The notes below the pieces were generated by a model. The model saw only the letters and a list, made by a program, of their open reading frames with translations, ran no database searches and was not told the origin of the DNA. A stretch of 64,000 nucleotides of DNA from Minutocellus sp. GHC0000111 (taxonomy: Eukaryota): positions 1,054,001 through 1,118,000 of the forward strand of contig OZ361258.1 of the NCBI GenBank assembly GCA_977018835.1, given 5' to 3'. How positions within the stretch are numbered: the stretch's first letter is position 1; every line of letters begins with the position of its first letter. Of this stretch, positions 1-64,000 are shown in pieces. The translations under genes and the position numbers were made by a program.

Positions 1-280
1 ACGACGCGCACATTCGTTTCCCCGGTGCGGTTGCATACTCGTCTGATGCTGAGCCTTCAAGTAGAATGGAAGGCACCCCAAAGGTCCACAGTCCCAGACC
101 GATGCCGATAGATTTTGGTCCATTTCCATCTGCTTCTTGTGTCACTGGTATGGTCAGTGTGAGGAACTGGCAGTCCAGCGACGAGAGGAGGGAAAGCAGC
201 AGAGCCACAACGGTAGAAAAGAGGAGGGGAGACGGTGCAAACCGCACACGGCACTGGCTGGGCTGGATGCAGTATTCCAT
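1..280 (-). CDS. 5' part of a membrane protein (claudin-like tetraspan type), runs off the window edge
   Basis: Manual translation from ATG at 280 gives MEYCIQPSQCRVRFAPSPLLFSTVVALLLSLLSSLDCQFL...GIGLGLWTFG, i.e. a TM helix, C-x-F and a GLW motif. The frame is open to position 1 and is not in the ORF track. Confidence 0.55.
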   Translation of the reverse strand, partial: MEYCIQPSQCRVRFAPSPLLFSTVVALLLSLLSSLDCQFLTLTIPVTQEADGNGPKSIGIGLGLWTFGVPSILLEGSASDEYATAPGKRMCAS

Positions 281-841
281 CTCGTTCCTTTTTCGTTCGA
301 ACCCCCGCTATGTAACGGTATTATATCATTGAGGACAACTCATTCGCATTCGTGCGTGGTAACAAGTTGAGTTGAGCTCGGCCTCTTTGTGTGCGTTCGG
401 GTTTGTGCTTTGACGGGATTTGATTTTGGTTTTGCTCGCAGTGATTTTCATGCAATGGTATTTCCCTCTTGATATTTCGCGCCAGTGTCTTGCAGCCTAA
501 ACAAACACCAAACGAATGAGAATGAATTGTTCGCCACACCGGCAATGAGTATTATGCACCGTTTCGAGATGCTCTCGTTTCTCGGTGCCGTTTGCCAACT
601 CTCTGGTGCGGTGGGTCATTTATGGCCAAGTCAGCAAGTGAGCTCGCAAGCAGGAAAATGCTTGCATGCAGCAAGTCAGACATTCAAGGCGCGCACAAGT
701 TGCGCCAAAAATTTCGCATGCGCACCAGGGGGATCTGTCCGTCGTACCATCGTCCATCGTACCATCGCATCGTCGTCTCTTTAGCTTTGCCTCATTTCCA
801 GCTCATGCTCAAGATACTGAGACCAGGTCTGAGACGCCAGC

Positions 842-3092
842 ATGTCCCACCGCGCCCTTCGAAAGTTGCGAGAGGAGCAGCTCGCCACCGCCGCCGATGC
901 GCCGTCAGAGTCGGAGGAAGAAGATGACAGCTCATCCGACGGCGGAGGTGGAGTTGGCTTCGCCGGCCTGATGGACTCTGACTCCGAGAGTGAAAGTGAG
1001 AGCGAGAGTGAGTCAGATGCAGAGGAGGAAGATAAGGATGAACCTTCACATGATGGCATCGATGCTGATACGAAGGAGCCAGATCTCAAAGATGAAGAAG
1101 ACGATGGCAAAGACGAAAATGAGGAGGAAGAAGAAGAAGACCTCGACGCAATTTTGTCCGAGTTCCAATCCACGTCGGTATCCGCTGGCAACACAGCCGG
1201 TCCTGCCACCTCATCCATTACAACCACCGCCGCCAACGCCACGGCCGCCTTCCTGACCAATCTGGACAGCCGCGACCTTGACCTCGAACGGAGCATGGGC
1301 AGCCTCCTCGGCGGTGGAGGCGGTATGGGCAACCTCGGCCTCAACAATGCCGCCGCCGAGGACGACGACAATGCCCCCCAGCTCAACCGGATGCACCCGG
1401 CCATGCGGGGTCGGAATCAGCGCGGGATGCGCACGCACGTCATGGGAGGACGATCTTCCGCACCCACCGGCGGGAGGAAATTTGTCTTTGGCAAGCCAGG
1501 AGAGACGTGTGGCCGACCTCCCAGCTATATTGGTGGTGGGCTGGGTATGGACGTCAAGGGTGCCGAGGAGCTGGGTAGGTCGCAGGGGTTGCCGTGGCCT
1601 TATTCCACCCTCGACGATGAGAGCACCATTCATGGACCCAACCTGTACCGATCGGCGCGGTGGCACAGCTTTACCCGATCCGACTCGTATGCCGCCCAGA
1701 GTGCCGAGTACGAGCACGTGGCGGCATCGGGCGATGTCAACGCTCTGGCATTGTTTGTGGCCGACAACCCCTACCATGCCGAGGCATCCTTGCAGCTATG
1801 TTCGGTTCTACAACCGAGAGTCGGCCATGGATTTGCTCAAACGAGTACTGTGGATATATGAATGCGCTGCACCCGCGTCGTTCATGCCCGGTGGTGGGAG
1901 GTTGCAGAAGCAGGAAAACAATTCCACCAACAATAGTCATTCGTCGCCAATTCTCATGGACCAGTCCAAGGAGGAAAATGACGGATTCTTCTCGGCATTG
2001 TTCCGTCTCATGAGGACTAGCTGTATGGTGGGATGCGTGGCAACCTCACTTGCTGTGGGAAGGTACATACTGTCTCTGGATCCCCTCCGCGATCCCATGG
2101 GGTTACTGCTTACGCTCGATTACTTCGCTCTGAACACGGTAAAGGAGGAAAATGCTCGATTCCTGGTGGATTTGGTCGAGTCTGGGACTGTGAAACTTTT
2201 TCACAAGGAGGGCAACAAGACTTACTGCGGTGAGCTGACGGACCTACCGAATATGGCCTTTTCTTATGCTCTGGCCTTGTTTCGCCTAAAAGATTTAGAT
2301 GAAACTGGAAACGAAGACGAGGACGACGTACCATCGTTCTCCGATCGTGCCGATGAGGCTCTTCGCGAGGCTCTGCGAAAGTTTCCTCCAGTACTTGAGC
2401 TGTTATTGGACAAGAACGAAGTGAATACTACCGGTCGATCATTCCAGATGGACTGGCCATCTATTTTGCCACACTTTCGCAGCATGACGGAGGCTGCCTC
2501 ATCAGCCAAACCCAGCGCGAGTGAAGCCTCTGATGCCGACTCGTTGCAGCATCGGGCCATGGCGACTGGTGCCGGCGCTCACGTGATCAAAATTTTCATT
2601 CAACGCAGCCACAAGCTTTGGAGCGGCGAAGATGTTTTGCGGTGGTTGTATGATGCCTGTGCAGCGGTGATGAAAGGGCCCAAGGGTGAAGGCGATGGAA
2701 ACGGCATTCCACAAGTGCCAGCCTCATTCCATCCAGCTCTTATTCGATACATGCGCGTTGATCCCGCCGACTACGAAGATGCCTTCACCACTCTACCTGC
2801 AGATGCCAATCCTCTGGACCCGGCATTGGTCGCTCCAGCCCTGGCACTCGATCCAAATAGAAGACGCTTAGGCCGGAGGATGCCACGGGGAGGAGCAATG
2901 GGTGGAGGAGACTTCGAAGATTTGCAGCAGCAACTACTGCAAATGGCTGGCGTCGCCGGTGGTGCCGACGGCATGGTGATGATTGATCCAGACCTTCCGC
3001 TGGCGGAAGTCTTCTGGAGGAGTCTCATGCCTTGGGCCAGAGTAGAAGGAGTGCCCGAAGGCCCTCCACCTCATAATCCACCGAATGCTTAG
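842..3092 (+). CDS. TCF25: TCF25/Rqc1 ribosome quality-control family protein, frameshifted near 1810
   Basis: N-terminal MSHRALRKLREE plus acidic tract and 'NPYHAEASLQL' lie in frame 842. 'AMDLLKRVLW', 'LSLDPLRDPMG' and 'LPNMAFSYALALF' lie in frame 1278. The frame switches at ttcggttcta/caaccgagag with no intron visible. Confidence 0.8.
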
Positions 3093-3129
3093 AGCGTGGT
3101 ATAAATTGCTAGCAAAAGATTTAAATAAA

Positions 3130-4515
3130 TTACGTAGCTTTATGATACTTCCATCCCAATGCTGTCAAAGGATGTGTGACACGATATTCTTTACCATAAA
3201 GAGACACATATCCATCACCCCTCTCCTTGAAGTCTTCGATGATGTTTTCCAATGATGGTAGCGGCGCAGTATTTGCATTGACGTGGCAATCTCCGCTCGA
3301 AACATCAATCATTGTTGGCAAGAGTGACTTTACTACGTACCTTCCAATGCCGAGGCTTGCAGTCAACCCCGTCGAGCGTATTCCAGCTGCGCTAATCCAA
3401 CGCCGCTCCGGATAGGCATGTATCTGGTAGTCACGCTTGTTGGTCCCTGGGCGAATCCCTACATATTCACCAACAAAGTCGACAGTTGGATCGAGACCGG
3501 GCAATATTTTCGTTCCCAGGTCAGCCAGCTGTTCTGCCACAGCTTTATCCGGCTCTCTGTCAACACGACTCTCCTGATCGAGTGCCGTCGGGCCCACAGC
3601 AATTTGATTGTAGAGCGTGCTGAAAACAAATATCCCTTTGCTGAACTGATTTGGCACCGGTTGAATTGGACAATTGAAGCGAGTTTCGTCGGTCGCATTG
3701 AAGATTCGATACTGTCCTCGTCGTGGGCGGCCCTCCCATGTGGCTGGCGGGGCATCAATTGTACCAGACTGAGTCACATCGCAATCTATCCCAGTGGCAT
3801 TGATGACTACCCTTGCTTGAATACGATCTGGCACTGGCGTGTCAGATGTGTTTGACGTGGAATGATTTGAGTCACTAGCAGCTTTTTCCTTTTGCACCAT
3901 CCAAACCTTCTCCTTTTCATCAAAGGCTGAATCAATTGCCGAGTATCGAAAGTTGGTGTAAACAGTAAGTCCATTCTCACGCGCCTGAACAAGAAGTGCC
4001 ATTGGAAACAACCAAGGATCGAGCACAATCTCTCCCTTGATATGAACAGCACCTTGACATTGTCGAGACAGGTTGGGCTCCAATTCGTCCACCTCTGCAG
4101 AGCTCAGTATTGCCGCGTGAGTATCGCCTGCATCCCAGGACTCTCGTGCCACTTCTTCAAGTTTGTGCTTGGGAGACTCGCTACTGCCGCCACCCGTGTC
4201 ATTGTCTGCGTCCCAAGGCCACAAACAAACCAGACTTCCGCATGGTCTATTGGGTACGTTGTGGTCAAGACAAAAAACCCTTATCTGACTAATGGCGTCT
4301 CTAATGAGGGCCCGCTCGAGAGTTCAGGGTAATGCATCCACACCGGTACAAGCGATGCCCGAGTTGCTCCCAGAGGCACCGGTGAGCAAATCTGGAGACG
4401 ATTCAAGTAGGACAACCCGAAGGCCTGCGAGGACTGCCGATCGAGCGATTGTGATGCCAACCACCCCGCCGCCGACTACCGCAACGTCATAGGTTTGCGC
4501 CGAGCTCTCGGCCAT
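3130..4515 (-). CDS. FAD-dependent oxidoreductase (LhgO/GlpA-like DAO family) with in-frame TGA at 4324-4326
   Basis: YDVAVVGGGVVG Rossmann motif, GASGSNSGI, KGIFVFSTLY..VGPTA, YVGIRP and GIRSTGLTAS. The frame continues through the TGA (DALP*TLERALIRD...LWPWD). Confidence 0.8.
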
Positions 4516-4730
4516 TTTGTTGCAAAAATGAGGCGAGGTCGGTCGGTTGCAGTCGAGGTGGTCGGTCCGTCGTCCGTTAGATGCGAGAGATCAGCTGACG
4601 ACTTGCCTTCGCCACTGTTCTTGGGCCCATGGCCGGGAGCGCTGGTATCTTTCTTGTCGCGGCAGGATCGCTGCTTGCAGCAGCGGCCGATTCGCTTTCT
4701 TATCCACTGTGCATTACCCGAAGGAAAATC

Positions 4731-5510
4731 ATGAGTTCCAAGGCGGCGGCACGTGGGGCGGCCACGAGGCTCGCAGCCGTATCCAAGCAAAGTAGCAAAA
4801 GATCTTCTGCCGCGGGTGGATCAACGACTACGAGTAGTAAGAAGCAAAAGACGACACCCGCCAAAGATGATTCCACTGCGCCTTGGTATCACTTTTTTAC
4901 CAAGGGCGACGAAGATTACGATCGGTACATGTCGACGGAATGGGGCTTTGAGAAACGAAGCGATCGGGACCTATTTGAGAAATTGAGTTTGGAGGGCGCC
5001 CAGGCCGGACTCAGCTGGAAGACGATCCTCACAAAACGCGAAGCATATCGCCAAACATTCCACAATTTTGACGTGGACAAGTGTGCCAAAATGAAGAATT
5101 CAGATGTTACCAAGATACTCGAAATTGAAGGGAGTGGCCCAGATGTCGTCGTGAGACACAAAGGAAAGATTGAAAGCGTGATAAACAATGCCCAAATGAT
5201 TCAAACGATGAGAAAGGGCGAGCTACAGAAATCTGGGCAAACTTTTGGAGAGTTTCTTTGGTCATTCGTTGATAACAAGCCAATTCTCAACAGCTGGAAA
5301 GCACTCTCGGATATGCCCAGCAAGACAGATGAAAGTGAGGCGATGAGTAAGGCTCTTCGGAAACGAGGGTTCCGGTTTGTAGGTCCGACCACATGTTACA
5401 GCATGATGCAAGCGTGTGGCCTTGTCATCGATCATCCCGTGGGCACCAAGGAATGGATCGAAGCCAAGAGAAGTCTAGAGAAGAGATCAGGAGGATACCA
5501 GTCGCGCTAG
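4731..5510 (+). CDS. tag: DNA-3-methyladenine glycosylase I (TAG family)
   Basis: EWG...LFEKLSLEGAQAGLSWKTILTKREAY and GFRFVGPTTCYSMMQACGLVIDH motifs; basic NLS-like N-terminus. Confidence 0.9.
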   Translation: MSSKAAARGAATRLAAVSKQSSKRSSAAGGSTTTSSKKQKTTPAKDDSTAPWYHFFTKGDEDYDRYMSTEWGFEKRSDRDLFEKLSLEGAQAGLSWKTILTKREAYRQTFHNFDVDKCAKMKNSDVTKILEIEGSGPDVVVRHKGKIESVINNAQMIQTMRKGELQKSGQTFGEFLWSFVDNKPILNSWKALSDMPSKTDESEAMSKALRKRGFRFVGPTTCYSMMQACGLVIDHPVGTKEWIEAKRSLEKRSGGYQSR

Positions 5511-5591
5511 TTAGATAGAGCGCTTCAAAGGAGATTATCCTTCAAATAAGCTGGAGCAAAATGCATGGATTAAAATATTCTCAGAAACTAC

Positions 5592-7142
5592 TTATTTTAC
5601 CTTCTTTTCATACGATTCCTTTGCCCCTTTATTCGCTTTGATATACCCCTTTAGTATTGCCCCCAACAAGTTGACATTGGCTGTGAAAAAGTTTACCGAT
5701 GCCAACCACACCAGCAAATGGACCGGCATACCTTGCATCTCAAGACAAAATGCCGAGCCAAGCCATGTTACGACAGAAATGCCGAGATATGCTAGCGATA
5801 TCTTCATTTGACGCGAATTCCATTGTATTCTGCCGGAGCATAGAGGCAGTAGGCACAGATACCAAGTAAAATATTGCGCTGTGATGACCTTGTTGTGGGC
5901 AACAAAGAGAAAAGTTTGTACAAAAAGTGCCAACGATAGGTCATACGGAGCAATACCAAGACTGACATAAAGCAAAAGTACAGCCTGTGGAAGAAGTAAT
6001 ATTCTTCCAATCCATGCCATGGCGCCAAATGAAGAGGACGCCGAGCTACTACTTGTGACACTTGCACTCAGCGATTGTGCGATCCGACCACGGGCAAGGT
6101 AGATCCAATACCAGTGCATCGAGTAATTGTGTCGGTGATCGACTCTTGAGAAATGATAGAGAAATCCTTCCTCCAAAGCCTTGTCCCCATATCCCGAGAC
6201 AGCCAAATATGTCAACCCACCAAATGTTGATAAGGAAATGACCAGAAATAGCACAGCAGATGGCGTCAAAAATAAGCGTTGAATCCACAGCCCAATCAGA
6301 TGCAAGAGCCGACCAGGATTAGTCCATGGAAATGGGGATTCTCCAGATGGCAATGGTTGCAATACTCTCTTCCAAGTGTGCCCATGTTCTTGATAGCTTA
6401 TGTATGCCATGAAAGAAACGGTATAAATCACCGGATAGAGCTTAGAATGGATAGCAATGCCATGCATGATGCTCGCAACGACGGCTCTTCCGATAATGCT
6501 ACTTCTTGCTGCCCTTTCCTTACTTCCATTGACCAACAAAACCACAGTCAGCAGTACCGGCAATATCACTACAAAACTTTCAGCCGATCCTCGGGTGCAT
6601 ATGTTGATTGCCAATGGGTTGTACATCCACCATAGAGCATCGATTAGCTTTGGATTTTGCAACGCTCCAAGAATTGTGTTGGGGTCATTCAATTGCTCAT
6701 CACCTTGTGATATCCGCGTCTGCCTTCGCAAAGATACAATAATCTTGCCACAAATCACATCCGCCACGCAAAATAATAACCGACCAAAGTATCGTCGGTC
6801 CAACCACCAAGTAAGAAGGGTTGATATCGGGGTATTGCCGGTAACACCATTGCTTTGAAATTGAATTGGCCATGCAAAAAGTGACGCCAGAAATGGAGTG
6901 TACCGATAGGTGTGTCTATCGTAGGGACTTTTCCCCGCGGCGACGTAATCGGCAGCATCGGTAAACACATCGTAATCAATGTCTGTATAACGCACGCCCT
7001 GAAGGAGGAAACCATCGTCGAGGAGGAGGGGCAGGGCTATCATGATGGCGAGACGGATGGTCAGTCCGTACAGGACGGGGTGTTCGGCCAAGGACTGGAG
7101 AAGGCGCACCATTGCTGACTTTTGTGGTGGGGACGAGGGCAT
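5592..7142 (-). CDS. PIGM: GPI mannosyltransferase 1 (PIG-M/GPI14)
   Basis: YTDIDYDVFTDAA, SPYDRHTYRYTP, NPLAINICTRGSAES, YHFSRVDHRHNYS and NKVITAQYF motifs; C-terminal KKxK ER-retrieval signal. Confidence 0.95.
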   Translation of the reverse strand: MPSSPPQKSAMVRLLQSLAEHPVLYGLTIRLAIMIALPLLLDDGFLLQGVRYTDIDYDVFTDAADYVAAGKSPYDRHTYRYTPFLASLFAWPIQFQSNGVTGNTPISTLLTWWLDRRYFGRLLFCVADVICGKIIVSLRRQTRISQGDEQLNDPNTILGALQNPKLIDALWWMYNPLAINICTRGSAESFVVILPVLLTVVLLVNGSKERAARSSIIGRAVVASIMHGIAIHSKLYPVIYTVSFMAYISYQEHGHTWKRVLQPLPSGESPFPWTNPGRLLHLIGLWIQRLFLTPSAVLFLVISLSTFGGLTYLAVSGYGDKALEEGFLYHFSRVDHRHNYSMHWYWIYLARGRIAQSLSASVTSSSSASSSFGAMAWIGRILLLPQAVLLLYVSLGIAPYDLSLALFVQTFLFVAHNKVITAQYFTWYLCLLPLCSGRIQWNSRQMKISLAYLGISVVTWLGSAFCLEMQGMPVHLLVWLASVNFFTANVNLLGAILKGYIKANKGAKESYEKKVK

Positions 7143-7367
7143 TTTGTTGGCAATGTGGCGCTGAACAACCGGCAGCGACACCAATACAACGGAGAGCACA
7201 ATACAAGAGTCAGTCGAGAGGATGTGGGAGGAAGGGCTGGAAGGAGGCGCATAGCGTCATAGTCGTCATGAGGCGAGGCGCAGGCGAGGCGGCAGGCGAG
7301 AGGCAGCAGGGGCTGGTCGAGCTACGTACGAGCACGATGGTACGTACGTCCTTTTGTTGAGTACTCA

Positions 7368-9565
7368 ATAGCATTCGAATTTAAACCTCCATGCAGGAAA
7401 GCGATCTTTGGTTGCTGACAACTTCGGGCTTCTTCGCGCTCCTCGCTTCACAGCACCATCTGCCAGCCGGATGACTCGCATACTTTTGGTCGCACTTTCG
7501 GTGGCCGGCCGGCGCGCGAAGCAACCGACCGGCGCGCCCAACACGAGCCACCATGGCGGCAAATATTCAAGTTGCCGCCGCTACGTGCAGAACGAAGGCG
7601 ACATCTCGCGCTGGTGTGGGAGAATTACGGCACGAGACCAACCAGGTACTCCCGACATCCTGGTGACATTCCCGTTGGTCTCGATCCACAATTCTCCATG
7701 AGCAAAACAAACAACGGCCGCAATCCCGCGGTCAAAACCGCAGACAGAGTTGCGGTGTGCAGGACGCCTGACAGGCTGAACTACTCGTCCGTCTTCGCAG
7801 AAAGGAACTTCATTACTACAATTTCATCGGCAACAACAACGACTCCTTGATGAATGTGTTGGGATGCAGTCCCATCATGCACGGCGCCGTCATGCACACT
7901 GCGGGCACCTTGGGTTTGAAGAAGAAGAAACACGAAGACTGCGATGTGTTTTTTGTGAGGACAGACAACCAGAATGGATGGAATGAAATGGCATCAAGAC
8001 ACTGCCTTGCCGACGACGTTCAGCGAACCCCATGCAAAAAGAGCATGTTTGTTCGCCTCGGTTCCATCAATCCTCGTGCAGCCGACGCTCTCCATGATGA
8101 TGGATGGATGGATGGCTTTCGACATGGTCACGGTCGAGCAACAATTTCGCCTCGAAGTGCCGCCGCCGCGGCTCAATTTGACGAAGGCATGTAATGCATT
8201 CCTCAAGTCGGTCGCACCACACATGTCGGTGGGACATGCGGCGATGGACTACGAAATCAACAGGCAGATGTTGCTCGAGGCCCAGAAGTTCCCTGGTGGG
8301 CATGCAATGGCCAGGACGATGGGTGGGACAATGACGACGATGTTGGGACGGTGGGCACCCTGACCACGACGGAGGCCGGTGAGATCAGTGAGGACGATGA
8401 CGACGAAGACGAGGACTATGTGCGCCCTGTCATGAGGACGAAGCTGACATTGCAAGAGAGGACTCCACACATGAAGCATGCACATGCAGCAGCACTTTGA
8501 GAAGAGTCGTCAGAAGCACGGTGATGGCGAGCCAGAGATGGGAGCTGTCGATGATGCCGAGGATGACGATGCCCCTCACTTCCATTTCCTGAAAAAGGCC
8601 GGCATTGAGGCGGCCGACTCAGGTAAAATAAGGGCAGTGCTGGCAGAGTGCTGGAGAGCTTTTTATCTATTAACATTTCTGATGGCAACAACAAGAAGAA
8701 ACCAAGGACAATGGAGTTCATCCACCATAACACCTCCACCAAAGGAACTCTCCTAGAGCACAATCGCGAGGAAGATGGCATGACGGATGACGACACATCA
8801 AAGAGCTCTGCAAAGCTTGCTCTAATTTGCTCCACACTCTTGACGCAACATGTTCCAGGTTTCTGAAATGGCACATGAAATGGGGGATGATGAGGCAAAG
8901 AAGGCTGTGAGAGAGCTTGAAGCATTGATTGCAAGTGCCCTCAAGCAAGCACGGGCAATCGGCATTAGCACAACGCCCAAGTGGCACTTACTCGAAGATC
9001 ACATCTTGGACCAACAACACATTTGGCTAGTGAAGAATGGATGGGGCGGCATCTGTTGGCTCGACGAATCGTTTGTAGAGCGAGCCCACCAAGAGGGCGT
9101 TAAGGAAGATCGTCGGACTCAGGGCGTCAAGGGACATGAGGCCCAACAGACGGCGCAGTTCAAGGCTGAGGAGAGGGCATCCAATCCAAAGGTCGAGGAG
9201 AGGCGGGAGCGAAACTCTCGGGTGTGGCAAGAACAAGGAAAAGGACAAGGACCGAAGCTGTTAAAGCAGAAACTGATGACAAGCGCCAACAAATGATCAT
9301 GATGGCCACCGATGGAGATGAGGATGTAGAGATGGGAGCAGGGCATGTATAAAATTAGAAAATGAAATTACACTGCTACTACACAACAGCAAATGAATCA
9401 TTGCATGATCAATCCAACTTTTACAAACAGTGTCGCGATTGAGCAAAAAAGTAAATAGCACACCCAAACAAACACATCACGTCCTTCTTAACTCACCCAT
9501 TTATCTCCCAGACCAAAAAGTCCCTTTGTCGGGTTGATTGTTGCATAAACTTATCCCAATGCTAT
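7368..9565 (+). mobile_element. Decayed DNA transposon (Chapaev/Transib-like DDE transposase remnant); boundaries approximate
   Basis: Fragmented same-strand ORFs 7698-9296. The C-terminal motif TPKWHLLEDH...GGICWLDESFVERAHQ matches the K-x-H-x-L-x-x-H...E-x-x-E-R-x-H pattern. Possible imperfect TIR ATAGCATT at 7368-7375 and 9558-9565. Base composition is strongly TpA-depleted. Confidence 0.65.
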
Positions 9566-10157
9566 CTGTCTCTCCTCGGGCGCAAAATTGTTGTCGGAAT
9601 TCCGGGGGGGGGGAGGTCGAGTGGGGATACGATCGGTCGGGATCAGCGAGAGTCGGTCATACGGGGGGTGCGGCGCAATCCCGGCAGTTTATCATCAACA
9701 ACAACGTGGGAAAGTACCAGAGGGTCTGGGGCATCACAACGGGAGCACGACGAGCACAAAGACGGAGCAATGGTGCCACCCCAGAGAAACGAACGGCCGA
9801 CAGATGGAGGAAAAAGTAGGCCGATGGTTCGTGGCGTTGATACGCAGCGGAGGCCAATCTGAGGATACAGTAAGCTTCAACTATATCCAAACATGATAAT
9901 GAATGCGTATTTGGTACGAAAATGTAGTTATACGCCGGCGCAACGCCGACGGACCACCATGGTGTTGGACGGTCAAAGAATGGGTGACGAACGAGATTAA
10001 GTTTTGGTGGGTTTCTTCGTGACGTGTTCGTCTTCTGCCGAAAAACGCTTCATCCGACCGGCGAAACAAGACGAGATGGGGCTGTGGCTTGTTGCTTCTG
10101 TCATTTATGATCGAACCCAACCCAAGCAAAGCAAACCTGCATCTCTCTCCCTCCACC

Positions 10158-10559
10158 ATGAAGCAATTTATTATTCTCATCCTCGCATTCGTTTTCTCCG
10201 TCAAGACCGCTCTCGCGAGTCGCCAGTCAACTCTGGTGGGCGCGCTCAATCGACAGGCCCACACGGCGTTCATAAGACCGGATCAAGATGTCATCCATTT
10301 CGCAGACGGCGATGAAGAGAGCACAGCGTTTGTTCGTCAGTGCGTCAACAAGGATTCCAACAAGCAAAAGCAGGGGCGATTTACGCGCAAGCATCAGCAG
10401 CAGCCCAAGCACGGCGAGGCGAACAATGGCACTCCTATCGCCTTCGCCGGCAAGAGAAAAGTGAAAGTAACGTCAGCAGCTTTTACCCCTGACACCAGGA
10501 GGGCAAAGAACCCCATTGTTCAGTATGGAGAGTACATGCCTCTCTACACTGGCTACTAA
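10158..10559 (+). CDS. Small secreted or plastid-targeted hypothetical protein
   Basis: CACC-ATG context; signal peptide MKQFIILILAFVFSVKTALA. Confidence 0.55.
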   Translation: MKQFIILILAFVFSVKTALASRQSTLVGALNRQAHTAFIRPDQDVIHFADGDEESTAFVRQCVNKDSNKQKQGRFTRKHQQQPKHGEANNGTPIAFAGKRKVKVTSAAFTPDTRRAKNPIVQYGEYMPLYTGY

Positions 10560-10744
10560 GTCGGCGCTGTCTTGGTAAACAGGCATTCGACATTTGCTTT
10601 GTACACTACGCATAAGTATTATTTTGCTTCATATCGATTACATACTCGACCAGTAACATTATAATAAGCAAGATTCTTGGTTCGCATAGGGACTAGCTAG
10701 ATACAGTGCATACATATAGCGTTAGAGCCACTGCTCTCTCTTAG

Positions 10745-11680
10745 CTATGATTCATAGTCCAGAATGTCCCGAAGCTCCTTAGCCCTGCCGTGAGCCATAT
10801 GTACACAAGCGGCGAGCTGCTCAGGAGCCATAATCGTCCGTCCTCTCTTGTCCATTGATACGATGCCCCCCGCCATATTGACAACCACCGTGAGTGTTCC
10901 ATCGAGTACTCCCTCCTCTTCATCGTCTGGATCGACCAACAACTTATCGTCAAACATGGCAACCGTCAGTGGTATTGGCATCTTGTCCATATTCAGCTTG
11001 AGCTTTGACCCACCAGAGTTGTCCTCATCCTCGCCGGCCACTACTTGGACCATGCCTCCATCTCCCGGACCGGCCTTGTCGTTTATTCTCGTACGTGGCA
11101 ACCTTGTATCGATCAAGGCCGATACACATCCCAAAAGTCCAGCATCGAACAGATTACCAGCATCGTTGAGCACAACGCAGCCAATCTTGAGTCTCCATGC
11201 TGCCTTACCCGTGATGATTCCCAGTGCTGAAAAGTCAATCATACCAGATGTGCGAATAATCCTTTGCAGATGAGATTCGATCGACGATGGATCGGCCTTG
11301 CTGACACTGCCGCCGTTGTCCGATGCTCCACCGACTCCGACTCCACCGCCGCCCTCTCCCTCGATAACACGCCCCGACAAATTGTAACCCCTCCCACAGA
11401 TGGGCGAGACGGTGAGCGACACCACACAGTCTCCATCGTTAGGAGTTGCTGGTCCTGGAACCCCCACCAACAGAGTGACCGCCGTCAATATTTGAGTATC
11501 TCCCAACCGAACGAGAGAGGACCCATAGGTGTTGCGAGGCACCACCGATGGGACGATGGTGGTTGCTCTCGCCGCCGCGTGCTGACGACCATTTGGCCGG
11601 GTATTCTTCGTGGTAAACGAGCGCAAGACCCCCCTTGGGTCGAGAGAGCGCAGGGTCTCAATAGAGGATTCAATTTCCAT
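10745..11680 (-). CDS. RRP43: Exosome complex RNase PH subunit, RRP43-like
   Basis: TRPNGR, YGSSLVRLGDTQI, GKAAWRLKIGCVVLNDAGNLFDA and LLVDPDDEEE motifs. Confidence 0.8.
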   Translation of the reverse strand: MEIESSIETLRSLDPRGVLRSFTTKNTRPNGRQHAAARATTIVPSVVPRNTYGSSLVRLGDTQILTAVTLLVGVPGPATPNDGDCVVSLTVSPICGRGYNLSGRVIEGEGGGGVGVGGASDNGGSVSKADPSSIESHLQRIIRTSGMIDFSALGIITGKAAWRLKIGCVVLNDAGNLFDAGLLGCVSALIDTRLPRTRINDKAGPGDGGMVQVVAGEDEDNSGGSKLKLNMDKMPIPLTVAMFDDKLLVDPDDEEEGVLDGTLTVVVNMAGGIVSMDKRGRTIMAPEQLAACVHMAHGRAKELRDILDYES

Positions 11681-11974
11681 TGTAAATAAACCGGCGGCTT
11701 GTTGCTGCGTGGTGGCTTGGACTGAATGACTGAATATGAATATGAATATACTGACTGACTGTGAGCTTTTTGACTTCTTGTGGTTTTGCCGCGCGCAAAG
11801 TTTTTGGGGCAAGATGAAGAGGGCGACGGCCAGACCTTTTTAAAATTAAAGTATCGATATCATCGGATCATCGGCCCAAAGATGCAAAGAGATCTTTTTC
11901 AAGATCCTATTAGGCCATACATGTGATTGTATTCGCTTCGTTCAATTAGATATCAGCAGATCGTCACGAGTATC

Positions 11975-12714
11975 ATGAGTCCATTCCGAAGGACCTTATT
12001 GAATCATCTGGCATTTGCGTCAGCCAGCTTCCCCAACCACCCATCGGCTTCGATCCAAAAGCAATCCTTTCGGCAAGCGTTAGCCAAGTAGCATTCATTC
12101 GACATGGCAACACAAACAAAGCACCAATTGGGGGGACAGACTTTGATCGTCAGCTGACTGATTTGGGACATGATCAGGCAAAGGCTGCTGGTTTGTCGTA
12201 TGGCGTCGACCTCCAGCCGTTCTATCCGGTTGCGCTTTGCTCACCAGCACCGCGGTGTGTGGAGACGGCCAAGATATTTTTGGATGCTGCAGGTGTTGCC
12301 GAAAAGCAGATTGAGTTCGTTTACAATCAAGATTTGTATGACGGTACTATGCAACCGGAAGGTAGCAGGTTGTTCAAAAAGATCGGATATGCACCACTTC
12401 GAAACTATTATGAGGATCCTGACGAGGATGACAGGAGAGTGGCTCATGAGGTATTAGGCTCGTATGGAATATCTTCGCTGAATGCCATAAAGGAAGTTGC
12501 TCATCACGATGGCAAAGTGTCGGAAAATTCTGATGATAAAAGCACACTGCTCTTTTTTGCCCATGCTGTTTATCTCCCTGCTGCATCGTTGTGTCTCGCT
12601 TCTGCGAGTGGGTGCTTGGGAGAAGATCTATGCTTGGATACAAACACTAAGGAAGCAGAAGGATATCTGGTGGATTTGGAAAAGAGAGCTTGCTCGCTAT
12701 TGTGCCGTTCGTGA
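11975..12714 (+). CDS. Histidine phosphatase superfamily (SixA/PGM-like) protein; the start ATG is one base out of frame
   Basis: The ORF-12163 frame extends upstream to FIRHGNT...DFDRQLTDLG, then CSPAPRCVETA and FFAHAVY. The nearest ATG (11975) is out of frame and there is an in-frame TAG at 11947. Confidence 0.7.
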
Positions 12715-12786
12715 AAGTCATTAAAGTAAAGTCGCCAATACTACGTAGAAAGGTATACTATGTATTGAAGAGCTACTATCACGTTC

Positions 12787-14088
12787 TTACTTGGACTTCT
12801 TCCACCAATTCAAATCTGGATATTGCTCCAGCATCGACTCTTCGCTATTTTCAATGATCATAGAACTCAAAATGTCGCCAAATATTCCATGATATATCAA
12901 TCCTCGTGAGCTCAAGCCTGTAAAAAGCCAAGAGTTGTCATGGATATCTCCGCAAGAACAACCAATGATCGGCATGCGGCCATATTTTCCTCGTTTAGAC
13001 TGGACGCGATAACCACTCGTGACTTGTGATACAGTCCCTTGATCCCAGAGGCCAGGAGCCAAGTCATAAGAGCGTTTCTTCAGCTCGTCCCATACCTCGG
13101 ATTCTGATAAGGCATCTGCTTTGTATTCATGAGTTGCACCAATCAATATTTGTCCCTTTTGCAGCATGGGTGCAATATACTTTCCACACAATACTGCTTC
13201 GTTTGGCGCAGTACCGCCCATTTCGTCTACATTCATCTCGATAGACTGCCCTCTCACCATTTCTGCCGGAAAATTTTCAGCATCTTCGCGTAAGGCACCA
13301 TCTTGAAAGAGTCCAGAGCCTGCAGCAAAAACAACGGTGTCAAATTCTGATAATCTGCTCTTCCAATCCTTTACATTGCCCTCAACGGACCACTGGGCAG
13401 CTCCAGCAGACAATTCTTGACAAGCCATCCACAGCCCCCTCAAGTAAGAAGGCACGTGAATCACCTTGCATCCGTTTGATAATTCCAAGCCACCACGTGA
13501 ATGCCTAGTACCACAGATGTCGCTGATTTGTTCTTGATTCAACCAAGTTGCTAGATCTGGATATGTGTCTGCCGCCTTTGCCAATTGATCGACGTGTGTA
13601 TCTGTTTGAGCTATGCGAAAAAGCTTGTCGCGAAGTATACAATCAGGCTCGTGCTGCGACGCAACGTTGATGAGATTCGAACTGACCTCCAACCCCTCCA
13701 GTCCCATATGAATCAGCTTCCCTCGAGGAGAAAATGGATGCAGCAATCCACCAGCAACAGACGATGCTCCACCCTCGCCCGGTTGGTCCTTGTCAATGAT
13801 TGTCAGCTTCATATTGTGTCCCTTTGCCTTTGATAATAATTGATAAGTCACTGACAAGCCTGCCAACCCACCCCCGACGACAGCAATGTTGTTTGCTTTA
13901 GAGCCAGGCGCATCGTCGTCCTCTCCGTTGGATGCATGCCGTTGACTACGACTCACAATGAGACGTTGCGTTCGTCGTCGTGTAGCTCGATGGAGGCATG
14001 AGCTACTAATTGGAAGTCGCATACCGTCACCAATCAACGCTGAGGCGGCGGGGAGCAAAAGTAGCGCACTTATTGGCAGGATTCGCAT
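12787..14088 (-). CDS. FAD-dependent oxidoreductase (DAO/MnmC-C-terminal-like), predicted plastid-targeted
   Basis: Signal peptide MRILPISALLLLPAASAL; IAVVGGGLAG, GASSVAGGLLHP, VRGQ, IGATHE and GLSSRGL motifs. Confidence 0.85.
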   Translation of the reverse strand: MRILPISALLLLPAASALIGDGMRLPISSSCLHRATRRRTQRLIVSRSQRHASNGEDDDAPGSKANNIAVVGGGLAGLSVTYQLLSKAKGHNMKLTIIDKDQPGEGGASSVAGGLLHPFSPRGKLIHMGLEGLEVSSNLINVASQHEPDCILRDKLFRIAQTDTHVDQLAKAADTYPDLATWLNQEQISDICGTRHSRGGLELSNGCKVIHVPSYLRGLWMACQELSAGAAQWSVEGNVKDWKSRLSEFDTVVFAAGSGLFQDGALREDAENFPAEMVRGQSIEMNVDEMGGTAPNEAVLCGKYIAPMLQKGQILIGATHEYKADALSESEVWDELKKRSYDLAPGLWDQGTVSQVTSGYRVQSKRGKYGRMPIIGCSCGDIHDNSWLFTGLSSRGLIYHGIFGDILSSMIIENSEESMLEQYPDLNWWKKSK

Positions 14089-14380
14089 CTCTTCAAACGG
14101 CGCTTGGTATCTTCGCCCAATAGTGACGATGAGCTGGTCGCGAAAGAAAGATGAGCAAATTTGCGGCATTTGGCATTTGCGGCTGGTAATTCACCGACGT
14201 CGTCGTAGGAGTTCTCAATCCACCAACCCTCTCGACAGTCTCGAGCCAAAAAGAAACCACCACCAAAAGTTGTGGAAACACGCAATTCAAGGTGGTGGTT
14301 CGATGAAAGAGATCCCTAAAATAGCGCATTATGACCTCTACAAAGACACATTCCCTCTTCATCGCCGTGCGGCGCTAGAT

Positions 14381-15400
14381 CTACTCATCAGCAACCGCAT
14401 CATCGAATGTCAGCACCAAACTTCGAATCTCACTTGTGCCAAACCATTTCTTGATTTCTTCGTCATCACCACAATCCAAAACGGCATTGCACATATTAAA
14501 GTACGCGGAATGGCCTACCGCAGCAATCTCCTTTTCTGGTCTATGTTGAATATAGTCTGCCAAGAAATTGTATATACGCTTCGACTTGTCCAAGGGCGCC
14601 TCGCGTTCATCGGGCATCCATAATCTGTCCTCCTCGCCATTGGTCATGGAGAAGTCAACATGAGGAAACTCTCTTACAGTTTCACTCAAGGGCCGACGCT
14701 TATTGCATACCAACAATCCCAACTCTTCTCGGCACAAATCATGACCCACAAATCGAACATCTCCCATAAAGTCAGCAAATGTAAGCTGTGCCGTTTGTAT
14801 GGCTCGATGCAAAGGAGATACAACGATCAGCTCAGGGTTCAATGAATTGGCCAACTCTCTTTTCTCCAAGCATTGTTCTCTGCCGAGCGAGGTCAAGGGT
14901 GAATCTGCAAGCTCGCTTCTCACAAATGGATTGCGTTTCGGGTCTGTATCGTAAATATCTTCGACGGGGCTGCCAAAGTCGGACATCATGGTGTAAATTA
15001 AATTGTGATAACCCTGACCATGTCGCTGGAAGTGGACGACTTTCTTGTTTGCTTCAGTCGGTCGAGGTGACCCAACGACGTAGCGTTCGGCGCGAATTTG
15101 ACTCGGCCAGTTGTGATCGAGCGCCCCATTTTCCTTGAGCCAGGCCCGTAACTCATCTGAGTGACGTTTGGGGTTGAACGCCTGCTTCTGCGCGTGCAGC
15201 GTGGTAGTGAAACAACGGGAAGTGCTGCGCGCAGCTCCAGCTTGAAGTGCCGATATCGACACAAATGCAGGTGAGACTATCATTCGCCGGCCTCCTTCCA
15301 AGATTGAAGTTCGATATAAAAGTAGCAACTGAGTGCGTTGTGGAGGGGCGGTGGAGGGTGCTTCAACTTCACGCGCGTTTGTCGGCGGTGGCGCCAACAT
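14381..15400 (-). CDS. Phosphoglycerate mutase-like histidine phosphatase (start uncertain: 15400 or 15283)
   Basis: FQRHGQGYHN, DSPLTSLG, VSPLHRAIQTA, CRE...CNKRR and VGHSA motifs. Confidence 0.85.
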   Translation of the reverse strand: MLAPPPTNAREVEAPSTAPPQRTQLLLLYRTSILEGGRRMIVSPAFVSISALQAGAARSTSRCFTTTLHAQKQAFNPKRHSDELRAWLKENGALDHNWPSQIRAERYVVGSPRPTEANKKVVHFQRHGQGYHNLIYTMMSDFGSPVEDIYDTDPKRNPFVRSELADSPLTSLGREQCLEKRELANSLNPELIVVSPLHRAIQTAQLTFADFMGDVRFVGHDLCREELGLLVCNKRRPLSETVREFPHVDFSMTNGEEDRLWMPDEREAPLDKSKRIYNFLADYIQHRPEKEIAAVGHSAYFNMCNAVLDCGDDEEIKKWFGTSEIRSLVLTFDDAVADE

Positions 15401-15650
15401 CGCGGGATCAAAGAAGGTCGGGATCACCGCCCGCTGACCAGCCGACCAGACCCCAAAACGCTGACCAACCCACAGTGTAGCTATCGTATGAGCACGTTGG
15501 TCGGGGCTGCTACGCATTTCAGTATATCATAACATCGGGGAGTGCGGTTTCTCCATCCGCGCTAGCTACAGTAGACACAAAACAAAAGCATAAGGTCCGT
15601 GCGCACGCATAGCCCAAGCAAGCAATCGCAAACAGCACAACAACGCAACC

Positions 15651-16031
15651 ATGCTTGACCCAATGGCTGGCGTCGGTGACGCCTCCGGTCCTGTACCGGG
15701 GTCGGACGCCACCGGGGGAGAGGGGAAGGACATATTTGACGCGGGTGCCGCAAGTCACAACGCCAAGGCGATCGATCGGATCCGATCGTTCATGGGCATC
15801 GTGTCGGGATGTGTGGCGGGCATCCTCGGTCTTACCGGGTTGGAGGGTCTGGTCTGTTTCCTCATCTTACACCTGACGGTCTCCATAGCCTTGTTGGCCA
15901 AGATGAATTTTGATTTGCGAGCATACTCACGACAATCTTTGGTGGCCTTCATCACGGCTGATCTGCAAAAATGTGGCATGTCCTTCATGCTGTTTTGGAC
16001 GCTCTTTTACGGACTGGTGTTTCTGTTTTGA
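15651..16031 (+). CDS. EMC6: ER membrane complex subunit 6
   Basis: HN...IRSFMGIVSGCVAGILGLTGLEG...SFMLFWTLFYGLV. Confidence 0.92.
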   Translation: MLDPMAGVGDASGPVPGSDATGGEGKDIFDAGAASHNAKAIDRIRSFMGIVSGCVAGILGLTGLEGLVCFLILHLTVSIALLAKMNFDLRAYSRQSLVAFITADLQKCGMSFMLFWTLFYGLVFLF

Positions 16032-16174
16032 TAAGCTAATAGAGGATTTATACATACCGGCAAGGAGTGATTCATTTATACTACATGTGAATGTGGTGAA
16101 GATTTGGTTTGCTTTTATTATATGAATGAATATCGTACATTGGTGAATGAAAGGGTCCGTAACTTTGACTGGTA

Positions 16175-16906
16175 TTACCTCGGAGCCCCGAATGCCTCGG
16201 GCATGCGTTCCACGGTATACTTGTGGCTGCTAATGTACATGCACGGGACGCCCGGAATTTTGCGTATCCGCCCCCGAAGCTCCTTATCACACGTCGCCAC
16301 AATAAAGCATCTCCACTGCTTCGCCATTTGGACCAGACAGTCATCTGCATAGCATCCCTTGCAGTTGCATGGAATGCGTTCGAACCGAGGATCCTTGGCC
16401 AACCGCAGAGCAATCTTGTACTTGGCACCCAACTTCTCCAATTCTCCCATGACACAATCGGTAATGCATGGGATGCATTTGGCCAGCAGACAGTCCATCA
16501 TCGAACGGATCACGTCCAGCTTATTCCGAATCGAAAAGTTGAGAAAGTTTGTATCGACCAGCACATGATAAGGCGGGCCTGATGAGCGCAATATATTGTT
16601 ATGTTTGAAGGTGAAATGAGCAAATGGGTGAGTAAGCTATCATGAGAAGATACAGAGCGTTGCGAATAGATAAGCGCAAAAAGGTGGGAGTTGTATTTCC
16701 ACGTTGTTGATCCACTCACCAAGCTGCGTGTTGTACTGAAAGAAGAGGGCAGACACTCCCTGCTCGACCTGTCGTGGTTCGGCCTTCTTGGCCTCCTTCT
16801 CCTTCTTCTCGGCGGCCTTGGCGGCGACCGACTTGACCCGCGTATCCTTCGGGCTGATGATCTTCTTCGCCACGGCGAACTTGCGCGTCTTCTTGGCCTT
16901 TCCCAT
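16175..16906 (-). CDS. FCF1: rRNA-processing PIN nuclease FCF1/UTP24; intron 16579-16719
   Basis: [11 protein letters not shown]...[20 protein letters not shown]...YADDCLV...VATCD. The GTGAGT...CAG intron joins the exons in frame. Confidence 0.97.
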
Positions 16907-17035
16907 TGTTGTTCTTGGCTTTTCTTTGATACACTGTTTTCGTGGCGAGAAATGGTTGGTCTCCTCCTTTCTCCTTTTTGCACACTTTTCCTTTCCCCCT
17001 ACGTTTCTGTTCCTACCTGCTTACTAAAATGGCTC

Positions 17036-17068
17036 AAGAAACCCGGACTTTGTCCAAAGAAACCCGGA
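17036..17068. promoter_or_regulatory. Twice-repeated AAGAAACCCGGA motif in the FCF1/RPL37 divergent promoter
   Basis: Exact 12-mers at 17036-17047 and 17057-17068 within a ~240 bp bidirectional intergenic region. Confidence 0.35.
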
Positions 17069-17144
17069 ATGATTAGTCTCATAACCTGTTGTGGTCCCGG
17101 AAATTTTAACGAGGCGTTCATAGTGATTTTTACCTCAGGCAACG

Positions 17145-17831
17145 ATGGTGCGTTTACCGTGGCGGCTTGCTGGCTTGTTGACGACGATGGCTTGATACAC
17201 GTGCGAATGATTCGATGGATGGATGATAACGGTCCTGATGGAGGCAACGCAATTGGCGCGGCGATTCTCGGCGCCGTGGCTGGTCGCTCGACGGTGCCGC
17301 TGGACGTGTCGGGTTATGGGCTCCGGCGGCTGTGGTTGGAATGGAACCGAAGGGGGACCATCCATGCCCGTGTTTTCATGGGAGTACGCCCGTACCCTCG
17401 TCTGGCTGATGGTGGAACTGGTAGATATTCCCGACATTGGGTGTCGCTTGCGGTTCAAGTGAAAATTTGGGGAAATGCTCGTTTATCCTCACATAACATG
17501 CCCGACTAACTCTTCTTTTCCACTCTTTCTCCCCCCTCTCCCCATCTGACACCAACAGACTAAGGGTACCACCTCGTTCGGACGGAGACACAACAAGTCT
17601 CACACCACCTGCCGCCGATGCGGCAAGGTGTCGTACCACATCCAAAAGAAGACCTGCGCTTCCTGCGGATACCCCAGCAAGAAGATGAGAAATTTCAACT
17701 GGGGACAGAAGGCCAAGGGACGTCGCACCGTCGGCACCGGCCGCATGCGATACATGAAGACCATGACCCGCCGATTCAAGAACGGATTCCGGGAGGGCAC
17801 CCAGGCCAAGAAGATCACCGCCTCCGATTAG
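17145..17831 (+). CDS. RPL37: 60S ribosomal protein L37; exon 1 is the ATG only, intron 17148-17558
   Basis: Exon 2 reads [22 protein letters not shown]...CASCGYP...GTGRMRY. Donor ATG|GTGCGT, CTAAC branch point at ~17506 and CAG acceptor at 17558. The exon-1 position is inferred. Confidence 0.93.
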
Positions 17832-18216
17832 ATTGTCAGCGTATAATTTAGGAAATGGGCTATCATCTTGCGCAAATAAATCAAAACTCTATGTCTCTTT
17901 TATTCTTAATTTTTTTGAATGGCCAACCTGCAAACCTCTCAAATGAAAAAGAGCAGGAGGGAAATTTTTGTCAATGCATCTTCAGCCATCCATTTGATAT
18001 ACACCATAATTCCTCCATATTACTGAAAGGTATTAATCTCCGATCGGCTTACGCTCCATGTCAATCTGTATGTACCACCACGACCACAATTCACCACCCC
18101 ATTCTTTATCTATTACCGGTACATAGATCTATTCTAGATGCAGAAAAGAAGTCCCTTTCAAATAAAAGACAGTATGTTCTGAATGTTTCGAATGTAGCTA
18201 AATCTACCACTTATTT

Positions 18217-19521
18217 CTACGCTCTGGGAGATCCATTCTCCCATTGGATGTCCATTGTGCACCCACTCGCCAGCATCATATTTGCCACCGGGCAGCGAGC
18301 CTCTGTCTGCTCTCCTAGTAAATGGAGCTGGTCGGTTGATATGTTGGCACTGCCCTGGAAGAATACCTTTGCAGTTCCAGATACATATTGAAGTCGGGCG
18401 GGAATGCCGGGGGTCTCTTCGATGGGCTGCTGCAATGCTCCTCTGGCATCTCGATGAGCTCGTAAGTCAAACTCAATCTTGTCAATCAACAACCTTGGCT
18501 TCATAGAACGGCCGACGAATATGGCCGTCGCTTGCGCACACCCAATCAAGGCTGCCAATAAGTGCTCCACTGGCTGTGGCGCTGTGTATGTACCTCCCAT
18601 CTTTTTGGGCACATCGGTGGATAACTCGTGACCTGTATCAGTTGTCATTTCAACGGCACTTCCCCTTCCTTGACCAGAGATATGGTACGACTTTCTATGT
18701 TTCAATGCTTCTTCTTCCTCAGCCCCGCCATCATGGGTAACCTTAGGCAGTTCTCCACGCAATTCCATTTTTTCGATTTCCTCTATCCACCCAGAGTTGG
18801 AAGTGGGATAGCTATCGAATTGTCGAATATACGGCTTAACGTCCAACACAGGAGTACCATCGATCAAGTCTGTGCTGAATACTTGAATCTCAAGCTTATC
18901 AATGTCGATTGACTCGACCTTGAGAATGCTGAGGCCAATGTTATTGGGTCTATGGGGCGCCCTGGTTGCCAATACACCCTTCTTTGCATCATTGCTCTCC
19001 AAATGTCTCAACCTCGGTGGCACAACCAGCGCATTCCAGCCAGTATTGAGATGACAGTCGAAGATGCAGTGGACATGAGAAAACGTATCCAGATCTTTCA
19101 GCATCAGCCGAGCCTTGTCGATACCGCCCAGGTTATCTGGTAGCAGTTGTATGGACCCCATATTCTGTCCCCTTTTGCCCTCTACATTTGGCTGTCTGGG
19201 AGCACCATGTCGTTCCTTAAAGGGCGACCTGGCAACGGCAATGGGTGTGTAGGATATTGGTTCCTTGAGATATTCGTCAGAAAACAATTCCTCGGCATAT
19301 TTCCGATCGTTTGGCTTGGGCCCTGCGGGATCTTCCAGGCCATCGCTCAGCCGTCGAGATGAAGAGGCGACGGAACGTATTATCAAGTGGCGTGATGGGT
19401 GTGGCCGGCGACGTGTTGTGATGAATGATGCAGTGCACTTCTGCCGTAATGCTGATCTCGCCGAAACCGATATGAGCCTCACAACGACCATGGTGAGACA
19501 GAGACGGTTGCTTTTATGCAT
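18217..19521 (-). CDS. TRMO: TrmO/TsaA tRNA m6t6A37 methyltransferase domain fused to a C-terminal OsmC/Ohr-like domain
   Basis: SPFKERHGAPRQP, GVLATRAPHRPNNIGLS and DLIDGTPVLDVKPY (TsaA). TDVPKKMGG...PVEHLLAALIGC...EARCPVANM (OsmC-like, two Cys). Arg/Ser-rich mitochondrial-type presequence. Confidence 0.88.
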   Translation of the reverse strand: MHKSNRLCLTMVVVRLISVSARSALRQKCTASFITTRRRPHPSRHLIIRSVASSSRRLSDGLEDPAGPKPNDRKYAEELFSDEYLKEPISYTPIAVARSPFKERHGAPRQPNVEGKRGQNMGSIQLLPDNLGGIDKARLMLKDLDTFSHVHCIFDCHLNTGWNALVVPPRLRHLESNDAKKGVLATRAPHRPNNIGLSILKVESIDIDKLEIQVFSTDLIDGTPVLDVKPYIRQFDSYPTSNSGWIEEIEKMELRGELPKVTHDGGAEEEEALKHRKSYHISGQGRGSAVEMTTDTGHELSTDVPKKMGGTYTAPQPVEHLLAALIGCAQATAIFVGRSMKPRLLIDKIEFDLRAHRDARGALQQPIEETPGIPARLQYVSGTAKVFFQGSANISTDQLHLLGEQTEARCPVANMMLASGCTMDIQWENGSPRA

Positions 19522-19876
19522 TGTAATTGAACTCTAGCCAACCCAAGCCCTCACCTCCAAGTCTCTACTTTGCATCTTATTTCGTAGGAACTTCCTACTT
19601 CCTCGCGGTTCCTCGTGGGCGAAAAATCGCGCGCGATCGCGAATGAATCGCGAAGTCAAGCAAAACTGTCAAAACTGAGCGGTCTGTACGTCAACGGCAG
19701 CGGCTGCTGAGCGTATGAGCGTATCAAATTGCGATAGCAAACGACCAGGAGCGCTGCGTCTACGACTGCGCGCCTCTTTTAGCTGACTTGCCTCGGTCTG
19801 CATTTGCATATTAGACGAGCCTTTGGCAGCATATCTTTGCGGCGGCAGTCTTTTCTTGATAAAACAGCACATAACA

Positions 19877-20326
19877 ATGGTCCTCTACGAGTGTCTCCTC
19901 ACCACGAAAAATACGGCGGCGTTCGGGGCGCTGACGAACCTGATGAAGGATGTGTCCATGAAGGTCGTCGATGGCGGAGGCATCGTGCGGGGCATTTGCA
20001 ATCACGGTGTTCGGGATCTGCCCCACCGTTTCAAGGCGCGGTATCCCGACAAGCTCGGCAATCGCTACTACAAGCAGGGTCGGTTCGTGTCGGTGTACTA
20101 CGATGCCAGCCCGGCCGTTTTAAGGGAGGTGGAATCGGTCCTTCGGCTGAACGAGGAGGTTCTGCGGGGCACTCATCTCAAGGCTCGGAATAAGCTCTGG
20201 TATGTGAACATTGCGAGGGAAGACAAGAATCCGTACATACAAAAGGTGTTGGCGATGGAGGAGGCCGAGGCTGCAGCTGCTGAGGCGCAAGCATCATCAT
20301 CATCTGCAGAGACTCCGTCTGCATAA
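19877..20326 (+). CDS. MRPS6: Mitochondrial ribosomal protein bS6m
   Basis: MVLYECLL...GGIVRGICNHGVRDLPHRFK...LRLNEEVLR. Confidence 0.88.
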   Translation: MVLYECLLTTKNTAAFGALTNLMKDVSMKVVDGGGIVRGICNHGVRDLPHRFKARYPDKLGNRYYKQGRFVSVYYDASPAVLREVESVLRLNEEVLRGTHLKARNKLWYVNIAREDKNPYIQKVLAMEEAEAAAAEAQASSSSAETPSA

Positions 20327-20528
20327 TTGGTATGGCCGAGACCTGTCACAATATTCTCTGATTGGTTTCGGAATTGAGGCTGGCGTAGAGACGCCCAAGC
20401 CCCAGAGTCCAATTTTTAGCGCTACAGCCAGCTACGTAGCTCAAAAGTGTAGGAACCTAAGTTAGTTGTAAAACATTTTATAAACGTTACTTGAACCTGG
20501 ATCAGTAACTTGTCTCCTATTCATCCAA

Positions 20529-23352
20529 CTAAAGCTTCGAGGCCTCCTCCACAGTCTTGCGATAGCCATCCTTCTCGTCATCGGTGGAAGAAGAAAAGTT
20601 ATCTTCTTCTGTGAACGGAACTCGTTTGCTCGCAGAATTGATCCAAAAGGTATTTTGCCTTCCCTTGCCCTTGACTTCGACACCGATCGACTTGCCCTCT
20701 CTCCGCTCCTCCATCTCAAACGTCTTGTTAGGAGCGTCGCGAAGAAGTCGGCAGGTGAGAGAACTGCATTGAATGCGCATCTTGACACTTGTACTTTCCA
20801 TTCTGGAGGCAAAGTTAACGGTGTCGCCAAACAGACACCACCGAGGCATGGCTTGACCAACTACGCCAGCGACTACCGGCCCAGAGGCAAGGCCAGCACG
20901 GATGAAGAGCTTGTCGCCGCGAGAGGTTTTGAACGTCTTGACGAATTCAAGCGCATCTAGGGCAAATAGTGCAACCTTTTCGGCACCCTCTGGGCCCATA
21001 CATCGTTGCGGAGCACCGCCGAGCACCATGTAAGCGTCGCTGTAGCGTGATCGGGGAGAAATTATGGTTATGAGCAGAATAAAAATGGGAAAGATGGTGA
21101 GATACGGCGCTGTTGGAATGAATTATACATTTGGATGGAAGCAACAGATACGATGACACAACCAGCCTAGTGACTCACCCGATGGTTTCTACCTTGTAAA
21201 CGCCATGCTTCTCAACCAATTTGTCCAATTCGGTGTATAGCTCGTTGAGCATCTGCATGACGTCCTCTGGGGACATTTCTCCGGCCATGCTCGTGAACCC
21301 AACTATATCGCTGAAGAAAATAGTTACTGTGTCGTACCTCTCAACGACCTGCTTCCCCTTGCGCAGCCGCTTGATCGCTTTTGCTGGCATCATCTTGTAG
21401 AGTAGCTGCCGGTGGTCCTTGTCGCCGACCAAGATGGTCATCACGAGGAATGCGACAAGCAAGGATCCGATTACGGCGAGAGGTATTGCCCATTTTTCGG
21501 TACTAGGACGAGATCCATCTTCATATCCCACGGTCATCACCCATTCATTGTTGGTCGTTGGCAGAGCTACATCCACAACATCACCTAGCTGCCACGAATG
21601 ACGTTCCTCCGCTCCCGGCGACTGGGCGATGACATTGACTCTCTCAACGAAGGTATTGGTATCGCTATCAAACTTTTGATCTGTCCGAGTGAGCTGGAAG
21701 AACATTCCTCTCTGGTTGAAGCGTTCATAGACATTGCTTCGATCCTTGAGGGCCTCCCAATTGATGAGAACGACAGCGAAGCCCCAGCTCTCGTACGAGA
21801 TACCATCGACCTTTATATCATACGGAGGTGTCGCACCGGGCATGTTGATGGCGAGACGAGCGATAAAGCATTCTCTAACCACTGGAAAGTCTCCCTGGAT
21901 CAGAGTTAGCGGCCCGGCGATGACCACGCCCGGAGCAGGCACAGTAGCCCTTGCAATAGCCACTCGGTTGGGATCATTCAATAAATCGTGACCGATGGCT
22001 CCATTGGAATTTAGGAATACTCCGTCCTCAAAGTCCTCCGTGTTGTTCAGAGGGTATGCCATACTAACGACCGCCTGCGGGGCAAGCTGAACATTGACCA
22101 GTACCCCCTCCATGTCGGCACTCTTTTTGATACCCGCCGCAATGGTATTAAACATATCCCAAAGCTCGGGAGAAACCACTCCCGTCATGTTGCGATGCGA
22201 CCCGGCCCTGGGTCCGTCCTCGGGTGGGACAGCTCCGGGATCGCCCCGATCACCTATGATGCGAGGCAAATCAGCAAAGGCTGGAAGCTGGTAAACAAAT
22301 TGTGACATGGTAAAGAGGGGTACCAGCGCCTTATCAAGTTCTCTGCTGAAGAACAGTCCTGTTTCCTCGGCCATTTCCCGCGCCACGGCGAGACGAGCAT
22401 CCTCCTCATCATCGGTAAACTTGACCACCAGTGATACCGTCGCGGCACAAAAGATGGCAAATACCAGCAACGTCGCCAAAAGGATGGAGGGTGTCTTACA
22501 GGCCACACGGAAGGTGTGGGTGGTCCACCCCCACGCCCCCACCACGGCCTCGGTTATGTGCTCCCCCACTCCATTGACGCCGGAGCTGTATCCACCACCA
22601 TATTCGGAGTCCAAGTCGTCAATGTCATCCCATGCATCGTCTTTCCGCATCAGTTTGGTCCATACGTTCCGAAAGGCGTCGGTCCTCGTCGTCGCCGTGC
22701 TGGTTCGGGTGGTATCGGACAGGGCACTGTCGACGCTGCAGCGCGACCCTCGGCGGTCTTTGCTCCTGCCATTGTCCGTCAAACCTTTGATCCTACCGGC
22801 ACTGCTCCCGCTGATGCTGTCACCATCGACGCTGGGGGACAAATTGCCGAGGAAAGACACGACGCCCTTGGAATCGCCGCTGCCGGATCGGCTTCGGGTG
22901 CCGCCGCTATCGCTACCCCTGTTTGCTCGTCCCGGCCGCGTCCCCTTCTTCGCGCTGCTGGCCCGATCGCTGTCGCCGTTGGGTGTGTCGTCATTCTCGA
23001 GCTTTTGGGTGTAAATGTCGCCGACCTGCATACCAGGGGCGTCGGTGCCGTTACCGTTACCGTCAATGCTATCGTGATCGTGCTGGCGGAGCATCTCGGC
23101 GATGTCCCGGCCATTATGCGTTGCCATCGACGATAGGCGCGTGGCGTTGAGTCTGCTCTCACCTTGGCTGTTACCGTTGCCGCTATCATCACCAGCATCA
23201 TTGCTGCGACGCATGTCCGTGTCCGTGTCTTTGTCTGTGCTCTCTGCATCGTTCTGGTCGGTAGTGCCTGGCTCGGGACGAACTGTACCGCCGGAAGTAG
23301 TCGGCGGAGGAGTTGATAACGATTCGTCGGCGTCTTGTTCGGCGCGGTCCAT
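20529..23352 (-). CDS. Membrane CHASE-domain class III nucleotide cyclase, guanylate-type residues; intron 21040-21178
   Basis: TM, then CHASE ([27 protein letters not shown]), then TM and cyclase motifs [23 protein letters not shown] and [18 protein letters not shown]. Confidence 0.92.
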
Positions 23353-23747
23353 CTTTAGTGTGTAGGTATGCCGTATCTTTGGAGAGGATTGTACTTATTA
23401 TTGTAAGAGAGGGGGTCCAGTCCATCTCACAGACGAGTTCAACTTTGCAACTCGTCAATACACTGTAAGTAATTGGGCGCACTAAGAAGAGCACGGCCGG
23501 CGAGGTTTGGGCCGCCGATGTGAATGCCGTGAATGCCGATACCGTAAAGCGAAGGGGCTGTTGTGTCAGGTGATGGTTGTGTCATGTCCGAGGCCTCCAG
23601 GGGGCCCCTGTACGTACATTACATGTCTGCAAGTCCTTGCGTAAATCGGAAAGTCTTTGACGACGGACAGACGGACGTAGAAAAATCAAATCGTCGAAGT
23701 GCAACTTGTTTGACAAACAGTGCTGCAGTACGATCGTACATGCCATC

Positions 23748-25811
23748 ATGAAATCCTGCAGCAACATCCTTCCCGCATTCCTTTTGGCTGGTCTCGTGGT
23801 GGCGGTGGCGGCGTCAACATGCAATGCGGACCATGACGATCATCACTCAAAGAAGATGGATCTGTGGGCCAGAGGAGCGTACGATCTCGACCTGTCCTTG
23901 CAAGAGCTGGATCTGGCCTCGGCGACGGCGCCCATCCGACACGGTCCTATCCGCAGGATGAGGTTAGATGCTGCGCCAACCGCTGCTTCAGGCCCCAGAA
24001 ATAATGAATGCATGGAATTTGAATGTGGCCCGTCGCTGTTGTCGTCGGCGATGAGCATGCGTGGAGGTGCCACTGCTACTGGTGACTACAACGCTCGGCT
24101 GGAGGCCAAGCTGTCTGAATTATCGGCGCAATATGGACCATCGTTCACGGCGGCAATCGAGCAAAACAAAATTGACCACGTCAAGGATTGTGAAGCGTCG
24201 TGCGAGGCATTTTACTGTGCCAAAAAGGATAGCGATGCAAATCAGGGCAATGTGTGGGCCCGCGAACATTCCAACACTACCTTCAGATCTTATAGCTTTG
24301 GGGGCGTGCCGCCCGAAGACTTCTCGGAAGAGTTTGGTTTTCCTCTAGACCTGATCAAGGTGACGCAGAACGTGCCGCTGTTTTCCGCCGAGGAGGCTGT
24401 GGATGTCATTCAAAAGGCAGAGGAGGAGGGGGTCGACAAAAATGAATACAAATCTAGCAAATACAAGCTCGGAGGAGACTGGTTGGTGAACCTTCCCAAA
24501 ACCAGGGCTTGGTTCAACAAGCGACTCGAGGAGACTTTCTTTCCATTGCTGAGCTATCTGTTCCCAGAGATTATATCCTCGCCAGCTGTCCTTCGTGCCC
24601 ATTCGGTCTCGTTGCTCAAATACAATGCAAGCCACCCGAGGACGGATGTTCATATTGACAATGGTATTTTGGCAATGACGCTGGCCATGACTCCCAAGAG
24701 CGAGTACTCTGGCGGTGGAACCTTCTTTGAGCACATGGGCGAACACGACATACTGGAGATGGACGTAGGGCATGGAACATTTCGTCCCGGGTCAGTGCGC
24801 CATGGTGGGCATAGGGTGACAAGTGGCGTTCGCTACATACTTGGGGCTTTTCTCCTCATTGAGGATAAGCCGGAACATGTAAGACGGCTCAAGAATCGCG
24901 GCAGTGAGATTCGCAAGGCTGGTGAATTGGATACTGCCGCCAAGTACTTTGAATGGGCACTGGCCATCAACCCAAGATGCACCACATGTCTCAAGGACTG
25001 GGCCGAAATATTGTTGACGCAAAAGAAATTTGCAGAGGCCGAAGCCAAGATACGCCAGGCTTTGGACCTGTTGGAGCACAAGGATTCGGATGCATTGTTT
25101 ACGTTGGGCATCTTACTTTCAGAGCAAGGAAAGGACGATGAAAGCCTACAAGCATATCAAGACAGCCTGAGCTTGAATGCAGAAGATACCGAATTGTGCT
25201 ACAACTTGGGCATAAAATTGGGAGCAAAAGGTGATACCAAGGGCGAAATGGCAATGTATGCAAGAGCTACTACAATTGATCCTAAATTTGGAGGAGCTTG
25301 GATAAATTGGGGAACTTCACTCGCGGAAGCTCAAAATTTTGATGATGCAGAACTAATGTTTATGAAGGCATTGGAATGCGATGGTGAGGTGGTACCAAAA
25401 GCGATGATGAACTTGGCATTGGTCCACAACACGCGTGCCAACCAGTTTGCTCAGGGGGGCGATCTGCCAAATGCAAAAGCATCCGCGCTCAAGGCCGGCA
25501 GCTACCTAGACCGGGCCAAACCATTGTTGGACGTGTTGGCAAACGATGCGTCGGCGAGTGCAGATGCCGACAGCCAGCGCTACATTGCCCAATTTAATCC
25601 TCTCCGACTCCAAGTGCATCGTCTCACTGGTCAAATTCTGGCAGGTGCGCAAGAGTTTGCGACCTGCGAAGAAGAATTCCGACGAGCATCCCAGTCGTTT
25701 CCCGATGTTCCGGGTGTGTGGGACATGCTGGCAAGAATATTGGACTTGCAGGGCAAAACGGAAGAAGCGGCGGTAGCAAGGGCAAAGATTGACGAGCTCA
25801 TGGGCAAGTAA
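23748..25811 (+). CDS. Secretory-pathway 2OG-Fe(II) oxygenase (PLOD/P4H-like) with C-terminal TPR repeats
   Basis: Signal peptide; VHIDNG, YSGGGTFF and RHGGHRVTSGVRYIL motifs; multiple TPR helices. Confidence 0.85.
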   Translation: MKSCSNILPAFLLAGLVVAVAASTCNADHDDHHSKKMDLWARGAYDLDLSLQELDLASATAPIRHGPIRRMRLDAAPTAASGPRNNECMEFECGPSLLSSAMSMRGGATATGDYNARLEAKLSELSAQYGPSFTAAIEQNKIDHVKDCEASCEAFYCAKKDSDANQGNVWAREHSNTTFRSYSFGGVPPEDFSEEFGFPLDLIKVTQNVPLFSAEEAVDVIQKAEEEGVDKNEYKSSKYKLGGDWLVNLPKTRAWFNKRLEETFFPLLSYLFPEIISSPAVLRAHSVSLLKYNASHPRTDVHIDNGILAMTLAMTPKSEYSGGGTFFEHMGEHDILEMDVGHGTFRPGSVRHGGHRVTSGVRYILGAFLLIEDKPEHVRRLKNRGSEIRKAGELDTAAKYFEWALAINPRCTTCLKDWAEILLTQKKFAEAEAKIRQALDLLEHKDSDALFTLGILLSEQGKDDESLQAYQDSLSLNAEDTELCYNLGIKLGAKGDTKGEMAMYARATTIDPKFGGAWINWGTSLAEAQNFDDAELMFMKALECDGEVVPKAMMNLALVHNTRANQFAQGGDLPNAKASALKAGSYLDRAKPLLDVLANDASASADADSQRYIAQFNPLRLQVHRLTGQILAGAQEFATCEEEFRRASQSFPDVPGVWDMLARILDLQGKTEEAAVARAKIDELMGK

Positions 25812-25866
25812 AATAGTTACGAGTACGCAATTCTGCTGTGTGAAAAATGTCATTTATGTTCAGGGT

Positions 25867-28800
25867 CTAGGGAACCGCATTGGAAGGCTTGTTTTCATTT
25901 GGCCTTGGGATCCAACCGGCCTTTACAATGAAATCTATCACCCCGTCTCTCTTTTCGACGTCAATCTTGACGAGCTTGCTGGGTTTGATACCACCGCTGG
26001 CGCTGGGGGTTGCATCATCCTCAATGATCCCTGCTCTGAAGGACTCGGCAATGAGCGCTTTCTTGGCCTCGAGGTAGATCTCGGGAAGGAGCTCGAGCTT
26101 TTTGCAAAGCTTGATCTCTTTGGTAGAAAGTAGATCGTAGCCCGGAGTTTGGCTATCGATGTGGAAGGTGCTGCTCTTGGTTACTGCCGATGGCTCGGAA
26201 GATGATGCTGCTGGCTTCTTCTTGTCGGCATCATCAGCATCGATATCCATCTTGGTAGGCTCTTCTTCTGCACTGCTCGCCGGCTTCTTCTCATCGTCAC
26301 CCTGGCCAGATGTCTCGGCGGATCCACCCCGATTGACACTCTTGCGATTCCTGCGGTCGGACCCATACTCCTTCCACAGCGTCGGACCGGTGGCGTGATC
26401 GGCCGAGTACGAAGTTGCCGATGCCGCGGCGGCCTTGGCGGCATCGTCCGCCTCCTTCTGCTCCAGGGCTACCTTGTGATGCTCCCTGCGATCCCGGTCG
26501 AGCTCGTACTTCTCGGCCTCGGTCAACGTCTGGATGCCCATCCGACGGTACTGCTGCAGCCGGGCAATCTCCTTCCGGAGTCGCTTGGCCTTGAGGAGAT
26601 CCGCGATGAACTTCTCATGCTCCTCGGCGCTGTGGAAGCGAGCAAACAGCCGCATGCGGTTGACCAGATCGCGCTCGTCGGGCGGCAACAGCAACTCGTT
26701 GGCCTGGTTCTGCCGATAATTTAACAACTTCCTCTCAATGAGGAAATTCTTCCTCCGCTCCCGCTCGGCCAGCTTCTCGTTGTAGATCTCGATGATCTGC
26801 AGCTTGAGCTGCCGGTCCTGCGGCGCGTCGTCGGCCGAGAACTCCATCTCGGCCAGGATCGTCTCGGCGTCGTTCTCCCACTCCACGTCAAAGTCCCCCC
26901 GTCGGGGCATGTATCCGGCCAGCTCCGAACCGGGCATCGTCTTGATGTCCTCGACGCGCATGGGGAGGACGGTCGGACCCCCGCGCTGGAACAGATGTTT
27001 CTCCATCCACTCGTGCCGGAGACGGGTGGCCTCGGCCTGGTCGGTGGCCGACGCCGTCTTGACGAATTCCTGCTCGGCCTTGACGGCAAGGTCGCGTCCG
27101 AGCTCGTCCCCAATCTTGATTGTGGAGTTGGGAACGTCGGGTAGGTGGGGATGGGGCCATAGTTGGTCGTATCCTGGCAAGGATTCGGTGGGGACCACGC
27201 GATACTTGCGTTCGGTGGTGAACCCTGCCCCCGCCGCGCTCATTGTGCTGGCCTGGCGGGACAGGGATGGTCGAGTAACAACGGCGGGTGCAGTATTGGC
27301 AGTAGTCGCTGCTGCCGCGGTGGTTGCGGCACTGCCACTGCCCTTGTCGTCGTTGCCATCTTCGGCGGCAGCAGTCTCCTCGACCAACGTGTACGGGGGC
27401 AGGATGTGCCCGTACCGTCCCAAGAAGTCGTCAAAGTACCGCTCCATGCATCGCTTGGCGCTCTTGTTGGAGGACGACGATCCTCCTCCGCCCCCACCGC
27501 CCCCGTGAGAGCTTCCACTTAGCAAAGCCGACCCACCCCCCTCGAGGTGCTGTCCGGCCACGGCCTCGGCAATGTCGGCCCAGTTGCCCAGCCCGTAGAT
27601 GGAGATGGCATCGAGGAGGCGCAGGTCCTCCTCGGCCGTCCACACGGCCCGGGGCTCGTCGGACCAGGTGAGGGTGGCGGTAGCGTCGGCATCTGCGTTG
27701 GCGTTGGCATCGGTAGCATCAGCGCCTTCACTCCCTTCCGTCGTATTGGTCTTGGTGGTTTCGGAAGATGGTTTCTTGTCTCCATCACAACCACCATCAC
27801 CACCACCATCACCCTTCCTCTTGACCCCCCTCGCCGTGGCCAGGACCGGAAAACGAGCCGAGTCGCTCACCCGATACCCGTGGACGGCGGCATCGTGCAA
27901 TAGCTCCGGCGGTCCGTCGTCCCCATCACCACCATCACCAGCACCACCACTAGTAGTAGCCGCCTTGGCGCTGCCGACCCCACCGCCGCCCTTGCCGAAG
28001 CAGTCCAAGCAGAGGTCAAAGTCGGGACAGACCGCGCAGCGGATGCGGGGGACGTGGGTGATGTCGTTCTTGCAGTAGTCGCACTCGTACAGCGACCGCT
28101 TGGTGGAGATGGCCGTCAGGATGAGGTTCGGTGGGATCTGCGGAGTTTGCTGCTGCTGCTGCGGAGTCTGGTCTTGATTGGTTGCAGCGGTCGCAGCTTG
28201 GATATTATCATCATCGGAGGAGGAGGACTTTGCAACTTGCTCCGTGGCGGCGGCTGCTTCGGCGGACGTGGACTCGGACCGCTGCTTCTTGGCCGGCGGT
28301 TCGCTTCCCCCCTCCTCTGCATCTACCCCTGCCGCGGCGGCGGTATCCTGATCCTCCTTGGGTTCACCCTTCTCATCGGCCTTGCTGGCATCCGCCGCGT
28401 CAGCAGCAGGTGCGGCCGTTTCAGCTTCGGCACCGGTCGGCGTATCTTTGCCCCCCGCGTCGTCGGCCGCATCGCCGTCGGCGGCCGCATCCTTCATCTC
28501 CACGTCTTGCTCTTCCTTGTCACCGCCCGCCTCCTCTTTGGCAATATCTTCCGGTGCCTCTGCCATGGCGGTATCCTTCTGGACCGCCTCGGTGTCCTTT
28601 CCCTCCTCCGCAGCAGTTGCGGCTGGCTCTGCCTCAACAGCTGCTGCAGGCGGCTCTGGTTGTTGAGGTTGGTTCTCCTCGACGGGATGGGGAACACGGG
28701 CGTTGCTGGCCGCGGCGGCACTGCCACCGCCGCTACCGGCTCCTCGGCCCTTGCCGGACGATCGCCCCCCGGCTCGGCGGCGGGACTTGGCCATTGCTGC

Positions 28801-28872
28801 TGCTTGGTATCTTGCTCCTTCGTTCAGGAGGTTGGGGAGCGGCGAAAATAATGAAGCAACGCCGCCTGCCAT
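25867..28872 (-). CDS. ADA2: SAGA transcriptional adaptor ADA2
   Basis: ZZ finger (CDYC...CAVCPDFDLCLDCF), SANT (WTAEEDLRLLDAI..GLGNWADIA), GYMPRRGDFDVEWENDAE and C-terminal SWIRM. Confidence 0.96.
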   Translation of the reverse strand: MAGGVASLFSPLPNLLNEGARYQAAAMAKSRRRAGGRSSGKGRGAGSGGGSAAAASNARVPHPVEENQPQQPEPPAAAVEAEPAATAAEEGKDTEAVQKDTAMAEAPEDIAKEEAGGDKEEQDVEMKDAAADGDAADDAGGKDTPTGAEAETAAPAADAADASKADEKGEPKEDQDTAAAAGVDAEEGGSEPPAKKQRSESTSAEAAAATEQVAKSSSSDDDNIQAATAATNQDQTPQQQQQTPQIPPNLILTAISTKRSLYECDYCKNDITHVPRIRCAVCPDFDLCLDCFGKGGGGVGSAKAATTSGGAGDGGDGDDGPPELLHDAAVHGYRVSDSARFPVLATARGVKRKGDGGGDGGCDGDKKPSSETTKTNTTEGSEGADATDANANADADATATLTWSDEPRAVWTAEEDLRLLDAISIYGLGNWADIAEAVAGQHLEGGGSALLSGSSHGGGGGGGGSSSSNKSAKRCMERYFDDFLGRYGHILPPYTLVEETAAAEDGNDDKGSGSAATTAAAATTANTAPAVVTRPSLSRQASTMSAAGAGFTTERKYRVVPTESLPGYDQLWPHPHLPDVPNSTIKIGDELGRDLAVKAEQEFVKTASATDQAEATRLRHEWMEKHLFQRGGPTVLPMRVEDIKTMPGSELAGYMPRRGDFDVEWENDAETILAEMEFSADDAPQDRQLKLQIIEIYNEKLAERERRKNFLIERKLLNYRQNQANELLLPPDERDLVNRMRLFARFHSAEEHEKFIADLLKAKRLRKEIARLQQYRRMGIQTLTEAEKYELDRDRREHHKVALEQKEADDAAKAAAASATSYSADHATGPTLWKEYGSDRRNRKSVNRGGSAETSGQGDDEKKPASSAEEEPTKMDIDADDADKKKPAASSSEPSAVTKSSTFHIDSQTPGYDLLSTKEIKLCKKLELLPEIYLEAKKALIAESFRAGIIEDDATPSASGGIKPSKLVKIDVEKRDGVIDFIVKAGWIPRPNENKPSNAVP

Positions 28873-28990
28873 GATACGGTCACGTATCTACGTACGGATA
28901 AATTATAATTGAGGATATTGGTTATCACGTTAATAAATATTTCGGAAGGCGCCATCTCGGCCCCGTCACGCCTTCAATCCCTCCGACTCT

Positions 28991-30235
28991 TTATCTCGCC
29001 GTGATCGATTCAAACACCGATGAACGCATCCCCGTCCTCGGACTTTGGACCTCGAATATGCTTGTCGATCTGGAACCACCGAGGCGGCTCTTTCGATTCG
29101 ACTTATTCGGTTGCAGATGATCCTTCTCCTCCTTCTCTTTGCCAGTTCCAAAGTCAAAGGTATGCTTCGACGGGGCTTGATTGGCCGAACCCACCAGCGA
29201 TTTCATCATTTTGATCAGAAAGAGCGCGGTAAGCAGCGAGTTGAGCGCCATGACCCACGACAAACTCATCGGCAGTTGGCTCCACCATCGGTCCATGGTC
29301 AGCCTCCAAACCCAAATGTACAGCACTGCGGGATGGTAGTTCTTGCACATGCTTTGGACCAATTCCTTGGTGACCAAACGACGCGAGTACAGATAGTACC
29401 ACAAAAAGCCAAACTGAACGCAGCAGGTCACCAACAATGCCTCCTTCTCGAGGTAGTCAATGGCATAGGGATACTGTTCTCGAAGGCTCGAAAAGCTTCC
29501 AACAAACAGAAGATGGAGTGAAAAGCCCAATTTGGAACCACCATACACTATGAAGAGTGCCTTGCCATAGGCACGGATCAAGGTATACTGATACAGCGCC
29601 ACCAATAATATCGAGGCACCAATCAATCTCGATAGCATGGCATCGTCCAGGATGATTTGCGCTTGCTCAGGATGCTGCTGTAGACATCGATAGAGTAGTG
29701 GGAAGATTGCCGAAAGGATGGGAGCCACAACGCCCCTGCCGCGATTGAATTGCTGCATCTGTTTGCTGGATAGGCCCTTCTGCGCCATCGTTGTGGTGCT
29801 GAGCTGCCAACTTTGAACCTTGTTCCAAAAGACCAAAAGCGTGGCAGCGGAAACGAACGTGAAGAGGTGAAAGGCTGTCGCCGTGGAATCAATGTGCCGA
29901 TCATCGTACGAGTGGTTCAGCAAAATCACCCGCACAAACAGGTAGTTGCCAATGATCAGGGCGGCAACCGATGCGATGGCATGGAGCAGACCGGTGAAGG
30001 TTCGGACATATCGCTTGTCGACCATGCCCAGGAATTTGTTTTGGGTCGAAATCTTCGTCGTGCCGATGGCTGAGCTTGCCAGAATGGATTCGCGCAGTGC
30101 TCTGCCTTGGTAGGATTTGCGGAAAGCAGCGTCGGCGTCCATATTCATATCGAAGCAGTCGGCGTCGCCATCCTCGGCGAATTCGTCCAAGTCCGAGGTC
30201 ACCTCGTCGGTTTGTTGGAGCTTTCCTCGCAACAT
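28991..30235 (-). CDS. Uncharacterised polytopic membrane protein
   Basis: 414 aa open frame with about 7-8 hydrophobic helices and hydrophilic termini. Confidence 0.7.
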   Translation of the reverse strand: MLRGKLQQTDEVTSDLDEFAEDGDADCFDMNMDADAAFRKSYQGRALRESILASSAIGTTKISTQNKFLGMVDKRYVRTFTGLLHAIASVAALIIGNYLFVRVILLNHSYDDRHIDSTATAFHLFTFVSAATLLVFWNKVQSWQLSTTTMAQKGLSSKQMQQFNRGRGVVAPILSAIFPLLYRCLQQHPEQAQIILDDAMLSRLIGASILLVALYQYTLIRAYGKALFIVYGGSKLGFSLHLLFVGSFSSLREQYPYAIDYLEKEALLVTCCVQFGFLWYYLYSRRLVTKELVQSMCKNYHPAVLYIWVWRLTMDRWWSQLPMSLSWVMALNSLLTALFLIKMMKSLVGSANQAPSKHTFDFGTGKEKEEKDHLQPNKSNRKSRLGGSRSTSIFEVQSPRTGMRSSVFESITAR

Positions 30236-30621
30236 TTTGTTCTGTTCTCACGACGAAAGGGCGGAAAGTTCCTGACTACTTTGGGCTGAGCTTTGCTGTA
30301 TCTTAATAATTGGGGTTGAGCGCAGGTTAATGGCAGAGAGTTAATGAAAGGAGGCAAATAATGGTGTGTATGTGTGGAGGAAAGCGTTGGCTTCCGATCT
30401 TTCGCTGCCTGTATCTTCCAATCCTTCAAGCAATGTTCAGTCCCGACATGTCGACTGTCGATCTTATGTCTGTGCGTCATCCGTCACCTCTCATATCTTT
30501 CTCTCGCATCTCATATTTTTTATTATCTCCATGCCTCAACACTTCCACGTCGCTCGATGTCAAGTGGTCCAACCACAACCAAATCAATTCTACTTCTCGC
30601 TCGCGCCTTGTATCCACCAAC

Positions 30622-31239
30622 ATGAGATACCCCGCTGCCGCTCGAGTTCTCTCCATCCTCGCCCTTTCGGGCACAGGAATTGGCAAACGCCAGATGTTGG
30701 GATCGGTATCTGCCTTTGCTCCAGGCGTATCTTTGGCATCACGGTCCACCCATTACTACAACTATTCCACGTCCTCCACGTCCCTCTTCTCAATCGTTGA
30801 CGAAGTAACAGCCGAAATGAAGACAGCAATGAAGGCCAAGGATACCACGACGCTGGCCACCATTCGGCTTATTCGAAGTGCATTCGCCAACGCCCAGATC
30901 GAAGAGAAGACGGATGCATTAACAGACGAGCAGGCCATCAATTGTCTGCGCAAGATGGCCAAGATGAGACAGGAATCGATCGAGATGTTCAAGGAGGGTG
31001 GTGCTGAGGATCGTGCCGCCGCCGAGCAGGCCGAGCTGGACGTGATTGAGCGCTGGTTGCCAAAGTTGGCAGATGAAGAAACGACCAGAGCGTGGGTTTT
31101 GGAAGCTATAGAAACGACAGGAGTGGCCGGTGACATGTCAAAGATGGGCATGGTTATGGGCGCATTGATGAAGAATCACAAGGCTGAGATAGATGGCAAG
31201 CTTGCTCAAAAGGTGGTGAAGGAGGAGTTGAGTAAATAA
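30622..31239 (+). CDS. GatB/YqeY domain protein, predicted plastid-targeted
   Basis: VSAFAP presequence; EMKTAMKAKD...IRLIRSA...KMRQESIEMF...MGMVMGALMK...DGK. Confidence 0.9.
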   Translation: MRYPAAARVLSILALSGTGIGKRQMLGSVSAFAPGVSLASRSTHYYNYSTSSTSLFSIVDEVTAEMKTAMKAKDTTTLATIRLIRSAFANAQIEEKTDALTDEQAINCLRKMAKMRQESIEMFKEGGAEDRAAAEQAELDVIERWLPKLADEETTRAWVLEAIETTGVAGDMSKMGMVMGALMKNHKAEIDGKLAQKVVKEELSK

Positions 31240-34212
31240 GTAGAAGTCAGTGTCTTATGCGGAGGTAGAATGAGATTTAGGATACCTCTTTATGTTGGTT
31301 GTACGGCTGTGACGTGAGCTGAGCTGCCTCGTGACGCCACATGTAAATTTATTTTTACAGTACAGTAGCAGCACAAGATTCTTGATACCTGCGGCAATAC
31401 AGTGTAGAAGAGTCCCAAAGGCACGAGAATGCTCCACCACTACAATGAAGGGATTGCCGCCATCCAAATTGATCGAGATCGAGTGGCGTTGCACACGCAA
31501 TACGGAGGAGCTACGCTAGCAATCACCACCGTGCCTCGCCTAATCGGCCTCGCCGTTGATGCCGAGCATCTCATCGTGCTATCGAAAGATGGGGTCGTCC
31601 AATTGTTTCACATCAACAAGGGTGGAATCACGTTGAGGTCTCAATTCGCTGTCAAATTCGCTGTGGCAGTGGCTCTGTATCGAGATTCGATCTTTGTGGC
31701 AGCGAATAGGGGCACGAGGTTGCAGGTGCTCGAATTGGATGGCACACATCGTCTTTCAGTGCCATATCCTGATGCTGCCATAACGCATCTATCTGTAAAC
31801 TCGGACTTCTTAGCGGTGGCCACCTCACAACGTGAAATTCATCTACTAGATGTGACGACTGGAGAGCCTCAAGAAGTGGCGAGTCCGATTCCCTTGGAAG
31901 AATCTGGGGGCTCCATTGATCAAGTCGGTTGCAACGCAGATGGAACCTGGGTTTCGGTAACAGTTGACGATGGCCAGAAATCTTCGTCGGCCGTGTATCT
32001 CTGCAAATTTGCTTCTTGCGACCTTTCTGGATCCACTGATTCATCAGAAAGAGTTGTGAAAGCGGCCCTGCCTTCCGATTTGACCGTTTCTACGGTCCGA
32101 AAGCATTGCTGGGATCCCGCTGAAGCCAACGTCATGGTTTGCGAGTATAGTGAAGGCGCCGCCGTGCTCTTTGTTACTGAACAGGGACAAATTGTCGTCG
32201 AGGGAGATCGAGTTCCAAAGAAGAATTTAGCCGGTAAGCTTCTCGGACTTGACTTTCCACGGCTATACTCAGCGGAGATTGAGTATAGCGATGATACTAC
32301 TTCTACTACGAGTAGTACTCACCACAACTCCAGAGATGCTAAGACATGCGATATTGTTTTGTCAACCACCGTACTAAAATCATTTCGGGGCATGGAAGAC
32401 GAAGGGCCCTCAACCCTCTCGGCATTGGTCCAGTTCGCTTACTTTACGGCACTCGGTGATTTGGAGAAGGCGTACATTTCCATTCAATTGGTCAAGAGGT
32501 CGGAGATATGGGAGAGGCTCTGCAAACTCGGTATTAAGCAAAAGAATTTGTCCCTGGTGGAGAGATGTCTACCAAATATCAAAAATGGAGAAGAGATCAT
32601 AAAGGCGGCCGTCAAACGAGGCCGAAAGAATGGCGTTGATGGAGATAAAGGAGGTGGTGAGAAAATTGCTACCCTGGCGGCCATCGCCTTGGAGCTTGGA
32701 TTCACTGAGGAAGCCGAACAGCTTTTGGAGCAATGTTCTCGGTACGACCTCTTGGGTGATCTGCTGCGCTCTCAAGACCGGTGGGATGAAGCTCTGCTTG
32801 TGGTCCAAGAGCACGGAGATGAAACTCTGCTTGCGGAGACCCACTACAAATACGCCGAGTATCTCGAAAAGACCGTTGGAGAGGAAGCCTTGGCTGTCGA
32901 TCATTACATCCTCTCTGGACGTGTTAAGGAGTTTTTGGAACGGCTGGTAGAGAGTGGACGCCTCGCAGAAGCTGAAAATTTCGTGGTAAAGTCCAAGGAA
33001 ATTGAGCTATTCTCGTGGCTTGCCCAAAAGCATGAGCAAGCCAACAACATGACCGCTGCCATGGAGCTCTATCAACTGGCTGGAGATGATCTCGGTCTTG
33101 CTCGTCTAGCCTTGCGCCGAGACGACGTCGATACGGCAACAGCGATTGCCGAAAATGGAGACGCTACCGTTGTCCGTCACGTGGCCTTGCATCTTGAGGA
33201 TGTGGGCGAAGCTCAACGGGCAATATCTCTGTTCACTCGAGGTTGCATGTTGGACGATGCCATGCGTTTGGCAAAGCAGTACGGTTTGCACTCGGAAATT
33301 GTAGAGGCTGCTCTCAATAGCAGTGGAGATCCAGAACAAATCGGCAAGTGTGCTAATTGGCTGGAAGAATGTGGACAGCTTGCACGTGCGGCACAATTGT
33401 ATGCCAAGGATGGCATCAAATCAAAGGCGCTTGAACTCTGCCTGCGGATTGATGATGATGACGGTAATGGTGTCGAGCAAGAGTTGAAACTACTCTTCTC
33501 GTCCATCATCGATGATATCGACGATGTTTCTACCCTGACTGATGCCGAGGTTTCAACATATGCTCGTCGATTCATCACCTGGGGTCTAGGAGAATCTGCA
33601 TTTGACTTTCTCGTCAAGTCCCGGGGACAATACACGACCTTCTTTTCCTCGTTTGCGTCCCTTTGCAGCGATCGGGGTGACCATCGATTGGCCTCGAAAA
33701 TGTATGCCAAGGCGGGCGATAAAATCTCCTCTCTCAAATGCTTGGTTCAGCTAAAGGATACCACCACCATCATTGCTTTCGCCAAGGCTGCGAGGGTGGA
33801 CGAGGCATACGAGATTGCCGCAAGTTACTTGCAATCTCTTCCAGAATGGACTCAAGATGAGCAGTAAGTCAGCACAATCCTCTCCTTTCTCGCCAAGGCC
33901 GATAACTATGGCAAGCTCATGCAGGTGCACGAGGAATTAGCACGGGCGTGTGTTGACGAGGGAGAAAATTATGAAAAGGCTCTAGAACTCCTCACTCAAG
34001 GAGCTTCTTATGTCGAGAAGATTGACGACACACACGAGCGAGCTACACTGGGCCGACAATTCCAACGAATGCTGTACTCGGTGACCCGCGCGTATCAGTC
34101 TCATAGAAATGCGGAAAAACATAGCAGAGACTGTTGTAGCGCATAACATGAACCTATTAGTGCCGAAGCATCCTTAATCGGGGGCTTTTTGCTTTCGGTT
34201 GTTGCTGATGAA

Positions 34213-35562
34213 TTAGAAGTACATGTAGAATGCCCAGGTCACGCCAAGCTCCTCAAGCTGTCGGTGGCGCAATTCATCTAGCTTTCCCTCCTTGAATTCC
34301 ATCCGCTGTCTGTTCAGCCAAGTGCCAAGATTGATTCCTTCCTCCACGTGGCGTTTCGGAACATCGCAATGACCTTCCCGCTCATGATACCGTACCAGCA
34401 AGTCAAAGTTTTGCTCCCACAGATTTGTGTACACATCCCAGACAACACCGACATCCTCGAGCCGCTGACGGCGCGATTCTTCTAGCTTTCCCTCCTTGAA
34501 CGCCGTCCGCTGATGGGTCAACCACCTGCTAAGATTGATTCCGTCCTCCGTAACGTGGCCCGTTGGAACATCACAATGCCCCTCTCGCTCATGATACCGT
34601 ACCAGCAAGTCAAAATGCTGATCCCACTTGTCTGCGAGCAAATCCCAGACCACATCGAGATCCTCGAGCCGCTGACGACGCGATTCGTCTAGCTTTCCCT
34701 TCTTGAACATCTTCCGCTGTCTTTGCAACCACTGGCCAAGATTGATTCCTTCCTCCTGGTGGGAGACAGGAATGTTGCAGTGACCTTCCCGCTCATGATA
34801 CCGTACCAGCGAGTCAAAATGCTGATCCCACTGACTCGAACTCTTCCGTCCGCCCCTCCACCCCAAATTCTTCCAGCTGCCCTCTATCCTCTCTAGCTTA
34901 GCCTCTCCTTCGGGATTGAGTTTGCCCTCCTTCTTCAACTTCTTGAGTCTTTTCACCTCGGCAGCCCTAGCCCTACCACCAAAAGTGCCCACAGCCCTGT
35001 GAAGAGTCAGAAGAGAAACCATCGACAGAGTCAAGTCATCGTCTTTGTCCATCTCTTCATCTCGAATTAGAATATTCTCGATTTCCACTCGAAATTTGGT
35101 CAAAGACAGTGTTCCAAGGAAAACAGGAAGCGATAGATTATCAAGACGAGCATTGTCACCGTATAGCTCCCGACACATGGTGATCTCAAGGTGCAAAGGA
35201 CGGTCCTTTCTGCCAGTGACGGAAACGAGCCCAGTCGCTGCATCATTAAGAAATTGCACACTATCATATCTACAGATCTTGTCTGGGGACCCTGCTAAGA
35301 AAGCACCGGTGAGCGTAATTTCAGCGCCACCTCCTTCTTTCACGTCACCAAATGGAATGGGGATAGCAATGCCATTGATCAACCGTCGGCTAGGAAAATA
35401 CCCGCTAGTCTCTGTGTAAGTAAGGGCGAACGAATGAAGCGACTTCTTGAGTCCTCCCTTGAGATGTTGCTCGAAGCGACCCTTTTCAACCTTGGGATTG
35501 TGAAAGACCTGCATGGCTGTGTAGCCGACGTAAATGAGTGCGACAGAGGGATTCGCAACCAT
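34213..35562 (-). CDS. Helicase-associated (HA) repeat protein inserted antisense inside IFT140
   Basis: Three repeats of WDQHFDLLVRYHEREGHCDVP...NLGxWLxxQR...GKLDESRRQRLEDLxVVW. N-terminal region unassigned. Confidence 0.85.
   Translation of the reverse strand: MVANPSVALIYVGYTAMQVFHNPKVEKGRFEQHLKGGLKKSLHSFALTYTETSGYFPSRRLINGIAIPIPFGDVKEGGGAEITLTGAFLAGSPDKICRYDSVQFLNDAATGLVSVTGRKDRPLHLEITMCRELYGDNARLDNLSLPVFLGTLSLTKFRVEIENILIRDEEMDKDDDLTLSMVSLLTLHRAVGTFGGRARAAEVKRLKKLKKEGKLNPEGEAKLERIEGSWKNLGWRGGRKSSSQWDQHFDSLVRYHEREGHCNIPVSHQEEGINLGQWLQRQRKMFKKGKLDESRRQRLEDLDVVWDLLADKWDQHFDLLVRYHEREGHCDVPTGHVTEDGINLSRWLTHQRTAFKEGKLEESRRQRLEDVGVVWDVYTNLWEQNFDLLVRYHEREGHCDVPKRHVEEGINLGTWLNRQRMEFKEGKLDELRHRQLEELGVTWAFYMYF
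34230..34835. repeat. Three near-identical tandem DNA repeats encoding HA domains (periods 207 and 204 bp)
   Basis: ctcatgataccgtaccagc recurs at 34381, 34588 and 34792. Confidence 0.9.
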
Positions 35563-36038
35563 GGGATCTACGCGTGTTTTGTCCGAGCCAAAAAGAATTT
35601 AAACCTCAGTACAGAGCCAATGGAATTGTTTTGTGCAGAGGCTGCCAGGGAGGATGAAATGAACAGTATAGTTCGAGTGGAGCATGGGATCAAAGCTCTT
35701 GTTCTACGATATGTCTCTCTGCATCGGTATCAAGACTCATACGACCTAATTCAAGCCATGGACTATCCCTCCCGATACATATCGAGAGACATCATGGAGC
35801 AGGTTTGGACTGCCTGTAACCAAGATCCCAGGGAAGTTGCAGAGATCATTGCTGACGATGAGAATCGTAACGATAACTCAATGTTATCTAGCCACGGCAA
35901 GCTGGACGATGGTCAAGATAGCATTACGGACGAGGAGAGAACAGTTTTGAGCGGCTTGGGACTGAACTTCTAACTAGAGCAGTGGTAGAGTTTTTAACAC
36001 GCATTATCTAATCTAATTCTTTCTAATACGTATTACTT

Positions 36039-36948
36039 TTACTCCAGCTTATTCTTCTCCAAGCTCTCATAAATCGTTCTAAAAGCGTCGTCTTTGATAA
36101 CCGCGGGTTCTGATCTTATCACTTTGCCTCCTTTGCCAATGGTAGCAATGTTATGGACGCAGACAAAATGGACATTTGTACCAACGTAAAATTCAAGGAG
36201 TACCTTGTCGTCGCTGAGAGCCTTGACGGTGGTGCCACATACTTTTCTTCCTTCATCGTCGGCGACAGAACCCACGTAATTGCGAAAGAAGCTTCGGTCC
36301 TTGATACCGTCTTCTGTTACCAAGACAAAATCGTCTGCGAAAAGTTGGTCAAACAGTTCCTGATGAGCAACATCGGCGCCGGAAGATCCGTCAAAAGTTC
36401 CAAGGAACCGACGATAGAGCTCCACACACATGGCTGGTAGACTCGTGTTGTTGCTCAGCAAGAGCCTCGACCCTGCCAACCATATCACCAAATTCACCTG
36501 TAGTGACGACCTTGATGACCTGACCGTCGTCGTTGAAAAACGCTCGCTGGTAGGTGACATCTCCATCTTCGCCGGGAAGGTGGTTGTTGACGACGCTGGT
36601 GAGAGTACCGTCGCCATTGTCAATGACCTCCATCAGCTCCGAAACGCATCCCTTGGGAATAAAGTGAGTTTTGACGAGATGGATGAGATCGTCGTAGCGC
36701 ATGTCGGGGTGTTGGTCGGACTCGAGTACCACGTCAGGATGGACAGTCTTTTCGAATTCCTTCTCAATTCTTTCAAAGGAATCTAGCTTGCCATCGAGGG
36801 TTGCAAAGTAGGCCTTGATGGCGGCGATCTTGTCGCTCATGTCATTTTGAGGGGCTTTCGCGTCGATTGTAGTCGAGATGGTGGCCTCGGCGTCGGCATC
36901 GACATCAACACGTGTGATGCTGCTTCTGTTGTTGGCTTTGATGACCAT
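36039..36948 (-). CDS. Tandem SnoaL/NTF2-like domain protein, frameshifted in a (TG)4 run near 36430
   Basis: Two similar ~115 aa domains (YFATLDG...HPDVVL...GQVIKV and FLGTFDG...ADDFVL...GKVIRSEP) lie in different frames overlapping at cat-gtgtgtg-gag. Confidence 0.6.
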
Positions 36949-37246
36949 GATTGGTGTGGTTGGATTGGATTTGTTGCTTCGGAAGTATCTGATTTTGGTT
37001 TTGTGAGAGAGTAGCAGGTTCAAATCGTTGGTTTCATTCCGCCGTGCCGACTTTGGCTCTCAAGACCGGCGTTGTCTCGAGGAGCAAACCCTGCATGGGA
37101 GGCTCATTCGACTGAAAATCAAAAATACTCCCCTCATGACACATTGGTGCTAAATTTGTGAAAAGTTGGACCGAGAGTGGAAATATCGAAGTAAACCGTC
37201 ATTTCTCAACGATGAACCTGTCCCCGTGCCGTCAGCGTTTGTAACC

Positions 37247-38404
37247 ATGACCACACTCTGGGTGGGCGGAACATCCGCCTTGGCGGCAACCTACTTTGAG
37301 GAGCAGCTGGATGTCGCCACCGATGCTCAGAAGAATGGCACGAGCACCACCCCTCGATCGTTTGTGCTGGCCGCGCCGCACCCTCCAGAATCGAGTTGGA
37401 TTGACGACCTGTCGCGAAGTAGCTCCAGATATGTCCCATTTGACATTACCTGTCGGTTATCAATCGATGAATTCTTCGCCACCCTCCAAGAAATGAAGAT
37501 AGCTGGCTGCATTTCAACAATCATCTTTGGCATGAGAGCATCGCTGATTGCAGGCTGCGAAATCGACCATTTGAGCATGACGAACAATATTGCCTACTTC
37601 CTCGACACGGCATCCGTCTACTTTCCAGAACTTGCGGGAGTTCTCCACGTCAGTTCCGTTGCCGTGATGAATCATACGCAGCCGCAGCATATGCTGAACG
37701 AAGATGCGCCGCTTCCGCCCCTTGCGTCTTACCAATCGCCATACGATGTGATGAAAAGAACGACAGAAGAGGTCATTGCCGAGGCATGCCAAAAGAACAA
37801 TCTCAAATCAGTGCAACTGAGGATAAGTGGAATCTTCTCAAATGAAATTGGGCACAATTGCATTCAAATGAGTGCCATTCGGTTGCAGGCATATATTGGG
37901 TGCTACATTCGGACACCGTTGGACATGAACACCGGTCTCAACGTATGTCATGCTATTCGATTGCTTCTCGCGAGGATGGAGGAGAGTCCATCGTCCCCGA
38001 TGAGCAAAAAAGGCGAGGATGATGAGGTAGATGGGCCTCGCCGGCTCCGACCCGTCTACTACTATACCCGACCCACAATCGAACCCAAACCATACGGCCA
38101 AAATTTAATTCATTACCGTCGAGCTCATGGCATTCGCGTCAAGGTTGACATATGGGAGGGTTTTGCACGCCTGTTTCTTTGGGCGGTGATTTATTGTTTT
38201 GGGAAGCTCGCTACTTTGAACAAGAATATTCTTTGCGTACTCGATAATATTGCCTATCTACTTACGGTGAGCCTAGTGGAGCATACTTTTGATTGTTCGC
38301 GAATACGTGAAGATTTTCCAGAGCTAACATCAGCAGAGGAGACAACATTCCAAGGATTTGTCCGAATTAAGAAACGGCGAGAGGAGAGGGCTCGGTGTGA
38401 CTAA
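37247..38404 (+). CDS. Extended SDR / NAD-dependent epimerase (3-beta-HSD-like)
   Basis: Degenerate WVGGTSALA; LHVSSVAV, YDVMK (YxxxK) and LRISGIF motifs. Confidence 0.75.
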   Translation: MTTLWVGGTSALAATYFEEQLDVATDAQKNGTSTTPRSFVLAAPHPPESSWIDDLSRSSSRYVPFDITCRLSIDEFFATLQEMKIAGCISTIIFGMRASLIAGCEIDHLSMTNNIAYFLDTASVYFPELAGVLHVSSVAVMNHTQPQHMLNEDAPLPPLASYQSPYDVMKRTTEEVIAEACQKNNLKSVQLRISGIFSNEIGHNCIQMSAIRLQAYIGCYIRTPLDMNTGLNVCHAIRLLLARMEESPSSPMSKKGEDDEVDGPRRLRPVYYYTRPTIEPKPYGQNLIHYRRAHGIRVKVDIWEGFARLFLWAVIYCFGKLATLNKNILCVLDNIAYLLTVSLVEHTFDCSRIREDFPELTSAEETTFQGFVRIKKRREERARCD

Positions 38405-38491
38405 AGAAGGGAGATATCTCAACGGGATACAATTGATTCTTTTTCACTAAACGGGGTTGAGAATACAGGCACAATGATCGGACATGCGACT

Positions 38492-39610
38492 TCAAAGAAG
38501 AGACAATAAAATGGCCATAGCGAAGATGGGAGGAGCTTTGGAGTACAAGGCAGCGGAGGATGTGATGCCATCGTCTTCGTTGCCATCAACATCACTATCA
38601 GATAGCATGGGTTCTTCTTTTGTCACGACCATTGCGTTGTCGGCAGCACTCGTTGGGTTGTCAGTGCCTGTAGATGGTCTACTTTTGTCGGGAAGGTCGC
38701 TCTCAGGGATGTCGGTGGTGTCTTCTTCGCACTTGCAACCAGCTACATTTGCTTCGGTCTGAATGTAGGTGCAAAATACATCATCAGCGGGTATGAAGGA
38801 AGCCTGCTGAGCTCCAGCGCCACAAGTGAGGCCTTCCTGCGTATCTACAATATGATCCGGATTGGTCAAAGTAGCACTGCTTCCACAGATCCTGCAGCCA
38901 TCGACGGTGCTGCCGCTACTATTGATGCAGCCGCAAAGGGAACCGATTGAATTTTGCATCAAGCGGCAAGTGTCGATGTTCACGGTAGACTCATCCGAGG
39001 GTGTAAGTACTGCCGTTTGTTCCATGGTGGGAAGAGTGTCGGAGGCTACATCAGTGGACATATTGGCGGTGGCAGCGTTGAGGAAACCGAGGCCAAGCTG
39101 GGCGAGACCGCACGACATAGAGTCGCCGTTGCCAAGATCCACGAGAACGTTGGGGTCTGGAACTGGCAAACCTTCGGAACAAAGGGTGCATACTTCCTTT
39201 ATGTTGGCAAGGACAGGAGGCTCAGGACAGCCACAAAAGGCAAAGCCGACCATTTGCAGCATTGGGCAGCTTTCGTCGTCGGCCGAAAAGGTTTTGACCA
39301 ATTCCATGCCATCAGAACAAGTCATTGTTTGAACCAGGTCCGGGGCGAAATCTCCGAGATCGATGGTGGCATCCAGAAATGTCGGTGTGAAACCTTTTGC
39401 GCATGGAGTGCAACAGTTGGTTCCATAGGTGGAAGTCTGGAGTCCTCGTTCAGCGGCTACAGGGAGTGGATATGACGATAACATATTCTTGGTTTGGGTA
39501 GATTTCACTTTCTCGGCAAGGATCTCAAAAGCACTTGGCTCTGCTTTAGCGATGGCCGACAATGCACGAGGAACCACAAGTGCAATCAATGTGAGGGAAT
39601 TAGCTTTCAT
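38492..39610 (-). CDS. Cys-rich secreted, probably GPI-anchored cell-surface protein with three repeats
   Basis: Signal peptide; repeated CxxC..G....PD...(T/S)C...C..xQ.....CGC units; Ser/Thr linker; hydrophobic C-terminus after SSA. Confidence 0.8.
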   Translation of the reverse strand: MKANSLTLIALVVPRALSAIAKAEPSAFEILAEKVKSTQTKNMLSSYPLPVAAERGLQTSTYGTNCCTPCAKGFTPTFLDATIDLGDFAPDLVQTMTCSDGMELVKTFSADDESCPMLQMVGFAFCGCPEPPVLANIKEVCTLCSEGLPVPDPNVLVDLGNGDSMSCGLAQLGLGFLNAATANMSTDVASDTLPTMEQTAVLTPSDESTVNIDTCRLMQNSIGSLCGCINSSGSTVDGCRICGSSATLTNPDHIVDTQEGLTCGAGAQQASFIPADDVFCTYIQTEANVAGCKCEEDTTDIPESDLPDKSRPSTGTDNPTSAADNAMVVTKEEPMLSDSDVDGNEDDGITSSAALYSKAPPIFAMAILLSLL

Positions 39611-40007
39611 GGTCTACTTGGATCTTTTATGCTTCTTTACTGACAATATTGATTGTTGCTGGAGAGGCACTCTTTGATATTATTATGCAATGGCAGATGA
39701 CAAGAGAGGGTGATACCTAGGTATTGGACAAGCAATGACATCAGACGGAGTGTCGAATCTTGCGGGGATAAGTAGAGACTCTACGACTCTGTACTAGAGA
39801 GCTAAAGTGAATCCCACGATACCTTGCTAGCTATGTAGGATTGAAATCGAGTATCCACGTTGGCGTGTTGAGATGATTGCACATGCTTGTCTGTGCTTGA
39901 AGAAAGCGTAGTTCGGCGGACGGACAGACCACACAGAGAAGCATGACAGCACGACGTGCTTCACAAAAGATACGCCCGCTAACCTCAAGCCCTCTGCCTA
40001 TCAAAGC

Positions 40008-43000
40008 ATGGAGGAATACACCGAAAGCAACGAGGTAAAGGGATCTCTGGTATCTGGAGGGATCGGGGGCAGCGGCGGTGGAAGCGGTATCAAGAGCGCT
40101 GCCGACGAATTCGCCGGCGCGCAACCAGCAAGACCGGGACCGGAACCGGAACCGGTGCAGGAGGCGCCAGCTGCCGATGCAGGCGTCGACCCACAATTAC
40201 CGTCCACTTCCACGCCTATGGAAGTCGACGCTGCATCTGTAAATAACCACGAGCTTGCTACGAATGAGGATGTGATGGATGAGGATAGTCCCATCTTTCT
40301 CACCGCCGTCTCGCATACTACCGAAAGCGACGCGGCGCCTGGCGGCGATGCTTCGGGTGACGAAGCTCCAGGAGGCGCCGATGTGGCGGAAGATGTGACC
40401 CAGGTCAAGGCCGAGGCTTCGACTATCGCCCCCGCAGAAATTAGTGCCAAGAACTATGATGTTGATGGGAAGGTTAGCCAAAATGCCAAAGCTTGTGCTG
40501 GAGGAGATGTATCCGCCGACCCAAACGGAGAGGTGATGGAGAGGCAGAACGACGATCCTGACGTAATGCCGGAACCGAATACTTCCAAAGGGGCGCCTGC
40601 GGAAGATGCTGCAAAAGATGCAAACATCGGAAAAGCAAGCATGGAGATCAATAACGAGGAAATGGGCAGATCTGCAGTCGATAGGGCCAGCGGAAAGCGA
40701 GAGAATCCTACCGATGGCGAAGGCGCCGACCAAATGGAGGTCGATGGAACTGATAAGGATCGCAAGCAATCAAAAGTGCCTGCTGCGAAAGATGGAAGGA
40801 GCGAACTGACAGCGACGGGTTCAAGATCTGACGGGGATCCTTGTGCGAACCTTGTCGGGGGCGATGCCATACCGATAGATGATATGGAGAAGTCGGGGGA
40901 AGGGATGGTCAAGAAAGCATCAGTACCAGGACTCAGCAAGCCAGAACTCAGCAAGGATGATGCCCTTCGGGCCCTCGGGAAGATGCCGCTGCCTGCGGAA
41001 CAATCGGGAAGGAAAACCACGTTGGGAAGACCAGCTTGCGCTCTTAATGGATGCAACAATGTGGAGCAGGGGCGGAGGAATCATTTCTTTTGCAAAAAGC
41101 ATTGCAGGATGTGGAGGGAGGCAAATCGCAAGGCTAAAGCAAGTGGAGGGAGTACAACTTCTGCTTCTGTCGTTGCCGGCGCTCCTTCCACTGCTGATGC
41201 TGATAATGATGGTGCCTCGACGCGCCGTTCGTCTACAAGCTCTTCCAAGCGACGCATCACCAGGAAGAGGAAGGAATACGACGAGGTTGTGACCGCCGGT
41301 AATGCAGGAGAAGTGGTATCGGAGGAGGTGCCGACACGAACGAGCAAGAGGGGGCGAAGAGCACAACGTGCGGGCACAACAACGCAGGACCAACCTTTAG
41401 AAGGTAGCCACGATGAAGAACTGCAAGCAGCTCTCCGCCTTTCCATCGAGGAAAGGGTGAAATCATCTGCAAGGAAAGCTAGTGCAGCGGCCGCATCCGC
41501 AGCATCGCTCCCGAACAAGAAGCGCAGATCTACGCGGTCGAGCAGTAATATTGATCGGCCATCACTCGTCAATCAGGTCGTTCGGTTGACGGGCAAGGGT
41601 GCACAGGAAATGGGAACTTCGAGGTTCATTGGTGGAGTTGATCCGCATCTTTACTTTGTGTTCAATTACAATCATAAGAACGACGAATGTGAGCTAGTTC
41701 CGATGCGCATAAAGGGCAAATTCAATGCGAGGGAAAGCAAAAACTTCCCGCAAAGCAAGGGGCGGGACAAGTGGATATTGTACTCCGAAAAAGAGTGCAA
41801 GGGTCAGGCGTGGAAAGCGACAGGACGAATGTTGGAAATCGTATCAGCAACAACCGTTGCCAATACTGCCGATGCTGACGATGAACGATGGTATGTCCAT
41901 GACGACGAGGTCGGCATACTGGTCCGGGACAGTGGTCAGGAGTCGAAATCCGCTGCCAAGTTCTTCCATAAACAATCTGTTTATGGTAAAGAAGAAGATG
42001 GCATCTTTTACAAGTCCAAGGAAAAAAAGAGAAGGTATAGCAAGGAAAATTCTTGTTGGGAATATGAGCTTCACTTTGTTGGGTGGGGTGCCAAGTATGA
42101 CCGATGGGTGCCCGAGCACGACATTGTGATTGAGCTTCCTCCGGGCGAGACTGCGGGGGTCATTCCCAATAGCAGCCCTGAAAAGAAAAAGAGTGCACCA
42201 ACAAGGGCGACTTTAGAGAAAAAACGAAAAAGCGGAGGCGGTAGCTCCGAATCTACAGGTAAGCCCTTGCCAAGCTATCAAATACTTGTGCGAAGAGAAG
42301 CGAGGGCTTGCCCTTTTTGTCTGTTTCATCATTGCTCCAACTTGACCATCTCCGTAATCCCATTTTCTTCATTTCATCCCTGGATCTTGTTCATTCATCG
42401 CAGGTACGAGTATCTATGCCAAGTGTAGCTCAAGTAATGATGATGGGTCGCCGAGCCACCACCATTCGACTGACGGTGAAGAAATGCTGCAAGTGCAGTG
42501 GATTCTTGGTCGGCGTTGGAATACTGGGTCTCGCCAAATAGAATTTCTCACAGTCTGGAGGGGTTTTGAGGATGATCCCTCAGAGTACACCTGGGAGCCC
42601 GAGAGTAATTTCTCAATCCGATCCCTAGCAATTTTTAAACAAATGTGGGGGAAAGGAAATGACCCTCCACTCAACGGCAAAGAGGAAATGTTGAGTGAGC
42701 GCGATATCGAGAAATTGAAGGAGCTTGAGAATTCTCGTGGCACCAAGGCGTCCTCATCAACAAGTGTGTCCATCGAAAACAATTCCTCATCCTCCTCGCC
42801 TTCTTCCTCGGTAAGGCGTTCAACGAGAATGCGAACAACGGTTCTGGACGTAACCGAGTCTGATGATGGCGGCGGAAAGATGGACGAGGTTGACTCGATG
42901 AACACCAAATCGGGCCATGGGTCCGGTGCGACACCATTACGAAGCGCCTCGGAGGTTGTTTGGACGCCGGTGAACGAGTGTATTTTACTTCTCACGGCTC

Positions 43001-45079
43001 TCGAGCACCCCGACGATCTCGTTTCCGGAGGGCCAGGTGAGTCTTAATGCGTTGATTTTGTCATCACATCGGTAACACTATTATTTCTTTTGTATCGTCG
43101 ACGTTTTACGCAAAGCATTCACGTCATTTCCCCACCCCCTTACGTTGCGCCATTAAATGCGATCGTACGCAGGAACTTGGATGGTGACCAAATCAGAATG
43201 GCTCTTCGAAGGTGCCTTTCCGAAAACCGATAGACAAGTAAGACATCATTTTGAGGAAATGACCCGAAGAAAGTGTGATCGATTAGCAGACCAGTCCGCT
43301 GTAAATTATGGTCGTCATGTCCTGAACTTTGCTCTCGCATCGGCACCACCCTCCGCGCAGGTCAAGAATCTTGCACTAGTAGCTGCAGGGTGGTATCGCA
43401 TCGCTGGTGGTAGTGGACTCGATTGTAGCAAAGCTTCTTGGCATCCGCCTTCACTTGACTTCAAGGCTTCGTACTGCCGATATTCGGAAGGCCAGACGAA
43501 AGAGCTGGCTGTCACTCTGGACGTAGCGTGGAAGGAGCATGAAAATCAGATACGCGACGCAATAGAAGAAGCCTGGGTCCCAACCATAGAACAAGCAGAG
43601 ACCGTCGATAATGAGGAGATGATAGTGAAAGACATCGATGATGAAGAAATAGATGTCAAGCAGAAACAGGGCGATGAACACGAAAAGGAGGCCGTGACTC
43701 ACAAAGCACTGGCTGATACAAACGTCAAGAGAGAGGTAACGGTAGGTATTGCACCAAAGAAATTGGAGTCTGACGAACGCGCTGATTGGGCTAAGTACGG
43801 CAGAGCGATGAAGGAGAGGAAGAAAATAGTAGAAGATGGGGATCCTCGTCCAAGTTTGACGTGTCGATGGTGCGGTGCGAGGCCCTTTGATCTTGACTGC
43901 TATGAGTCAAAGTCTTTTGACCAGATTTGGGAGTATCGCGAAGTTCCCGCCACCTGCAAGGCGTGCAAGTACCTGGAAGAGCTCGGGTGGAAGATGAACT
44001 GGATTGTAAAAATGTATTGCCCCAGCAAAAGAAGGACCCAAAACCGGAAGGGCCAAGGCGTCGTCAAGGCGCTTCCTCCGGACGGTAGACATATCGAATC
44101 CGTCAAAGAATTTCTTCGGGTATCTACTTCGATTGTCAGCAAAGAATTCAGTAAGAATCATGCTCTGAACACGCCGTCAACGCTCGATGCTGACGAAATT
44201 GGCCAGGAAAAAATTCCAAGCGCAGCTCAAAGGTTGTGTCACCTACACCTACAGGTACGGTCGATGAATCGAAACAAAAGGGTGAGGAAAAGGTTCCGGA
44301 AGAGATTGGTCGTGGCGGTGATGAGGCACCCAAGCCGTCGCGCAGATTGAGACCCACAACAAAAATAATGAAACCGGCACTTCCTACCTTCGATCATCTT
44401 CTCACATTGGAGCGAGGTCTCGTGACTGTTCTGGAATTGGATGATCTTCATGTGTGGAATGCGTACTATGGCACTAATAGCACGGTCGCGCTGTGCACTT
44501 TACGCCCTCTTGCTTCTGGGTGAGTTACTCTTTCTGCGTGCGCAAATTGTTTCTCTAGTATTTCCTGTGATTTATTTCTACCAGGTACTGATGATAAAAT
44601 GTCTATTCCCTTATCTCTTCGGTACCTCCAGGAATCTCCCAATTGCGGTGCAATCCGAAACGCCCTTTTTCCGCTCTCGAGACGAACTGAATGTCATGGG
44701 AAGAAAAGGCGGTGCGCCCCCAACGCGATTTCTTGGCGTTTCACGAATCATCGAATCTAATCGAGCCAATTCCGGCGATGATAAGCGACATTACACCGGA
44801 AAGTTTGGTGTTGAATTTCCTTTGTTTGACACAAAGGTGGATCCACTCGTCCCAAAATCTGCAACAATTACAGGGCGGACGGTTCTAATCCGGAACGATC
44901 TGACTGAGGACGTGGCTGGGAGACTCTATGCCTTTATGTTTCGTCTTCTCTATGGCACTGCTGTTGTGGAACGGATGCTTCAAAAGACCAATAGCCTCGC
45001 GGAAAATGCTAGCCTTGTCCAGGATACCCTTCGGGCATTCGGTGCCAACGAGGAAGACGAGGAGGCGTCCAATCTATGA
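40008..45079 (+). CDS. Large multi-domain chromatin protein (Zn finger, UIM, Tudor-knot, chromodomain, MBD-like, AP2-like); introns 42259-42403, 43037-43172, 44520-44631; apparent frameshift at A6 44208-44213
   Basis: CALNGCNN...FCKKH; DEELQAALRLSIEE; YELHFVGWGAKYDRWV; VQWILGRR...FLTVWRGF...TWEPESNF; PPDGRHIESVKEFLR. All three GT-AG introns join in frame. Confidence 0.75.
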
Positions 45080-45262
45080 ATCACACAGTACAGTCTTTTT
45101 TGGATGCACTACTAGACTAGTGAACTAATTGATTATGAAATTATACAACTAATAAACAAACAACACTTGTATGCAAAGATTAGCATTTCCTCGTTCATGT
45201 AGGCTCTGCGTGGTCTATGGAAATCTCTCGGGTTCATTGTCGTACTGGTATTCGCCATCCTC

Positions 45263-48200
45263 CTACTCTCCATAGTGCTCTTCGCCACCAGCGTACTCTT
45301 CTTCGCCATAGACATAGCCATCTTCTTCTGCCCCTTCATAATAGTCATCTTCATTTTGGTATTCTTCTCGTTCTTCTTCGTAGTAGCTGCCGTCATTTGG
45401 GTACTCTTGATCATCGTAGTACCCATTATTGTCTTGGCCGTAGTGGGCGCCTTCGTTGTAGTCGTAATCCTCGCCGATGCCCTCCTTTTGGCCATTACGA
45501 TTTGGTCCAACCGCATGACCTCGCCTCTTGGCCGCAAAGATTGCCAGGACGCAGCAAAGTAGAACAGCCATTGTCACCGCGATGGCGATAATGGCGCCGT
45601 TACTGAGACAGTGAAGACGATCTTGTACCGGCACCACCAGATGAGGTCACCGAGTCCGACAAGAAAACATTGTTCGACGTATCGAGCTCATTGCCAACCC
45701 CACCAAAACAACCAGTGGCTACCAACGAGAATTTCTGAGACGCTTCATCTAAATTTGTGGCTCGGACGCGAAGTGAAAAGGTTTCACCATCAAAAACATT
45801 GTTAACCACAACTCGTTCAACGGTGTTAAGATTGTCTGGTCGGTCCAGCCCATTTGGATAATAGATGGTTCGATTCACGTCGCCATCTCTTGTTATAGTC
45901 AGATCGAGATCATTGATGAGGCATCTAGTGCAGCCCATGCTCGCGCCTCTTTCAAACCAGACAAGCGTTGCACTCAGAGATTCGAATACACATCCACTCG
46001 ATCTATCGATGGTAACTTGATATGTAAGGGTATCGCCATCATCGATGACTTCTCTGTCCCACGTCTTGATTTGTACTTCGGCTTTTCCCTTGACATAGAC
46101 GGAGGTGGCCAATTGAATGATCCCAAAGCCGATGTTACCGTCATACGCTTCCGTCTTAGTGACCTGCCCACCTTCGTTGTCAATCCCCTTGATGAGTGAG
46201 GTTTGCGCGCCGTTGATTAGCGTTGCCTTGATTAGGGCTGCAGACGGATTTATGCCCTCGGCTTCATTTTTCTCGCCATTAATGTGCCAGCCTTCCTCAA
46301 AGTATTGACGGACAAGAGCAGCCGAGCCCGAGACAACGGGGGTAGACATGCTAGTTCCCTCCATAGAAAGAAGGCCATCCCTTTTGCCACCAGCAGATGG
46401 AATTTCACTACCGTCGCACTCACCGACCATGCTCGGTCGAGCACCGGCGGAGAGGAGAAAACTACCCGGTGCTAATAAGTCTGGTTTGATCCGTCCATCT
46501 TCGGTGGGTCCTCTTGAAGAGAACCACGCGAGGTAGGCCGGACCGAGTTGACCCCTCTCCAGGTCACGTCCAAAGCTCTGTGTGGCGCCAACCCCAATAT
46601 TGTTCTTTGCATTCGCTGGAACATCGACGCTAGAGGGTGTATCTGGTCCACCATCATTTCCCGCGGCAAAGACTAATAGCAGCTCATCATTATTGTAGAC
46701 ATAGTCATCAAAATTCTTAGCCTGGGACGAGTAATAGGTGATTGAGTGTGCTCCCCAGCTCGCTGAGTGTATCTTGGCACCTTCTGATCGTCCCGTTTCT
46801 AGGATGGCGTTGTCACTCGGAGTTTTGAGCTGGCCCTGGGCATTTCCTATGTCGAGGAAAGCGAGGCGCGCACTCGGCGCTATCCCATCTGCGACTCCGT
46901 CGGATTCTACAAGGCCGTCGACGGATCTTCTCCCGGCGATACTTGCTGAAGTATGGGTTCCGTGCCCCCACTCGAGATCAACACCATCTGCAAACGGGTT
47001 GTAAGACGCGATCTTGCGATGATTTGGCCCTATTTCTTGCACAGAGTCCCAGAAGTAACAATTGCTGAGTATGATAATGAGGTGGAAATCGAGGGAGCGC
47101 GAGCGTGAGCTATAAAGATTGTGCAATGCTGCAATAAATAAATATGGACATGCACCAATTTCCCCCACTCTGCTGCGCACTTACTTAATATCGATGCCGG
47201 TGTCGCTAATAGCAACGACTAGTCCGGAGCCATCCAAACCGAGATCTGTAAATGGTACCTGATTTTCTACGCCAGTCTGAGTAAGCCAGGAAGCCTCTTG
47301 GTTGCTAGTTCGCTTGGGCGGAGTGATCTCCATGTGGCATACTGTTTCGTCCACAGACATGACGATGAGAAATCCAAGGATGCAATACATGTCTTCTTCT
47401 ACAACCTCGGTGTTGTTCCAATAGACCTTGTTGAAAGTGAAGTCTTTCTCAGATCTGCTGATTTCGGTCCGCCACATCAATTTATCTCTGAAAAAGTCGC
47501 CGCATCGAGATTCTGACACTGTGTAGTTTAGCACAGCATACCAAGCAAACCCACGATTTTTATCGTACTCTTCGTTGCCAATGGCTCCTTCTTGCCCCCA
47601 GTATACATTTTCTCGGATAGCATTGAATGCCACTTTGTTTCCCCAACCGGTAACGTAAGACAGAAACGCATTTGCGTACTGAGTGGTGTCAACAACCCCG
47701 CTACCATCCCTATCCAACGATTTGAGGTCCTCAAATTCTGATTTTGTTCGAATTCCAGCACACGACACCACCTCAGCAGATGGAAAATCTTCGAGCTCTT
47801 TGGCGGGTTTTGCAGCTTGCGCCATGCCTTCATTGTCCTCGTCGAGGTAGTCGGCAATCGCGGCGGACATCAATTCTTCTGCAAATTGGATGGTTCGTGG
47901 CATCATTTTCATGGTGGGCAGCAAGGGCTGAACTATGCAGCCATCGCAAGATATTTTCTGTGCCAGACTTCCAAACATGAGGGTATGGCCACAGAAGAGA
48001 GTATCATCGTTGTACAGCGGTGTAATGGGAATACCGGCGATCTCAATCATTTGCCCTCTCCCTCGATTCCGTTCTAATGTTTGGCTGTCGGTTCCATCTT
48101 CAAGACTTGGACGCCCCATCGCTTCGTCCATGATGATTTCGTTGCCTTCCCTTATGGCATCAGATTCAGCTTGCATCACGGCATCGAAAAGTGTCCCCTT

Positions 48201-49241
48201 CTTTTTGAAACCTGAAGCCGCGGCCGGAGGTTCGTTTTCAAATATCGAATCAGCAAAGCCTTCATCTTCCGTTGCTGGCCTTGAAGACTCTGGCACGGTA
48301 CTGCTCCTCGTAGTGTCGGCAAGGCAAAGAACAAACGGATACTTCTTGCGCCAACGTTTCTCCTCGCGGATGGCTCTCATTAGCTCAAATCTGCTGGCAT
48401 CGTCCCAAACCTCTTGAGCTCTCCGCCGACGTCTGGGCTCGTCCTGGTCTTCACCCTCGGACTCCTTTTTATATTGGTACTCGTTTTCCGTTTCACTTGA
48501 CTGAAGCTCCACAAATTCATCTATTCGCAAGAACCGTGTCGGGGCGGTCAACGCGACATTTTGATATCTTCCCAATGGCTTTTCGCATATATCGTTCCAT
48601 TGACACATGGAACCTTCCCTACAAAGTCTCCCCTCTCCTCTGCATGGCATACCATCTTTCTGATCTGTACACACTTTCCCCCATGGTGGTCCCAAATCTA
48701 TGGCACGTCCGGAAGGGCAGCATATACTGGGCACATCCACTGGCTGCGCAGCTGTATTGCCATCGCAGTACTGACCAACGCAATCGGATTCGGTTCGTTC
48801 TTTGCCACACGACCAGTTTTGACAATCAGAGTCGCTATCACAAAGCTCACCGACATCAACCTTTCCAGGCCGACATGTGCCATCGATGCAAACAAAGGAT
48901 GCACAAAGCTCATCACGATTGCCCAAGCATGGCGATCCATCACGCTGAAAGGTACAGACATTGGCGTTGATGGGAGGCCCAACAAAGATGTAATCACCCT
49001 CTGGACAGCATATCCGATCAGTTGTGGACGATACATCTGGCTGCGAATAGGCGCAGGCAAAGTTGCGACATTCGAAATCGAACGAGCAACTCTCTCCTGA
49101 AGATAGTTGTGCCGAGACGCCACCGTTGTGAAGGAGGAAAGTGGTGGCGATGGTCAGCAGGAGGAGCTCAAGGTTCCACGGGGCACTCGAATTGTTCCTT
49201 TCTCGCCATGTCGTTCGATGCAATCTGTGCTTCGCGGGCAA
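45263..49241 (-). CDS. Membrane-anchored subtilisin S8 protease (KP-43/TagC-like) with Cys-rich N-terminal repeats; intron 47065-47184; frameshift near 45615 before the TM helix
   Basis: Catalytic motifs ISDTGID, GHGTHTSASIAG, FAAGNDG and EGTSMSTP; NDLDL. The TM helix GAIIAIAVTMAVLLCC and the acidic Tyr-rich tail lie in an adjacent frame. Confidence 0.88.
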
Positions 49242-49553
49242 TCTTTCTCGTCATGCATGATTCGGCGCCCCCAGATACTTTGACTGGGAATCTCCCATAG
49301 GCTAGCTGAAATCAACGTTCAGCTCCTTTTTTAGTAATCATTGAATGATGAAATTTAGACAGAATGATTTCAACATCTCTTCCAACGAGATGCCCCTCAT
49401 TTCAGGGAGACAATCTGGGAAGGCGGAAGCCTCGAGGTTGTGCTCGCGCCTGCTCGCCTCGGTCGCCTCGTAGCCAGCACAATATATAAGGGCCTAAGTC
49501 GCCTAATGATGTATTTCGTCGCCATGCTCAATAAAAGAAGAACATCAACATGC

Positions 49554-50318
49554 ATGCACGCCGCTCTTTGGGCTTCAGTGGTGCTGGTGCTCCGCGGAGA
49601 TGTGCTGGTCTCGGCCTTTCACTCGTCAAGAGTAGCACAAAATGTTGTTGTCGTACGTCATTCGTCGTCGCTACTGCTACAAATTGTCGACGGCAGCGGT
49701 GGGCTGGGGGAATACACGGTATCACTGACCAAACCTCTTGGAATCATACTGGAAGAGCGAGAAGCTGGGAAGCCTGGTGTTCAGGTTGCTTCTCTCGTGG
49801 AAGGTGGTGCCGCCGATGCAAGCGGCACAATCGTGAAGGGCGATGCGCTGGTAGCATTGGAAGGAACCGACCTTACCCAGGCTGACTTTGATACGGCAAT
49901 GGATGCACTCATTGCTGCCCCAGACGACAGGCCTTTGGATATTACATTGAGCGATGGGCTCGGGAGAATGGATATTGCAAAGAATCTCGCAAAGTCTTTG
50001 TCAGCTGAAGAGGCAATATTTGCTGACGCAACTGTAAGAGCAGCAGTTCGACAGGTCAGAAAAATTGGCACGCAATTGGGAGATCTGTTGAGCGTAGAGA
50101 TTGTAATTGGCGCCGGAGTGCGAGATAACGGCAAAACTTGCCAGGTGAGATTCTTTGCGATCTTCAGCACGGATACTGTCAGCACGTACAGCTGTTCCGT
50201 TAGCGCAACGGGTAGCAAAGGCAGTAATGACGACGACATTGAGATAACTCAACTTAGCTGCGCCAAGGACGAGGGCTGGGGCCAAACATACGATCTAATT
50301 CGTGAAATGGAAGCATAA
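49554..50318 (+). CDS. PDZ-domain protein, predicted plastid-targeted
   Basis: VSAFH presequence; TVSLTKPLGIILEE...GGAADASGTIVKGDALV. Confidence 0.8.
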   Translation: MHAALWASVVLVLRGDVLVSAFHSSRVAQNVVVVRHSSSLLLQIVDGSGGLGEYTVSLTKPLGIILEEREAGKPGVQVASLVEGGAADASGTIVKGDALVALEGTDLTQADFDTAMDALIAAPDDRPLDITLSDGLGRMDIAKNLAKSLSAEEAIFADATVRAAVRQVRKIGTQLGDLLSVEIVIGAGVRDNGKTCQVRFFAIFSTDTVSTYSCSVSATGSKGSNDDDIEITQLSCAKDEGWGQTYDLIREMEA

Positions 50319-50353
50319 GATATTTACAAAAATATTACAGAAGTATTGCAAAA

Positions 50354-51244
50354 TCATTTCTCAACTGTATCTCCAGCAATACTATCTTGTCTAGAAGGAC
50401 TATCATTGATACTCTTTGATGGAAAGTTCAATCGATCCTTGAACGTTCGCTTCGCAAATGTCATGACAAGAATGGGCCTATCGGCATCACTGGTGTTGGC
50501 CCTGCCTCGGTGTAATATTCGATAATCAAACAATAACGCATCTCCAGCTCGAAGCAATGGCATCACCGGCTTTCTGAGCTTTCCCCGAGCCTTTGCTGCC
50601 AGCATCATTGGTGCAAGGTTGCGCGTAAGATACTGAGAGCCGGGCCGCAATTCGGTAGGGCCAAGGGCTACATCCACATCAACCAGAGGAAGAAATACGT
50701 TGAAACAATGACATTCTTCATGCGCTTGTAAATTGATATGTCCACCATCGGCGTGCCACCCTTGATCTGCTGAGCCAGGCGTTGCGTTTACGATTGACAT
50801 GTTACACATGTAGCAGTCATCGCCAGAAAACAAAGCGTCGACAATTCGCAATAGCACGTCGTTATTCATAATGGCATCATTGCTGAATGGTTCTCTATCA
50901 CATCCAAACGGCATCTCAAATCTACCTGGACTCCGCATCACTATTTCTTTGAATCCACCGGTCACTCCCTTGGATATTGCATACCTGTTTTCGTTCCCTT
51001 CGCTATTTGCATCGCGATAGGTGGGGAACGGCGTGTGGCCGCCATCATACAGGCGCCGGAAGCACTCCTCAAAATTCAAGCTTGCAGCATCACGTAGTCT
51101 CTGCACCGTCTCACCGTCAAATAATGAGGCGAGGCACACGAATCCATCTTCGTCGAACGAGCATTTGAGGCTCGAGAGTAGCTCGTCGTTGATGCTGTCA
51201 TTGACTTGATGAAACCTCCAGCCACTCGGCGGTTGCTCGGCCAT
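50354..51244 (-). CDS. PhyH-family (phytanoyl-CoA dioxygenase-like) 2OG-Fe(II) oxygenase
   Basis: FDEDGFV, PGSADQGWHADG, GPTELRPGSQ and GDALLFDYRILHRGRAN motifs. Confidence 0.9.
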   Translation of the reverse strand: MAEQPPSGWRFHQVNDSINDELLSSLKCSFDEDGFVCLASLFDGETVQRLRDAASLNFEECFRRLYDGGHTPFPTYRDANSEGNENRYAISKGVTGGFKEIVMRSPGRFEMPFGCDREPFSNDAIMNNDVLLRIVDALFSGDDCYMCNMSIVNATPGSADQGWHADGGHINLQAHEECHCFNVFLPLVDVDVALGPTELRPGSQYLTRNLAPMMLAAKARGKLRKPVMPLLRAGDALLFDYRILHRGRANTSDADRPILVMTFAKRTFKDRLNFPSKSINDSPSRQDSIAGDTVEK

Positions 51245-51409
51245 ATTCAAAAGAGGTAGAGAGTTAATTCAACGATGCTGCAGCTTCTCTGAAGCAAACA
51301 GAACGAAGGTTGCAGCAATTATCAATCGACAGCCCAGGGGCAGGCCGGCAGAATTGCAGAATCATCTGAAGGCAATTGCCGATGTCGGACGAAAACAGAC
51401 GAGAATGAC

Positions 51410-52157
51410 AAGCGTTGACGGTTTTCCCCCATGCAATCCGATCAGCAACGACTCGCATGTCAGGGCAATCTTTGGCTATGTAAGTCGGCGACTTACCACC
51501 GAGCTCAAGGATGACCGGCGTTAGTGTCTGGGCCGCCTGGGCCGACACAATCTTTCCAACACGGGACGATCCCGTGAAGAAGACTATGCCCCACGGATGT
51601 CGTAGGAGCTCGGTCGTTTCGGGTATTCCGCCCTCAAATATCGCAAACACCGACGAGTCAAAGTACTGCGGAACAAGCTTTGCCAGCAGAGACGAAACAT
51701 TGGATGCCATCTCGCTCGGTTTGAGTACCACGGGATTTCCAGCTGCCAAACTACCCGCCACGGGGACCAGTGAGAGAATAATAGGATAATTGAACGGCGA
51801 AATTATCAAACACCCAGGCGAACGGAGCGGTTCGTATCGTATTTCCGAGAAGGCAGGCATGAGCAAGCCCGGTGAGGGTACCTGATGAGGCTCGGCATAG
51901 GCAGGGAGCTGTGCAAGGAGCTCATCAATCTCAATGAGTGTGGTGCCGACCTCACCGACCTCGGCCTCGATGGCATGCTTTCCCAGGTCCTGAAATATGG
52001 CGGAGAGGATGGCCTGCTTGTTCTCGACGATCATCCGTCGGAGGGCCTTTAACTGGGATCTTTTCCATTCGATTGACTTATTGGCCCCACCGCGGTGAAC
52101 AGCGGCCATGCCGCAACGGACCGACTCCAGCCGATCGGCAAAGGCGGTGTTCGTCAT
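51410..52157 (-). pseudogene. Aldehyde dehydrogenase (ALDH3-like), truncated just before the catalytic GQTC
   Basis: ISPFNYP, AAGNPVVLKPSE, FFTGSSRVG, LELGGKSP and IAWGKTVNA, after which homology stops abruptly. Confidence 0.85.
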
Positions 52158-52332
52158 GGTTTAGAGGTTGCAAAATGAAGAGGCTTTCCGGCCACGGAGA
52201 CTCGTCTCCGTGGCCGGAACAGCGGCCATGCCGCAACGGACCGACTCCAGCCGATCGGCAAAGGCGGTGTTCGTCATGGTTTAGAGGTTGCAAAATGAAG
52301 AGGCTTTCCGGCCACGGAGACTCGTCTCCGTG
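52097..52332. repeat. 116-bp exact tandem duplication (period 120) with a 16-bp-stem hairpin at the junction
   Basis: 52097-52212 is identical to 52217-52332. TTCCGGCCACGGAGAC-TC-GTCTCCGTGGCCGGAA at 52186-52219. Confidence 0.95.
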
Positions 52333-52419
52333 TTCCGGCTTTCCTTCAAGCAACTGCTCGTACGTACGTACGTACGCCTCCGGGTTTCGCTTATGTAGGT
52401 TCGGTTCGTTCGTTCGCAT

Positions 52420-52834
52420 CGGGGGCCAAATCACGAGACATGTCGGCCGTGGCGAGGTTGCCGATGGCACAAAGAGCGAGACCAGCAATGAACCGATTGT
52501 CGCTGTTGAGATCGTTCTTGAGCGAGTTGGTGGCAAGCATGAGAACGTCCGCCTCCTCGGATAAGAGGAGCATCATCCCAAGATATCCGATTCGCTTCTC
52601 CGGAAAGTGAGGCGACGCAACCAGCTTCATGCATTCCAACTGACCAAAGTGTGTGGGATATCCCAGCATGTGCATGAAGAGCAACTTGGCCACGTTCCGG
52701 TGCCGGTACTGCTCCTGCTCCTCCCGGATGGCGGTACGGATCATGGCCGATTCCTTGGCGATGACCGCCCGCTCCTCGGCGGCCGTCTTGCACGCCCGGA
52801 CCTGCCGGATGAGGTCGCGCAGCCGGAGGGACAT
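52420..52834 (-). pseudogene. AP1G1: AP-1 complex gamma-adaptin, N-terminal ~140 codons only
   Basis: [28 protein letters not shown]...[15 protein letters not shown]...KRIGYLG...MSRDLAP, then (GAAC)n/(TACG)n sequence and a stop. Confidence 0.88.
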
Positions 52835-53088
52835 GGTGGGACTGGGGTAGGTGGTGGTGAGGCCAGAGTGGTTGCAACAGCAAGCGGCGCCGGCGATCGA
52901 TACCACGCTCCAAAATTTGCAGGGGCGTTTGCAATCGAGCGAATCTTCGGTCACGTTTCACAGGAACACTCACGAAGTGTGGTGTCGTGCACTAAACTCG
53001 TTGTTGTGCAGTTCCTCGTCAAGTCGCCTCGCTCTCCTCTCACACAAATCACAACACAAAGCAAAACGTATACTTCAACAATCCAACA

Positions 53089-54501
53089 ATGACCATCACA
53101 AAGCCCCAGCAGAAGCTCCGCATCGCCGTCTCAACTATGCCGGTCAACGCCGGTGAAACGACACGAGCCGTCGAGATTTGTAGAGCACTGAGAGACCAAG
53201 CGACTGCATCCAATCTCGAAGTGGAAATCGAATTCTTTGCCACGATATACTCGCCAGACAAAGGAGTGAGTTTTGATCGCTTTATCACCGATGCAGGCTT
53301 TGAGCTAGAACTCATCGGTCCAGGATATTCTCCTTCCGAGCGAAAGGCTCTGTTTGACCGCGAGCATTCCCAAGAAGAATTCTTCCAGGGACCAGAGGAG
53401 AAACAGCGAGCCGTCGACGCAATCAGAGGCACCACTTCCGTCCTGAAGAAATTCAATCCAACCATTGTGCTATATGGATTCTCATACGATATGGCGGCCC
53501 AAATTGCGGCCAAGATGTTGAGCATCCCGAGTGCCCTCTACTTGCCTCTCCCCACGGACATGACATTTCTGAACGAGGTGATTTACGACGATCTGCCATC
53601 AGATATCCAAGCAAAGGGTTTCTGGCTACTTCCAAAGGCAGTCAGGCGCAAGATATTGCATCATGTCATTTCATCTCCTAATACTGCTGCTAACCAGCCA
53701 ACACTTCGTGCTGCCGCCATTGAAGCCGGCTGGGTTAAGGAGAAGAAGGAAGGAAAGACAGTGTGGCTCTGGGATATGCTTGAAAGTGATGTCGTTCTTG
53801 TCAACGATCTTCCTGGTAACTACAGCGGGTATGATCTACCAAAATCTACCGTCATCACTGGCCCAGTGTTTCCTTTCGATGATGATACTTCGTCCGAAAC
53901 ACCTATCGATCCTGAAATATTGCGCGTTTTTGATCCCTCAGACGATAAGAATATCAAAATTTTTGTCGCAATGGGAAGCAGCGGCCACAAGAAAGATCTA
54001 GTCGAAGCCATCAAGGCTGCATCAAGAAGTACTCCCGATGGCAGTGTTTACAACGTTGTAGCTCTTGTACCACGCACAATTGGATCAGTCCAAGAGATTC
54101 AGGCTGAAATTTTTGGAACTGATCCCATCCCAGATAGAGTCTATTTGACCGATGCCTTTGTGCCTGCCAAGCAGGTGAACAAACTTGCTGATATTGCCAT
54201 TATTCATGGTGGCCAGGGGACAGTTCAGACAGCAATGGGAGCTGGCACACCAATCGTGTCCGTCGGTCTCCAGCCAGAACAAGTCATCAACATCCGCCAG
54301 GTCGAGAGAAGAGGAGCGGGCATCAAGCTGGAACGTCGCCAATGGTCCGAGGCAAGTATATCAGATGCCATCGAGCGCATCGTTGCGGATGGCTCCTACC
54401 GCGAATGTGCTAGATCAGTAAAGAAGGAGATGGACCTTTGCGACGGAAGTGGGACCTCTGCCCAGGCCCTCCTCGCCCTTGCAATGATCCAAACTCAATA
54501 G
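53089..54501 (+). CDS. GT-B glycosyltransferase (GT1/MGT-like, GT28 C-terminal domain), intronless
   Basis: NAGETTRAVEI, IFVAMGSSG, FVPA and IIHGGQGTVQTAMGAGTPIVSVGLQPEQ motifs. Confidence 0.88.
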   Translation: MTITKPQQKLRIAVSTMPVNAGETTRAVEICRALRDQATASNLEVEIEFFATIYSPDKGVSFDRFITDAGFELELIGPGYSPSERKALFDREHSQEEFFQGPEEKQRAVDAIRGTTSVLKKFNPTIVLYGFSYDMAAQIAAKMLSIPSALYLPLPTDMTFLNEVIYDDLPSDIQAKGFWLLPKAVRRKILHHVISSPNTAANQPTLRAAAIEAGWVKEKKEGKTVWLWDMLESDVVLVNDLPGNYSGYDLPKSTVITGPVFPFDDDTSSETPIDPEILRVFDPSDDKNIKIFVAMGSSGHKKDLVEAIKAASRSTPDGSVYNVVALVPRTIGSVQEIQAEIFGTDPIPDRVYLTDAFVPAKQVNKLADIAIIHGGQGTVQTAMGAGTPIVSVGLQPEQVINIRQVERRGAGIKLERRQWSEASISDAIERIVADGSYRECARSVKKEMDLCDGSGTSAQALLALAMIQTQ

Positions 54502-54617
54502 ATGTACACGAGTAGAAAATAAATTCGCAGCATAACAATCACATGATGGAAACTCCATAAGTATCACTCTATGTACAATTCTCTATGTCTATGTTCGATT
54601 GTTCATTGTGTTTGCCC

Positions 54618-55582
54618 TCACAGCAAACTTGACTTGACATACATATCGTCGTCGTTGTATGCCTGGACGTCATGGCTAAACTGAGCCGATGACGTATTAG
54701 TATCTTCCTCTTCCTCCTCTTCTGGCTCCCAATGGCTATCCATATAATGCTTCAGCATCAAGGCCGCGGCCGTAGAATCGTTTGTGTTGGGATGGTAGAA
54801 CTGATCGGACGATCGGTACAGATAACTGCCCACCGATTGCGACGGAGTGCGGCTAAAGACCCTGGCCCTTCCCCACTTATCGACATCACACTCGTGGTTG
54901 TGACAACGCACCAGATGGTCCTCCACGGCGTTGAATAGGATGTCCCTTAAATCCCAGAGGGCAAACGGACGGTGCTGGTAGAGGATAGGGTTGGGATGCT
55001 CGGCCAGATAATCCAGCAGGTGCAGCACCTTGCCGCAGGGTCCGCCCGGCCGACCGTCGGGTTGGAGAGGCCATCCAACGACGAAGCCGGATATACGATG
55101 CTTCCTGACCAAGCGTTCCAGTTCCAGGGCGACTCGTTCGTTATCGTCGAGCCGCCGGGTGTTGTAGTAGGCCCGCTTGTTGTTCGTTACGTAGGGTATC
55201 GGTTCTATTGGCGTCACTCGATTGGTAGGAGATGGATGTTGCGCTATCGACACGCCTATTCGTTCGTCGGTAATGTCCAGACCCATCACGGTGCTGTTTG
55301 TTGGAGAAGGAAGAGGAATTCAAGAAAAGTTAATCCAAGAACAAGCACGTCGTACACCTTGCCGGTACATGTGGGTGCGTTGCAGTCCATTCCATGGCTT
55401 TCGATACATCCTACCGCATGTTCGCATCAGGAAGACCCAACTGAAGTTTCGTGTCAGAAGTTGACACAGAACGTGTCGAACCCATCGCTGTATTGGAAGC
55501 CTTACCTGGCGGAGGGACCCCACGATATGATTGACGCCAGCCTGTTTGGGGGGACGATGCACTGAGTTAGTTTCGTGGCCAT
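54618..55582 (-). CDS. YqgF/RuvX-like RNase H-fold nuclease; intron 55294-55505
   Basis: Exon 1 MATKLTQCIVPPNRLASIISWGPSA|S joins exon 2 TVMGLDITDERIGVSIA...GFVVGWPLQPDG...DSTAAALML. Confidence 0.8.
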
Positions 55583-55940
55583 CGTTTCAGCAGTTTGTTG
55601 TGGTTTTGTGTGTCCTTCCTCACCACGACACGTGCGGTATCTCCGCCGGTCTTCTTCCCGTCATGGGGCGCGCCAAGAATTTTGTGCGAAAAAGTGCACG
55701 AGTTCTTTTCGCGGACTCGGGTCCGAGATAAATGACCCTGTTCCGAAACTCGGGGAAATGATTTTATTGACGCCAAAAATCGCAGAGCCGAGGGCAGGGA
55801 CGGGCCGCCGCAGGGACGGGGGCTGCGAGCGGAGTGCTCCACGCCGCCACTATCTAAACCAAAGCCCGCGCTGATGCATGCCGCTACAATTACAGCACAT
55901 CGCAAAATTGCAATCATTTAAAGGCATCAAAGTTTCCAAG

Positions 55941-57371
55941 ATGAAATACGATGCCCTGGCATCATCATCGTCTTCCTCCATCTGTAGCAGTGGATCTTTC
56001 GACAGCGACTTCGAGAACATCAACGCCAATGACAAGTCCAACCGATCGATATTCAGTCTACTTGCTATCGCCATTTTGGCTGCATCAGCAGTGCTTCTCT
56101 CACGCCATCGATGTAACGGCAACGCCCAAGATTATGGAGAGCACGTTCATCCACTTGTGGACAGCAGCAGCAGCAGCGGCCACCTCCCAGATATTGCATG
56201 GCTCATGTCGTTTCCAAATTCTGGAACGTCCTACACCATGCGCCTGGTCCAAGCCGTTTCTAATACAACGGCCGCTACAAATTACGCAGAAGAATGCAAA
56301 CAAGACTCCGAGGGTCGTGTTGCCACACTGTTTGACTCACCATCTGGTCCGTATCTTCGTCAGCAGGTCCTCCATGGAGGCATGTCACTTCCCAAAAGAT
56401 ACGTTCTAACCAAAACACACTGCGGAGGCCGATGCGTGCACTGCATCCCAGGTGAGAATAGATGTCGAATTTTGAGTCTCGTACTCGAAAAGAGGAATAG
56501 CTGGAAATGGCACATTCACATGCATAACCTTTATTATCGAATGCTATGATTGATTCATATTTATTTCCTAAGACAGTACATGCAATAGCCCAACCCTTTA
56601 CATGTAACCCTTTTAATTTTATTTCATTTCATTTCATTCCTTTTTTTTTTTCTGGGCATGCCTTTGGTCTCTTCAGAACGATATGTGGAAACACGCAATT
56701 CTTTTCTCGATAAATGCCTCACAGGTACTCTTACCGGACCAACAGTATTGAACGAGCCCTCGTTCCACATGAACACCGTTGATACACCCATGAATCGAAC
56801 TCATGTCCATTATTCTCCCACAAAAGTGAAAAGGGCTATTCATCTTGTTCGCCATCCATTCAACAATATCGTCGCGCGATTCCATCTCGAATTCAACAAT
56901 CACAAATCAGTGGACGACTTTACGACCCAGTTTCCAAGTAATAGGTCGGGATTCCGAGCGTGGTGCCAAGATTTAGACCAACGCTATCATCGCAAAGAGA
57001 GTAAAACCGATCTGATATCATCTGAAATCAAGTCATATTTCGACGGTGTGCCCTGCCATTCCGAGTTCTTCCGGTATACGCAGTGGCATAACTTGGCACT
57101 CCTGGTCACCGAAAAGCAAAATATTCCAACGCACTTTCTGTACTATGAAGACTACCAAGAGAACTTTGAATCTGCACTCGAAGGTATTCTTCAATTTCTG
57201 GAGTTGAAAAGGGTTGGAAAAGCTTCGCCCTTTATTTCCGGCAAGACTTATGATGAATACTACACGAAAGGAGAGCAATCGTCGGCAATGGAACTCGTCA
57301 AGGCTGTATCTACACCACAAACATGGTCCCTCCTTGAGCGTTACACACTTGAGCATGTTATGCAAGCCTAA
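55941..57371 (+). CDS. Type II membrane sulfotransferase-like protein; intron 56452-56676
   Basis: TM helix; 5'-PSB WLMSFPNSGTSYT; LTKTHC; HLVRHPFNNIVARFH; YYEDY. Confidence 0.85.
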
Positions 57372-57563
57372 GCGGTACATATAGAGCCTCCGATGGCCCA
57401 TCTGACTCATCGCCCGGGGATTAACCTCTCCTTCCTAAAGACGAATAGAGGTATTGTTTTCTCTATTCTTCTTCCCTGTTTTCTACCGGCACAAGTAGAA
57501 ATATCTATGCGTCATATTTCCGATTCGACAAATCTCCAAACGTAGCCGGCGCTGGACTTACTG

Positions 57564-57930
57564 TTGATGCCCGCTGCGGCACTGTTAACGAAGCGAGGCT
57601 TTCTAAAGACCGAGGATGTGTCCTCATCAGAGGGAGGATCTGTGGTGCCATCTCGACGAGTATCCAGTCGCTCTGCAGATGACGCCCAGCCTTCCATGAT
57701 TGTCACCCCTTTGAAGATCGGAAAGGAGACTGTGGACATAACATTTGCTGCTCCTCGGTCCAAGTACTATAGCGAGAATGAAATTGTATCGACACTGCAG
57801 GGAAAGCATGGGAAGGAGTTGGATAGGCACTTGGCTGCTCTTGTGCGATCCAATCGATTGCTCAAGTCTTTCATAGTAAGTGGTGGCGGAGATCTCTCAA
57901 GCAAGGCTGTATTGGAACACTACGACGCGG
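57564..57930 (+). pseudogene. Probable fragment of an unidentified gene, cut at the junction with the NUMOD1 gene
   Basis: Protein-like frame (KYYSENEIVSTLQGKHGKELDRHLAALVRSN...) becomes antisense NUMOD1 sequence after ~57930. Confidence 0.35.
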
Positions 57931-58454
57931 CTAATAGACTTTGTGCGAATACCAAGGCTTCGCGCAGCCTCGGCAGAAGATGGGAAGACATTTATAACCT
58001 TGCCCGTTTCCACGTCAACTTGTTCGATCGGTATTCCTCCATAGGTTCTTGCTGGTGGCATAGCATCGTCACCGGAACGGCGCCAAAAGAACCCACTGCC
58101 TGACTTAACCCCATCACTCAAAACATCACTAACACGGTTCCGAGGAATTCCCAATGCCCTCGCCGCCTCTGTTACCGATGGAAACGAATTGATCACCTCG
58201 CCAGTCTCAAAGTTCAGCTGTTCGACTGGAGTGATACGCAAATGTGAGCGACGTTTCCCCAAAGCTGAAGGCGAATGCCTGCTGCTCTCGATGCAACGAC
58301 CGCCACCGTACGCTGCCTTGCTGGCGCGATCGCATCTGCTCCTGCAACTCGCGCCACAATTATCCGGCGGAGCAAGGAAGCTGCTGCAGCTTCTCGCCGC
58401 CATTAGCAGCAGCAGACATGCCTTCTTCTTAATTGTGAGGATGCTCATCTTCAT
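57897..58454 (-). CDS. NUMOD1 (homing-endonuclease-type HTH) repeat protein with signal/plastid-like presequence, truncated in the second repeat
   Basis: PVEQLNFETGEVINSFPSVTEAARALGI...GFFWR and PIEQVDVETGKVINVFPSSAEAARSLGI; N-terminus CLLLLMAARSCSSFLAP. Confidence 0.75.
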   Translation of the reverse strand: MKMSILTIKKKACLLLLMAARSCSSFLAPPDNCGASCRSRCDRASKAAYGGGRCIESSRHSPSALGKRRSHLRITPVEQLNFETGEVINSFPSVTEAARALGIPRNRVSDVLSDGVKSGSGFFWRRSGDDAMPPARTYGGIPIEQVDVETGKVINVFPSSAEAARSLGIRTKSISRVVVFQYSLA

Positions 58455-58535
58455 AATAGTCTTTGAACCGACGGCGAGAGACAGGCACGACGTGCATGGC
58501 CATGGTCGGATGGTCGGATGGCGTGTGATGTGCGC

Positions 58536-58603
58536 CTTCTTGCTTCCGGCGCTCTCGCCACGCGACACGACTTGCTTCTTGCTTCCGGGCGCTCTCGCCA
58601 CGA
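58536..58603. repeat. ~27-bp imperfect direct repeat in a divergent promoter
   Basis: cttcttgcttccgg(g)cgctctcgccacg occurs twice. Confidence 0.7.
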
Positions 58604-58766
58604 CGAGATGAAGGTCTCCTTGACTTGACTCGGGGAGTAATGAATGACGCACGAAGGATGGACCAAGTCTTCGATCGAGCTTCAGCATTTTCATCTTTGC
58701 CGTATCGTCTTCTTCGTCATCTCGACCCCAGGAGACAAGATACTGCACCCGCTCTTGCAAAAAGCC

Positions 58767-60779
58767 ATGCGCCTCGCGCTCAGCGTCCTCCTGCTGTGCT
58801 CCGCGGCCAACGCCTTTGTCGGCGTTCCGCGGCACGAAAATCATCTTGTCAGTCGAACCCACCAGCAACCATTTGGTTCCGTAGTTCTCCACCAGTCCTC
58901 GGAAACCAGCCATGAGATCCTCGACGACGACATTATGGGCGATCTGCCCGAGCGCAAGTACGAGCCCAAGGAGGGCGATAACGTCGCCGGCGGTGGGTCA
59001 AAATTCCAGGCCATGATAGAGATGGCCCAAAGGCGGAAGGAGGAGGGCGGGGGCATCCCACCGCGGGCGCAGGCCCAGCCGCAGCAAGTTCAACCGCAAC
59101 AATATCAGCCACAGCCTCAGCAATATCAATCCCAACAGTTTCAGCCGCAGCCCCAGGCATATGGCGCTACTCCCATGCCCGTTCAGGCGCCGCCTCTGCC
59201 TCCCGGCTGGGCATCGACAATCGACCCGGCCTCCGGCATGACGTACTACTACAACTCGCAGACGGGCGCCGTGCAGTGGGAGATGCCGCAGGTCATTCCT
59301 CCTCCGCCGCCGCAGCCTCCTCAGGTGCCTCCTCAGTCTCGGATGCAGCAGCCAGTAGTCCAACCTCAAACGATGCAACAGCCTGCGGTTGTGGAACAAG
59401 CAGCAGCCCAGGTCCAGCCGGAACCCGTGCCGATTGCCGAGCCGGAACCCGAAAGCCAACCCGAGCCTGTACCTGTACCTGTGTCTGCGCCAGCACCCGC
59501 AACAACAACGACAGTTCAGCTGCAGCCACCCGATGAGGAGTTCAAGCCCGTCCCACCCCGGCCAAGGGCCGCAACCAATGCCGATCCCGCCCAGGTGGCC
59601 GAACTTCGCAATGCCGTGGAACAGGTGGACTCGACCAAGGTGGCGTCCCTCCTCGAAGGTGGATTGGAAATGGACGAGGAAATCACCGACGCTGCCTTCT
59701 GGGCCGTCGTCAACGCCGTCGATACGGCCGAAAATGAGGACAAGCCATTGCCGGCCGACGTGCCGCGGATGCTCCATCACATCTTTGATGCCGACATGAA
59801 CCTTCTGCTGAGCCGAGAGCAGCTCCGAATGAACATCACGTGCATGCAGCCCAAGGAGGAGGGTTTGACCTCGGCCCATCAGATGAACTACATCTTCGAC
59901 GACTCCTCCCACAAGGACCTGCCGCTGATGGAGGGGCGGCGCTGCGAGGATGGCAGCTGCTGCGACGCGTGCAGCCGCAACATTTACCCGACGTTCGCGT
60001 CCGATGCCGAGACCAGCTTCGACACGTTCCCCGAGCTGGTGTCGCTGACGTTCAATGAGTTGGAGACCATGCCCGCCAAGACGATACTGGTGTTCGCTCG
60101 GTTGATCGAGCGGGTTCGTCGGACGATCGCCTATGAGTATGGTGTGCCCCTCAAGACCATTTTGCCGTTGCAGGCCTACTCTCGCAAGTATGTGGCCGGC
60201 AGTACCCAGCAGGGTGGCGGCGGCGGAGAGGGAGATTTCGTCACCCTTCATACAGACGAGGCGACTCATGCCGGCTATCACTACTCTTGTGTTTTGTACC
60301 TGAGCACCCATGGCAAGGAATTCGAGGGTGGCGATTTCGTTTTCAATGATCCCGATCCCAATTTCGAGAAGAAGTCGAGTTCGGTAGACGACGACGAGGA
60401 TGATGACTATGACGAGCCAGAGACTTATTTGTCGCTGGAAGATGAGATCCGACGAGCTGGTCGCAGGTTTACCCCATTCCACCCCACGCGCGGTGCTGCC
60501 GTCATCTTCTCCTCGGGATGGGAGAACATGCACGAGGTGGAACGGATCACGGAAGGAACGCGGTATTGCGTACCAGCATTCTTTACCACTAGTCCGGTGC
60601 CCGAGCAGGCATACGAGCAAATGGTTCAGGGCAAGCCCAAGACCGATGAGGACATTGCCGATGATTGGTTGCATCTTCTCCTCGCGCATCGACAAGAGTC
60701 CCCTCTGGAAGCCGCCGGTCGTGTGAAGGAGCTGTTGATGAAGTGGCATGTGATGTGCGCTCCTTTGAGTGAGCACTAA
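58767..60779 (+). CDS. Plastid-targeted protein with Q/P-rich linker, WW domain and C-terminal 2OG-Fe(II) oxygenase
   Basis: MRLALSVLLLCSAANAFV; LPPGWASTIDPASGMTYYYNSQTGAVQWEMP; LHTDE, YSCVLYL...FEGGDFVF and FSSGWENMHEVERITEGTRY. Confidence 0.88.
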   Translation: MRLALSVLLLCSAANAFVGVPRHENHLVSRTHQQPFGSVVLHQSSETSHEILDDDIMGDLPERKYEPKEGDNVAGGGSKFQAMIEMAQRRKEEGGGIPPRAQAQPQQVQPQQYQPQPQQYQSQQFQPQPQAYGATPMPVQAPPLPPGWASTIDPASGMTYYYNSQTGAVQWEMPQVIPPPPPQPPQVPPQSRMQQPVVQPQTMQQPAVVEQAAAQVQPEPVPIAEPEPESQPEPVPVPVSAPAPATTTTVQLQPPDEEFKPVPPRPRAATNADPAQVAELRNAVEQVDSTKVASLLEGGLEMDEEITDAAFWAVVNAVDTAENEDKPLPADVPRMLHHIFDADMNLLLSREQLRMNITCMQPKEEGLTSAHQMNYIFDDSSHKDLPLMEGRRCEDGSCCDACSRNIYPTFASDAETSFDTFPELVSLTFNELETMPAKTILVFARLIERVRRTIAYEYGVPLKTILPLQAYSRKYVAGSTQQGGGGGEGDFVTLHTDEATHAGYHYSCVLYLSTHGKEFEGGDFVFNDPDPNFEKKSSSVDDDEDDDYDEPETYLSLEDEIRRAGRRFTPFHPTRGAAVIFSSGWENMHEVERITEGTRYCVPAFFTTSPVPEQAYEQMVQGKPKTDEDIADDWLHLLLAHRQESPLEAAGRVKELLMKWHVMCAPLSEH

Positions 60780-60834
60780 ACACTGTAAAAAATTCTAAAA
60801 ATATCTTATCATCAACTCTATCTGCAAGACAAAC

Positions 60835-63800
60835 TTACTCGAATGTATATTCAGACAAATCAAATTCAATGCGGCCGATATTCTTGCTGCACTCCACAAG
60901 CTCCAATGGTATTCCTTCTTCTGGTGACGAGTAGCAGGTGTCGTAACTAATGCAGTAGGGTTCTTTTGGATATCCTCCGCACTGACCGCACCTGATCGTC
61001 TTGTCATCCTTGTCATACTTCCACCACTGGTTGCCAAATGCACCATCGCATACACGAAGTCGTAGTGCTTCACCGAGACGATTGTTGTCGTCTCCTTCTA
61101 AGCAAACCTCGGTGTTCTCGGTCGATCTCCACCAGTGCCTATCTGTTTCTATTGGTATTGCCGAAAGCTGTCCAAGATTGCTTGGGTCACATTTGGCAAG
61201 GATTGGTTCCGCGAAGTCGAGATTCATACGAAAGTCAATACATAAAGTAGGATCCTCACTCAGACCAACCATGTACAGCTTATTCCAACCTCGATCGTTC
61301 CTTCGTTTCATATTCCACTTATATCCGGACACCTCTTCTTTTCCAAACTATTGTACTTGAGATCCCGTGCATTCATAGAGGCAGTAAGATGCCACACACT
61401 CGATATCGTCGTCGCCCATATTAGTTACACAGAGAGATTGGTCTGAGATCGGACTCAACTCTTGGTTTCCTCTTGAGTCATAGACCCACTCCTGCAGTGG
61501 GTCGGTGGCATTGCACCTGCTCGAGTAGTCGACCTGAGCGCCAATCTTCAACTTGCCCTTGATACCAAGGCACGGCCGGATCCCCCAAACGCCCTGCACT
61601 CGAATGCCTCCATTTGGAGTCTCCATGACGGTCGACACCGGTGCGTGACGCTTCATTGGGGTCCGTTGGTTGCAGCCTCGATGCTCGTCCCCGGCGAGGC
61701 AATTATTGCTCCCAACCTTGGAATGAAAGTAGTAGTATTCATCCTCAGGAGGCTTTTCGTACAGCTCTGGTTTGACGAACGCCCAGCGTTGATCGGTCAG
61801 ATCTGACTTAGGCTCGAGCATTACATCATACTCAATCGGCTGGCTAACACGATGAGAAGACCCAATCAATGCGGAAGTAATGAAGTCGTTTGTATCGTAT
61901 AGCCATGTTTGCGATAGCCGATCTTCTGCGCATTTTTTTACAGTAAGATGCTATGATGAAGAAAAAATAAATGTCAAAATGAATTTGTTCCCTACTTTCT
62001 CAAATCAATGCCCCCTTTCGAGAAATCAAACTAGTCAAGTAAATATATGGCTTACCATATCATCCCCAAGCTCGACACAGAGCCCAGGAGCTCCCTTTGG
62101 AGTCAATTGTCCCTCCCCAAACGCCCAAATTTGTTTCGGGTTTGACGCATCACAAGGTTTTAATCCGAGGCCAATGAAATCTTCATTGTATAGAGATTCA
62201 ATACACAGCGACTTGTCTTCGTTGAGAACGACCATAATATTTTCTTCAGAGAATTCGTGCATGTTTCTTGAGCAAGTATCGACACCGAACGCCTCCCACC
62301 TTTGGTGGTATCCACCGACACATTCAGCTAGTGATACACTTTCGGGGTCCCATCTATCGTTGGAGTGAGCCTCGGCACAGAATGCTTCAGAACCAAAAAA
62401 AACGGCGACGGCATTGTGAGATAATTCCATAGTTCCTGAATCATTTAGACGCCAGACTTGGCGGTCTGAATGTGGATTGCGCTTGGCAAGACGAAGGACT
62501 TTGGAAAGCAGGAAGAAGTGAAGGCATTGCCATTAGAAGCGAAATGTATCAAACTCACATAGTAGGATCAAGTTCAATGCTGGCCTCGACATTTCTCACC
62601 TGGACTATCCAACCACTTGCCCCCATGTCCAAAATCTAAGCAGGATTTAAGATGTACCTTGGGCCGTATGGCCACACCATCATCATTGCTTTCAATGAAC
62701 CACAACTGAGAATCTTTTTCTTCTCCCCAATCCTCAGAACATCGATGAAGATGGACATTCAATGCCCTAGAACATTCAATGCCCTAGAATTTGCTTTCTT
62801 TGGCTCTACTCTCAAACACCTATCATGAAATTTGATGACGCTAAACTCGTCCTCTTGCGGCTTTGGAGCCGGCCAGGGTCCATGGTATTGGTCAGCTGGG
62901 ATGGCTAGGAACTCTTGGTGCTCCATGTTGGTATTACAATCTCTGAATGTAAAGACAGGATCAGCCTCAACATCACCTCCATCTCCCGAACGCGAGTCTG
63001 AACTCCCAAGTCCGTAGGAAAGACACAAACCTTTGCCATTTGTTACTTCGTGGTTCCACCGATTATTGTACGTGTACTTTGTTTCTGAGCGGGGTAGTCT
63101 GACCATGTCATCTTCAATGCGAAATTTCTGCCGTGCTCTACTTGAATCGCACCGAGATCTCTTGAGCTGCCCATTGACTCCTTCTTCGACGCAATAATTC
63201 ATGAAATATTCAGAAACGATGAGGACAAGATCGCCTGTCTGTATGTTTTGTTCAAAGTGAGAAATGTTCGGTGTGGGCTCCTCGTACTCTGTGGGATCTA
63301 CTAGGAGGAACGGAGTAAATCGGTCATCATATCTTTCATCGTAGATACTCAAGGTCGTACCAGGAGTAGTCCAGGCGTCCTCGCTGATACTCATGGAATA
63401 GCTTTGAGTCGGAGCGAAGCCCGCAAAGACGTCCTTTGTGTCATGGTCATAACCGTAAAAATACGAAGAAATTTTGCCACGAGACGAGATCTTGCTGGTA
63501 TCCCATAATTGAGAGAAACTACCATCAACACACTGTCCTAAGCGAAGAAGAGTCTTCTCCCTGTCATCTCCTAGCCCCTTTGACTCAAGTGAATTAATGT
63601 CCAGGCCCATTTGTACTGTGTAGCGACCAACACACAAGGTCAAGTCATCACTCGATCGCCAAACGACTTTATTTCTGCCCTCCTCGATGAAAAAATACTG
63701 GCGAACATCTATCGCATCGCACTCGGCTACAACAATGTCTCTCCCTGAGGCAACCGTATCACCTGCAGACACACAAAGACTTCGATCTTGTCTCAATACC

Positions 63801-64000
63801 ATCATCAACGGTGTATCATCGGGGCTGTCGCCATAACTGATCGAGGGCTTGTACAAGGCAGGACTCACTGCATCCCATTCAAATCTCTGAGGAAACCTAA
63901 GACTAAGCAATTCTATGCTGCTACCAAGAAGGGAAGATCCGTCGGAATACCCCACCAAAATTGGTGGCCATTCATGCATAACATGGGAGTATATCGTTGC
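60835..64000 (-). pseudogene. Multi-repeat ricin-type beta-trefoil (QxW) lectin gene; introns ~61951-62055 and ~62500-62599; 17-bp duplication frameshift at 62756-62789; in-frame TAG at 61348; 5' end outside the window
   Basis: Repeated LCV...C.....Q-x-[WF] units across five ORF pieces that join once the introns are spliced and the lesions removed. Confidence 0.78.

Follow-up and report, generated by a model that had tools for sequence, protein, structure and literature searches.

Strand-symmetric A:T>G:C transitions concentrated at TpA in the copies of a high-copy diatom DNA transposon

Has a mutational process directed at repeated DNA erased the TA dinucleotides from a transposon of Minutocellus sp. 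GHC0000111? The question is raised by a broken transposase within the window, the whole 64,000-nucleotide stretch analysed here, in which an earlier note saw only 3 TA in 7861-8620, 17 in 7861-9300 and no RTAY (TA with a purine before and a pyrimidine after) in 7650-9345, and for which it proposed a repeat-targeted, context-specific A:T>G:C mutator, or 'reverse RIP'. These counts were reproduced, with 21 TA present in 7650-9345; the tag-gene region used as a control, credited with about 7 RTAY in 660 bp, contains 6. The RTAY-free gap, bounded by sites at 7646 and 9347, is 1.7 kb long, against 593 bp for the runner-up in the window. About 21-22 RTAY were expected in it (21.8 at the rate of the rest of the window), giving a probability of 3e-10 for none, or 3e-7 once 799 possible starts are allowed for, and a probability of 8e-5 that none of the remaining 21 TA lies in RTAY.

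The products of TA>CA/TG are abundant, as the note had stated, with CATG, ACAT, CATC and AACA the most enriched 4-mers, and four of the five lowest-TpA 1-kb windows fall in this stretch, where CpA and TpG are raised. The ORF at 8844-9296 encodes no Tyr in 150 residues, in line with the reported lack of Tyr. Where His had been read as standing in for Tyr, HMQQHFEK and KGHEAQQ hold up (the outgroup has Tyr and the copies Tyr, His or Cys), whereas the His residues of PHFHFL do not lie at polymorphic columns. The surrounding DNA is not depleted: the two flanks hold 47 RTAY in 2,749 bp and 43 in 2,614 bp, no spread of TA erasure into the flanks of the element was seen, and 16 long host ORFs retain 7.9-21 RTAY/kb.

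Several other features of the window were also noted. The second-longest RTAY gap (9930-10523) consists mostly of single-copy DNA and lies outside the signal. The ORF at 34213-35598 (- strand) encodes three HA (helicase-associated) domains and an uncharacterised N-terminal half; its 12 RTAY are indeed normal, but it makes a weak internal control because no result marks it as an insertion or repeat, and it was set aside as a repeat control. The tag gene (4732-5510, + strand) encodes a 3-methyladenine DNA glycosylase (Tag family, PF03352), an enzyme of adenine-lesion repair, 2 kb from the element, a proximity that is probably coincidental. An exact 116-bp direct duplication with 120-bp spacing, holding a near-palindrome, occupies 52097-52332.

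The depleted stretch is part of a sharply bounded repeat (Table 1). Summed contig depth in X1 and X8 is about 1e5 within 7449-10086 and a few hundred outside, and contigs of other loci join at 7449 and at 10086-10089, marking the edges of the element. The 4-bp target site duplication (TSD) is read from this one insertion only, and at lengths of 2, 3 and 5-8 the flanks gave no match. The transposase reading frame was rebuilt by frameshift-aware alignment to in-frame copies, and alignment with the full-length copies P0004, P0029 and P0032 showed that about 575 central codons are deleted between 8755 and 8756; full-length transposases comprise 920-1,097 residues. Pfam returned nothing significant for the ORF fragments or P0032, and PDB sequence searches with the transposase returned nothing or coiled-coil noise only. 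A predicted model of a full-length copy (pLDDT 83) gave 46 Foldseek matches at E<=0.001, the best being RAG1 (E 1.2e-12, at about 10% sequence identity), and among the matches listed all were RAG1, RAGL or Transib, so that on its predicted fold the element belongs to the Transib superfamily, as a non-autonomous member.

Table 1 Features of the element in the window
Feature	Position	Strand	Evidence or remarks
Non-autonomous, internally deleted DNA transposon of predicted Transib/Chapaev type, young, high-copy, 2,638 bp	7449..10086	+	Depth, joins, TIR, TSD
Left TSD, GCTT	7445..7448	+	Same 4-mer at 10087-10090
Right TSD, GCTT	10087..10090	+	Same 4-mer at 7445-7448
Left terminal inverted repeat (TIR), CAC start	7449..7461	+	12/13 bases match the reverse complement of the right end
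Right TIR	10074..10086	-	13 bp, pairs with left TIR
Left subterminal arm	7462..7649	.	3 RTAY; one (7563) is a transversion private to this copy
Right subterminal arm	9601..10086	.	High-copy, relatively spared; 9 RTAY in 486 bp
Broken transposase ORF, ~540 codons of a ~1,100-aa protein	7698..9350	+	Frameshifts by small insertions
RTAY-free core	7650..9346	.	0/19 reconstructed RTAY kept (13 CA, 6 TG); at 3 of the 19 the silent T is read from the polymorphism itself
Eleven 2-4-bp insertions in the window copy	7755..9223	+	No true deletion in ~1.64 kb

The element resembles the Transib superfamily (Transib, TransibSU, Chapaev, Chapaev3 and RAG1), as described in the parts of two reports drawn on here, in predicted fold, CAC termini and a short TIR and TSD, and differs in its 4-bp TSD from TransibSU (5 bp) and Chapaev3 (3 bp) (PMC4411706, PMC3014272). 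It also differs in lacking a Pfam match, in a long coiled-coil insert and in its low identity to RAG1. Used as a query, P0032, itself without a Pfam match and with a predicted RAG1/Transib fold, recovered a 623-protein family (E<=0.001) whose named members come from diatoms; its coiled-coil insert spans about 120 residues. A TSD of 4 bp fits Chapaev proper, which on that length is the likely clade. Named homologues of the transposase come from Thalassiosira exigua and T. oceanica, and diatoms likewise head the named relatives found for a housekeeping gene of the window.

At the right edge (10062-10181), the contig across the junction is about half as deep as the two-allele contigs (X1 and X8) and the second flank allele differs at many positions, suggesting that the insertion is probably present on one homologue only. 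At 70 bp from the right end lies a small gene present in single copy (10158-10559, + strand), whose start resembles a signal peptide and for which Pfam gave no match. Its alleles are about 4% divergent, and the other allele skips 159 bp (10568-10728). The summed depth of RNA library X3 peaks on the right arm (9657-9900), and at 9611 and 9900 contigs of X10 continue into other sequence, a hint that the right end may yield shorter derivatives or transcripts.

To read the mutational process, copies of the transposase were compared. Protein searches returned clusters with some 200 members that are near-identical and lie almost all on large ENA contigs; of these, 84 protein-encoding copies, possibly from one or few assemblies, were analysed together with 9 outgroup sequences. 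Copy residues were mapped onto the codons of the window copy, giving 23,924 aligned cells; as the copies are predicted proteins, silent sites are invisible and frameshifted copies under-sampled. Left out of the count were row P0001, which is the window copy, rows P0026 and P0062, which are unrelated fragments, any column represented by fewer than 15 copies, cells in or next to a frameshifted segment, and the four sites at which the 5' T was deduced from the change (60/204 cells). JGI metagenome contigs were also scanned, with 155 hits to the pattern but no relative confirmed among them. The recurrently variable columns were Tyr/His/Cys, Ile/Thr/Met, Ile/Val and Asn/Asp, and Tyr content was 1.2-4.3% in distant homologues versus 0-2% in most copies.

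Substitutions among the 84 copies are almost all TA>CA/TG. Counting either strand, A>G after T was found in 854 of 3096 cells (27.6%), at 51 of 59 sites, compared with 53/5700 after A (0.9%), 17/6638 after C (0.26%) and 6/9408 after G (0.06%); it accounts for 854 of the 981 classified transition cells, the four sites of inferred context left out. Transitions leave 65 cells unexplained, and at TA-bearing codons at most 9 cells (about 1% or fewer) are non-transitions. The two strands were hit alike (367 CA versus 331 TG). The expectation that sites would be polymorphic among copies and the spectrum enriched for a strand-symmetric TA>CA/TG change was thus borne out. The earlier claim that CpG is retained needs a slight adjustment, as CpG is mostly retained in the ORF (rho 0.82) but C>T is slightly raised there, at 28/4393 (0.64%) in CpG versus 23/17037 (0.14%) elsewhere.

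Within TA, the rate per strand was 43% in RTAY (573/1343), 27% in YTAY (172/627), 15% in RTAR (107/715) and 0.5% in YTAR (2/411). RTAY is therefore the top context, as proposed, but not an exclusive one: the preference is graded, RTAY > YTAY/RTAR >> YTAR, with A[A]T (39/1567) and A[A]C (13/1057) as weak additional targets. T[A]C (39%) equals T[A]T (37%), and T[A]G was least hit (23/407). The gap is about 300-fold between RTAY and other transitions and 30-fold between TA and AA, and outside WA contexts there is no excess of A:T>G:C. The window copy follows the same order, its core having kept 14/21 YTAY/RTAR and 7/7 YTAR sites, and is the saturated end of the copy series. Decay of 6mA in ApT would hit an A that precedes T whatever lies 5' of it; this candidate was rejected, as G[A]T (2/2385) and C[A]T (3/1904) are untouched and T[A]C is hit as often as T[A]T.

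The direction of change is fixed by the states found side by side. At the 14 Tyr sites TA, CA and TG occur in one column, while Arg (CG) appears once in about 630 cells, which makes TA the hub and excludes CpG decay and RIP as the source. In the outgroup (64-71% identical; mostly one sequence for the N-terminal half), 18 of the 24 sites with data carry the TA-state residue and the other 6 an unrelated residue, and at no site is a derived state the majority. The earlier conclusion that 5mC deamination is not responsible is upheld by the same two observations. CpG decay would also make CA and TG, and repeats are polished less well in assemblies, so that a reversed arrow or an artefact (CpG deamination, RIP-like CA>TA, inherited TA-poor composition or assembly error) deserves mention; RIP, however, is unable to make both CA and TG at one site, distant homologues are richer in Tyr, and the same variants recur across three studies and two library types, leaving these explanations barely credible.

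The changes keep to the repeat. Of the differences listed from the reads (40 of 71 and 40 of 68), those of the TA/CA/TG type made up 33 of 47 in the element and 1 of 27 in the single-copy flank, which has 50 TA sites (P=7e-9). TA/CA/TG variants recur in the 2024 runs and in the Illumina RNA libraries X3 and X10 of two other studies, and this recurrence across studies and library types excludes assembly error; X17, with 5 contigs over 9330-11100, was left out as evidence. Mutated copies are present in the RNA libraries, where DNA carry-over is possible, and silencing of the element may be incomplete. Spectrum, symmetry, direction and confinement to the repeat all support the proposed repeat-targeted A:T>G:C context mutator, and we consider it very probable that a transposon-directed mutator of this kind has acted here.

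The hits accumulated one by one. All four gametes were found in 692 of 745 character pairs and mean r2 was 0.035, against 0.028 expected under independence; states so nearly unlinked arose repeatedly or were shuffled by conversion, as conversion or recombination between copies also yields four-gamete patterns. Neighbouring hits fell on the same strand in 299 of 601 cases (null 304), and all 77 copies with at least four hits carry both CA and TG kinds, showing that the hits are distributive, one site at a time. The load is overdispersed among copies (variance 2.24 versus 1.0, with 0 of 2000 shuffles as high), and the three full-length copies are all within the eight lowest loads of 75. No significant correlation was found between TA load and other divergence (rho 0.17, P=0.16, n=70), so a steady clock is not supported.

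Within the element the clues to homology-dependent targeting diverge. Full-length copies have 3-4 Tyr in the 330 residues shared with the abundant derivative versus 14-16 in the 574 central residues, a centre that is also hit. The shared part has lost more Tyr, but the arms, whose copy number is just as high, are spared, and the catalytic core may be under selection, which confounds the comparison. In the right arm (9601-10086) no excess of RCAY or RTGY was found, and in other copies arm sites 9774 and 9817 are mutated and 9884 and 9924 barely so. The outgroup family offers 15 polymorphic columns with few TA-type pairs (1/15 Tyr columns, two Ile/Thr), too few to judge.

These patterns bear on an explanation without any dedicated system, in which ordinary replication errors made at flexible TpA steps go uncorrected by mismatch repair in heterochromatin and are then spread by GC-biased conversion. 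Free reassortment among copies is what conversion would produce, and the Tyr-poverty of the part shared with the derivative fits as well. Conversion would nevertheless favour any G/C allele whatever its context, whereas the copies show the steep RTAY gap, spared YTAR and no A:T>G:C excess outside WA; the same spectrum also arises de novo in a single-copy region of Bigelowiella natans, according to the portions of a preprint used here (bioRxiv 10.64898/2026.01.13.699255). We regard this explanation as quite improbable.

The window copy also carries the short insertions of Table 1, at about 7755, 7769, 8099, 8301, 8423, 8479, 8661, 8795, 8884, 9012 and 9222, mostly tandem duplications (7769 is complex). 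Reads of other copies have matching gaps at 8099, 8301, 8422, 8481, 8793, 8882, 9012 and 9222 among the indels listed (12 of 61), and the protein copies contain 51 in-frame insertions versus 12 deletions, one extra Lys of the reference set aside. An origin of the duplications at TA found no support either for distinct positions (8/36 versus 6.9 expected, P=0.37) or for the window copy (3/9 versus 1.7 expected, P=0.22); with recurrent events counted the result was weakly positive (15/47 versus 9.0, P=0.027). The insertions may reflect a background insertion bias of the diatom in unselected DNA. CTAG sites lie in the region of 8753-8756 and 9027-9030 (copy columns 436-437); the one at codon 437 shows no point mutation (0/56), yet it is where insertions are densest, with an extra codon in five copies.

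Polymerase eta has a WA hotspot; its errors include many transversions and differ little between TA and AA. Error-prone repair synthesis by a polymerase of this type in methylated transposon chromatin could yield both A:T>G:C changes and short duplications, and the WA-like secondary targets A[A]T and A[A]C and the surplus of insertions over deletions are consistent with it. So is the mild hypermutability of CpG, expected of DNMT5-methylated transposable elements in the sections of the source consulted (PMC9998398). The near-absence of non-transitions at TA codons, the wide TA/AA gap and the lack of the same-strand runs expected of repair patches count against repair synthesis, which we consider rather improbable.

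That the changes are nearly pure transitions speaks for a damaged or altered base and against a sloppy polymerase, and the substitutions would fit equally well a lesion of A or one of T on the other strand. One form of the latter would be a repeat-targeted, TET/JBP-type 5-hydroxymethyluracil (5hmU), oxidised at R-T-A to 5-formyluracil, which pairs with G and so gives T>C, with pure transitions on both strands, as observed. In dinoflagellates, according to the parts of two papers drawn on here, 5hmU is made enzymatically and enriched on repeats, with older work reporting a preference for TA and TC (PMC11572971), and 5-formyluracil gives T-to-C changes in chemical mapping (PMC11071213). The same portions report no sequence preference of 5hmU in Breviolum (PMC11071213) and make no mention of diatoms (PMC11572971, PMC11071213), and TC is spared here, as seen from the complementary G[A]. 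A thymine lesion is an unlikely source, if one with some claim to attention.

Adenine deamination in DNA is the chemistry that we favour, at somewhat better than even chances. RNA editing with subsequent reverse transcription is excluded, since the hits are strand-symmetric and unclustered and the element is a DNA transposon, and ADAR-type RNA hyper-editing (one strand, clustered, UAG) was rejected on the same grounds and on TAG being least hit. The preferred T-A-Y is nearer to the motif of ADAT2/TadA than to the UAG of ADAR, which favours a host DNA adenine deaminase. Under this reading, the element multiplies by cut-and-paste, as its TIR, TSD and copy number show and its predicted fold suggests, and after insertion its copies would be marked as foreign, probably by silent chromatin or small RNA from the coding part, given the partly spared ends. 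A host enzyme, most likely of the TadA/ADAT type, would then turn the adenine of T-A into inosine in the silenced transposon DNA, site by site and on either strand, best with a purine before and a pyrimidine after. Replication across inosine fixes G. The resulting changes of Tyr to His or Cys and of Ile to Thr, Met or Val would erode the transposase until RTAY is exhausted, an erosion seen in the window copy that probably serves host defence. This reading leaves the tandem duplications unaccounted for. Its fullest form, a dedicated diatom A:T>G:C defence mutator with a natural R-T-A-Y DNA adenine deaminase, of common descent with that of Bigelowiella across SAR, aimed by chromatin or small RNA at the coding body and not by repeat pairing, and perhaps coupled by repair to the 2-4-bp duplications, is put forward tentatively, as possible but short of an even chance.

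How the process compares with known systems bears on its significance. Mutation is usually AT-biased, and the known DNA-mutating defences (RIP, AID/APOBEC) act on cytosine. RIP in ascomycetes depends on RID and DIM-2, homology pairing and a premeiotic sexual stage; like the process seen here, it wrecks repeated mobile DNA through transitions that are specific to a dinucleotide and fall on both strands, but it runs in the opposite direction (C:G>T:A, CpA>TpA), whereas the outgroup and the sites with three states give A:T>G:C, and it leaves same-strand runs, which are absent here, although many rounds could blur them. The mutation process of the element is not RIP. 'Reverse RIP' describes only the outcome, TA>CA/TG being the opposite of CpA>TpA; the hypermutable NCLDV region of B. 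natans is single-copy.

Counting against a TadA-type enzyme, the -1 base order found here (T >> A > C > G) differs from that of engineered TadA editors, in which T is followed by C. A-to-I deaminases (ADAT2/TadA and ADAR) change A to G with a strong preference for T or U 5' of the edited A, with the motifs 5'ACG for ADAT2/TadA and 5'UAG for ADAR; as far as the consulted parts of the source go, their natural substrates are RNA, while the substrate here is genomic DNA, hit on both strands in a transposon that moves without reverse transcription, and the best ADAR motif is the worst context here (PMC10661471). With TAC and TAT favoured and TAG disfavoured, the fingerprint is closer to ADAT2/TadA than to ADAR, and it is what a candidate enzyme must reproduce in vitro.

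Direct support for a natural A>G mutator of DNA has so far come from one preprint on one alga, and hypermutation of this TpA kind has thus already been described. In the portions of that 2026 preprint used here, Mettrop et al. report 230 de novo A>G/T>C mutations at TpA in two integrated viral regions of B. natans, at a rate about 1000-fold above background, find TpA-poor coding sequences enriched for DDE and reverse transcriptase domains and propose an ADAT2 candidate; flanking-context hierarchy and diatoms go unmentioned in its main text (bioRxiv 10.64898/2026.01.13.699255). No diatom report of TA hypermutation was found in the literature searched, which lay mostly outside subscription journals. 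New here are a second supergroup, a DNA transposon as target, the context hierarchy, distributive hits, relatively spared ends and the duplication load. Its scar in a diatom extends the process to a second major lineage with knockout tools (CRISPR mutants of Phaeodactylum tricornutum), opening a genetic hunt for the enzyme, and a natural DNA adenine deaminase, if real, would interest developers of base editors. In these genomes TA erasure moreover distorts GC content, the dating of transposons and the annotation of repeats.

The two systems differ in host and target, a rhizarian with integrated viral regions (the NCLDV one single-copy) as against a stramenopile with a high-copy DNA transposon, and in the data, de novo mutations there and changes inferred from copies here. 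They share the same transitions at TpA, on both strands and in foreign DNA only, at a rate far above background (bioRxiv 10.64898/2026.01.13.699255), which is expressed here in relative terms only, as 43% per strand in RTAY versus 0.14% for non-CpG C>T. The overdispersed load is compatible with non-constitutive activity between lines of the B. natans type, and in every feature compared here the process in this diatom works like that of B. natans.
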